A stretch of 57,863 bases of DNA, from assembly GCA_010093745.1 (NCBI GenBank), contig MU005960.1, positions 372,636-430,498 of the forward strand, written 5' to 3'. This document shows, one piece after another, positions 1 to 57,863 of this stretch. A program made the position numbers and the translations under genes. The first letter of the stretch is position 1. Each line of letters opens with the position of its first letter. The DNA comes from Piedraia hortae CBS 480.64. Taxonomy: Eukaryota. The notes beneath the pieces were generated by a model. The model made no database searches. It saw nothing but the letters and a program-made list of their open reading frames with translations, and had not been told where the DNA came from.

Positions 1-3000
1 CCGATGCAACCCAGACGTCGAGAATCCCCGTAAAGGAGGTTGCACGCCGAGCCGTGGATAGTCTTGCAATGACCAGACGTCGTCTGCACTGGGCCTGGAT
101 GAGTGTCGACCAATGCTGGAAATCCGCTCCAAGCGCGTAAGTGCGTCATCCTCTGCATCAATATCGGCAGCGGCATCGGCCTCAGCAGCAGCAGCCTCAA
201 CCTCAGCTGCAGCTGCAGTACCAGCATCCTACCATGGGGTCCATGGTTGTTACGGTGCTCAGAGGAAAAGGTTCAATAAGTCCCAGCAACGAGGACAATC
301 CAGACTGCTATCTATTGGGAAGCTAGGATGCTATAAACCAATCCAGAAGCGCCGTTCATTCGTGCGTGGTAGCGAGCGTAGCTATGAATAACTAGCAGGG
401 CGCGTCGGTGTATCAAATTCCCTGTGCGCTTAGGCTGCGCGGGTCGTCCCGCGCACACACAGCCTCGCCGTAACAATGGTAAGAGTCAACTGCGACGAAG
501 TGACGACTATGGTGGTCTGCTGGCGAGTCTCATCAGTGCCCTTATACCAAACCTGATAGCTTCAAGATGACGCACGACCCCTACAAAACAGGAAGAGTCT
601 GAGGCTTCCAACCTTAACTTCCCGCCTCACACAACGACACAGGAACGGGAATCTGGGGGTGTTCTCATGGAAATGATTGGCTCTTCGTCCCAGGTGGACG
701 ACATCACTTTTTGCAGTCCGGTTTGGATCAACAACTACGCCCTCATTCTTGGTTCCAAATTCACCTTTTTCAATTCCCATGATGACAACGTCGAGGGCAC
801 AGGCAGTATATACCGGCGATGGATCAAGAATATATCGGATAGACTTGTGTACAGGGCTTATTTCGACTGTAAGGGGAGGAAATACATAGTGTAGCGACTA
901 AAAGGTTTAGCTCTAACCAAATCGCCTCATTTTCTTCTTCCTCTCCCTCATTGAACGAGAGCTCTGTTCATCAGTGATATAACACGGCTTGACTCAAAAT
1001 AGAGATAATCCTCCCAAATCCAGCCTAGAGCATTATGCTCACCAGCTGTATCCTCTGTGCTTACAACAACCTTCAATCTTCCGGTCTGTTCTGATAAGCA
1101 GCGGCACCTCACAGGTGTGTCAGTATACACGCATATCTAGAGCTACACAAGAAAATTTCTGAGTACCCGAACCCTGGTCAGGCATGTGGGTCATCACCTG
1201 CGGATCGCTCCGTGGCGACATGCACGACACGGTCCATACCGCCAGAAAAATCATCTCGTGCGAAAAAGCGGAACGGCCCGCGCCCCGCACACCTCGAATT
1301 TTGGATTTCCCACTTCACACAAACACCACCTCTACATAATGGTGTTGAAATAGCACGCCTGATGCATTTCGGAAGGCCATGGGCAGACCTAATATGTACG
1401 CAGCCGTTCCGCCCTGGTGTTAAAACTCCAGCAAACAAACAAGCAAACAAACACTCGCCTCATACAAGCGAGGTTTGTGGTACCACTGATGGCGGATCCT
1501 CTGACTGATGAGGAGGGTGATTGTGCTTGTCCACCGGCCAGATCTTACGTGATGGACGACGGCGAGCTCGTTGGGCAGGTTCCACTCCGTCGCTCTGGTG
1601 TTTGCTGTCCTGCACCTCTCAGAGGGGTAGTGCGGTTGGTAACGCCATCAATGCAATAGGGACCTTTTTGCTTGGCTGCCTTCTTCGATGAGGAGGTGCC
1701 TATCAGGCAGAGTGGAAATGTCCACGCCGATTGCGGGCGCCAGCGATCTATCAGGCTAGGCTCCGGCACTGGGCACACACAGTCAAGGGAATGATCCTGT
1801 GATGGAAGGGAAGGCATCTATGGGTGGAAGCAGAATAGGCATCATGCATGAGAGAGAGTAGCTGTGTGGTTTTTGACGATCTTCTGGCACGTGGATGATA
1901 GAATTCTGATCACACTCCCTCCGCTCGAAGAGCAGCCTTATACGGGGATTTGTAAGGGAGAATATCCGTTTCCAATGGACATTGAGAGCCAGAAGGAATA
2001 TATAGTGGAATATGGACGAGCACGGCCTGGCCGTACAGATCCAAAAAGAGATCCACACATCGCATCCTTTACGCCGCTGAGAAACCCACTAGAGCGTGAG
2101 CAAGACTGAGAACCTCCACGACCCTCCGCCAAATTTTACACAACGAGCCGGGACAATAACTTCGAAAGGCGCAATCCTACAAATGACCGTCAAGGTAATC
2201 AAAAACTACCCTGGCCCAATCAGGCTTGTCCCCGCCCTGCCGGTCTTCAGCGCGTATCCACGTGTGGATTTCGACTCTCCACCAAGCTCGTCGATGTTGA
2301 AGAGGGTGTTACGAGCTATACTAATGAGTACTGCCAAAGGGGTTAATGACCAGCTTACTCTCGGACTGGAAACCGTAAATGGTGCACGAAGTTTGCGAAG
2401 CTGGACTCAAGGTCTTAATTGGAAAACCAAGATTTGGTCCCCGTTGCGTTGTTCCAATGGCGTAAGTGCTTCTGAGCAACATCCCGTCACACCTCTTGGG
2501 GAGTCTTGCCACACCGAAGGCGATGGCTCCTGGAGTGGGTAACCTCTGCGAGAGCAGTTCTCCACGAAGGTTGACGGGAAGCCGTCCTTTACAATGTGGC
2601 CTAGTCGCATATCAGGCAAAAGTCCGCAAGTTTCTGGAGCACTCGACTGCATTTCCAAACACACTTCGGGCCAGGTCGCGCGGGAAACAGAAGTTTCGAA
2701 AATTCAGCATGCTAATACCCTACACCCAAGGAGTATCTTCGTCGGTGATGGTCTCGTGTCCTTCGTGACCTCGTATCACAAATGACACGCGTGCACCTGA
2801 AAAATAAAGATCATTCACTGGTATCTTCCAGAGGAAGCGCCTTCGAAAGGCATCGTGAAGGCAAACTTCCCAAAGATGATTATAGTGAGGACGAAGCTAT
2901 CGAGTATGGCAAGGAAGCACGGTCGAGAGTCGGAGTGCGTTGTCTGCAACACAGTTCCCGAAACGCAGATTAGCGCCCTCGTCAGCGTTGAGGCCAGACA

Positions 3001-5309
3001 TCACGGATGCGGATGTCGTCGGCGTTGTGATGGGGCGTTTAGCCTGGGGGTTGCTATCACCTTGGTAGCAATCAGCATGACCAAGTGGTGCCTGAAATGG
3101 CGTCTGGGTGACATGACATAGAGAGTCGCAGAATCGAACAAGAAAGCCAGGGAAGCGAAGAGAAGGAATATAGCTGTGACAAATAGGACAACAGCAGTCG
3201 TGTGGGAACCGAGGACAACACAGAACCCCAACAAGAGATGTCCGGCCTCCCTCGCCCTCTGTTCGCGGCTTCCCACCTTACTTCTTCGTCACCTGCCCTT
3301 GACCCGCACCATCTCTCTGCTCATGACTCGTGGCCACTCGGCGCCGCCTCTTCTCACGGATACCCTCCCCAAATGCCGGCCGCCAAAGCACACATCAAGG
3401 CGTCTTTAGGCGCAATACACCATACAGGGCAGGCACGCTTGACGATAGCACGTAGCAGCGTCTTGCCAGAACTAAGGGTGTAATTTCCGGTAGCACTCCT
3501 GCCGAAAATTGCAACGAGGCCCGATTGAGGGCCCACATGATCCAGGTCGATAGAGTAGCCCACCGGCGTGTCTAGGAATCTGGCCCTCGTGTTGAACTGC
3601 GGACACTGAAGATACCAGTGGAAGCGTTCCAGCCACTGGCATAGATAATTCCAATTGCCAACAGACCATTTGACATCGCCCGGATCACTCCATTGTTACA
3701 GCATCGCAAAAGAGTTCATCGACCGGCGCATATGCAGGACAAGTGCCAAATCTGGTACGGGCTTGGCAATCTGACGCTCCCGTGGTACCCAGCCTCTACC
3801 CTTTGCGTGATGTGTCTAGCGACGTAAAGAACATTGCACAGATACCCACGTCATCACATGGCCCAACGAAGCATCTGCTACAAAGGACCCCACTCGTCAA
3901 CAACTTCCGACGCATCTCCAAGATCGCGACTCCAATGCATGTCCCACGCACCCCCAGTTCGTGGTCTTATTTACCCACAGTGCCCTCAGCATGGAGGAGC
4001 AATCGACGTCGTGATCGGTGGCAGGCTCGACTGCAGCACCAAAGTGGGCCAATGACTGGGCCACAAGGTGGTGGAAAACACAAATTCGTATAAATATTAA
4101 GACCCTCGGCAACATGAAGATTAGTCGACATATGCCAAATGACAACAAATTGACTAACAACGCTTGGAAGTTCATGGGCGCTCTCTTAGCCAAGAAGTTT
4201 AACCCCGCGACTTGATTTCTTGGGGCGCTGCACACTCAGATACGTTCTCCATTCACGTCCCTCGCATGCATGACTCCAGCACAGTCGGCATGACAAGTTC
4301 TGAGCCTTCTCTCTCCAACCGGCCAGTAGCGCCCCTCCATTCATCTGATCCAATTGAGCCCCATTTTCCACAGCTCCATAGTCTCCCAACATTAGATCAA
4401 GGCACTCCTCTAGTCAGACCTTTGCGGAAAATACGGTGGTCTATGATATACAGCACCGATATCTTCTCTCACGTCTCAGCTTTTTTCCAGTTATCGACAT
4501 CGCAGGCATAAGTGAGAGCGGGCATGGAACAAGGAGGACGTTTGGGCTAACGCTGAGAAAGCCGTTTTCCGAATGGAACCTGACGAGAGCCTGGCAAAAA
4601 CGCATCATGGACGTGTGGGATTTAGCGGCGCTGCGAGGCCAGCATGAAGACATCACAATCGATAATTTCGTGCAGAAAGCACCGGATCTTAACCCAGCCG
4701 GAAGCGACAAGAGCAAGGTGATTGGTGGAGACGTCCTATGCGACTTCGTCTCCGTGGCGCAGAAGCCGCCCAAGGCAGCTAGGACAAGGAGCGACAACGT
4801 AGAGATCCTCTTGTAAGCCTGAAATCCAATCTCAATACCAGCATCTATCGATGCTCAATGTATCTCAAAATTCTTTGAGTCTGTCAATAAGAACAATCAC
4901 GTCACCGTCAAAGTCGAAATGGAGAACTCGTCAACATTCAAGAGAAAAAGCAGTTGCTGAGAGCATGGTACGATCGAGTGCAGTCGATATGGCCGTCTGA
5001 TAGCCTTTGCTGTTTCTCCAGCTTGGGTTTGTTTGTCACAGTGTACTGTTCCTGGATGGAGAGCATTTAGAGCCAGATTGTATTATATAAAATTCAGCCA
5101 TTCGAGTAGTCTAAAGTGGACTCCGATTACATCGCTGTAATTTCGAATCTCGCTACAGAAATGGTCCAATCGTAAATGCTCAGCAGCAACGAAGTGAGGT
5201 GTCGTTTCATGTCAACCCTAACGAGCCCCGCACCACCCCACTCTTATCCGACCCTAACAAATCGCAGCGCACACATTAAAAAAACCGCAACGCTCCACTT
5301 CTACAAACT

Positions 5310-6080
5310 ATGCCCTGCCCTACAGCTCTCCGGCGCAGCTCCACGAGCGTCGCCCAGCCTGAGCCCACAGCAGCTATCCCCGAGCCCGAATCCGAATCCG
5401 CACCCGTATCCGCCGCTGTCGCAGCACCCACCACAACCAACGAAGTCAACATGCCCGACGTGGACGCCGACGCCGACGACGCCCCTAACGAAACAGTCTT
5501 CCCTCCTGAATCCCAAAGCAAACGCACCGCACACATCACCTCCAAGCGCAGCATACCCGTACCCCCTCACCGCTTCACTCCCCTGAAACGCGACTGGTCC
5601 AAGATCTTCACGGCACTAGTTGAGCACCTCCACCTCCAAGTCCGCATGCGTACCCATACCCGCAGCATCGACCTCCGTACAAGCCGCAAAACAACCTCAG
5701 CCGACGCCCTCCAACGCGGCGCGGACTTTGTGCAGGCATATTGTCTGGGCTTTGAGCTGGATGATGCGATCGCGCTGCTGCGGCTAGATGATCTATATAT
5801 CCAGACGTTTGAGATCAAGGATGTGAAGGCTTTGGAGGGGGAGCATTTGAGTCGTGCGATTGGTCGGATCGCGGGTAAAGATGGGAGGACGAAATTCGCG
5901 ATTGAGAATGCCACGAGGACGAGAGTTGTGCTTGCGGATCAGAAGGTGCATATTCTCGGCGCGTACAAGAATGTCAACATGGCGAAGACGGCGGTGGTGA
6001 ATTTAATTTTGGGGAAGATGCCAGGGAAGGTGCATGGTGATTTGCAAAAGATTTCGGCGAGGTTGAAGCAGAGGTTTTGA
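5310..6080 (+). CDS. PNO1: Pre-rRNA-processing KH-domain protein Pno1/Dim2
   Basis: 256-aa intronless ORF with characteristic PNO1 segments IPVPPHRFTPLK, ALLRLDDLYIQTFEIKDVK, HLSRAIGRIAGKDGRTKFAIENATRTRVVLADQKVHILG. Confidence 0.95.
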   Translation: MPCPTALRRSSTSVAQPEPTAAIPEPESESAPVSAAVAAPTTTNEVNMPDVDADADDAPNETVFPPESQSKRTAHITSKRSIPVPPHRFTPLKRDWSKIFTALVEHLHLQVRMRTHTRSIDLRTSRKTTSADALQRGADFVQAYCLGFELDDAIALLRLDDLYIQTFEIKDVKALEGEHLSRAIGRIAGKDGRTKFAIENATRTRVVLADQKVHILGAYKNVNMAKTAVVNLILGKMPGKVHGDLQKISARLKQRF

Positions 6081-6184
6081 GTGGGTGTTAGCTGGTGGTA
6101 TGGGGATAGGCGGACGCACGGACAAACGCACGGACAAACATAGATTCAAAATGAAAAGAAAAACGAAAACTTTTGTAATTCCCT

Positions 6185-9100
6185 CTACTTTGACTCCTCC
6201 TCTTTGCCCTCTTCGCTGCCCTCCTCACTACCCTCTTCACTACCCTCTTCACTACCCTCTTCACTACCCTCTTCACTACCCTCTTCACTACCCTCTTCAC
6301 TACCCTCTTCACTACCCTCNNNNNNNNNNCTTCACTACCCTCTTCACTACCCTCTTCACTACCCTCTTCACTACCCTCTTCACTACCCTCTTCACTACCC
6401 TCTTCACTACCCTCTTCACTACCCCCCTCACTCTCTTCCTCAACATCATCCTCAACATCGAACCCATATCCATCCTCAAACTCCGCCAACTCCCTGACTT
6501 GCGGGCTAAACCCCAAATCCTTGAAACCCTCCTCAAGCGAGTCACACAACCCCCTCGAGCACGTCACAACCCCATCCCCCTTCTCAAACAGCGGAAGGAA
6601 ATACTCCCTCATAACCTCCCTAACCTCCTCAGCCTTAACATCCTTAACCCGAGCCAAAAACTCCTTATTCCACTCCCTCCCCACCCCCTTAACAACAGCA
6701 AGCGTATACCCCGTAAACGCCGCATGCGCGAAGCTAGCCTCCGCCTTCGCGCTTCCATACACAATCTCCGAAACCGCGCCCTGCAGCGCCGCGGGATCGA
6801 GTTCCTCCTCCCCCATAGCGAGACGTCGGATGGCGTCCTTTGCGAGGATGAAGGCTTTGCATGCGTTCGGGGAGCGGTAGATTGAGAGTTCGACTTGGCC
6901 CGTGAGAGGGAGGGCATGGCTGCTTACACCGTAGGCGAGGCCGCTTCCTCGGATTGAGACGGATAAGGGACCCTCAATTGTGTTGAGGTAGGTTGTTGCG
7001 ACTTTGATGGCAGGTATGGAGGGGTGGGTTAGCCCCTCGGGGCCGGTGCCGCGGAGGTAGAGGTAGCTGCTGTCTGAGGAGGGGATGGGGATGATTTGGA
7101 GGGTGTGGTCCGGGTTTAGAGCCGCGGGGGTAAGATATGAGGTGCGGAGGTTGGGGATGGGGGGTGGTGGGGAGGGGGAGGTGAAGGATTTCCAGGCTGA
7201 CACTGCCTTGGGCAGACGGGTGATGTTCCCGGCGACCATGATGCGGATGTTGGAGGGGTTATTGAGAATTGTGTAGAGTTGATCGACCAGGGAGATGACT
7301 TCGTCGGGGGAAATTTTGAGTAGTTTTTTGATGTGACGGAGGTATTTGGACTTGGAGAGCGTGTTTTGGGCACGTCGGGCTGAGGTGCTTTTGAATTGCA
7401 TCATGGTCATGGTGGATGAGGCCATCGAGTCACCGTCTCGCTTGGCGTCGGGAATGTCGGCGAGGATTTTAGAGAGAGAAGAGTCGAGTCTTTCTACTTC
7501 GTGGATTGGGTTATAGAGTAGAGCGTGCAGCCAGGATATGACCGTTTCATACCTCTCCGGCTCGGTCTGGAAGGATATGGTGATCAATTCTGAGTGTACC
7601 CGCATTCCATCGGCTGCAAAGTAGACGGTCTCCCGTTCGAGCTCACGTACAACCGTGTCGTAGTCAACCCTTTTGCTATCTTTGGTGACCGACGTTGTGA
7701 AGAAGTTTGTGAGATATAGATTCAGCAACGGCTTGAGGTGAACGGGAACCGAATCGGTAGAAATGTCAATATGGAAGTGGACAAAATTGGACGGCATGTG
7801 TTCAAAGTGGATGAATACGTTGTCATCGTTCTGTTTGTCAATCGTCTCTTGAATCTCATTCTTCCATCTGCCTGCTCTCCCGGCACCAGCCGATGTTGTT
7901 GATATGAAGTGAATCGAGCCTGTCTGTGGAATAGGGAATTTATCAAATAGCCCCGGAGGAATGGGTGGCTTCTTGTTCTCTGCCTTGGCATCCTCTAGCT
8001 TTTTGGCAAGCCTGTTCAGCCCTATCTGGCCCAGTCTTTCCTTTTGTGCCTCGACTCTTTCTTTTTCTTTGGCTGTTGAGCTCCTGGCCAGCTCTTTAGA
8101 TGGAACTCCCAAAACGCTAACGTGGTGTGCATCTGCGAGCCACTTCTTGAGAAACGCCTGCCAATCCCGGGTGGTCCACTCCATCAACTTGTCATAAACA
8201 TCCAGGTTGCCCAGTTGTAACAATTCCGAGCCATCGCGTTTGCCAAAGAGATGGTCCTCAAGAATGTTAGTCATGAAAGGGCCCGAGCCCTCGGTACTGG
8301 ACACAATCGTTCTTCTTGTCCGCAAGATGCAATCATGCAGGTAGTTCAAGTCAAAGTCCCCCTCGGCAGCTTGCTTCAAAAGCTCGAAGAATCTGCTTTC
8401 CACCTTTTCCAGCTGGTCAGTCTCGATGGATGAAAGCGTGAAAGTGATTAGGGCGTCAGTCCGTGTGTCTAAGTATGCATCCACTGAGCTGCAGAGCTGT
8501 TCTTGTTGTACGAGTACGTTCTGCAAGAGGGCAACAGGTGACTCAGAGAGGTAGGTATTGATAATATCTAGGGCTGCATTGCCGACCTTGTCATGATAAG
8601 GAGGACCGAGGAAACCCACGATGATGGAGCCCATGGATTCGTCTTCTTCCGGAAATGGCACTTTGGACACAACCGTCTTTTGCAGTGGCGGAGTGGGATC
8701 TGACTCGATCCAAGGACGCTTAAACCATTCAACAGAGAAAGGAAACTCTGAGGACTGTTCGAATCGTTTGACAATCCTCAGCAGGTCTTCGTGATCGACC
8801 TCTCCTGTGACGATCAAGCGTATATTTTTGGCCTGGTACATTGCTTTATGAAACTCCCGGATACGGTCATTGGTAAGGCTTCTCAACTGCTCCGGCATAC
8901 CACCCGTCTCGTAACGGAAGCCGATGCCTGGAGGGTATACCAAGCGTCGAAGTTGTAAATCCATAATCTCCACCGAATCACTCTGCACGCCTTGCATCTC
9001 AGAGTAAACGACGCCAGCATCCTCACCGTTTCCGTCAACGTGATAGACCTCGGTGTAGCAGGAAGAGTCTTTCAGAGTGGGCTGAGCCAGGTAATCGAGG

Positions 9101-9495
9101 TAGACTGGTAAGACGTTGGCAAATGCTTCCCACCCCGCACTGTCTAGGGTGTAGGCGGTGTGGTCAACAGCCGTCCACGCGTTGGTTACTGAATACTGTC
9201 TGCTGGCAAGCTTGTCTAGGAAACCACTGTATGGATACTTCTCGGAGCCAGTGAAGCAAAGATGTTCGAGGGTGTGGGGGGCGCCGGAATCATCGTGGAT
9301 TTCTGTTGCCAGAGCAAACGTACCAGAGACGATTGGACCGGGGTGGTCAACGATTGCAATACGCATACACGTCCGCTCGGACTCGTACTGGGTGATGTTG
9401 ATGGGAGCATATTGGACCGGAAAGCTTTGCACCAGCTTGAAGCCAAGCTTCTCCATTGTATCTGGTGACACGTGGGATTTTTGGGACTCGTCCAT
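6185..9495 (-). CDS. M16-family zinc metallopeptidase (SDD3/YOL098C-like) with acidic (GSEE)n tail; spans an assembly gap
   Basis: Inverted HxxEH motif (DSGAPHTLEHLCF), NAWT, GVVYSEMQG, IRGSGLAYG. The 10-N gap shifts the frame in the ORF track. Staying in the GSEE frame gives ...GSEEGKEEESK* with TAG at 6187-6185. Confidence 0.85.
6208..6432. repeat. 12-bp coding minisatellite (CTCTTCACTACC)n = (GSEE)n, at least about 15 copies, interrupted by an N gap at 6320-6329
   Basis: Direct reading of the sequence. Confidence 0.95.
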
Positions 9496-10160
9496 TTTAC
9501 TCTAAAAAATGGAAATACCTCTAAACTTGGTCAAAACGATCGTCAGTGTGTGTGTACTTGGTAATGTGCAGGTCGCCTTTTGCGTGCTTATGTAATCCAG
9601 GCCCCGCGCCGTGACGGTCCGCGTTATCAGGCCATCTAGGCGTTTGCCTTTGATACGCTGCTTTCAGGTGACGCTTCCAGGTGACAGCAGCCCGTGTTTG
9701 TCTGACAGTTGACTACCTCGCAGCCTGCTGCAACATGTAGAACATATAACTGTATAACCAATTACTACCCGACAGCATTCCCCAATTACGTAGACATGGT
9801 AGCTCCGTCAACGACTCACTTGCATCCAGCCCAATGACTTCACGCCGTCCATCCTCCAAGACCATGACGTGTCACGCCCATGACAATCACAAGCCACACA
9901 ATCCGGCTTTTGCAACGCAGATATGTATTCTCCCACATGTTCATTGTCCCGTCCCCAAGAATAGAAACAAAAGCAGCAACATCATAAGCTCCCACCCTCT
10001 CTTTACTTCCCACCCCTCCCTTTATTCCAATCCTGCCTTGTTTCACTTTGAAGGAACCTTGCTCAGGGAACCTGCATAACCATAAAACGACCCGTAACAC
10101 AATCCACCCCTGTCATTCTTTCCTATTAACACCACCGCGTCAGCGATCCTGCCCATCGCA

Positions 10161-11860
10161 ATGCAAAGCGGCCCAGCGTCTCCCAAGCCCGCTCCCAGCG
10201 CAAGCGGGAGCGGGAGCAAGATGAAACACGTCAAGAAACCGGACGGCATCCCTCTCTGGCGCGCCGATATCCAATACGACTTCCTCCACGCAGTCTTCCA
10301 CGACCAGACAAGATGCTTCCACAAGCCGCGACGGCATCGCTCTCCCGAAGACGAAACCGAAAAATTTACCTTTGCGCAAATCTACCTCGACGCAATGGCG
10401 AGCAGCAGCAAATGCAGCAAGCTCCTCAAAGAGAAACTCCTAAGCCCAACAATCCCGACCAGCGGAAGCGAGCAGGCAACTTCACCCCCCTCTAGCTGCG
10501 AAGCAAAACTCGCAATGGCGATGGTGTGCTTGCTGATAAACATCGGTCGGATGAACACGACATTGAATTTCTTCCCCCAGATGCGCGCGCAGCTGAGGAC
10601 ATATCATTCTATCCCATCATTACAGGTTCACGGTGCGGATTCACCTGTCCGTGGTGGACCTACGAGCGTGCCTTCTACCCCTAATAGTTCGAATTACAAA
10701 CAACTCCAAGACGCGCCGAGGTTGAAGGCGATTTTGAAAGGTTGTGTGGAGGATGAACCGACTCCGACTTCTCTTGAAGACTTACTCAGTATTACAACAA
10801 AGCCGCGCACAAATGCGGTCAATTTGGTTTTCATACTAGCGCAGTTCGCTCCGCGGGTTACGGAGCTGCATTTTCCCGCGGGGATCGAGTTCTTTGATCT
10901 GATTATGCGGAGGGATTTAGAGAGTAGAAGTCGCGCGAGGGCTTTTCTGTGGTTGATTTGGTTCTATCTTGAGGGTGGGGATGAACAGTCGTTGACTAAG
11001 AAGCCGTTTGGGTCTGGACAACATGTCCCTGAGTTGAGGGTTCTTTCAGAGGAAGAGGCGGCTCGTGAGAATGTCGATACGGCTGAGGAGATTGCTTACG
11101 GAGAGAGGAAGAGAGAGGAACGGATCGCTGTCCTCGCTACTGAGCCTAGTCCTGCAATGACTGCGTTGAATAGGGCCAGGAGGGAAAAGGCTGCGATGCT
11201 GAATGAGATGCATTTGCCCCTTTCGGAGGATGATGGAATGGGTGTTTCAACTCGTTCGCCTTCGCCAGCGGTTGGGGCTAAGGGGGGTAAGGTAGGTGAT
11301 GTTGTGTTTGAGGCGGTTACGACTTCGCCGCTGAGACAAACGAAGACTGTTAAGAGGAGACCGCCGGCGAGGAAGGAGGTGAGTTGTTATGGCCTTGGGG
11401 GATTGATCACGGTTAATGGTCACAGGAAGAGTTGGGAGGTCTGCCTTCTTCGCCTTCAGCGGCGGGTGGGAGCATTCCTAAGCGGAAAACCCCAGCTGTG
11501 GCTAAGAGATCGTCAGAAGTTAATTCCATCTTGTCGGCTCGTCTAGAGTCCATTTATCGCGTTGCGAAGAGACAAAGGGATAGCTCTACCGCGATAAAGA
11601 GGGCGTTCAGGCGGCTGAAGAAGCTGCCGAGTGATTACGATTCCGAGGAGGAACGTATCAAAAGGTCAGCTGCCGACAATGGCGATGCGCCCAACACGCA
11701 TGTCCTTCTCGGTGGACTGGGGAGGGTTGAAGGCGAGGAGAACGACTACGGAGAAGAGGCACATTACATTTCAGACACGTTTCGACGATCACGCCTCGTC
11801 TTGGAAAGGGAGTACAACGAATGGGACGATAGATTACCGCAGCACATGTACCATCAGTGA
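10161..11860 (+). CDS. IES1: INO80 complex subunit Ies1-like protein; 2 exons (10161-11378, 11426-11860), 550 aa
   Basis: KKPDGIPLWRADIQYDFL, LINIGRMNTTLNFFPQMRAQLRTYHSIPSLQ, KQLQDAPRLKAILK, SRARAFLWLIWFYLE. A 47-nt GTGAGT...CACAG intron joins the two ORFs in frame. Confidence 0.85.
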
Positions 11861-11913
11861 GAGACATTCATAACTTAGGATTCATGACGGCTAATGACTA
11901 GGATTCCCGTAGC

Positions 11914-12233
11914 TTAATCCGTGCTCTTGTCCAGCGCAGTCGGCTTGTCCTTGATGGGGAGGTCGGTGCCCGTGGTCGACTTGTACTTTCCACGGATGAA
12001 GTCAGAGATCTGCTCGTCCTTGGCCTGCTCAATGGCCGATTCGTTGTTCTGGGGGCCCTGGCCGAGCACCTTCTCCTGGAACATATCGACACCTCGACTA
12101 AAGTCAGCAAAGAGCAACACTGCAAAGCAACAAACTACTCACCCTTGTCAAGCATGTCCTCGTTTTTCTCGCTCTCGGGGCCACCGCCGGCGGCATTGTT
12201 GGCCTTGTTCATGGTATTCTTGAGGAAGTCCAT
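11914..12233 (-). CDS. Small hydrophilic conserved fungal protein (often annotated DDR48-like); exons 12233-12143 and 12092-11914, 89 aa
   Basis: MDFLKNTMNK...EDMLDKG|VDMFQEKVLGQGPQNNESAIEQAKDEQISDFIRGKYKSTTGTDLPIKDK. 50-nt intron with GTGAGT donor and CTGAC branch site. Confidence 0.75.
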
Positions 12234-12681
12234 CTTGATTCAGTTTCGTGTGTGGTGTGTGTGTAGGAGAGAAGAAGGAAGTTGGTTCTGCCTTCTGAAG
12301 AGGGGCAGCTAGTGATGTATGTGGCGGGGTAAGCGCTCAGGGGGGACAAGTTTGAGGCTGTGCACGTGGTGTTGACTGGCCTGATTGGCTGCATTGCCGC
12401 GTTCTAGCCAGAGACATGTGAATGGCAAGCATTATCCATCCATGCTCTTAGTGACTGAGATCATGTCTTCCCGAGAACCTGTCACTGCAGTGGCCACAAT
12501 CATGTCTTACTGTACAACCTTGTAGTAACTGCAGTAATCTCAAACACCTGTCTCCGTAATTGACATCTGCCATTCCCACGTGGAACGTTCTTCCACGTTG
12601 CAACACAAGCGCACAGACCATTTCAACCTCTCACTATATCCAAACCCACCACGAAGTGTCCCTCCCCCCGAAGAAGCAAAA

Positions 12682-13349
12682 ATGTCCCCAAGAAGCACCC
12701 TTCTCCTCCTTTTAACTCTCCTCCTCGCCCTCGTCTCCCCCGCAGCGGCCGAAGGGCGGGGCCCAAAGATCACAAACAAAGTATTCATGGACATAACCCA
12801 CGATGGGAAACCCATGGGCCAAATCGTAGTAGGCTTGTATGGAAAAACCGTGCCAAAAGTACCCTCTCCTCCTAACCCTCCTCTTCTCCCCTGACGGAAT
12901 CCCAGACAGCCCAAAACTTCCTCCAATTGTCCCTCCTCCCCCCCGGGTCAGGCTACGCGAACTCGACCTTCCACCGCGTAATCAAAAACTTCATGATCCA
13001 AGGCGGGGACTTCACCAATGGTGATGGAACCGGTGGAAAATCCATCTACGGCGCCAAATTCCCAGACGAAAACTTCAAACTCACACATCGGAAGAAGGGG
13101 ATTTTGTCAATGGCTAATTCGGGGAAAGATACGAATGGCTCGCAGTTTTTTATCACCACGGCGGTGACGAGCTGGTTGGATGGGAAACATGTTGTTTTTG
13201 GGGAGGTGTTGGAGGGATATGAGGTTGTGGAGAAGATTGAGGACGTGGCGAAAGGGAGGGGCGATAAGCCGTTGAAGGATGTGAGGATCGAGAAGTGTGG
13301 GGAGGTGGAGATGGGGAAGGATGAGGAGAGTATGAGAGCTGAGTTATAG
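12682..13349 (+). CDS. ER cyclophilin B (peptidyl-prolyl isomerase); exons 12682-12858 and 12906-13349, 206 aa
   Basis: Hydrophobic signal peptide, [59 protein letters not shown]-terminal RAEL. 47-nt intron. Confidence 0.93.
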
Positions 13350-13762
13350 AATCGTAGTGGGGGGAGCTGATTAGTGCAGATGATTTGGACGCACTCTCCG
13401 TCGAGACGGGTGGACTTGGATGGATGGGCAAGTTACTTCTCTTGTCATCCATCGTCGCCGTTTGCGCTTACTTTTTGAAGTCAAAAGGACAGTACCAAAA
13501 GCTGTAGAAGAAAACAGTAGTACAGAAGCAGAAAAACAGCTCTATTACCAGGAGTTTCCTCTCAACGCCTCCCTGTCCAGGGGTCTTTTTTCCCACGAGG
13601 CAGCGACTTTCCTCCCTGCATTCATGCAACCCATCGCTATGCACAAAGCAGCATCTATCATACCCTTCTGTCGTTCAGGGCATCTCTAAAGCCGCATCTC
13701 ATCGGTTGTAATGTTAAGATCTTCAAGGCCCCCCCAACACAAAAAGGCTGTGGCTTCTTTCT

Positions 13763-15882
<2,120 letters not shown>

Positions 15883-16408
15883 TCTTCAGCTGTCAGGCAG
15901 GAGTGAAGTTCCGGGTAAAAAGGGCGCGGTGAATATGATTTAGGCCGCAGCTATCTCAACTGCCAGAACCTAAAAAGGGAAAACAAAAAAGAGAGGAAGC
16001 GTGAGCGCTTGTGCAATTGTTGTAGAGGTCGTTGTCGACCGTGTTTTGCGGAATAAATTTTCGTTTGCAGGCCCTAAAAGTCGTTCTGCACGGACCAGGC
16101 TGCGGTGGCTTTCCGCTTGACCCTGGCTAGCGTCAAATGCCGCTGTAACCTGTCGCCTGTTCAAGCCTAGTGTCATCTTTGACAGGTTATCCTGTCACGG
16201 GTAGGGCTGTACATTTGGATCAACGCCAGACCAAGCTAGGCATTTGTGTGTTTGGTGCCCTTTGTCAACTGCCAATTGTCGGCTTCGACGCTGCTTGAGA
16301 GGCATTTGGTACCACGCCACTTTTTCCCCTGGTTGAATGCAGGTCCGTTGCAGATGCAGATTTATCACAATTAGTCTAGAATTACAGCTTCATATAATTG
16401 TACAACCT

Positions 16409-19400
16409 TTATACACCAATGTCGACTGTCGTCCAGTCAGACATATAATCCTTCTTCTGCCCTAGGACAGTAATGTTGCCAGACTTCTGGGCCAGTCTCT
16501 CTGCGGCATGAATGACATCTGAAGCAGTGACGTCCAACAGCTTTTCACGACGCAGGTCCTGATCTTCCACGGTGACGCCGCGGAGAAATTGTTCCATTCC
16601 TTCCTGGTTGACGCTCTTGGGAGCATCTAGCCCTTGAAAGACGCTCAGCTTGGCCTCTTCGAGTTCACGATCCGTCCATTTTCGCTCTGCAGCCCATTGC
16701 AGCGCTTTTTGCATTGTCCTGAGGCTATTCTCCGGGCTCGGGTCACGGTAGGCGTACATACCAAACACGCCGCCCAGTGCTTGATTATACGCTCCACCAC
16801 CGTAGGCACCGCCTTTTTCTCTAATTTCGTGGTGCAGATGCTTGTGTGTGAGAAGCTTGGCAAGAATGGCATTTGGGACCCCTTGCGGGTCAGTGTAAGA
16901 AGTTGTAGGAATTGCCAAAGCAGAGTAGTAGACCTGATATGGCAAGGGGAACACTGTTTTGGTAGGGCTTGAGGGTGGTGTCCATAATGAGGTTGGAGCC
17001 GATATCGGCTTGCCACGGCCACGGATTGCAGAGAGGAAGTTGTGAAGCGCCTTTTCATTTGAAACCGTAGCGTCGGCACCACAAGTGAGCGCAATGCGCA
17101 TGTCGTTGCTCATGTTGTAAGCAGCAGCGACCTGGATAGTCTTGAGCTTGTGGATGAGATGAGCAAGAGCATCATCTCCAGCATCGGCAAGAGACCTGAT
17201 GATTTTGACTTGTGTCAGCCCCCTTGTTTGCTCGACTCTCTGGGCAAACGGGGTCAAGCCGGCTTCGGCATATCGCATGGCATAGGAATGACCACTCGAA
17301 GCTATAGCGTCCAACGCCCCGGCGGCTTCTGATGTGACTAGTTCTTTGACCATCTTCTGGGCATTGGGGCTGTCGAAATCGGTCTCGTTCAACACCATGC
17401 AAAGTAGCTCGTATACGTCGGGGATATTTCTGTCCAACGCAAAACCACTCAATATCATACTTTCACTTGTTCGGAGAGTATCGGAAGGCGAAGGCGTGCT
17501 GTGGTATCCAAAGCTGATTCCACCCGTCTTAAGCTTGATGAGGTCTTCAATCTCCTCCATAGTCTTGTCTCGTGTCCCGATACGCATTACACAGTCGCAA
17601 AATAGAGGCACCAGCTCCCTTAGATCATCGGGTAGATTCTTGAACATGGACAATGCGGTGAAGTAGGTCAACCCATTTGTTGCCGCCTCATGCCATTGGA
17701 CCTTGGTGTGGTTATCAATAGCACTCTCTCGCAACTTGACTCTTGGTTTTCGCCGGGGAATATCGGAGACTCGGAGAGTTGGTAGACTGTCCAGATTCTC
17801 TGATGTACCAGCGTCTTGTTCTTTCAACAAGGCAAGCTCTCGATCTCGCAGATCTTCCACTGATGTTTGCTTCGTTGCCTCATCAACCTTCTGCACCAGA
17901 CGATCGGCTTCTTCAGACGCAAGCGTCTCGTTATAGCCTTCATCTGGGGCCATGACAAAGGTGAAAGTGTTATTGTTGTCAATGCAGTACTTGCGCAGCA
18001 GGTTCTCCAAGTATCTGCCATCTTTGGATAATTTTTCTTGAAAACGCTCCACTATTGCGTTCCAGGAGAGTGATTCCATGGGATCAACACCACTGAACCA
18101 GCCAGGACTTAATTTTTGGATGAGACCCATTCCCAGTCGAGCCGTCTTGTGCTTCAGAGCCAACTCGAGCTGATGCAGTATGCCCTCGATTTTGCCCTTG
18201 TCGAAGCCCTTTTCCACTGTCTTGTTCATTGTATCAATTATGACCTGAGCCACTTTTGATGTATCCTCCTTCGCCACGCCGTTCAACCCCACCGTAAGCA
18301 CGCTCTGGAGACCCAGAGTATCGTACCCGGTGTTGGGCGTAAAGTCGGTGCCTAGCCCGGACTCGATGAGTGCTCTGTACATTGCGGAGCCATATCCATC
18401 TAGCAAGAGTGAAGATAGTAACTGGAGCGCAAATGACTCATCCAGGTCAGTTGCATTGCAGCCGTACCAAGATCTACTGATCTTGTATTGACGATCCTGG
18501 GGCATAAGAGGGTCCCTGGGACCCGATACTTGGACGGATTTTGTTCCATCCAGCGCAACTGGGCTTACCACCCTTTTGTCCACAATTCTACTTTTGAAAT
18601 GCTCCAACTGCTTGCTGATGAACTCAAGATGGCTTTGGACTGGTTGATCACCATACGTCATGATTTTGGCGTTGCTTGGATGGTAGTGAGCCTTGTGAAA
18701 GTTTCGAAGCTGGTCGTATGTGAGATTAGTCATGTCCTTTGGATCACCTCCACTGTTGTTCATGTCAGGACAAATGTTTCGCAGGTATTCTGTGTAGAAT
18801 AGATAGGAAGCATCAGATAACTGACCCTTCATCTCGTTATACACCACACCCTTGAAAACCAGTTCGCTCTTATCTTGGAGTGGATCAGCTGGGCCAATAC
18901 GCCAGGCCTCCTGGTCGAAGTCTGACTTCTTGAGCAACGGATTCAGCGTAGCATCGAGATAGACTGACATCAGATTCTTAAAGTCTTGCGTATTCGTTGT
19001 TGCAAAAGGATACATTGTGTAATCAGAGGCTGTGAATGCGTTCATAAAGTTCTGCAGCGAACGAGGCAACATTTTGAAGAATGGGTCTCGAACGGGGTAT
19101 CTAACATATACCATCAGCTTACAGAATATGGCAACTTTGGGAAACATTTGACCTACTTTTCCGAGCCACAAAGAGTAACGTGTTCAAGGATATGGGGCAC
19201 TCCCGTGGCATCGGGCGCATTGGTTTTGAAGCCAATGCTAAAGACGTTGTTGCTGTCATCACGCGCGAGATGCAAGTACTCTGCTCCAGTGGCCTCATGG
19301 CGGAACATGGCAGCTGCAAGTTCAAGCTCAGGGACATGCTTGATGCGGTTCAATGTGAAGCCGTGGAGCGACGAGTTCAGCGGCGGAAGGCTACTGAGCT

Positions 19401-19497
19401 TGTCGTTCACGGATGCATAGCTACGGGACAGAGGCGTCCGTTGCCACACGCAACAACGCGGCCTACAAATTCTCCGTGCAGCCCGCACCGGAAACAT
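16409..19497 (-). CDS. CYM1: Mitochondrial presequence protease Cym1 (M16C); exons 19497-19157 and 19100-16409, about 1010 aa
   Basis: Arg-rich presequence, [54 protein letters not shown]. 56-nt intron GTAGGT...TAG. Confidence 0.94.
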
Positions 19498-19733
19498 GAT
19501 TAAGGGCAGAGGTCTGCGGTGCGGTGCGGTGAATGGCAATTACTGAATTGGGCAAGTGACAGATCATAATTAAGTAAATTGCCGACGGATGTTTAAGCAA
19601 TGGATTGACCCGCAAAACGTTTTTCCTCTGCACCGCACCGGCTTTGTTGTCGACCGCAAGCCCACAATTGCGCCAAGATATCTGGATTGTCCACCAAGTC
19701 CGACATTTTCTGACAATCCTCCGCTACAGCACC

Positions 19734-21074
19734 ATGGGCTCTTCCCAGAATCAGCGCAATCCGCGGGCCCCGGCCGACGATGCGCCAACAGCCAGGTCTA
19801 CAGCCAAGCAGGGCAAGAAGGCGGCTGCACAGAGTGACCCCGAGATGGCACACAAGGCACTGTTGTCCAAAATTTCGCAGCTGGAGGCATCCAATACAGA
19901 GACCGCCAACGAAGCGGCCGAGATTGAGTCGGAAGTGACCAAGTCAATGGCTGAAATGATCAGTAAGATGGGCCCGCACACGAACCGGCTGGAGCAGGTG
20001 CAGCAAAAGTACAGCGATCTGCTTAAGGAGATGAAGCGCATGGAGCGTGAATACACCCGAACGAAGAAGCGTGGCGATCAGCTGCAAAAGGAGAAGGAAG
20101 AGGCAGTCAAGGACCGAATCAAGGAGCGCGGACTCAAGGAGAAGCTGGAGAAATTGTCGCGTGAGCTGACGCGCGAGAACAAGAGGCTCAAGGAGGAGGC
20201 GCGCGACGTTCGGGAGGCCTCGGTCGGTATGAGCGCCGAGCTGCACGACCGGTTGGAGGCTCTGGTCGGCGATGTTGACCGCGTGACGAATTCGCGTGGA
20301 GCCAGCGACCCGCCGCCTGTCGAGCTGGCCGCGGACAATAAGTTTGCGCAGCACATGGAGTCGCTGGTCCAGCAGTACGAGATGCGCGAGATCCAGATGC
20401 AAGGCGAGATGAGGCTGAAAGATCTTGAGATTGCCTTCCACCAGAAGCGCCACGAACAGCTGCAGCGCGCGCAGGAGACGGAGCTGAGTAAGAGTAGCCA
20501 GCTCACACGCCAGGTCAGCACCTTTAGCCAGACGGAAAACGAGTTGCGCGGCCAACTGAACGTTTACGTAGAGAAATTCAAGCAGGTGTGAGCTCCCGTT
20601 GAACATGACGTAGTTGCAATTAACGTGCTGCAGGTGGAGGACACGCTTAATAACTCCAACGATCTCTTCCTCACCTTTCGCAAGGAGATGGAGGAGATGT
20701 CCAAGAAGACGAAGCGGTTGGAACGCGAGAACCAGACGCTGAACCGCAAGCAAGAGGCCACTAACAAGAACATCTATCAGATGGCTGAGGAGCGGGCCCA
20801 AAACGAGGCCGAACGAGCGCAGTTGAGGGTGGAGAACGAGAAGCTCAAGAGTCTTTGTCGAGCCATGCAGAAAAATCAGTACCACGATGGCACGGGCGTA
20901 GAAGCCACAGTGGGCGCCTACGACGACCAATCTCAGGACGATGATTCTGCTAGTGACGGTCTAGGTGAGGATGAGGATTCGGTGCGTCCGTCAGTCTCTG
21001 TGCCGCCTCCACCGCCCAAGTCGAGGGCCATGGCCAACGGAAAGTCCAACGGTCATGCACCTCGTTCCTTTTGA
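19734..21074 (+). CDS. Taxilin-family coiled-coil protein; exons 19734-20585 and 20634-21074, 430 aa
   Basis: Long heptad coiled coil with KLEKLSREL and ENELRGQLNVYVEKFKQ|VEDTLNNSNDLFLTFRKEMEEMSKKTKRLEREN. 48-nt intron carrying an in-frame stop. Confidence 0.85.
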
Positions 21075-21431
21075 GCCTGTTGCTACTCGCTTAGTCCAGC
21101 AGGCTGCTTATCCAACATACTCACCACAAAGCCCCAGTGAGCGTAGAGTTCAAAATTCCCCTCGTTTGTGCCTCCACTTAATAGCGCTTATCGAACAGAT
21201 TAGTCGGTTCCAGCTGCCCTGCGCCCTGTGGCAGTTGAGGCCATCCAACAGCGCCAGATCAAGCAGCCCCGGAGCCGCAGCCAGCCTGTCCTGCATGGTT
21301 GACTGGGCCCTGGGGCATCTCGAACTATTTCAGACCCGCTGCCTTTGAAGGTCATGTAGGCATTGCGGACTAAAGCTTCGAGGACATTCTCATAGTAATC
21401 GTACAGCGGTAAAGTCCAGCCGCCCCGGCTA

Positions 21432-22218
21432 TCATACAGGTCGTGTCCGTTCACCTTTCCAGAGCCCCAGCAGCTCCCCCGTTTCACTGACCCATTCTCT
21501 CGCCCCGTTAACCGCAGCCTTTGCCATTCCCGACTGTGTTCCACTTCGTCGAGTCCTTGTGCCCATAGGCGCAGTCGTGTTGAGCGGCTCGCGGCCTGGC
21601 ACCACGTAGCTACTGCCAGGCCCCGTTGCATACTCGGATCCCATCGACGGCAGCACGTTTTCCCCCGCACTCAGGCTGATAAACAGCGCAAACGGCACCA
21701 GCCAGACTTCGAGTCCAAAGAAACTTGCGACTTCGGTAAACGTCGGCAGATCTTTCTGCGCCTCTCTCCACGAGTACGGTGACGCGCCATATCCATTGTT
21801 GATCGTAGACAGTGGCGCACTAAAATGCCTGAACCAAACCCAGTGGTTTACCGCAACCAGGATGCAACTTAGCAGAAAGATAGGATCCGTCAGCTTGACA
21901 ACTGGGAACCGCCGTAGATTTTGAAGATAGATCACGTGGCTAATGATGGACAGCGTACTGGGGCCCCAGGGGAAGTCGTCGATGACGACAAGAAGCAGCT
22001 GCACAGCAATGACGCCGTATATCATGCGCGTGAGTGCCTTCTTCGCAGGCACCGTATGCTCTTCGACCACTTCTGAGAGATAATAAAGTCCGCTAGCGAT
22101 GGCGAGGGCAAGAAAGAGAAAGCCTAGGACTAGGCCCAGGTAGCCCTATGGGTGATGTAAGCTGGAGAGCTGGAAGGCCGCCAGGACAGCAACGTACAAG
22201 AAGAGGGAGAATCCACAT
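21432..22218 (-). CDS. SVP26: ER-Golgi adaptor Svp26 (TEX261 family); exons 22218-22198 and 22145-21432
   Basis: MWILPLL|GYLGLVLGFLFLALAIASGLYYLSEVVEEHTV, NHWVWFRHF, EVASFFGLEVWLVPFALFISLSAGENVLP. 52-nt GTACGT...TAG intron. Confidence 0.9.
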
Positions 22219-22350
22219 TGATAGAGCGATTGATTGTGCGCGGTAAGATAAAAGGTGAGGTTGGAGATTGCCTAATCGAGTCAAGCGTGGCGGGTTACAC
22301 GCAGCGGGGCAATGATTTTGCACCACCAAACACACACGATTTCAAAAACC

Positions 22351-23178
22351 ATGTCGCGGCCAGAAGATACCCTTCCGCCTGATCTCTTCTACAATGATGC
22401 CGAGTCGCGCAAGTATACGACTTCTTCACGCATCAAAAATGTTCAGGCTGAGATGACGCATCGTGCCCTTCAACTCCTTGATCTGCGTAAGCCGTCGATG
22501 GTTCTGGATGTAGGCTGTGGCTCGGGGCTTTCGGGTGAGATCTTGTCCCAAGTTCCCCAAGAGTCTGGGGGTCCCCATGTCTGGGTTGGCATGGATATTA
22601 GCTCTAGCATGCTGGCTCAAGCCCTTGAGCGAGACGTAGAAGGAGACATGTTGCTAGCCGATATCGGGCAAGGCGTCCCGTTTAGGCCGGGAACATTTGA
22701 TGCAGCCATCAGCATCAGTGCTATCCAGTGGCTCTGTAATGCCGAAAGTTCGGACGTCAGTCCCGAGGGCCGCCTCAAGCGCTTCTTCGAAGGTCTATAT
22801 GCTAGTCTCAAGCGCGACGGAAAGGCAGTGTGTCAGTTTTATCCAAAAAACCCTCAACAACGCACATTGATTTCTAATGCTGCTATCAAAGCTGGCTTCG
22901 GAGTCGGCATCCTGGAAGATGATCCTGACACAAAAAATGTAAAGTACTACCTGGTCCTCACCATTGGCGGGTCCGGCGAAATGACCAATGCTGTTGGGCA
23001 AATGGAAGGTGTAGATGTTGTAGCCACACAGCAAAAGCAAAAGAAACGAGACAAGGCGTTCGAAAAGAAGGGCAGCAAGGCCTGGATCATCCGCAAAAAG
23101 GCCCAAATGGAAGCCAAGGGAAAAGTCGTTAAGCCAACTTCAAAGTATACTGGTAGAAGGAGAAGAACGGCGTTCTAG
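22351..23178 (+). CDS. BUD23: 18S rRNA m7G methyltransferase Bud23
   Basis: MSRPE...PP, KYTTSSRI, LDVGCGSGLSG SAM-binding motif, FRPGTFDAAISISAIQWLCNA, C-terminal SKYTGRRR. Confidence 0.96.
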   Translation: MSRPEDTLPPDLFYNDAESRKYTTSSRIKNVQAEMTHRALQLLDLRKPSMVLDVGCGSGLSGEILSQVPQESGGPHVWVGMDISSSMLAQALERDVEGDMLLADIGQGVPFRPGTFDAAISISAIQWLCNAESSDVSPEGRLKRFFEGLYASLKRDGKAVCQFYPKNPQQRTLISNAAIKAGFGVGILEDDPDTKNVKYYLVLTIGGSGEMTNAVGQMEGVDVVATQQKQKKRDKAFEKKGSKAWIIRKKAQMEAKGKVVKPTSKYTGRRRRTAF

Positions 23179-23196
23179 CCTGCCCCAGCACCACGT

Positions 23197-24643
23197 TCAA
23201 TCACTCTCGTCTTCGTCGTCGGCCTCGTTGCTGTCCACCTCGTAATCAGACGGCGATCGTTTAGTTCCCACATATCCCATCTTTTGCCTCTCTCGTAACG
23301 GAACATCTATCTCTTGGTCACTCATGGAGAGCACGGCCATGAGATAGGCCCACCAGGCGTCACGGCCGTGGCGACTAATCAACTCGAGATGCTCTTGCTC
23401 GGTCAGCATCTTCTTTCGTGGCATGTTGGCCAGGAGAATGTCGCGGATATCGTCCTGCATCTTTGCAACTCGAGCAATTATAATCCACTCATGCTTCGAC
23501 GATTGGCGAGGCTTGAGCATTGGTGCGCCAATATTCATAAATGCATGCTCCCCAAATAAAATGGATCCTAGGCGTGGATTGAGAATCACCTCGTTACGTG
23601 CGGTTTGAATAATGCTGCCGACACCGTACTTCCAGAGTGGCCCATATATATGTCTCAGCAAATAATCCGTATCTGAGCCAGTAGAAACAAGGCGGTGAGC
23701 AATGTGCCTGCAAAGACGTTATTTCTTGGTCCATTCAGTGGTCCAATTCACCTACCACCAGAATGGCGGCTGATACGGCCCGTGGGGATATTCAAATTGA
23801 GCCGCTGCACGAGATTCTTTCCAACCAATGTTTGCTGGGAGTAATTCATTGCGTAAATCCCACACTGGAGAAATGACCCTCCGTCGTGGCAAAACTTGCG
23901 GTGCTCAGGCCAATGCGCGACCTGGCATTCTTGGCTGCAGTAATAGCCCATACAGCATCGGCTACACACCTTGATCGTCATTCCTTGCTCATCAATCACT
24001 CCACAATAACAGCACTTGTAATTTCTGTTGAGGCCACAATATTTCAAGAGCATTGGACTTATGGGGTGCTTCGAAGCCACCATAACCAGCGTCATCCAGT
24101 CGTTGTCCATCTTTCTCTGGTGTGATTTGGTTATCTGGTGAATCGTGCATAACTCCTTAGCCACACCTAACCTGCGAAGGTGTTTTTCCATCTCGCGTAT
24201 CACCATGATGTCTCCACTGGCCCACATCCAGGGCGCTTCTTTCTCCATTGGCGGTGCCTTTGGACTCTGTACCGAATCGATCGGATCGACGACTGCTTTG
24301 AGCAACAGGATCACTGCCACGCGTGCCTGGATCTTTTTACAAAGCGGAAGGTGTGTCGTTCGTACAATGCCAGACTGGTAGCTCCAGTGACATTGCGGGT
24401 GCATGAGTTGCACCATCCGGCAATAGATGCATCCCGGCGCGTAGCGGACGCTGAAGTTCCAGTTGTTAGGCTCGCTATAGTTTTCTCTTCTCAACGTGAT
24501 CCTATCATGAGGGAGGGGTAAAGCCCTTACCCGGTGCGATAATTTTTCCCGCGAGGCAGGGCGTTGAATCTTTTCACCAATTCTTCTTCGAGGGCAAAGG
24601 GGTCAGCGTGATTCACATCTCCAAGCTTGGTTGTCAATGGCAT
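23197..24643 (-). CDS. zf-MYND domain protein; proposed exons 24643-24531, 24501-23752, 23707-23197 (457 aa)
   Basis: MYND finger CCYCG...CSRCCMGYYCSQECQVAHWPEHRKFC. A 44-nt GTGAAT...TGCAG intron joins the two ORF-track ORFs in frame. The first exon depends on a 29-nt intron and is less certain. Confidence 0.65.
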
Positions 24644-25579
24644 TTTCCGGCCTTGAAGGTGCAGTCTGTCGGTGGAGATGGAAAGTTATTCGTAAGACGC
24701 GTCAATAAGCGTGGACCGGACAAGGAAGGCACGAGCCTGTCATCATCTATGTAGGCAGGCAAGTGTTATTGACCACGCTTTCCCTGCCTGTGCGCATCGC
24801 CGGGGTCGTTTCATAAATCTATCTTCATCCTTCAAGTACCTCCCAATATGTATGACAAGGTTTCCAGTGATAACCCAACGTCCCACAATTTAACGTTGAA
24901 AGAACTTTTTCCTCTAGCGAATTCATGACTGGGCTCTTAATCATTGTTCTTTCAAGTACATCAACATCGAACATGGATTTCGAAGATGTACTACCTGACA
25001 GTATAATTATCATCAGTTCATAGTATGGCCCTGGGTACTTCCCGTCAAACGGCCTGATCCGATTACCAATTAAGTTTGGCACTTGCTCATCAGGATCCAA
25101 TCTTCCTATCCCAGTCGTGTACACAACCATGTGATAACCTTTCCTATCCTTCCCCGTGCAGAGGTAGATTGTGACCACAGATTAACAGAGGATTTTCAAT
25201 GGAACAGACTGCCGCGCATCGTAACAGTTTGAGCAAAAAGGTGGCCTAGCCTGAGTCATGAGGACCCAAAACACTTACATGCGACAAAGCTCTCAAGTGT
25301 GAGGAATGCAACTTTGGGCAATACTGGACCTTTGTTGTTGGATTCAAGCATCGCCGCTAGCGCGTATGGGGGGCACTTGCATAGCAAGTCAGCAATACCT
25401 CCTACACTACCAGCTGCACCCTAGGTTGTTCCCTCACAGAGGTTTTCCCTCAGGGTCATGTCATATGTGACATGGTGAATGCGCCCTGCTAGTGTACGAC
25501 GTGTCATCACCGGCCCACCGGTACAGACTTTTCATTCTGACGTCCCCTCATAGAGATAGATAGTCATTCACACTGTCAT

Positions 25580-26600
25580 TTTGACGCTGCGCTCTGTCCT
25601 CTTCGGGTCGCTGCGCAATCTCACCCACGGGAGCCAAAAACCTTTACATTTGTCACGTCCACGGTCAATTGTTTCATGCGCCCATCACGATGCTGAACGC
25701 GAATCAAACTGCACTGAACTCAAGGCAATTGCCAGATTGCATCTACAATGCAACCCGCACCAACCCCGTTCAAGTTCAGCCTTCGATACGAACAGGCCAT
25801 CAATTAAAAAATTCGTTCATATTACATATCTGAATGGCAGGAACATACTACACTCTGTAGACATCTCCACTGCATTCAAAGAGCTCGTTTCAGAATCAAT
25901 GCATACACCGACGAGTGAATCGCGAACAAAGACGGTCATCAATCGATGTGCTCCATGACTTTTACAATGAATTCTGTTGATGTTCCCAATGTGTATTAAA
26001 CCCTATCGACGCACCCATTCGCGGAGATTAGAGATACTTTCCTTGAAGGAGATGCAATCTTCTCAGCCAATACTGACAGTATGTGTGAATGTGCCGTCCA
26101 CCTTATGTATCAGGTTCAATCCCTTCGCTCTTCTTGCGATGTTCCGAGTCGACATGCCTTATGAAGGTTTTGCGGGTTTGCTTGCTCTGATTGGTGTTAT
26201 GATGGGGAACTTTAACAGCAATAACGTTCCGTATATCTCATCTACAAAAGCTAGGGGTTTGATAAAGAAGCTTTGTAACGAAGGAGACTTGACTTCAGTC
26301 TGCCGGCCGGAAGCTTCATCTGGCTACTCTAGTCCTGGGTTGCGATGTGTTCACAGGAATTTGAGCGGTTAAGGCAATGCCCCTCAAGCTAAAGGACGCA
26401 AGATTTTTTGTTAAGTACGGCGATGCATCATTCACAGTTTCGTCGTCCTCTGGTTTTCTCTGCATCGACAGATTTCTAAACTGTCAAACTGCTGCGATTG
26501 GCATAGATACAATGAGGCTTGGTAAGTTCACCAATGAGAAGCAGAAAGAATATCTACAAGCACCTGCAGGGTTTTCAGGTACATCTGCCCCTTGAATGTT
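25580..26600 (+). mobile_element. Highly degenerate, internally deleted Ty1/copia-type retrotransposon relic
   Basis: Ordered fragments resembling fungal copia Pol: ELKAIARLHLQCNPHQPR and VHITYLNGRNILHSVDISTAF (integrase N-terminal part), YISSTKARG...SVCRPEAS (RT C-terminal part), PLKLKDARFFVKYGDASF and RLGKFTNEK (RNase H). Broken by stops and frameshifts. Confidence 0.55.
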
Positions 26601-27082
26601 CTCTGGGTCAGGCAGTTGTATATTTGTTATCGAGATCCGTTTTCCCCCTTGACATCCTCGTGCGACTGGTTCCCAATTCGTCGACGAAGATCGCCAGACT
26701 TGCGGTCAAGTCACATCGTTTGCCAAAAGCAAAAAATACCCAGCCATGCCGTTCCAACGGCGCCTAGATCATCGCAGAAGCAAGGCATCAGAAAAAGCCA
26801 CGCAGTTTAAAACCTGGAATAAGGTGCAGACATGCCCAATATATAAAAATGAAAAAAAAAAGCACAGGTAACAAAGCATGGGCGCGTGCATGCCCATACA
26901 ATATGCACATGCACACAGCCTTGCTACGTAAATAGAATTCTACAGGATCAGTCGGGCGGTTAGGCCTTATGAAAATGACTTGGCCGTTTTGCCCGTTTCA
27001 GAAGAAAAAAGAGAGGAAATTTTCTCAGAGTGAAATGTGATATGCTAAAGTGAAGGGTATCATTGTTCCGAAAACAAAATCA

Positions 27083-28936
27083 TCAAACGCATAGACCGTT
27101 AACCTTGACTTCGTAACCTTCTCCCTTTTGTCTTCTTGCTTTTGCAAGCATTAGTTCACGCATCCATTCTATACGATCGTCTTTGTTCTTCACGGCAAAA
27201 TGATGCGTCTTCATAGTCGTGAGGGCCGCTGTTTTGGCCGCGCTGCGCGGGACTAGATCAAATGCGAAAGCCGTACCGTCTGTATTTTTCCCGTTGCTGT
27301 TGTTACTATTATTGTTGAGGTGGAAAGCCTTCATGGCTGCGGCGAGCTTTTTGCCGGCGGCGGCTGTAGTACATGCTACTGTGTATTCGTCCACGTTAAT
27401 GGATTCGTTCTCGGGGGCGTTGAGTTGATCGGAAGCGTACATTCGCAACTGCGACCCGCGCAGGCGAAAGTGTGCTTCACGCCATTCGTGTCGAAGGAGT
27501 CGTGTGCGACGCTTCTTCATCCATCCGGCCCGAGAGCAGTCGGCACCGTATTTGGAGTGCTCGGGGACGGTGGGGAGCGTGGTATTAGTGATGGGACCCA
27601 GGACTTCGTTCTCGGCGACTGCGGGAAGAGAACCGAATGAAGGACGACGACGCTCCGTGCGAGAAAAGGTTCGCATTAGAGGTCGTTGTATGCTTGGGGG
27701 CGCAGACGCTGAGGTTTCACGCTCAATTGGGCCAGGCGGAAATACGCTTGTCGTTGGCACATCCACTTCGCTTGCTGGAGTAGCGAAGCGAGGGATTTGT
27801 CGAGGTGCCGTGGCAGATTCAGGGCTCGCGGGAGCATCGCCCGCTAAAGGCGAAATCTCTAATTTGGGGTGCGCTCGAAGGCTTGAGCGTAGGGCCGGGT
27901 ATGGGTTGTGGTGCTGTTCAGGGAATAGTGGAGGAACCGATGCAGACCGCGCTGGTGGCTCGGGAACATGTTGGAATTGCAGGAATTGTCGAACGTTTTC
28001 TTGGGGATCTCTCTCGTCCAGATATTGAAGTGCCTCTGCCTGCAGAGATATCTTAGGTAGGTGGCGAGGAGTGAGTGCGGCTGAAGAAGCAATGACAGAA
28101 GGAACACCGGTAGGAAGTGGCGGCTCCACCTGCAGCCTGGTCGGGCTAACCGAATATCGGCCAATAGCATTGTCCTCTTGCAACTGACGTAGCTGCCGCT
28201 GCTGTCTGCGCCACTTTGCACACCGCTCACCCTTTGGACAGTCGTGAGGTTTAGGGGCTAATTGCTCAATAGCCACAATAGTTTCGGTAACTGGGGAGTC
28301 ATTCACCTTTCGGTTTCGTCGCTTTTTGGCTGGTGACATTGGAGGCTCTCCTTTGATATCGCAGATAGCCGACCAAAGACGATGACGCTTTCCAAAAGAG
28401 GTGATATCGAGTTCTCGGAGATCATCAAAATGCAGGTCTAGCAGGACTCGGCCGTCAACATCATGGTAAGTCAGGGAATTGACAATACTCTGATCCAGTC
28501 CCACAGATTCTGCCCATTCGATCACTTGGTGGGGCGCCCAATTCCGCACTTCTCCAAGGTCGTAGTCGGCGCGTGCCGCTCCGGGAGAAGGAGGGGCAAG
28601 GGGGGACATTGATAGGATCGGTGACATCTGTAGCGCATGGTCTGACGAGCTTCTGGAGTCTGACCTGAACAAGTGAGGTCCTTTCGGGCCCTGCACAGGC
28701 AGGTAGAATGCCGGACTTGCGCAGGATCGCGGAGTTGGAGCTTCATCGTATGAGGACAGTGTAGTCTGGCTAGTTCGTCGTCCACAAGTAGAGTCTTCGT
28801 CTTCCGAGTCTTCGAATTCGGTGTCAGTTGCTTCAGAGGGTGATAAGTTGAAGCTCGTCGCAATAGTCAGTGGCCGCGCTAGTTCCTTGACTGACTGCGC
28901 TTCAAAGAAGTGCCGATCGTTGACGGTGTCAGTCAT
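27083..28936 (-). CDS. SAM + PH domain protein (Boi-like polarity scaffold)
   Basis: SAM domain WAPHQVIEW...HDVDGRVLLDLHFDDLRELDITSFGKRHRLWSAI. C-terminal PH domain AGWMKKRRTRLLRHEW...HHFAVKNKDDRIEWMRELMLAK. First ATG at 28936. Confidence 0.85.
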   Translation of the reverse strand: MTDTVNDRHFFEAQSVKELARPLTIATSFNLSPSEATDTEFEDSEDEDSTCGRRTSQTTLSSYDEAPTPRSCASPAFYLPVQGPKGPHLFRSDSRSSSDHALQMSPILSMSPLAPPSPGAARADYDLGEVRNWAPHQVIEWAESVGLDQSIVNSLTYHDVDGRVLLDLHFDDLRELDITSFGKRHRLWSAICDIKGEPPMSPAKKRRNRKVNDSPVTETIVAIEQLAPKPHDCPKGERCAKWRRQQRQLRQLQEDNAIGRYSVSPTRLQVEPPLPTGVPSVIASSAALTPRHLPKISLQAEALQYLDERDPQENVRQFLQFQHVPEPPARSASVPPLFPEQHHNPYPALRSSLRAHPKLEISPLAGDAPASPESATAPRQIPRFATPASEVDVPTTSVFPPGPIERETSASAPPSIQRPLMRTFSRTERRRPSFGSLPAVAENEVLGPITNTTLPTVPEHSKYGADCSRAGWMKKRRTRLLRHEWREAHFRLRGSQLRMYASDQLNAPENESINVDEYTVACTTAAAGKKLAAAMKAFHLNNNSNNSNGKNTDGTAFAFDLVPRSAAKTAALTTMKTHHFAVKNKDDRIEWMRELMLAKARRQKGEGYEVKVNGLCV

Positions 28937-30012
28937 GGTGTAGATGCGTAGGTGTGGCACGGGACCGAGCGCGGGAGTCTAAGACTTGTATAGCAGCATG
29001 TGGGCAGTTGAGGGTCTAATGGGCGCGCATAAGCTCGAGACCAGCGGTTGACTTGAGCAGGGAAAGCTGTGATTGGCATGCAGATGGAGTTAGACGCCGA
29101 ATGTGCCGGGATGGGTAAAGAGCAGGCAGCCACGCTGCATGCACACGGGGGACGACTGCAAGGGATTAAAATCTGGGAAGTCGAGTACATTTTAGCTCAC
29201 ATTATTTCCTTCTATAGGGCCGAATAAAATGGGCTTTCGTATTCGCGATTTCTCTTGGGGCCCCCTTCCTGCCAATCACAACGCTTAACGCTGGCGCCCG
29301 TCGCGCGGCATCGAACGGTCACAAGCCCAATCACGTCCCTGCATCAGCCCACTCACCGCCGTTTCCCGTCTGCCCATTCTCTCCGCGGCCCAACGTCGCG
29401 CGGTCTGGCCTGCACGGTATCCCTGATTTAGAAGGTCACCTGCTCCCCACGTGACACGATAGAACAGTACCACAGACGTCTTGTGATACCCCCCACTGCA
29501 CGCGATATCATTTCCTCAGTGTTGCACTCGCACCTGCGAAACGCTTGCAACGACGGTGCGTTGCTCGCTACAACGGCACAATGCTGGCGACCACGGCGAA
29601 CAGCTCGCAATGGCCTAAATCTTGTGGCACAGAGCGACATCGCGCGCCCGATCCTACCCCAGTCACAGCTTCCCCGCCTCCAAATGTCCCGGGCGGCTAT
29701 CACCTCTAGCCGCCCACCAATCAATCACTCTTCCCAAATCTTGTCCCCGCCTCGACCCACTCTTCAAGGAATTGAAAGATTAATCGTCTTTTTTCAGCGT
29801 TGCCCAGAATAGAATGCTCCCAAAATGCCTCTCTCCACCAACACTTCTAGCTATATAGTTCTGCTCGCCGCTCAGCTTCATATCATAATTTTGCTCTCTT
29901 TCTTTCAGTTTCCAATTTCCGTCTGCTGGTCAGGCCCCCGTCGTCGATCGTCAGGGACTTTTTTATACCCCAACCACCTTGTGCGCACTTTGTCAGCCTA
30001 TTATAATAAATC

Positions 30013-31850
30013 ATGTCTCCCTCCGCCAAACCCCAGAGCCCCGCCGTTATGCCTGCTGTTACTACAGTTGCGCCGAAAACTAAAACGACAACCACTGAAC
30101 ATAAAAAGTTAGGCAAAGTGCATCGCAGATCGCGTTCTGGTTCGTTTCAAACCTGTAACTTCTGTTGCCATAATTAACGTTGGCAGGTTGTTTTACATGT
30201 CGACTTCGCCGCAAGAAGTGTGAGGAGGGAAAGCCAGAGTGTAAAGCCTGTCGTCATCTCGGTCTCCAGTGTGACTATGCACGTCCTATATGGTGGGGTA
30301 CTGCCGAGCAGAGGCGTCAACACAAGGAGATTATCAAAGCAGCTATAAAGAAGTCCCAGTTGAGCAAGAAGGCGGCAAGCCATGCTATCCCAGATTTCTC
30401 TGCTCCTCGACTGTCTTCGGCTGCTCCGCCAAGCTTATGCTCAGCACCCACGGCCAGCGACCCTTTTACTTCCCATCCCCACAGCCGCTCTTCTGCAAGC
30501 CCTTCGGCAGATTGGGACCCATATCTCTTTTCCGAAGGTCTAGTCGACCCTTCGGCCTGTTTTCCTCTAGAAGTCGATGTCAAAACAGAGCACCACGTCC
30601 TTGTCAACGGCGACAATTGGGTCAGCTATCCTTGGTCGGAGCCAGAGTTCGTGACAGAGCCCAAATTTTTCCCAGAGCCCCCGGTCATCGAAGGTCCATC
30701 AGTTGAACATTGCGACCTCTACCTGCACAACCAGTTTTTGGAAACCGTTCAGCCTCTTCTCTTTCCCATCCTAGACTTGGACCAACCCGATTCTGCCTCC
30801 GGCCTCATCCTCCCCTCTCTAGAGTCAAACTCTGCCTATCGACATTGCTGTCTCAGCGCTGCAGCTGTCCATCTCAAAGCTACCCGCCAAGTTGCCGCAG
30901 AACTCATTGACCCAGACATCTCCCGGCACCGCTATGCTGCTGTGTCTGAGCTTTGCAACGCTCTTGAGCACGACAACGATCACACTCACCTGCTCGATGC
31001 CACTCTTGGAATGATTTTCTTCAAGTGTTCCGTCGGCAGGCACGACGAGAACCTGATGGACATCCCGTGGCACCAGCACTTTCAAGCAGCCGTCAACTTG
31101 ATCGGAAAACTGGACCTGCCTATATCTTCTCCCGTTCCCACCAGCATGTCCCTGGCTGCGTGGATTGACATCATCGGCGCAACCATGCTCGGCCAGGCAC
31201 CCGCTTTTGCCGACTCTTACCGCAACCTCAATCTCGTCGGGGGCTCAGCTGGCCTGTCTAGTCTTATGGGCTGTGACGACTCGGTCATGTTCATCATCTC
31301 CGAGATTGCCTGTCTTGATGCCACCCGCGAGTTCCTTGCCGAGGAGGCACTATGTGCCTACGTCGAAACTCTCGGCCACGCAATCGACGACACAGAGCCT
31401 GGCCCTGGCGCTGTTCAAGGCTGCTTTACACCTACTGGATCGATTCGGGCAGACCAGCTTCGCATCAACGTCACGGCCCTCTTCCGCCTCGCAGCCCGAA
31501 TCTACCTCTGCTCCCTCGTGCCCGGCTTCGACCCCCGGCAAGAAAGCATGTGCCGTCTTGTGGCCTCCTTCACAGACCTGCTCACCTACATCCCCGAGGG
31601 CCCTCTGGGCTTTGATCGCTCTCTCGCTTGGCCTTTCCTCATTACCGGTGCACAAGCAACCAACACCTCCTCCTTCCGAGCTGTGCTCAACGAAAGGTGT
31701 CGACGCATGGGTGATGCAGCACACTTTGGCTCTTTTGGCCGTGTGCGCCAAATCCTTCATGATGTCTGGCACTCGTTTGACGCGACTGGTTCGCCCAAGC
31801 GGTGGCAGGATGTCATGAGAGATAATGGTTGGGACGATTTACTGATCTAA
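30013..31850 (+). CDS. pro1: Zn(II)2Cys6 developmental transcription factor, Pro1/NosA/RosA family; exons 30013-30139 and 30187-31850, 596 aa
   Basis: HRRSRSG|CFTCRLRRKKCEEGKPECKACRHLGLQCDY, DIPWHQHFQA, AWIDIIGATM, LMGCDD, GFDRSLAWP, WQDVMRDNGWDDLLI. 47-nt intron. Confidence 0.88.
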
Positions 31851-34800
31851 TACACTGAAAGAAAAAGAGCGATGTGCTATTGATTTAATGATACCCCTTA
31901 TGTATTAACGACTCCTATCTGTATGAAGAGATGAAAGAGATTATAGTCTTGTTACCTTCTTCCTACCTCCCTCGTCCACTCTCTCTGTCGTCCGAGTGAA
32001 TTGTTAGCCCTTGGAAATGGGGTTCAACCATGCCAGGGCCACATCAAGTTTGCTTCGAAACTCTATCTCTTTCCGAAATTGAAAACCCCGCACTTTATCT
32101 TAAAGTTTCCACCCCTCCAACCTAGGTAAACCTTCTCGCTAAAGTTATCGGCAGTTCTTCTCAACCGTCAAAGGCCGTTTGCTCAATTTCACCTACCACG
32201 TGCGCATCACAATCCCGTTTTTCTCCGACCAGCGTGCGCTAACCTCTTAAAAAAGCGACCGCGCAAGGGAAAAAAGCAACATTCACGGGAAGAAAGTGGG
32301 TGGCCTGCTCTGCGCGACCGCTCACCCCCTGCGTAAGCGACGTGATACTTGAAACGACACTTCTGTACATGCGCATGCGCGAGTGAACTGTCTCTTGCAC
32401 ATCGCATGCGCGGGTTGAACTGTCTTTTCGCGCACGCTCTCGAATGTGCAAAAGCGTTGAACTGGAACTAATTAGTTCTAGATATTTGAATACGATGAAT
32501 GGTTGGTTGGGAGGGTGTAATTGTGTAGCTTTCTTTGACACCATCCATGCACATGCATGTCGCGCATCTCAACTTGAGATGCATACGAATCACACTTTCA
32601 TGCAGAGGAATCCCTCCCAACCACACTGGTTGAGAGTCTAGACCTGTGTGGTTGGGCAGGATCTATCTTTAGATTTCCTCCTGGTCTGTTGGTATCGGCT
32701 ACGCTGGGCGTAAGGTGTTTGCGATGTAAGGCCGTGGGACCACGTTCTTGCCATGGGTCGTTATTCCTAGCAGGGACGTAAGGGCAGCTTGGGTTAGTGC
32801 ATGGCTCACGGATTTTACCGGTTGACTTTGGCACGTTTTTGCCATGGAACGTTTCTTCCGCGGCCATGTAAGGGCCAGGTCGCTTTGGTTCTTTTGCGTG
32901 AAGCCACGTTTCGGTACAGCCCCGAAATACTTATGGGAGCGCTGTAAGGGTGGTACAGCATAGCATCGCGTGAACCACGCTTGAGCTGAACGTCTACTTT
33001 GGTTCCTTCGCATGGATCCTCAAGTGGGAAGCGCCGCCATTCGGATGAGATCGGGTTGCATGGGCAGGATATAATTTGCTGCTAGCGTGTTGGATCGCCT
33101 GAACTGTTTGCGCTCCGTTGCACCTCTATTAGGTCTCGCTTTACGCTGCTGGCTTGTGGGGAACCTGGACTCCTTACATGTCAATGTTGATGTAGGTACG
33201 TGACTGCCCTTGATCTTACCCTTCTGTTACGTTTCATCGAAGAATTTGTGAGTATATACAAGGAACGGCAGCATAAAATTCACATCAGCCCTTGGCAGAA
33301 CTGTCCAATCTGCGTTGTTGGTGCCATACCATGAATCATCCTCAAGAAATACTGTTGAATGTCATCGTACAGTAGATGCCTTTCGCGTAACGTTCATTCT
33401 CGAGCCTTCTTCCCACATGTTCATTCGACATCACAGAGCAAGATCTTCAAGGCACACGCATAAGAGATCAACCCCGTGTCTTGGTCATATAGTATTGAGA
33501 AACCCCAATCTCGGGACGCTAGGAGAAAAAGAGATTGGAAATTCACAGCTAACGTATGGGTGGGGAGACATACCCAATCGCTATACAGGTTTGCTCACGT
33601 CAGACCGTAGTAGGCACCCATAGACAAGGCCGATTCATTTTTTCTCATGCTCTACATTATAATCTCGACAAAAGATTCAGTTACGTGAAAATAGCTCAAC
33701 TGTGACTTCGGAAAAAAGAACATGACTCGCGTCGAGTTATGCAAGACATGTTCTTGGCGCCAAGACTCTCCACGTGCACATAGGAAGCTTTGCATTTGAC
33801 TCATGAATTCAATGTTCGAGACTTACGCTCGACAACCAAGACATGTATTCCACGATCCTTTCACATTGACAAGTGATGTTTGCGAGCGTTCGTTTTGTGT
33901 TCCAGACTTCACTTTCCGACCAGGAGGTAATCTCATGTCCTATCGAAAAGTTGTGGATAAATGATGGCAGGATCTAGGTAGCACTCCACGAATTTAGATT
34001 AAGGCGACCGTGTTTACCTTGGAACCTTTGTGAATTTTTAGAACCGTCAGGTTCGCGATACATATACTTCGAGGCGGGTTTTCAAAGGGTTGGTTCAAAA
34101 TATGGGATTACTTATCTCTGCTCATTTTCGGTGTTTCTCAAAAACGAGGCTGAGAAATCTTGGCAAAGACTTTTGATATGAAAGCAGTGTAGTTCTAAAC
34201 CTTCAGCGAAACTGTCGTGGAAGTACAGCATCTTCAACATCGATTACTTCTAAATTTCAGTTATACAACGGAAGAAGCTGTCAAGACTCGGCATGCAAGC
34301 TATGAAGGGTCCACGCATTGGAGCCTTTCCAACATTGGTGAAATGGCACCAGTCATCGCAAATCTTGCAGCCGTGTGTTGCCAGTAGGAAGAATGCCCAG
34401 GTTCACTCGATACATGATACAAGCTGCATAGTCAGACAATCCCATTCTGTTCTGTAAGTGATCTATGCTTTTGCAATGTAAGAGGCTAAACGGCTTGGCA
34501 CACAAGTCAAGAATTTGTACCTGTTATTTAACCGACTCGGTACCTACATCCTTTGTCTCGAAGTTCCGAGAGCCAGCAGCTCCTTTCACGCAAAAGGACG
34601 AAAACTATTCTTTGGCCCAATAACCTTCTCACCTTTCTAGTCGATGAATGTACTTACAGTCTTTTCACATCACAAATCAAATAATCCTCAACAATTTTCG
34701 TAATTCGGATAATTCGTTCAACTTTCGAGATGCAGCTGCTACCAGAAACGTGTAGGACAGTATAAGACTTTGAAGTTAATCGGCTTAGTTCGTGGTCAAA

Positions 34801-35134
34801 AAACTTGTTCTGTGAATAGCACTGGGCACGGGCAAAAAAGACCAATTATGAAGGCGAGCCCAGGCTTGGAATTGAGCACACGACACACATTGCTATCAAA
34901 AATACCTAAGAAAGAGAGTTTCGCCACCCGTGCCTGTAATTAAGAGAACATGGCACAGTCTGTGCCGTTTGGCTGGATGAGGCATACATGTGACAATGAA
35001 CACAAAGGTGAGAGTGATACTCGAACCAGGAGGACATTAGGATTGACATGCTTGTGAGTTTATCCTACCAACGCCTTCGCCAGCCCAGCTCCAAGTGTAG
35101 TAATGTACATGCAAGAAGGAAGCTGGCAGAGTGA

Positions 35135-36070
35135 TCAACCAGTGACCATGACCCAAAGCAGGAAGAAGATCATGAGGATGCCAAACATCTTGGCCACGAG
35201 CCACCGGTTGCCCTGGACGCGGTGCCAGTACTTGATGAGTTCGCGTTGTGCGCCATCGATATTGTCGACGACGGAGTCGGTGTTTGCGTCTATGCGCTGA
35301 ATCTGCTCGGCCTGTTCCGAGACCATCTGGGCCAGCTGGCCGAAGATGCCACCCAATTCATTGATGGTGCGCTCTATGGCCTCAATGGCCTCTCCACGCT
35401 GCTGGACGTAGCTCGAGCTGCCCTCTTCCATCAGACTTAGTTGCTCATTCTGAGTCATGCCGCCGCCGTGCTGATATAATGCGCCACCGCCGGACGAGGG
35501 TTCGAGAGACAACGTGTCCTGCTCTGGCTTCCGCGGAGGCATCTGGTAAAGTGGCGAGTCGGTGCGAGGTGTGCCCAGTGGCGTCTGGCTGCTCACGGCA
35601 CTGACAAAGTTATCCTGGCGCGACCGCGTGGCCTGGATGTTGCGCGTTCGCACTTCCAGCACTTCCTTGAAGTTGACACTGACATCAGCGAGATTCTTCT
35701 GCAACAAAACAACCACATTCTGCTTATGCTCGGCCTCCTCGCCCTTTTCTCGTTGCCCGGACCGCAGTTGTCCGATCTTCTCGTTCAGCCCGGCCAGATC
35801 TTGCTTGATGACATAGGTAAGTTCGTTGATCTCGACGGGCCGATCGTCAAAGAGTGTTTTGCGTCGGGCCAGCTCGCCCAGCCGCTCTAGCTTGCTCACC
35901 GTCGAGCTGATACCGCGGCCGATGGCGGCGGCATTGCGCGCAAATTCGCTGCGCTGTTTGCGCGTCTGAGGTGCCGGAGCCGGCTGTTTCCGCTGTCGCG
36001 CAATCTGTCTTTGTGCCTCGGCGAGGATGGAGCGAAATTCGGGCGTACGGTCTTGTACTGAGTGGGCCAT
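35135..36070 (-). CDS. SED5: cis-Golgi t-SNARE syntaxin-5
   Basis: N-terminal QDRTPEF, TLFDDRPVEINELTYVIKQD, SNARE domain AIEAIERTINELGGIFGQLA...RIDAN, C-terminal TM helix. Confidence 0.95.
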   Translation of the reverse strand: MAHSVQDRTPEFRSILAEAQRQIARQRKQPAPAPQTRKQRSEFARNAAAIGRGISSTVSKLERLGELARRKTLFDDRPVEINELTYVIKQDLAGLNEKIGQLRSGQREKGEEAEHKQNVVVLLQKNLADVSVNFKEVLEVRTRNIQATRSRQDNFVSAVSSQTPLGTPRTDSPLYQMPPRKPEQDTLSLEPSSGGGALYQHGGGMTQNEQLSLMEEGSSSYVQQRGEAIEAIERTINELGGIFGQLAQMVSEQAEQIQRIDANTDSVVDNIDGAQRELIKYWHRVQGNRWLVAKMFGILMIFFLLWVMVTG

Positions 36071-37687
36071 GCTGGCGGCGTTGTTGGTGGTTGCGTCTGT
36101 GTCGCGGGCCTGGGCCACATGACGTCACGCTGCCGCATTGTTGTCGTCCGCGGTGAGTCGTCCATCTGCTCATCTAGCGACTCTCATGGGCCGAACGGCC
36201 AAGCCAGCCATAGTTTTGGTTCCATGAAGCTGGTGTGTATGTATTACTACGAGAAGCTACACATTTCTGGGAAAGCTGGTAGGTGCGTCGATTCCTGTTC
36301 CTTTGTCTTCCTACCTACGCTTCCATCTGCCTTTCCCCTTGTAGAAACCTACCAACGTTCCATTCAATCATTCTTATCTTCTCTTTACCACTGGTCCTTC
36401 ATTTTCCACCAAATGATTCGCTCATGTAGCTTTCGCTTCCAGCCGGATACATCTGGGCAAGGAAGAGGCCAGCCAGCATTTACGCCTTCGCACCAGGCAC
36501 GCCCAGCACCGGCTCGTACAGGCCTATCTCATAGGCAAGGCAGTCACAAAGATACTGTCAGAGCAACGAGTGACTAAATGTCGGGTGTATACTCGCCGTG
36601 ACCATCGAACTTGCAGATTTCTCGGACCATCTTCATCGATGACTTGTGTTTTGTTAAAATAACAAAACAGCATCAAACGGTCGTGGTTGAATGCTTTGGG
36701 AGAGTTGCGTTTCGTTTGCAGGCTGGCCGTTGGACCTGAAACGAGATCATAACAAATCCTTGTGGTGGCGCTGAGGGGGGCATGGACAATTACCATCCCC
36801 ACGTTTGCACATCCAACCACGTGCAAGTGCGCCGCCGAATAGAACTGAGATTGCCCCATGGATGTTTCGCCATGATTCATCAATATCCACGTCATGGGAT
36901 GGCAATTAATCACAGTAGCTGCCGACCCAAAGCCACGGAATTAAGATCGGCCAGACCCAGATCCTAGCGTACATCTGGTTTGGTCGCAACTCACATCGGC
37001 GGCCTTAGGACGATGCGACGATCATTCGATGTGGAGTTCCATTGTGACCGGGACTGCTTTGACCATCCCTCTGGGGCTGTTTCGACCAGAGACTGAAGAT
37101 GAAAATATTAGATGGATATACCATAGTTTTTACTCTATTTGAAGTAGGGCGGCACCAGTGAGCTGAAGCGAGCTCGGCCTATACAATGGTTTAGCCCATC
37201 TTATTCACCATACTCAGGGATACAAGTTCCATAGGAGAGTACGCTGCTTGTTACAGGCGTCAGACATGCCCAGACGTTGAGTGGGTCCGACGCCGCGGGC
37301 CGATGTTACCCGCCTTCCCGGACCCACCTTGCCTCGACTTCACACAAGCACCTTCACTCTTTTCGAGACCGACATGGCCATGGATGCCTCCCTTAAAGCC
37401 CCCAAGTGGTCCCTGGTCATCTTTGACCATACCATCGGCCAGATCATGGCCTCCAAGTGTCGATAACAGATTATCTTATTGGACAAGAACTGTAGCAGCA
37501 TCACTGAGCCACACTTGGACGAAGAGGTAGGGTAACGTCTCGCAGTCTCTCGTTCTGCGGTATATTAGACTAGCTCCTCCCTCTCATGATTTCCTTTCCA
37601 TCGCATTCTCTCAACAGTCTTTCATTCGCTACAACTTTCATTCACTTACCCACTCGACTTTTTTGCCCATCTTTACTTCCAATCAAA

Positions 37688-39320
37688 ATGACGAAGCTCA
37701 TCTTCCTTACTGCCCTCCTCACCTCGACCGCGCTGGCGCGTCCTTGCGGCACGGCGCCGTTAGTAACCCCCAGCAAATACGTTGAAGCAAATCTAACTCC
37801 AAAATAGCAACTCGGTCGCACCATCCTCTGCCGGAGCTGCTCCCTCTGCTGGTCAGGGTTGCGGCGGGTGCGGTGGTGCTGGGTGCCCTAGCTGCGGAGG
37901 AAACTCTGTTGGCTCGCAGAAGTGCGGCTCATGCGGCGGTGCTGGATGCCCCAACTGCCCAGGCGGCAACTGTGCCGGCTGTGGTGGTGCTGGTTGCCCC
38001 AGCTGCTCTGGTGGCATGGTCAAGCGCACGGTCAAGCGCAATGTTGCCTACAAGAACAACTGCGGCGGATCTGGCTGCGGTAGCGCTGGCTGCCCGAGCT
38101 GCGGAGGCGACTCTTCCTGCGGCTCCTGCGGCGGTGCTGGCTGCGGCAACTGCGGAGGCATGAAGAAGCGTACCATCAAGCGCTGTGGTTCGTGCGGTGG
38201 CGCCGGCTGCCCCAACTGCCCCGGCGGAAACTGTGCTGGCTGCGGCGGTGCTGGATGCCCGAGTTGCTCCGGCTCTACTGGTGAACAGAAGTGCGGCTCG
38301 TGCGGCGGTGCTGGCTGCCCCAACTGCCCAGGTGGCAACTGCGCCGGTTGCGGTGGTGCCGGCTGCCCCGGATGCTCAGGCTCTATGAGGAAGCGCACCG
38401 TCAAGCGCTGCGGCTCGTGCGGTGGCGCCGGCTGCCCCAATTGCCCAGGTGGTAACTGCGCTGGCTGCGGCGGTGCTGGATGCCCGGGCTGCACCGGCTC
38501 TGCTGTCTCAAGCGACATGGGCTCCCAGAAGTGCGGCGGCTGTGGTGGTGCTGGATGCCCGAACTGCCCCGATGGTAACTGCGCTGGCTGTGGTGGCGCC
38601 GGATGCCCGAGCTGCTCTGGCTCTATGAAGAAGCGCACCGTCAAGCGCTGCGGCTCTTGCGGTGGTGCCGGCTGCCCCAACTGTCCCGGCGGAAACTGTG
38701 CTGGCTGCGGTGGTGCTGGCTGCCCAAGCTGCTCTGGCTCTGATTCCTCCAGCCTCATCGGCTCCCAGAAGTGCGGTGGATGCGGTGGCTCTGGCTGCCC
38801 TAGCTGCGGTGGTGACTCCTCATGCGGATCCTGCGGCGGTGCCGGCTGCCCCAGCTGCGGTGGTATGGTCAAGCGCACTGTCAAGCGATGCGGTGGTGCT
38901 GGCTGTGGTGGCTGCGCTGACTGTCCCGGCGGCAACTGCGGTTCCTGCGGCGGCGCCGGCTGCCCTAACTGCTCTGGATCGACTGCTGCTCAGAAGTGCG
39001 GTTCATATGGCGGTGCCGGCTGCCCCAACTGCCCAGGTGGCAACTGCGCCGGTTGCGGTGGTGCCGGCTGCCCCGGATGCTCAGGCTCTATGAAGAAGCG
39101 CACCGTCAAGCGCTGCGGCTCGTGCGGTGGTGCCGGCTGCCCCAACTGCCCCGGCGGAAACTGTGCTGGCTGCGGCGGCGCTGGCTGCCCCAGCTGCTCT
39201 GGGTCCACCGGTGAGCAGAAATGCGGTTCCTGCGGTGGTGCTGGCTGCCCCAACTGCCCAGGTGGTAACTGCGCTGGCTGTGGTGGTGCTGGCTGCCCCG
39301 GCTGCTCCGGCTCCTTTTAG
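37688..39320 (+). CDS. Secreted Cys/Gly-rich repeat precursor with six KR-T(V/I)-KR sites (Kex2-processed repeat protein-like); exons 37688-37758 and 37808-39320, 527 aa
   Basis: Signal-peptide-like MTKLIFLTALLTSTALA. A canonical 49-nt intron (GTTAGT...CTAAC...TAG) puts the leader in frame with the CxxCGGAGCPxC repeat ORF. Variation between repeats falls mostly at third codon positions. Confidence 0.85.
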
Positions 39321-39679
39321 GGAAATGATGACATGTTCAATAAGGCCTCGTTCATTATGGGCAATACGAAACGCTGGGCGTGTACACTCGAGTGGGACAG
39401 GGTTCTGAGAATTTTTGTAACTATCCACTTTCCTTGAGAGAATCATGTACATAGCGAAATGCAGGACATTTGTACTTTATTGTGGCTCTTCCAGTTGTCT
39501 TGTTTACTCTGCTCCCTTCGTTTTTGCAAATTTGGACAGCTTTCTTCTATTTCGTCTAAAGTCGTTATCCTCAGATAAACCATTCCTTTGGTACCCATCT
39601 TCCCATTCGTCTGTGTACTGGCAAAGTCCTTTAATCATCTCAATACAGCGTGTAAACCCCTCATCTAAAAATAATCCCT

Positions 39680-42499
39680 TCACTCATCAAACACAACCCT
39701 CCTCCTCCTACTCTTCTTTTTCCTCTTCCCCTCCCCCTCCCCATCACCCTCTTCCTCCTCAACCTCACCATCTTTTATCTTCTTCTTCTTCTTCTTGTTC
39801 TTCTTATTCCTCCCCACCCCACCCTCATTCCCATCCCCCTCATTCCCAGTAAGATCATCCCTCTTCTTCCGTCTAACCTTCCTCTTAACAACAGTCCCCT
39901 CCTCATCAAGCGACCCAATCATCTCCCGTTCCCTCTGCATCATCAATCTTGTCTTCTCAACCTCCCTTACAGCCTTCTGCAAATCATCCTCAACAACATA
40001 TTCATCCCGTCGAACAGGCAACACGTCCTCGTCGAGGGAGAGGGATGATAAGCCTGAGGAATCTACCCCTAAAAGACCCTTGGGTTTTTTAGAAGTGGGC
40101 GCTGAGGTGGTTCGGGAGGGGGGTGCTGTTCCGCTGAGGGTTTTATCGAGGGTTTCGTCTGCAAGGACTTCGAAAATCTTTTTTGGACGCTTGAGTTTTG
40201 ATGAGGGAATTTTTGCTTCGCTTTTCGCTTCGCGGGGGAGGTCTATGATTGGGATTGAGTCGACGTCGTTCCCTTGATTGACAGGGGAGGCATCAGGATC
40301 GATGTAGAATGGATCGTCGCGGTTACGTTCCCTGCGTTGGGCTCGTAGGCGGTTGCGCTCTTCGAGGGTTGGGAATGCTGCCGTTGCTGCCTGTTGGTCG
40401 AGGGATTGGGATGCGGTTAGGGACAGGTTTGTTTGGGTGCGATCGTGGTAGAATGAAAAAATTCCGTCGTTGTCAGTTTCGGGATCGGTGTCTTCGTTGA
40501 TATCAGCGCTTTGGAGGAGGAAGGGGAGGTCGGTGTTTATGGGTTCGTCCAGGTCGATTTCTGTGGGTGGGGGGACTTGTTTTAAGGCGGTTGGGGCAAC
40601 GGGGTTGAGCTCCATGCCGGTGAATAAGGTGGGTATGGCTTGGGTTAGGAGGAGAGGGGTTTCTCCGCCTACAGGTTGGTTGGTAGCTGCTTCGGATGCG
40701 AGGCGCATTAGTTCCAGATATTCTACGGAGCATTCTTGTACGCTGAGATCGCGGTGCTGCGTTAGAGGCTCGAGGAAGTGAACTATGCGGGCACAGAGGA
40801 GGGTTATAGAGGATTGAGACTCGGATGTCCATGACTTTGGGGTTTTGGTGAGGGCGGAGAAGATTTTGGGTGCGGCGCGGACGTAGCTGGCTAGGATATC
40901 TGAGGGATAATCATGGATTGAGGGATGGACTAGGGAGTTCAGCACGGCTTCTGCGTCTGGAAGCATCGATGCGAATTCTCCAGAGACAAATGCAGCTGCT
41001 GGTAGGACGCCTCTGGCTCTGCCGTCGCGCTGTTCTAATATCAAAGACTGGGCAGCTGCCGCTGCTTCCGGTCGTAAGGCCTTGACTCTGATGGCAATAT
41101 TGAGCAGTTCAGCGCCAATTTTGGCGGCTACATCAGAGCCTGTAGCTGGACAGTGTCGTACTAGCTCAACCAAGACTTCGAGGTACCACTCAAAGTCGGT
41201 TAGTTGTGCATAGTTGTCTCGCGAACACATTGCGAGTATCCGCTCAATCACAGCAGTTCGATAGTCGTCGGGCAGTGGGTTTGCTGTGGCCTTGATTGGT
41301 GACTCCTCGTCTTCGTCTTCTGACACGCTAGATTGATTTGTCTTCCTATCTTCTGTTGGAGGCTGAGTCCGTAGTTGCCGCAGTAATCGATCCACCACAG
41401 TTACGAGGTTTCCGGAGCTAATCATGCCAACAACCAAGTCCAGGGCACGCATGCGAATGGACACATCCGCATCATCAATGCACTCGAGGATGACATCGTG
41501 TTGGTTAGCCACCAGATCTGGGTGGGTAGCGGTGACGCGGGCCATTGTAAGCAGAGCCACATAGCGCAGGTTGCGGTCGTTTTCAGAGGCAATCATGGTC
41601 CTCAGCTTTCCAGTGCACAGCCGAGCCACCTGATCGCCTTCAACACTCCCCTCGGCCGCATCCAGCACTCCACCTTGAATTATACCATGTATACATTCGT
41701 ACATCAGACTCATTGCCGTCGTCTCACGTATGAGATTCGTCAGAGGAGGAATCAGCTTCTTAACCAGTCGTGGTTCTAGGGGAATGAGGACAGAAAACAG
41801 CTTGACTATTTTGATAGCCATCCAGTTATTTTTGCCAAGTTTGAGAAGTTCAAAAAATCGAGGAGCCAGAGCGAGAAAGTCCTGGGGTCGGCGCCAGCCA
41901 AGCTCGCAGATAACGTTGATTACAGCAGCAGTAACGCTGGGGTCTTCGTTTTCGTCCATCAGTTGCTCCTTGATCTTGGGCCATGACAGGCGTAATGTTT
42001 CAGGACAGGTCAAGGCTAATCGGTAGAGCGCGGCGACAGCCTTTTTGCGCACATTGGGACTGGAGTGAGAGAGCTTGGGCAGCAAGTCGGTCAACAATGA
42101 GTGAGCCATTGACGGGATGAGAACATGAGGTGTAGCGGTGAGTGGAAGGGACATGGTCACTCGATCGGGGCTGTTAAGGTCCTTCTTAAGCAGATTCTCA
42201 ACCAGCATGAGGACTTCAGTATCGGGGCGAAAGGTTTGTACAGCTGCGAGATATCCCACACGTTTATGCCGATATTTGGCGCTACTCATGACCTCGAGGA
42301 CGTGAAATGAAGCCCAGGACATGTCGTGACCGTACATTTCCAAATACACTAACTTCAAGAGTGCCGTGGCCTTGACGTCCATGTCCTGACTGCGGATTTC
42401 GGTGCGACACTCTCGCAAGGAAGACTGCATATACTCCGCTTCATGGCCTTTGTGTGACCGGAGTCCGCGGATTAGCCGCTCAATGTCTTTTTCGAACAT
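39680..42499 (-). CDS. APL5: AP-3 complex delta adaptin
   Basis: MFEK...LIRGLR, YLEMYGHDMSWASFHVLEVMSS, KRVGYLAA, NNWMAIKIVKLF, DFEWY, DDPFYI. 939 aa, no introns. Confidence 0.95.
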   Translation of the reverse strand: MFEKDIERLIRGLRSHKGHEAEYMQSSLRECRTEIRSQDMDVKATALLKLVYLEMYGHDMSWASFHVLEVMSSAKYRHKRVGYLAAVQTFRPDTEVLMLVENLLKKDLNSPDRVTMSLPLTATPHVLIPSMAHSLLTDLLPKLSHSSPNVRKKAVAALYRLALTCPETLRLSWPKIKEQLMDENEDPSVTAAVINVICELGWRRPQDFLALAPRFFELLKLGKNNWMAIKIVKLFSVLIPLEPRLVKKLIPPLTNLIRETTAMSLMYECIHGIIQGGVLDAAEGSVEGDQVARLCTGKLRTMIASENDRNLRYVALLTMARVTATHPDLVANQHDVILECIDDADVSIRMRALDLVVGMISSGNLVTVVDRLLRQLRTQPPTEDRKTNQSSVSEDEDEESPIKATANPLPDDYRTAVIERILAMCSRDNYAQLTDFEWYLEVLVELVRHCPATGSDVAAKIGAELLNIAIRVKALRPEAAAAAQSLILEQRDGRARGVLPAAAFVSGEFASMLPDAEAVLNSLVHPSIHDYPSDILASYVRAAPKIFSALTKTPKSWTSESQSSITLLCARIVHFLEPLTQHRDLSVQECSVEYLELMRLASEAATNQPVGGETPLLLTQAIPTLFTGMELNPVAPTALKQVPPPTEIDLDEPINTDLPFLLQSADINEDTDPETDNDGIFSFYHDRTQTNLSLTASQSLDQQAATAAFPTLEERNRLRAQRRERNRDDPFYIDPDASPVNQGNDVDSIPIIDLPREAKSEAKIPSSKLKRPKKIFEVLADETLDKTLSGTAPPSRTTSAPTSKKPKGLLGVDSSGLSSLSLDEDVLPVRRDEYVVEDDLQKAVREVEKTRLMMQREREMIGSLDEEGTVVKRKVRRKKRDDLTGNEGDGNEGGVGRNKKNKKKKKKIKDGEVEEEEGDGEGEGKRKKKSRRRRVVFDE

Positions 42500-43149
42500 T
42501 TTGCCCTTTTAATCTGCTCGAAAGGCCCGCATGGTGTGAGTTAGGTGGCTCGACGTTCCTGTCTGCCCTTTTGAGGTGATGTCAGTGGCTCTTGATTGGG
42601 CATGGTGGGCGGGCAGATCCGTCACCAGTCTAGCTCTGGTTAGCGCGGCTGAAACTCAGATGCTTTCCTGTTCAGCAGTTTTTGATTTGAGAAGTCCCCT
42701 TTACGAAAGAATTCGCTCATCATTTCATAGGTAGTCAATCACAACCCTCCATACGTTGGAAAAGTATCCCATGTCAACACCATCATACTCTTCAATCAGT
42801 TCATATGGAACACTTCATCACATCTGCCAATAACTTGATACACCCCTTTCGCTTTGCCTTGTTCTCACTCCATTTGCCGATTTCCCTCCCTTTCAAGAGG
42901 AGCGTTGATTTCAACCATGGCTATATTGATCGCAAGTCAACAGAGCCTACCTTCAATGCACATACGCATACTCGACAAAACAGGCATGCATCGTCGACTC
43001 TACAACAAGCACTTTTTTTTGATTGCAATGTAACCTTTATCTTTCACTTTCTCGATGCCACAAAATTCATGTTCAAGTGTCAGATAAGAAACCGTAGCAC
43101 AATGGCCCATTAGCTTCATTATGAATTAGTTATCTCTCTCTTTCTCTCC

Positions 43150-43177
43150 AAAAAAAAAAAAAAAAAAAAAAAAAAAA
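43150..43177. repeat. Poly(A)28 tract, followed by TATAAA at about 43193
   Basis: Direct reading of the sequence. Confidence 0.95.
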
Positions 43178-43329
43178 GCCACGAAAAGACTGTATAAATT
43201 ACACGGCTTCAACACTGGAAAACAAATCTTGCATCGCATCGAGTCGCATTTCATCTACGTCTCATCTGCATTCAAAGTTTACCGGCGTGCATCTTGGAGA
43301 AAGTCTTGAAAACATCTAATCAAGAAACG

Positions 43330-44001
43330 ATGGCACAAATCTACAGCTAACTCGAGGCACCTAACAATGATTTCCATTCATTCGGGCTGGACTCTCTCGA
43401 AGAGAGCATGACCGTGAACGCGCAGGACCTTTTCTCGAACAACACACCACCCTTTCAATTCGGGAGCACCACAACTCCCCCGCCGGCATTCCAACCCGCC
43501 CAATGATGTCTCAGCGTTGGGTGGTACTACCCAGCCCTCCAACTGGCTCCTTTGCATCCACCACCAGGTAACGCCCTCATTTGGCGCCAGAAGCTAACAA
43601 ATCCACCCAGACTCTCAAACGTCGCAGACGTACCTCCTCCTTGGAGGATGAAACCATTTGCACCTGCTCGGACGATCAAACCGAGCCATCCCGCCGAGTC
43701 AAGTGTCCCCGTAACGCGTTCGTTCTCTTCCGCCAAGTGCACAGCAAAGAATTTGCTCGAAAGGTGAAAGCCGCACACCCGGTTGGCAGTTTCAACAACG
43801 CAATATATGATAGAGTTTCGGCGCTGGCGGGTGTTATGTGGAAGAAGGCTTCGAAAGAGGTTTAGGCAGAGTTTTATAAGCTCGCGGAGGAGGTGAGGGA
43901 ATGCCATGGCACTGGAGAACCCGGGGTATAACTATCGTCCGCGTAGGGCTGGGAGGTGTGCATGTGGAAAAATTAGGAGGGTGAGTAGATGGAAGTGGTG
44001 A
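43330..44001 (+). pseudogene. MATA-type HMG-box transcription factor pseudogene
   Basis: RVKCPRNAFVLFRQVH...VSALAGVMWKKASKEV*AEFYKLAEEVRECH/ALENPGYNYRPRR. In-frame TAG at 43863-43865 and a +1 frameshift at about 43908. Upstream TAA at 43348. Intact 43-nt intron 43568-43610 (GTAACG...GCTAAC...CAG). Confidence 0.75.
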
Positions 44002-44758
44002 GATGCAGGTATTCTATCGCTACAATTCTCGATGATATGCATGTTCATGAACACTTCATGCTCATCAGCGCACCCAGCTCATAGCCTGGGCCAAGATGTG
44101 ATAGCCCCATAAAACCGCACGGGGTTCACATCACCGTCCCTTTTGCACTGGCACCTTGATGGTAGGTTGGAAAACAAGGATAGTACCGATTGGTCCGGAC
44201 CTACGCCTCCCTGAACCCACGTTGTGCCTCGCAGAGAGACATGGTTGAGGACTCGCCCCCTTCAAAGGAGAGAGCGATGATCCATTGGACCGCAATCGCA
44301 GAAAGTGCCCACGTGCCTAATCTGCCGGTAGAACACGACAAGCTCGAGAACTGAAACGTTGGCTTTTGACAGGAAAGTTTAATGTCGCTTGAGAAAATCT
44401 TCCTTTGACTCTCGGAGAGTTTGCTCCCTTTTCTCAACCGGTTTCCTGGGATCAGCAGGTATAGGACCCTCGGCCCCGCCTTTACGTGAGCTTCTACCTC
44501 CGGGTTGCTCGAAGGTCCGAGTCCACCGAATTACAAACAATCTGGCTCATCAACTTTTGTATACATAGAGTATAAGTTAAAGCATATCAACAATAATAGT
44601 GATACTAAATCAATCATCCCACCAAACTGAGCCAATGCTGTGTTGCCCAAGCCTTGGTAAGTCTTTGAAAAAAAAAAACGTACTTTTGCATCGTGAATCC
44701 GCGGGTTCCTTGATCCGCTGCCGCCCTTCGTCTTCGTCCTCGTTTGCCCATGCCTTTG

Positions 44759-46012
44759 CTAGTCGTGATTATACTCGCCGTCCGAGTCTTGATCTGCTTG
44801 TTCATCGTCATCAATCTCGCTTGCTTTTCGCTTCAAATTCGCGTTCTTGCCATTCTTGTTTTCTTTGCGGATGGGAATCTTTACGCCTTGCTCGGCAAAA
44901 CATCTGCTGAGAGCTGTAGACTCGATCACGCCGGGGAATTTCTTGGCGGAGTAGACTCGTAGCACGTCGGAGTAACACCAGGCCAAGATTGGAGATCGTC
45001 CCGTGTTGAGAATGCCATCCGGTCCGCCGAGGTCGATGAAGCTTGCTTTAAGGCGGTAAGTGCCCTCGGTGCGGATCGAGAGGTCCTGCAACACAAACCA
45101 AAAGCCTTCCTGGCCGTCGAGCGCGCGGAGCTTGTTGGCGCAGACGGTCAAGGTGCCAAGCAGGTTCTTGGTAAAGAGGTTTGTGGGTGCCGCGTTGGGA
45201 GCCGTGTAACTGTAGCTGTACGACGATGTTGCCGCTGGCGCGATCCGAGTGTGTGCGGGGTTGTAGGGGTGATTGCGGGCAGCCGATAATCGGCGGGGTT
45301 GGTGGCCATTGCCGTAGTCATATGGCGCCGTGGCAGACAGGGCCGGGTGGCTGGAGCTGGCCGCATGGCCCGAGGTTTGGACGACATTGGTTTTGTTCGA
45401 TCCAGTTTCGTCAAAAAGATCGACCATGAGTACAAACAAGTTGCCGTCCACTTCCGCCGGGTTGACCGGCAGACCTGTCCGTAAGTCGTTGATCTTGACC
45501 TGTATACACGGCGGCGGAGTGACGGACCTCCGGTCCTTGTCGCCGTAGCCGCACATGCGCGCCCGCAGCGGCTGCTGTGCGATGTGGAGGGAATAGCTGT
45601 AGCGCTCGTCGTGGCCGTCATAGCGCATTTGCATGGTGGGGTTAGCGGGCCTGCTCTGCCGGACGTGGCGGGGCGGCGGGGAAGCAGCTGAGGCAGAGGC
45701 AGCGCTGCGGGCGTGGACGGTGTGATAGCTGACAGACGATGATGACGGATAGCCGGCAAACGAAGATGACTGATACCCGTTCTGGTTGTCAAATGCCACC
45801 TCCGAGGGCGGCAAAGGTTCCAGCGAATGGTGCGGCGGCAAGCTTGAGCCAAATCGGTAGACGTGCGGGTAGGGCTGATGCTGCTGATATTGTTGAAATT
45901 GATGTTCGCCGAGGGGACTGTAACCAAAATGATTGGGGTAATTCTGAGGATATGCCATGATATCGCTGCCGTGAGCGTGGCTGTAGAAGGAATTAAATAG
46001 GGTAGAAGTCAT
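44759..46012 (-). CDS. velB: Velvet-family regulator, VelB-like (split velvet domain)
   Basis: QQPLRARMCGYGDKDRRSVTPPPC, then an insert, then FTKNLLG...WFVLQDLSIRTEGTYRLK and VYSAKKFPGVIESTALSRCFAEQGVKIPIRK. Confidence 0.87.
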   Translation of the reverse strand: MTSTLFNSFYSHAHGSDIMAYPQNYPNHFGYSPLGEHQFQQYQQHQPYPHVYRFGSSLPPHHSLEPLPPSEVAFDNQNGYQSSSFAGYPSSSSVSYHTVHARSAASASAASPPPRHVRQSRPANPTMQMRYDGHDERYSYSLHIAQQPLRARMCGYGDKDRRSVTPPPCIQVKINDLRTGLPVNPAEVDGNLFVLMVDLFDETGSNKTNVVQTSGHAASSSHPALSATAPYDYGNGHQPRRLSAARNHPYNPAHTRIAPAATSSYSYSYTAPNAAPTNLFTKNLLGTLTVCANKLRALDGQEGFWFVLQDLSIRTEGTYRLKASFIDLGGPDGILNTGRSPILAWCYSDVLRVYSAKKFPGVIESTALSRCFAEQGVKIPIRKENKNGKNANLKRKASEIDDDEQADQDSDGEYNHD

Positions 46013-48087
46013 GCTGATTCAGTGCACAGCAGTCAACGCTGGTTATCTGGCGGAGCTGGCCAAGACTTTTAACAGCTACGGATTTTGCCAAGCTCCCGGA
46101 AAGAGCCAATCGGCGTGCGGCGGATTCGGCGCTATATTGGGTGAGGCGGACAGTACGGGAAGCCGCTCGCGTAGCACGACAGGCGCAAAGGCCCCAGGAC
46201 CCTGACCATATAGTTTTTTCTCCGTCGCGAGGCTGTGAAGATTTACCGCAGCTGTCAAACCCACCGCACGGTCAGGCCTCCGTTGCCATTACAGTTCCCA
46301 CGTGCTACTTCCACCCCCAATCCCTTAATACCTCTCCGAGCCTCTGACCATCCGGCTCCCCTGGCGTGCGCTGCGTGAATGCCGTGCAACAGAATGACAT
46401 TCATCCGATGCATCTACCCCTTGCCTCGGCCGGGGCCTGGTTCGCCAGCACCCAGCATCCAGCACTACTGCATGCTCGCGGTCGACGATGGCTGTGCTCG
46501 AGGAGCATGACTAGGAAACACTAAGCAAGACTATCTAGCCAATGAACGAGCTCCTGAACACTAAGATGGAGCCAATGACCACCAACTGGCAGCTAAGTGA
46601 AGAGGAAACATCCATCCGTAAGGCGGTTGAATTCACAGCTCACGAATCGCAATAGCCCAATCACAAATGACATGAGCTTGTGATCATGCCGACGATACGT
46701 CAGCCGTAAACCACTCGAATTTTTTTCGCATTATGTAACCCTATCACAACAACAGTTGATCACAAGACGTTTCGCCATCGCGATGCAGATCCATATCAAT
46801 AGGCCCTGCAGTGAACATGGTAGTGGCAAAAGGACGAGCCGATATTCTAGCTAGCCGCATACGCGTGTATTTCTGCTCATCGAAGATGTCCAGGCAATGA
46901 ACTTTGCCCGAGCTTTACTGCCTTATCGAAGTGATCTTCAGCGAAGATGTTGGATGTTCTCCAATGGTGTACGTTATTTTAGAGAGCATGCTCGTCGACC
47001 GGGTAGAATGTTGTGGAGTGCATTGAGCTGGACAAGGGGCGGCCCAAATTGATGTTACGCAACGCTTGCTGCGTACGTCGTGCATATAGATGGGCAGATA
47101 TATAGACGGGGATTGTATATACGTTTCAGACGTACCCAAGTCGTTGCCGAATCCCGTGGTCCAGAACTGTGGTTCACATTGGGATCAACGAAGTGACTGA
47201 GCGAATGAAATCAACTTCCGTACCTGGTTCGTTGGGCAGTCATGTTGCAGAATCTCGGAGAATTCGACCATTCTCAGTGCCGTCGATACGAGTGGCTGTC
47301 CACGAAGACCCGCTGAGAGACAACGCTACACTGCTGGAGGCAGGTTGCCGTCTGTCATGTATCATGTACGGCCGACTAGGAACGTGGTTTAGAATTTCCT
47401 CTAGTTGCACGGCGCATTTGAGAGCCTGTGTGCGTCACGCACAAGCCGCGGAAGACGCGTTTTCATTGAAAATGCAGCCGGTGTTCCGTAAGAGGCTGAC
47501 CAAGACACTTTATAGATTAAAGGCCATTCGAGTCGCCTGACTGTTCGAGAGATACATCTTCGAGTTGCCAGTGAAGGTATAGTCACAAGACGTTGTGAAG
47601 CAGGTGGTCCGCTTGCCAGGCGTTATAAGACCAAGATAGGTCAGGGTAACAGCAGTGTCCATCTAGCTAAACTGATCATGATCCATGAGCACCAAGATCA
47701 ATTGGTTAATTGTGGAGCAAGCCCACTCGCATCGATAAGACTGGACCCGGGTGTGACACTCTATCGAGATCTAAAGATAGTGAAGAGCATGACTGGCACG
47801 AGGCCAATATACCGTTGGAAGCACGCACTTCTGTGGAAAAAGCGAGACGAGTTGCTCAGGTCTGGGAAAGAGGCCCCTCACTTCAACGAGACACCCCTTG
47901 GGCCCAGCCAAATCATGGGCTTTAAGCCAACCTGTAGATGTGAGGTCAACGACCTAAAGTCCGACCAAAACGTCGGTCCATGCGCTGGGAACGGGGGTTT
48001 CACGATCGTTGCGGTCGACCTGTCTAGGGTTAGGACCGAGACAACACCACAACAACTCCCACCAAAACTAACCAACCAACCCCCATC

Positions 48088-48948
48088 ATGGCACCCACCG
48101 TCGACCTCCTCGAACCACCATCCACCTTCGCCGAAGCCCAAACCCTCTCCGCCGTCAATCCCTCCATCCCAAGCGATCCACAACGCAAATACCAAGCCCA
48201 CGAAACCCTCCTCCTCGCCAACCTCATGACCTCCCACGACTCCCTCGCGAAAGAGCACCTCTCCGTCCTAACCGCCCGGTTCGGTAACCCCACCCCCACC
48301 GACGCCCAAGAAACCGAAAACGAACACATACAAGTCCTCCGAGGTCTTTACCAGGAAGCCACCTCAACCGCCTCTTCCCTCCCGACAATCCTCTCCTCCT
48401 ACGAAGACGTCCTCCAGAAAGATGATACGCTCCTCTCCCTCCAAAAGCGACGCGCAGCGCTTCTGAAAAGCATGGGCAAGGAGAAGGAGGCTGTTGAGGC
48501 GATGATTGATCTGCTCGATGTCTCGCCTAGTGATGCGGAGACGTGGGCTGAATTGAGGGATACGTATGTGAAACATGGTATGCTGGAGCAGGCCGTTTAT
48601 TGTCAGGAGGAGGTGCTCCTTACGGTGCCGAATAGTTGGGCGCAGAATGCGCGCATGGGGGAGCTGTTGGTTCGGTCTGCGGATGGACAGGCGGAGGAGA
48701 TGCTTCGTGCGGGGTTGGGGTATCTTTTGAGGAGTGTTGAGCTGTGCGAGGGTTACTTGAGAGGGTGGTATGGTGTCAAGGTTGCTGCGAGGAGGTTGAT
48801 GGAGTTGAAAGGGGACAAAGAGACGGGCAAGGTGGAGGAGATGGCTACGAGGGAATTGGGGGAGGCTTTGAAAAGAGCAGCAAGCGGTGAGGACGACGGT
48901 TACGATGCAGACGAATTACAGGGCGTTAGGGATTTGCTATCTAGCTAA
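48088..48948 (+). CDS. EMC2: TPR protein, ER membrane complex subunit 2 (Emc2/Oca3-like)
   Basis: LRGLYQEA, KRRAALLKSMG, LLDVSPSDAETWAEL, AVYCQEEVLL, RSVELCEGYLRGWYG. Confidence 0.82.
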   Translation: MAPTVDLLEPPSTFAEAQTLSAVNPSIPSDPQRKYQAHETLLLANLMTSHDSLAKEHLSVLTARFGNPTPTDAQETENEHIQVLRGLYQEATSTASSLPTILSSYEDVLQKDDTLLSLQKRRAALLKSMGKEKEAVEAMIDLLDVSPSDAETWAELRDTYVKHGMLEQAVYCQEEVLLTVPNSWAQNARMGELLVRSADGQAEEMLRAGLGYLLRSVELCEGYLRGWYGVKVAARRLMELKGDKETGKVEEMATRELGEALKRAASGEDDGYDADELQGVRDLLSS

Positions 48949-49660
48949 TGGCGTGTGCAAACACTTTGGTCGCGAGCTCAGAGAGCAACCGCATTTTCTC
49001 AGGTTGCTCCAGCTCCTGGTAGACGGAATACACGCTCTTTCCTCTCTTATCCCTCACCGCCCCGAGCCGGTTACCAGCCACGCCACCGGCAATCATGCCA
49101 GGCATGTTAGCCAAGATGAAGCCCATGACGGCACCCGAAAGACCGCCGATTATAGACCAGAACGCTCGCGTCGGACGGGCTTCTTCGCCCTCTGCAAGAC
49201 CTTCGTCGCGCATCATTTCCTCGAAAACAGACGCGAATTGGTCCTTCTCCTCCCGCGTTTGCTCCTGAGAGCGGCCGCCGCTGCCGAAGAAGCCCCAGGG
49301 GAATGCAAACCCGCTGTTTGCCGACGGGCCAGCATCAGCCGACGAACCTTCACCAAAGCCGCCGGAGAACGGGAAGCTGCCGCCTCCCATGGTCCTTGTC
49401 GCATCGTATTGCCGTCTGCGCGACGCATCGCTGAGTGTGTAGTAGGCGTCGTTGACCTGCTGGAAGCGCTTCGTTCGAGCAGGACGTTCGGGAGAATCTG
49501 CAGCCACGCGGTCGGGATGGTGTCGCAGCGCTGCGCGCTTGTATCCTTCGCGGATCTGCTGCGCCGTCGCGTCCGGGGAGACGCCCAGTACGGTGTAGTA
49601 GTCTTCTGTCTGCACGTTAGACTGGTACGTGTTGCTGGAGCTGCCAAACGTACCGGCCAT
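48941..49660 (-). CDS. J-domain (DnaJ type III) protein with C-terminal glycine-rich hydrophobic segment; exons 49660-49654 and 49605-48941, 223 aa
   Basis: MA|EDYYTVLGVSPDA...YKRAALRHHPDR...FQQVNDAYYTLSD...RRQYD. 48-nt GTACGT...CTAAC...CAG intron. Confidence 0.88.
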   Translation of the reverse strand: MAGTFGSSSNTYQSNVQTEDYYTVLGVSPDATAQQIREGYKRAALRHHPDRVAADSPERPARTKRFQQVNDAYYTLSDASRRRQYDATRTMGGGSFPFSGGFGEGSSADAGPSANSGFAFPWGFFGSGGRSQEQTREEKDQFASVFEEMMRDEGLAEGEEARPTRAFWSIIGGLSGAVMGFILANMPGMIAGGVAGNRLGAVRDKRGKSVYSVYQELEQPEKMRLLSELATKVFAHAIS

Positions 49661-50225
49661 GATTTTTGGTAGGTCGTTGCTGGCGCGGTGGCTGAGATCC
49701 AATGGTTCATTGGACGGCTGGTCGGCTACGTCATGGATACGTCAGTGGCATGTGAACCTGATCTTGGCTCGTGGGGCTTCACATGAGAGATCTTGCGGGA
49801 CGCATCATGTTCAGAATGCAGATGGAAATGAGGCATATTCATAGCTCGATGACTTGGAGAACAGGCAGCATAGATACATGAATTCTACCCATCTAATGCC
49901 TTTCCGGCTTACGGCTCTACACGAACTGATGCCATCCACCGTCGAGCGTATGTGCAAAGACGACGATGTACTGCCCAGTCACGGCAGCACAAACATGTCC
50001 AGAAAATCCTTGCCCCTTGCCCCATTTGGAAAAGAGGCAAACGGCACCCAAAGATTCTCTCTTTCCCTCTCCACTGCACAGACGGTTTTCGTCATCATGG
50101 AGCGGAAGCTCTCGATCGAAAATGCTTTTAAGGCAGTGTTGGATTTGCGTTGTTCATGGAAGGAAAAGAAGAGAAACTGCGGAGAATGAAATCTTGAAGA
50201 CGCCGGGACGGGACGGGACGGGCCG

Positions 50226-50273
50226 CCGCGACGCGCGACGCGTCTATCGCGGGCGCGATGCGATGCGACGCGA
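50226..50273 (+). promoter_or_regulatory. Cluster of MCB-like (ACGCG-core) elements upstream of MCM7
   Basis: ACGCGC at 50231, perfect ACGCGT at 50238-50243, ACGCGA at 50268, directly upstream of a DNA-replication gene. Confidence 0.55.
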
Positions 50274-50291
50274 CTTCAAAAGACCAACACC

Positions 50292-52681
50292 ATGGCTCTA
50301 CTACAGACGAAGGCGCTCGCCAATTACGAGGAGCAACAGGCGCAGTTTGAGGACTTTTTGCGCAACTTCAAGACGTCTGATACCGAAGATGCGTTCGACA
50401 GTCTTCATCTGGACGACGATGAGGAAAGAGGACCAAGAACCAAGACAAAATACATGGAGATGCTGCAGGATGTAGCAGACCGGAAGACATCGCAGGTCCT
50501 CATAGATTTGGATGATTTGCGCCGCTACGAGTTGAACCTGGACCAGGATCTTGTCTCTGCAATCGAACACAATGCTTACCGCTACATTGAACTCTGCTCC
50601 AGAGCCGTAGACGCTGCCCTGCCGCCGCCGTCTTCGGAGCCTAACTTCAAGGACGATGTTGTTGATATCATCGTTAGCCAGCGATCGCGGAGGAACGAAA
50701 ACGTGCGGCAGCAGCGAGAGGCGGGAGTGGATGGGGATATACCAGAGTCTGAGTTCCCACCCGAGTTGACGCGTCGATATACGCTGAACTTCAAGCCTGT
50801 TACGTTGTCGACGGCCAGTAGCGAGAGCCACAAGGCTCTAGCGGTGCGACAGGTGCGCGGCGAACATTTGGGTCATTTGATTACCGTTCGCGGCATCGCA
50901 ACGCGCGTTTCGGATGTGAAGCCCATGGTGCAGGTCAACGCGTACTCGTGCGATCGTTGTGGCTGCGAAATCTTCCAGCCGGTGACTAGCAACCAGTACA
51001 CGCCGCTAGTCGAGTGCACGTCCAAAGAATGCGAGGAGAACAAGGCCAAGGGCCAGTTGTTTCTCTCGACGCGTGCCTCCAAGTTCCTGCCGTTCCAGGA
51101 GGTGAAGCTCCAGGAAATGGCTGATCAGGTACCTGTTGGACACATCCCACGCCAGCTGACCATCCACTGCCGCGGCGCCCTCACACGCCAGGTCAACCCG
51201 GGCGATGTGGTGGACGTGGCCGGCATCTTCCTGCCAACGCCCTACACGGGCTTCAAGGCCATCAAGGCCGGACTGCTGACAGACACGTATCTGGAGGCGC
51301 AGTGGGTGAACCAGCACAAGAAGGCGTACGACGACATGATCCTTGCGCCGGCAACGCTGAGCCGCATGAACGCGTTGGAGCAGTCGGGACAGCTGTATGA
51401 AACCCTCAGCCGGTCGATTGCGCCCGAGATATTTGGACACTTGGACGTCAAGAAGGCGCTGCTGCTGCAACTCATCGGCGGCGTGACCAAGGAGATGGGC
51501 GACGGGATGCGCATCCGCGGCGACATCAACGTGTGTTTGATGGGCGACCCTGGTGTGGCCAAGTCTCAGCTGCTCAAGTACATCACCAAGGTCGCTCCCC
51601 GCGGCGTCTACACCACCGGCCGGGGAAGCAGCGGCGTAGGTTTGACAGCAGCGGTGATGCGAGACCCCGTCACAGACGAAATGGTCCTGGAAGGCGGAGC
51701 GCTTGTCCTCGCCGACAACGGCACCTGCTGCATCGACGAGTTCGACAAGATGGACGACGGCGACCGTACAGCCATCCACGAAGTCATGGAACAGCAGACA
51801 ATCTCCATCTCCAAAGCAGGAATCACGACAACCCTCAACGCCCGCACCGCCATCCTCGCAGCCGCCAACCCTCTCTATGGCCGCTACAACCCACGCATCT
51901 CCCCGGTAGAGAACATCAACCTCCCCGCCGCCCTCCTCAGTCGATTCGACGTCCTCTTCCTCATCCTCGACACTCCCTCGCGGGACTCTGACGAAGAACT
52001 CGCCCGCCACGTAACCTACGTGCACATGCACAACTCCCACCCGGAAACAAACCACACAACAGTCTTCTCCCCCTCCGAAGTCCGCCAATGGGTCGCACGA
52101 GCACGAGCCTTCCGTCCAACCATCCCCCCCTCCGTGTCCGACTACATCGTAGGCGCCTACGTCCGTCTCCGCCAACAACAAAAACGCGACGAAGCCAACA
52201 AAAAAACTTTTACCTACACCTCCGCCCGTACATTACTTGGAATCCTCCGTCTCTCCCAGGCCCTAGCCCGTCTCCGCTTCGCCGACGAAGTCATCCTCGA
52301 GGACGTCGACGAAGCCCTACGTCTCGTCGAAGTCAGCAAAGCATCCCTCTACGACGACAACCTCGACCGACGCGGCGATAGGAGTATCAATTCCAAAGTC
52401 TACACCCTCATTGTCGGGATGCGTGATTCCGGCGCCGCGGCTACGGGTGATGGGGGTAATAATACTCTTGATCTTAGACGTGTGAGGGAGCGGGTCCTTG
52501 CAAAAGGTTTTACCGTTCATCAGCTCGAGGCGTGTATCCAGGAATACGCTTCTATTGATGTATGTGTTCCTCTTTGGGTTTGGGGTAGGGCGCTAACGAC
52601 GTGTTATAGGTCTGGCAGGTTACGTCCGATGGGACGAGGTTGGTGTTTATTGAGGTTGAGAATGAGGATATGGACCTTTGA
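50292..52681 (+). CDS. MCM7: DNA replication licensing factor Mcm7; exons 50292-52559 and 52610-52681, 779 aa
   Basis: FPPELTRRY, Zn finger CDRCG...C...[25 protein letters not shown] 50-nt GTATGT...GCTAAC...TAG intron gives the C-terminus [23 protein letters not shown]. Confidence 0.96.
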
Positions 52682-52865
52682 TTGGAGTGCATTCTTCTAT
52701 GAGCGGTTGTTTGGGTGTAATCGCTTTTTTTTTTTGTTGGCGTTGCTTCAGCGGTTAAAAATGTATCTGATATGTCCGCGGACCAGTTCTGTCCACCAAT
52801 CGAGCAAAAAGACATGTAGAAGTTGTTTCGCCATGTTGTCTTGTGTGCGGTGTCAAAAATTATGA

Positions 52866-52980
52866 TGACAAGAGGGGGATTCGAACCCCCGCGGGCAGAG
52901 CCCATGAGAATACTCCTCAGCTAAGCCGAGTAAGGAAAGAATCCTTGAGTCACACGCCATAACCACTCGGCCATCTTGCC
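52866..52980 (-). tRNA. tRNA-Leu(CAA) with a 33-nt intron (52943-52911)
   Basis: Acceptor stem GGCAAGA/TCTTGTC plus discriminator A, D arm TGGCCGAGTGGTTATGGC, anticodon CAA at 52947-52945, variable arm GGGC-TCT-GCCC, T arm GGGGG-TTCGAAT-CCCCC, T5 terminator downstream. Confidence 0.92.
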
Positions 52981-53512
52981 ATTGCATGGTTTGCAAGGAT
53001 GTAAACAATATATAATCTTCAAGCACCACAGATAAACTCCCCACGAACGAAGAACGAGACAACTGTAGCACAAAGGTGGCTTCCACGACGCAAGCACGAG
53101 GATTAAGGGCAAAGGAATTTTTGGATGCAAGTGAAGCGGTGATGCATGTTCAGCTGCATGAAATGTCTACCTGGATGTTCAAGGGGGCAGCATGCCTCGA
53201 CCACGAAACACATCCGCTCAAGGCAGCTGAATCTCAGGCACGGAAAGAAAGAACAGACAAGATGAGCAAAGACATCCACAGCTGATGTCGTGCTGCGGGT
53301 CCGCGGTTAGCGTCGGAGAACCAAGTTTATATACGGACACGATCCACATGTCAACGTCTCCAGTCAAGACATTGTCAGGACGCGTTGCCCCGAGCGTGTT
53401 GCAACAACAAGAGAAGCTCGAGTCTTGCATCTGATCCATGGGGCAACAACACTAGCCACGCACCCTTTTGCCTATTTTTCCGCGGACTTTTTCTCCATCT
53501 TCTTGTACAAAC

Positions 53513-54958
53513 ATGGCGATTCCTAAACTGGAGGACTATGACATTTCGGCCAAGAATGGATTTCTGCCCGCTGAGCCGCCGCTGGAGGCCCTTCCGGACG
53601 CTTATTACCAACCGTGGGAGGATGTGATGAAGAACTTGCATGGACTCATTCTGGGGAAGAGGCTTCATAAGGAGGTCAATGGCCTGCCTGTGTTGTCGAC
53701 GGATCGTTTGGTGGGAGAGCCGCAGTGGAGGCGTGCGCATAGCATTCTGGGGTTCATCGTTCATGCGTATATCTGGGGAGGAGAGAGAGCCATGGAGTGG
53801 GTTCCACCGCCGATTGCGATTCCGTTCCAGGAGACGTCAAAGCATCTCGGCCTCCCGCCCGTCGCTGCCTACGCTGGCCTTGTCCTCTGGAACTGGCGCC
53901 CGATTTTCAAGGACGAGGAAACGGTCGACTTTATCGACAACCTCGATATGATCCACACCTTTACTGGCTCCCTAGACGAGAGATGGTTCTACATTATTAG
54001 TGTTGCAATCGAGGCTCGCGGAGCGCAATTGATCCCCTTGACGCTGAAAGCAATGGAGGCAGTGGAGCAGAACGATCCCGACACCGTCGCAGCCTGTCTG
54101 CGTTCTTTCGCCGAAGGGTTAGACGAACTTGGTACCATCCTCCACCGCATGAACGAAAGCTGCGACCCTCACGTCTTCTATCACCGCATCCGTCCCTACC
54201 TCGCCGGAGGGAAGAACATGGCCCAAGCCGGCCTCCCCAACGGGGTCGTCTTCGACAACGGCGGGCCGATGAACAAACAACGCCATGTGCAATACAGCGG
54301 CGGCAGCAACGCCCAGTCTAGTATCCTCCAATACTTCGACATCGTCCTCGGCGTCACCCACCGCCCAACAGGAACCAAACCCTCCACCGAAACCACCACC
54401 CAGAACGACACCTCCACCCAGACCACCTCCGAGAAGTCCAACAACTTCATCCACGACATGCGGACGTACATGCCCCGCCAACACGCGCGTTTCCTCACCG
54501 ACATGGAAAATTCCGCCAACATCCGCCCCTACGTCCAAACCCACCCCACCAACCGTGCCCTATCAGTCGCATTCGACACCAGCGTCGCGATGCTAAGCGC
54601 ATTCAGAAGCAAACACCTCCAAATCGCCTCCCGATACATTGTAATCCCCAGCCAAATCCACAACAAACAACCCAACCCCCGTCCCATCGGGCCCGCGAGA
54701 CCTCTTACCCCGAGATCGGAGATTATATCTCAAGATGTAGCCTCGCTACGCGGAACGGGAGGGACGAGCCTTATGTCCTTCCTCCGCCAGGCGAGAGACG
54801 AGACGAATGAATCTGCTGTTGAGGATTGGACGAGGGAGGTTTTGAGTAAGAAGGGTAGGAAACCGAAGAAGGAGGTGGATAAGGTGGAGGTGGAGAAGGT
54901 ACAGGGACTGGCGAATGTGTGGCAGATGGATACGGGTGGGGGGCTTTGTCATTTTTGA
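53513..54958 (+). CDS. BNA2: Indoleamine 2,3-dioxygenase
   Basis: NGFLP, AYIWG, LVLWNW, TFTGSLDERWFYIIS, FYHRIRPYLAG, YSGGSNAQSS, MRTYMP, FRSKH, RGTGGTSLMSFLRQARDET. Confidence 0.93.
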   Translation: MAIPKLEDYDISAKNGFLPAEPPLEALPDAYYQPWEDVMKNLHGLILGKRLHKEVNGLPVLSTDRLVGEPQWRRAHSILGFIVHAYIWGGERAMEWVPPPIAIPFQETSKHLGLPPVAAYAGLVLWNWRPIFKDEETVDFIDNLDMIHTFTGSLDERWFYIISVAIEARGAQLIPLTLKAMEAVEQNDPDTVAACLRSFAEGLDELGTILHRMNESCDPHVFYHRIRPYLAGGKNMAQAGLPNGVVFDNGGPMNKQRHVQYSGGSNAQSSILQYFDIVLGVTHRPTGTKPSTETTTQNDTSTQTTSEKSNNFIHDMRTYMPRQHARFLTDMENSANIRPYVQTHPTNRALSVAFDTSVAMLSAFRSKHLQIASRYIVIPSQIHNKQPNPRPIGPARPLTPRSEIISQDVASLRGTGGTSLMSFLRQARDETNESAVEDWTREVLSKKGRKPKKEVDKVEVEKVQGLANVWQMDTGGGLCHF

Positions 54959-55181
54959 GAATGGGTTCATGATGGATGGTTTTGGGAAAAAAAGGTAGAG
55001 GGTAGAGTCGAATTCGAGACCTTTGGACATTCACATTTTGACCTTTTTTTTCTTTTTCTTTTTTTTCCCGGGGGGGAGGCATGCTGCGCTGCGCTGAGGA
55101 AGAGGGAGAAGGAGAAGGAAAGAGAAATTGGGAGAAAAGGGCAGAGGCTATGGATGGCTAGGTAAACTGGAGAAAAAATAC

Positions 55182-55283
55182 AAAAAAAACTGGAAGCACT
55201 CTTTGTTTGCATGTGTCATCCTTAGTGCAGGGGCCATGCTAATCTTCTCTGTATTGTTTCAAATTGACCAAATGCCCGAAGGC
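55182..55283 (-). ncRNA. SNR6: U6 spliceosomal snRNA (intronless)
   Basis: Minus strand reads GCCTTCGGGCATTTGGTCAATTTGAAACAATACAGAGAAGATTAGCATGGCCCCTGCACTAAGGATGACAC...CCAGTTTTTTTT. This includes the 5' UUCG hairpin, ACAGAGA box, AGC triad, ISL and T8 terminator. A TATA-like TATATATT lies about 30 nt upstream. Confidence 0.96.
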
Positions 55284-55588
55284 AATATTTGAGTGAGGGT
55301 ATAGTAATATATACTATCACTTTTGATAGTTGGGATGATCAACGCCGTCCAGCATGCGCGACATGCCTGTCACGTTGGTCAGTGGTCTCGGAGGCTTGTT
55401 GCAGATCGCTGTTTACCTTCATCATCACGGAAGCAGCAGGTACCGGAGAGTGGAACAGACCATTTACCGGCGAGCATGAAGAACGCGCCAGACATAATGC
55501 TGCTCTTCAGCGTCTGAGCTCCTACCCGTTCCGCAGTCGCAGATGTCGTCACAACGGAGCTCCAATGCCATCGGCAAGATTACATCTA

Positions 55589-56482
55589 CTACAGATAATT
55601 TTTCTTATTGCCAGTGCGGGTGTAATTATGCAACGTCCACTCCACATCGCCATCTGCCTCGTCAAACGTGCCTTGACGAATCTCAAACAGCCGCATCGTC
55701 ATGCGAGGCCCTATTTCAGACAACACCACATCCTTTGGATTCGGCCCGGTTTTGACGTATAAACAATGCCGCACGACTATGCAGTCATCCATGTTTATGA
55801 ACGCGACCACCCTCGTGCCTGGTTTCTTTGTGTCCTCGACGGGTGGGAAGAGATGCTGCAGGATCTTTTGCACCCGTGTGCCGAGAGGGGTGCTAAAGCC
55901 TTTGAAGATGAGGTGGGGGTAGGATTCGGAAATTGTTCCCCGGGCAGAGTTGGGGATGTCGTGGCGGAGGACCACGTCGTGGAGGCTGAAACGGGCGGTT
56001 GGGCCATGGGGGAGGTGGGAGAGGGTAAGTGCATCGGGGGTTCCTCGTCGTTCGTGGAGGAAGATGACGTCAGTTAATTGGGCGCTTTTCGCACTGTTGA
56101 CGAGGTTGCTTAGAATGAGGTTGCCTCGGTTGACTCGGATTCCGGTTGGGAGCATCAGTCGGATTTCTTTGGCAAAGGTGGAGAGCCTGCTGCTGGGGTC
56201 GCGGGATGTGGTGACCAACGGGCGAGGGTCGACTACGCCGCTTAGGAGACTGTATTCATCGTCGAGCTCGAGTTCTTCTTCGGCGGTTCGGTCGGCTCTG
56301 GTTTCGTCGAATTTGTAGTCGCGCTGTAGCTGTCTGTCGTTGGCTATGTTGGGATCAAGAGGCTTTCCCGAGCCCAGGGATTTCTTGAGAGCTGCTCGTT
56401 TTTCTGCTTTGTCGGCATCGGCTAGGACTAGAGCTCGACGGTAAAGGTAGTCTCGTTTTTCTCGATCAAGTCTTCGGCGCAT
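55589..56482 (-). CDS. IMP4: U3 snoRNP Brix-domain protein Imp4
   Basis: REKRDYLYRRA, DDEY, TTSRDPSSRLSTFAKEIRL, SHLPHGPTA, VVLRHDI, SESYPHLIF, LSEIGPRMTMRLFEIRQGT. Confidence 0.95.
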   Translation of the reverse strand: MRRRLDREKRDYLYRRALVLADADKAEKRAALKKSLGSGKPLDPNIANDRQLQRDYKFDETRADRTAEEELELDDEYSLLSGVVDPRPLVTTSRDPSSRLSTFAKEIRLMLPTGIRVNRGNLILSNLVNSAKSAQLTDVIFLHERRGTPDALTLSHLPHGPTARFSLHDVVLRHDIPNSARGTISESYPHLIFKGFSTPLGTRVQKILQHLFPPVEDTKKPGTRVVAFINMDDCIVVRHCLYVKTGPNPKDVVLSEIGPRMTMRLFEIRQGTFDEADGDVEWTLHNYTRTGNKKNYL

Positions 56483-56732
56483 TGTGGGCGATGGTCTATG
56501 TGGTGGGCCAAAGATATATTGTGCGCTCAAGTGGGGCTGCTGCAGCGAATCGAAATTCGTCGATGACCTGCAGATGTGGGCCGGGCCGCACCGTTTTCCA
56601 CTACACCAACATCCCATTCCCAAGAGTTTGCGTTGATTTACACGATCAGCCATCAGCTTCACAGCCGAGTGTCAGTGGGCGAGTCACATAAGCCCCGAGT
56701 GAGGCGGCAGTAAACCCCAAAACACACAATTA

Positions 56733-57863
56733 ATGGCAGCAATCGGCAACATCATGGACGACGATATGAGCGTAAGAGAGAGCCTGGCCACGGGCTCACG
56801 ACGGCGGAGAATGGGCGATGAGGACGACATTGATGTCTACGACGACGATGATGAAGGCCGCAGCGCTGGGAGCAATAACGGTGTCAAGGACGTGGCGGAC
56901 GAGGAACTGCCGGCGCATGCCTGTGCCTACTGCGGCATCCACAATGCCAGCGCCGTGGTCAAGTGCCTGATCTGCTCCAAGTGGTTTTGCTCGGCCCGCG
57001 GCAACACGAGCAGCAGTCACATTGTCAACCATCTGGTACGATCGCGCCATAAGGAGGTGCAGCTGCATCCGTCTAGCTCGCTGGGCGACACAACGCTCGA
57101 GTGCTACAGTTGTGGCACTAAAAATGTATTTCTGCTGGGCTTCATCCCGGCCAAGAGCGACTCGGTTGTGGTGCTGCTGTGTCGTCAGCCGTGTGCGTCC
57201 ATGGGGCAGGGCAGCAGCCGCGACATGAACTGGGACACATCCAAATGGCAGCCTCTGATCGAGGACCGTGCCTTTCTCGGTTGGCTAGTCGGGCCGCCGA
57301 CGGATCAGGAGCAGTTGCGGGCGCGTCATCTGGCTCCGCAGATGATAGCAAAGCTGGAGGAGATGTGGAAAGTCGACGCCAATGCGACGATAGGCGACGT
57401 GGCAAGCGGTGCGGCGGGGCTGGACGACGAACCGGCGCCGGTACTGCTGCGCTACGATGACGCCTACCAGTACCAAAACGTCTTCGGCCCGCTGGTCAAG
57501 ATGGAGGCCGACTACGACCGCCGGCTAAAAGAGAGCCAATCGCAGGACGGGCTGGTTGTGCGCTGGGACCTGGGCCTGAACAACAAGCACCTGGCGTCGT
57601 TTGTGCTCCCGAAGCTGGAACTTGGCGATGTGAAACTGGCTGTGGGAGACGAGATGCGCCTGCGCTACACGGGCGAGTTGCGGCCGCACTGGGATGCTGT
57701 CGGTTACGTAGTCAAGATCCCCAACAACGTGTCTGACGAGGTGACGCTGGAGCTGCGTGCGCGAGGAGACAAGGGCAATGTGCCGACCGACTGCACCCAC
57801 AACTTTACGGCTGATTACGTCTGGAAGGCGACGAGCTTCGACCGAATGCAGCACGCCATGAAG
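56733..57863 (+). CDS. UPF1: NMD helicase Upf1/Nam7, 5' part (runs off the window end; absent from the ORF track)
   Basis: Open frame from ATG 56733 containing [13 protein letters not shown]...[31 protein letters not shown]...[33 protein letters not shown]...[16 protein letters not shown]...SFDRMQ. Confidence 0.96.

Follow-up and report, generated by a model that had tools for sequence, protein, structure and literature searches.

A candidate Kex2-processed precursor of cysteine-rich repeat peptides in the hair fungus Piedraia hortae

The question raised by this locus is what a fungus of hair makes from a gene in which cysteine, glycine and serine account for 318 of the 527 encoded residues (60%). 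In a comparison of 101 Dothideomycetes, Piedraia hortae had the smallest genome (7,572 genes); it forms hard nodules that are firmly attached to hair (PMC7082219, excerpt). The fungus also secretes a microfibrillar cementing matrix, which is KOH-resistant and of undetermined composition (PMC11551259). Our preferred reading, to which we assign a probability of about 40%, is that the locus holds a real, strongly constrained gene for a Kex2-processed repeat protein (KEP), the products of which would serve as an extracellular matrix or hair adhesive that cures by disulfides.

The gene model has two exons. We infer that a 49-nt intron is removed, bringing together an exon for the signal peptide and a 1.5-kb exon with the repeats, as follows (positions are those of the window, the whole 57.9-kb stretch of DNA analysed).

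37688..37758, plus strand: exon 1 (71 nt), with the ATG at 37688 in the context caaaATGa
37688-37738, plus strand: predicted signal peptide of 17 aa, from hydropathy and A-L-A at -3/-1
37759..37807, plus strand: putative intron (49 nt), from consensus signals and frame restoration
37808..39320, plus strand: exon 2, with a short pro-region, the repeat array and the stop codon TAG at 39318-39320

The intron begins with the donor GTTAGT and has a branch site, CTAAC, at 37793-37797, 10 nt 5' of the acceptor TAG. Without splicing, the exon 1 frame stops at the TAG forming the 3' end of the intron; with conceptual splicing, it opens into the repeat ORF. The exon 1 product is MTKLIFLTALLTSTALA followed by RPCGTA, with the predicted signal-peptide cut between the two. 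By manual n/h/c-region rules this N-terminus is signal-peptide-like, having K3, a 14-residue hydrophobic core (LIFLTALLTSTALA, Kyte-Doolittle maximum 2.54) and A-L-A before R18. The signal-peptide call depends on the predicted intron. An in-frame ATG also lies upstream, at 37586. At a second locus in the same genome, 37680-37723 is matched exactly and the upstream sequence is different, so that conservation starts 8 nt 5' of the ATG at 37688. Paralogues of the repeat gene in the P. hortae genome are implied by loose contig ends. The 37758/37808 joint was found in none of the contigs of two sequencing runs, X1 and X2, neither of which is on record as RNA. Contig depth, which cannot rank gene parts, was 15 in the 74-nt bin with most of the intron versus 122 and 185 in the flanking bins for X2 (guessed to be RNA), and 24 versus 36 and 21 in the same three bins for X1 (a DNA run); we give these depths no weight.

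The spliced product of 527 aa would contain 100 Cys, 159 Gly, 59 Ser, 47 Ala, 37 Pro and 26 Asn, with only two Phe, two Tyr and no His or Trp; aromatic and large hydrophobic residues are almost absent. A pattern search of the product for the module C..CGG[AS]GC[PG].C gave 22 strict copies, ten of which open with CGSCGG, and three degenerate copies were read by eye (CGGSGCGSAGCPSC, CGGAGCGGCADC and CGSYGGAGCPNC). The precursor has 47 CxxC pairs. Six KRT[VI]KR spacers, at aa 96, 144, 219, 299, 379 and 454, occupy all six unit boundaries and leave pieces of 95 (78 minus the signal peptide), 42, 69, 74, 74, 69 and 68 aa, in a tandem array with a period of 225-240 nt. The predicted peptides and spacers are these.

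37739..38021, plus strand, spanning the intron: peptide 1, 78 aa after the signal peptide, 13 Cys, with a pro-like N-terminus (RPCGTAPNSVAPSSAGAAPSAGQG) and then three modules
38022..38039, plus strand: spacer 1, KRTVKR, a double dibasic Kex2-type site with GGMV directly before it
38040..38165, plus strand: peptide 2, 42 aa, 8 Cys, divergent, with the N-terminus NVAYKNN
38166..38183, plus strand: spacer 2, KRTIKR
38184..38390, plus strand: peptide 3, 69 aa, 16 Cys, two blocks CGSCGGAGCPNCPGGNCAGCGGAGCPxC with SGSTGEQK between them
38391..38408, plus strand: spacer 3, KRTVKR
38409..38630, plus strand: peptide 4, 74 aa, 16 Cys
38631..38648, plus strand: spacer 4, KRTVKR
38649..38870, plus strand: peptide 5, 74 aa, 16 Cys
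38871..38888, plus strand: spacer 5, KRTVKR
38889..39095, plus strand: peptide 6, 69 aa, 15 Cys, with one Cys changed to Tyr
39096..39113, plus strand: spacer 6, KRTVKR
39114..39317, plus strand: peptide 7, 68 aa, 16 Cys, 99% identical to peptide 3 as protein, with a DNA pS of 0.47

The five units of 68-74 aa are mutually 81-99% identical. A full peptide consists of two 28-aa blocks, each with four CxxC pairs at a 4-residue spacing, for a total of 16 Cys, and the predicted mature peptides carry a net charge of 0 or -1. A preliminary description of this DNA had proposed the canonical 49-nt intron, for which donor, branch site, acceptor and a restored frame are all present, and the signal peptide, which the n/h/c-region rules bear out. 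It had also given about 25 modules (22 strict plus three degenerate), some 100 Cys in 527 aa (exactly 100), and the six spacer positions and seven peptide lengths listed above, all of which we could reproduce. Its statement that most peptides have 16 Cys applies to four of the seven, the others having 13, 8 and 15.

Given that cleavage and splicing are both predictions, one might suppose that no processing takes place. The product would then be an uncleaved 50-kDa Cys/Gly-rich protein, secreted or of the wall, with basic linkers or, if the intron is retained, a cytosolic protein of 434 aa from the Met at 38016, where an ATG does open an ORF of that length. This Met, however, is the conserved spacer Met (GGMVKR) and no distinct start, and canonical intron signals and a splice that restores the frame to the signal peptide argue against retention. 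In addition, the double dibasic sites stand at every one of the six boundaries, with the KR pairs kept in all six spacers despite synonymous changes (CGC/CGT/CGA; ACG/ACC/ACT). We regard a lack of processing as very unlikely.

Purifying selection on the repeats is strong. When eight double-module blocks of 28 aa are compared in 28 pairs, synonymous codon differences number 296 and non-synonymous ones 29, and the variable columns fall on codon positions 1, 2 and 3 in the ratio 2/2/24. For peptides 3 and 7, dS is 0.74 and dN 0.013. The non-Cys positions of the 28-aa block are all conserved. In a six-frame scan of the window, the module was found 22 times, each time in the frame of the repeat gene. 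Because the module is confined to one frame and the variation is overwhelmingly synonymous and at third positions, the array cannot be put down to chance. Antisense ORFs such as that at 38048-38989 (minus strand) were rejected since the variation sits on third positions of the plus frame. Codon usage is also distinctive: TGC serves for 88 of the 100 Cys codons versus 21 of 44 in four neighbouring genes, AAG for 22 of 23 versus 109 of 173, and GGG for 3 of 159 versus 39 of 187. This is the type of bias seen in highly expressed fungal genes, and the repeat gene is probably highly expressed.

By the published criteria, a KEP has a signal peptide and internal repeats that are separated by Kex2 sites (PMC6339444, excerpt). 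With a signal-peptide-like N-terminus, near-identical internal repeats and KR sites at six of six boundaries, the predicted precursor is a KEP by architecture, its units being unusually long and ultra-Cys-rich; KEPs are an architectural class and not a homologous family. The candidate new system of the preliminary description is therefore no new kind of precursor. Its intron, signal-peptide look, modules, spacers and absence of a family stood; what it had missed was the name of the class. Like the KEPs surveyed by Le Marquer et al. 2019 (PMC6339444, excerpt) and Umemura 2020 (PMC7329392), which include the alpha-factor precursors, the repeat precursor combines a predicted signal peptide with near-identical units in tandem and KR sites between them, and Kex2 and Kex1 would be expected to process it, too, along the secretory pathway. 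Unlike those KEPs, it has units of 68-74 aa with 16 Cys each and doubled sites (KR-T-V/I-KR), where other KEPs have KR followed by XA or XP Ste13 dipeptides.

The products might then be bioactive peptides, either antimicrobials against the microbes of hair and skin or signals of a pheromone-like kind. Disulfide-rich peptides are common antimicrobials. In addition, most KEPs are thought to yield signalling or effector peptides, but the units here, at 68-74 aa, are long in comparison with the pheromone-like repeat peptides of the KEP survey (PMC6339444, excerpt). Their net charge of 0 or -1 and the essential absence of hydrophobic and aromatic residues are also unlike cationic amphipathic antimicrobials, and no related motif (CGGAGC, GAGCP, CGSCGG or KRTVKR) was matched among the entries listed in the supplements of the two KEP catalogues. 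A bioactive role is, in our view, distinctly unlikely.

Two other kinds of precursor invite comparison. The repellents of Ustilago maydis are amphipathic and amyloid-forming, without Cys richness, and their precursor Rep1 has no sequence similarity to the repeat precursor, for which disulfide assembly is proposed instead. Rep1 is likewise a secreted precursor cut at Kex2 sites, giving about ten peptides of 34-53 aa that form fibrillar surface material mediating attachment (PMC3133707, excerpt); by analogy, it offers a precedent for Kex2-cut repeat peptides as surface material or adhesive. Precursors of dikaritin-type RiPPs (ustiloxin, phomopsin) share the signal peptide and the KR-separated repeats, but they have short Tyr-containing cores and are clustered with modifying enzymes (PMC6339444, excerpt), whereas the full repeat units here are without Tyr save for the one Cys-to-Tyr change. 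The preliminary description had seen no modifying enzymes nearby, and we found none either, in 26 selected of the 100 window ORFs of at least 120 aa or in 37 ORFs of at least 70 aa within about 6 kb on either side; this includes DUF3328/UstYa-type oxidases and the like. A RiPP cluster was rejected because the scanned ORFs hold no modifying enzymes.

That description had also recognised no described family, and the searches agree with it. The query, P0001, was the translation of 37809-39317 (exon 2). With the whole exon-2 protein, Pfam gave no family at E <= 10, and with the seven units it gave only two chance-level matches, neither to a metallothionein. Against PDB sequences, P0001 matched only nuclear-receptor zinc fingers (E 0.016-0.97), and a profile of the seven units had a single match at E 0.8. 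A word-index search of 5.8 billion clusters, at 'near' and 'shorter' lengths, returned no match. Among 1.84 billion representatives there were only four matches (E 2.5e-5 to 1e-4), all to unrelated CxxC-repeat proteins, two of which (P0002 and P0005) are DnaJ_CXXCXGXG proteins. The ESM Atlas gave no usable match for the whole protein or for one unit. In metagenome contigs, none of 290 pattern matches by protein was confirmed, and a degenerate DNA pattern for CPNCPGGNC hit two loci, both out of frame in a bacterial gene and thus due to chance. As a control, the repeat protein was put to phmmer, which recovered it at 937 bits but matched none of 200 shuffled versions, so the blank searches are not an artefact of low-complexity filtering. 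AlphaFold2 modelling of a 69-aa unit from the seven-row internal alignment gave a mean pLDDT of 46.5 and a pTM of 0.22, too poor for fold comparison.

The neighbours of the repeat gene encode syntaxin-5, AP-3 delta, a velvet factor and a Zn2Cys6 factor. The adjoining AP-3 delta is identical to the P. hortae CBS 480.64 protein over all 930 residues except for a 9-aa gap. The repeat gene itself appears to be missing from the public P. hortae protein set, in which this neighbour is present, and comparative studies would therefore have missed it.

The main rival to a matrix or adhesive is that the products are secreted metallothionein-like peptides. Their CxxC-x4-CxxC arrays would form thiolate clusters with Zn(II) or Cu(I), either scavenging trace metals from hair in the manner of a zincophore or chalkophore or buffering toxic metals at the hyphal surface. 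We give this explanation a chance of roughly one in four. Cys makes up 23% of the units, His is absent and aromatics nearly so, and the composition of Cys, Gly, Ser, Ala and Asn resembles that of small fungal Cu-metallothioneins. High Cys, CxxC pairs and the lack of aromatics and His are features that the units share with fungal metallothioneins, including Mmt1 of Magnaporthe, and the strictly conserved non-Cys positions suggest a defined coordination geometry. Mmt1 is also a precedent for a metallothionein-like protein in the fungal cell wall (PMC9036806, excerpt).

Several points weigh on the other side. The high Cys, absence of His and few aromatics of a metallothionein were found, but a profile match and a cytosolic location were not: no metallothionein or zinc-finger family of Pfam was matched even at E <= 10. 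Classical metallothioneins are small, cytosolic, single-copy peptides that have no signal peptide and are not made from a polyprotein, whereas the repeat protein is a polyprotein with a predicted signal peptide. Cys residues in the secretory pathway and on air-exposed hair are expected to be oxidised. The 1.1 kb upstream has no strict Mac1, Ace1 or Zap1-type motif and only two relaxed TTTGC.C[AG] matches. As for zinc binding of the DnaJ type (PF00684), CGSCGGAG of the module fits the CxxCxGxG knuckle signature, in line with the two DnaJ_CXXCXGXG proteins among the four weak matches. However, the PF00684 profile matched neither the whole protein nor the units at E <= 10, the CxxC pairs are 4 residues apart versus more than 10 in PF00684, and PF00684 is a chaperone domain while the repeat protein is predicted to be secreted.

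Another resemblance is to the host. Ultra-high-sulfur keratin-associated proteins (KAPs) are rich in Cys, Gly and Ser, and a composition dominated by these residues is shared by KAP5 and KAP10 of the hair cuticle and the repeat precursor. KAPs form a disulfide-crosslinked matrix, as is proposed for the repeat peptides, but they are intracellular in keratinocytes and have no signal peptide or Kex2 sites, whereas the precursor has Kex2-type sites and a predicted signal peptide. A repeat peptide of sheep KAP5.1, SKGGCGSCGGSKGG, which is sited in the exocuticle (PMC3107965, excerpt), contains the CGSCGG that occurs ten times in the repeat precursor. This likeness, of six residues between two Cys/Gly/Ser-rich proteins, may be a compositional coincidence. 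No KAP or keratin family was matched in Pfam, and none of the four matches among the 1.84 billion representatives, a library that may lack mammalian proteins, is KAP-like. The resemblance is compositional, by convergence or mimicry, with homology undetected, and horizontal transfer of a host KAP gene was rejected for want of detectable homology.

For the preferred reading, a disulfide-curing matrix or adhesive, the following course can be proposed. The signal peptide would take the precursor into the secretory pathway, where a Golgi kexin would cleave the six KR-T-(V/I)-KR spacers C-terminal to their KR pairs and a Kex1-type carboxypeptidase would remove the basic tails. Seven peptides of 5-7 kDa would leave the cell, five of them starting with Cys and finishing in ...GSM, ...GGMV or ...GSF. 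Being small and soluble, these peptides would oxidise and crosslink mutually, and thiol-disulfide exchange could bond them to the ultra-high-sulfur proteins of the hair cuticle. The crosslinked peptides would then add to the fibrillar cementing matrix by which piedra nodules harden and stay attached to the hair shaft. The KAP-like composition with its CGSCGG and the Rep1 precedent speak in favour of this reading. The odds tilt toward such a KAP-like matrix over a metal chelator because P. hortae cements its nodules onto hair. Against the matrix, full conservation of the non-Cys positions suits a precise fold or metal-cluster geometry at least equally, the composition suits fungal metallothioneins as well as KAPs, and the benefit of 7-kDa pieces for a structural protein is not obvious. 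Polysaccharide could instead account for the matrix seen by SEM, the composition of which, according to the authors of that study, cannot be told (PMC11551259).

The same chemistry could also lead to another end state. Redox-active CxxC peptides, secreted partly reduced, might serve as stoichiometric thiol reagents that shuffle or reduce the disulfides of cuticle keratin and KAPs, so loosening the hair surface and letting the fungus penetrate, or might shield it from oxidants, and to this extent the redox explanation overlaps the crosslinking one. The 47 CxxC pairs include CPxC and CGxC types, which resemble the active sites of oxidoreductases. Hair is a substrate rich in disulfides. P. hortae lives on and beneath the cuticle (PMC7082219, excerpt). 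On the other hand, there is no thioredoxin-like fold or family match, and extracellular thiols would seem hard to keep reduced without a regenerating system; we find a redox role unlikely.

A more specific form of the matrix or adhesive, which we hold to be doubtful, is a self-curing glue that mimics the host: the peptides would copy the Cys/Gly/Ser chemistry of KAP5, with its CGSCGG, diffuse under the cuticle scales and, through thiol-disulfide exchange, weld the fungus to the hair. More speculative by far, and very probably wrong, is a role for the N-terminal Cys (a 1,2-aminothiol) of five of the seven peptides. The 18-methyleicosanoic acid of the cuticle surface may be attached there by a thioester (PMC3107965, excerpt), and the Cys could attack this bond, stripping the lipid by an acyl transfer like that of native chemical ligation.

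Old, constrained, codon-optimised and lineage-restricted in the smallest of the compared Dothideomycetes genomes, the repeat gene is a prime candidate for niche adaptation. If its products bind metal, they would represent a secreted polyprotein metallothionein, of which no described counterpart was found in the literature searched. The repeat peptides are also a candidate for the cement that hardens black-piedra nodules onto hair. Should they be this cement or the hair anchor, they would provide a testable molecular basis for piedra, a new type of thiol-curing bioadhesive and a case in which a microbe has converged on the chemistry of its host's structural proteins. Were the host-mimicking glue real, fungi would have their first described disulfide-curing peptide adhesive, and the piedra 'cement' its molecular identity.

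The gene occupies 37688-39320 on the forward strand, and its 5' portion was modelled as follows.

37688 (ATG), 71 nt, forward strand: exon 1, encoding MTKLIFLTALLTSTALA (the predicted signal peptide) and then RPCGTA
37759-37807, 49 nt, forward strand: intron with canonical fungal signals (GTTAGT donor, CTAAC branch site, TAG acceptor)

Left unspliced, exon 1 runs into a stop at TAG 37805-37807, the same TAG that forms the intron acceptor; with the intron removed in silico, its frame joins that of the long repeat ORF ending at 39320. By manual rules, MTKLIFLTALLTSTALA shows the n-, h- and c-region layout expected for a signal peptide. The sequence agrees with the hidden intron and signal-peptide exon proposed in the preliminary description. 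An in-frame ATG at 37586 (region 37586-37687) could place 34 extra residues before the signal peptide; it has C at -3, a weaker start context than the A at -3 of the ATG at 37688. The predicted spliced product of 527 aa contains 100 Cys, 159 Gly and 59 Ser, with 2 Phe, 2 Tyr and no His or Trp, matching the approximately 100 Cys and scarce aromatics first described. Likewise, the count of about 25 modules resolves into 22 strict (C..CGG[AS]GC[PG].C) and three degenerate copies, and the six KRT[VI]KR spacers fall at exactly the nucleotides originally reported. The natural repeat unit of the gene is a 28-aa block, CGSC-GGAG-CPNC-PGGN-CAGC-GGAG-CPxC, which comprises four CxxC pairs with 4-residue gaps. 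A full unit between spacers consists of two such blocks and a Ser/Thr-rich linker of 8-13 residues ending in QK.

The gene is real, coding and strongly constrained. Across the 28 pairs formed by the eight perfect-length blocks, there are 296 synonymous and 29 non-synonymous codon differences, and the variable alignment columns are distributed 2/2/24 over codon positions 1/2/3. The repeats are old and have not been homogenised, since units 3 and 7 share 99% protein identity while 47% of their synonymous sites differ (dS 0.74, dN 0.013). This constraint covers every residue, not the Cys alone. The module is absent elsewhere in all six frames of the window. Antisense ORFs over the gene were rejected as by-products of composition. 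Codon choice also sets the gene apart from four neighbouring genes, with TGC used for 88 of 100 Cys codons (21/44 in the neighbours), AAG at 22/23 (vs 109/173) and GGG at only 3/159 (vs 39/187). Extreme codon bias in filamentous fungi usually accompanies high expression, and the codon usage suggests that this gene is highly expressed.

Kex2-processed repeat proteins (KEPs) are defined in a published catalogue as carrying a signal peptide and internal repeats separated by Kex2 sites (PMC6339444). With a predicted signal peptide, repeats and KR sites between them, the gene qualifies on sequence grounds, and is in our judgement very probably a genuine KEP-type gene with a secreted product. The precursor type is therefore already known, and the peptides themselves are a new, orphan type. 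They differ from other KEPs in the length of the units (68-74 aa, with 16 Cys each) and in the doubled cleavage site, KR-T-(V/I)-KR. Dibasic pairs are kept through synonymous change in 6/6 spacers, each with a conserved G-[GS]-M immediately ahead of it; that the protein stays uncleaved is a lesser alternative. Two cuts per spacer would release TVKR or TIKR, Kex2 cleavage would leave an N-terminal Cys on five of the seven products, a further uncommon feature, and Kex1-type trimming would yield uncharged mature peptides (computed net charge 0 or -1). Antimicrobial or signalling roles for such peptides are also lesser possibilities. Structure prediction gave a pLDDT of 46.5, too low to be informative.

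The view that the gene belongs to no recognised family stood up to every search. Neither Pfam (gene product or its units) nor PDB sequences (product or unit profile) gave anything above chance, nor did metagenome contigs searched at the protein level and with a DNA pattern of the conserved core. No relative was found in a word-index search of 5.8 billion clusters at "near" and "shorter" lengths, in the ESM Atlas or in the available supplements of two KEP catalogues. A phmmer search over 1.84 billion representatives returned no relative, only four weak matches to CxxC-repeat proteins (E 2.5e-5 to 1e-4), two of them DnaJ_CXXCXGXG proteins. These blanks are not a filtering artefact, since the phmmer self-score was 937 bits and 0 of 200 shuffles matched. 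One weak match, P0003 (768 aa, no Pfam family), has a signal peptide-like N-terminus and more than ten CPNCPSGKCPWCHG repeats, separated by Q/E/N-rich spacers, that echo CPNCPGGNCAGCGG of the gene. The likeness is at motif level only, a common C-x2-C-x4-C-x2-C rhythm and CPNCP start, and P0003 may represent another type of secreted CxxC-array protein. A literature search, largely at the title and abstract level, found no account of this protein or of any similar secreted Cys-rich polyprotein.

The main rival reading is that the peptides bind Zn or Cu outside the cell; it draws support from their metallothionein-like composition, the CxxCxGxG signature in the modules and the reported precedent of the cell-wall metallothionein Mmt1 (PMC9036806). 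However, the gene product has no family match, secreted peptides would reside in an oxidising location and no strict Mac1, Ace1 or Zap1-type metal-responsive motif lies in the 1.1 kb upstream.

The genome appears to hold at least one paralogous locus besides this one, judging from contigs of a public DNA run (X1) and a second public run guessed to be RNA (X2). Some match the window from 37680 (37680-37723) but have on the 5' side of this a 255-nt stretch of different though loosely similar sequence, which was not found in the window; others depart after CPSCSG (39199-39203) and continue as GGMKK(R)CGSCG. From these contig ends, the paralogue would have the same signal peptide, a different 5' flank and variant single-KR junctions, e.g. 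GGMKKR-CGSCG. The sequence TTTGCCCA, one base off the Mac1-type copper-response element, is recorded at window positions 37662, 26 nt before the ATG, and 36804, and again in the paralogue's 5' flank; this may be due to chance. An X2 contig of 1,422 nt (36302-37723, depth 62) spans the whole interval from syntaxin-5 to the gene. If X2 is RNA, this would be a long 5' UTR or a separate upstream transcript.

The surroundings include the following genes.

30174-31850, forward strand: Zn2Cys6 transcription factor
39680-42499, reverse strand: AP-3 delta, a continuous 939-aa ORF
44759-46018, reverse strand: velvet-family regulator
53456-54958, forward strand: indoleamine 2,3-dioxygenase (IDO)

The flanking genes (Zn2Cys6 factor, syntaxin-5, AP-3 delta, velvet factor) are housekeeping or regulatory, and no link to the repeat gene was found from the velvet regulator, the Zn2Cys6 factor or IDO. 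As first noted, no modifying enzymes are encoded nearby: a selection of 26 among the window's 100 ORFs of at least 120 aa, and 37 ORFs of at least 70 aa within ~6 kb either side, included no oxidase, RiPP-type methyltransferase, DUF3328 protein or protease. The adjacent, convergent AP-3 delta ORF matches the P. hortae CBS 480.64 protein at 930/930 aligned residues apart from a single 9-aa gap, whereas the runner-up relative reaches just 58% identity. This assigns the window to P. hortae, whose branch is long and has been sampled sparsely. The public model omits VHFLEPLTQ, nine residues that the 939-aa ORF reads through in frame, and may err here, since an intron of 27 nt is too short to be plausible. 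The searched collection includes this AP-3 delta protein but nothing resembling the repeat gene, so the public protein set apparently lacks the gene together with any paralogues. Exact look-ups gave no match for the AP-3 ORF (owing to the 9-aa difference), the 434-aa intron-less ORF of the gene or the IDO reading frame. The gene was probably missed in annotation because of its short first exon and low-complexity repeat.

We favour the reading that the peptides form a thiol/disulfide extracellular material. Oxidation is the expected state of secreted Cys, which argues for this, as do the age, lineage restriction, constraint and codon optimisation of a gene kept in a minimal genome, reported as the smallest of 101 Dothideomycetes compared (16.95 Mb, 7,572 genes; PMC7082219). 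Small soluble peptides would oxidise into a crosslinked matrix and could undergo disulfide exchange with the hair cuticle, which is rich in sulfur. As a lesser alternative, they would attack the disulfides of keratin by redox chemistry. The composition resembles ultra-high-sulfur keratin-associated proteins (KAPs): a sheep KAP5.1 exocuticle repeat peptide, reported as SKGGCGSCGGSKGG, contains CGSCGG (PMC3107965), the hexapeptide with which 10 of the fungal gene's 22 strict modules also begin. The Rep1 repellents, described as Kex2-cut peptides that build a fibrillar adhesive surface layer (PMC3133707), offer a precedent. The ecology also fits, as P. hortae, the agent of black piedra, forms dark, stone-hard nodules firmly fixed to human hair (PMC7082219), a disulfide-rich substrate. 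Scanning electron microscopy of a colony revealed a secreted microfibrillar matrix gluing the hyphae, which the authors equate with the nodules' "cementing substance", KOH-resistant and of unknown composition (PMC11551259). Against a cement, the non-Cys residues are all perfectly conserved, which points to a precise fold or a metal site, the CGSCGG likeness may be compositional and the colony matrix may be polysaccharide. For the whole statement, a secreted KEP-type gene including a cement or adhesive function, we put the probability at about 0.4. The gene lies in an organism in which it opens the long-standing question of what piedra cement is to direct testing.
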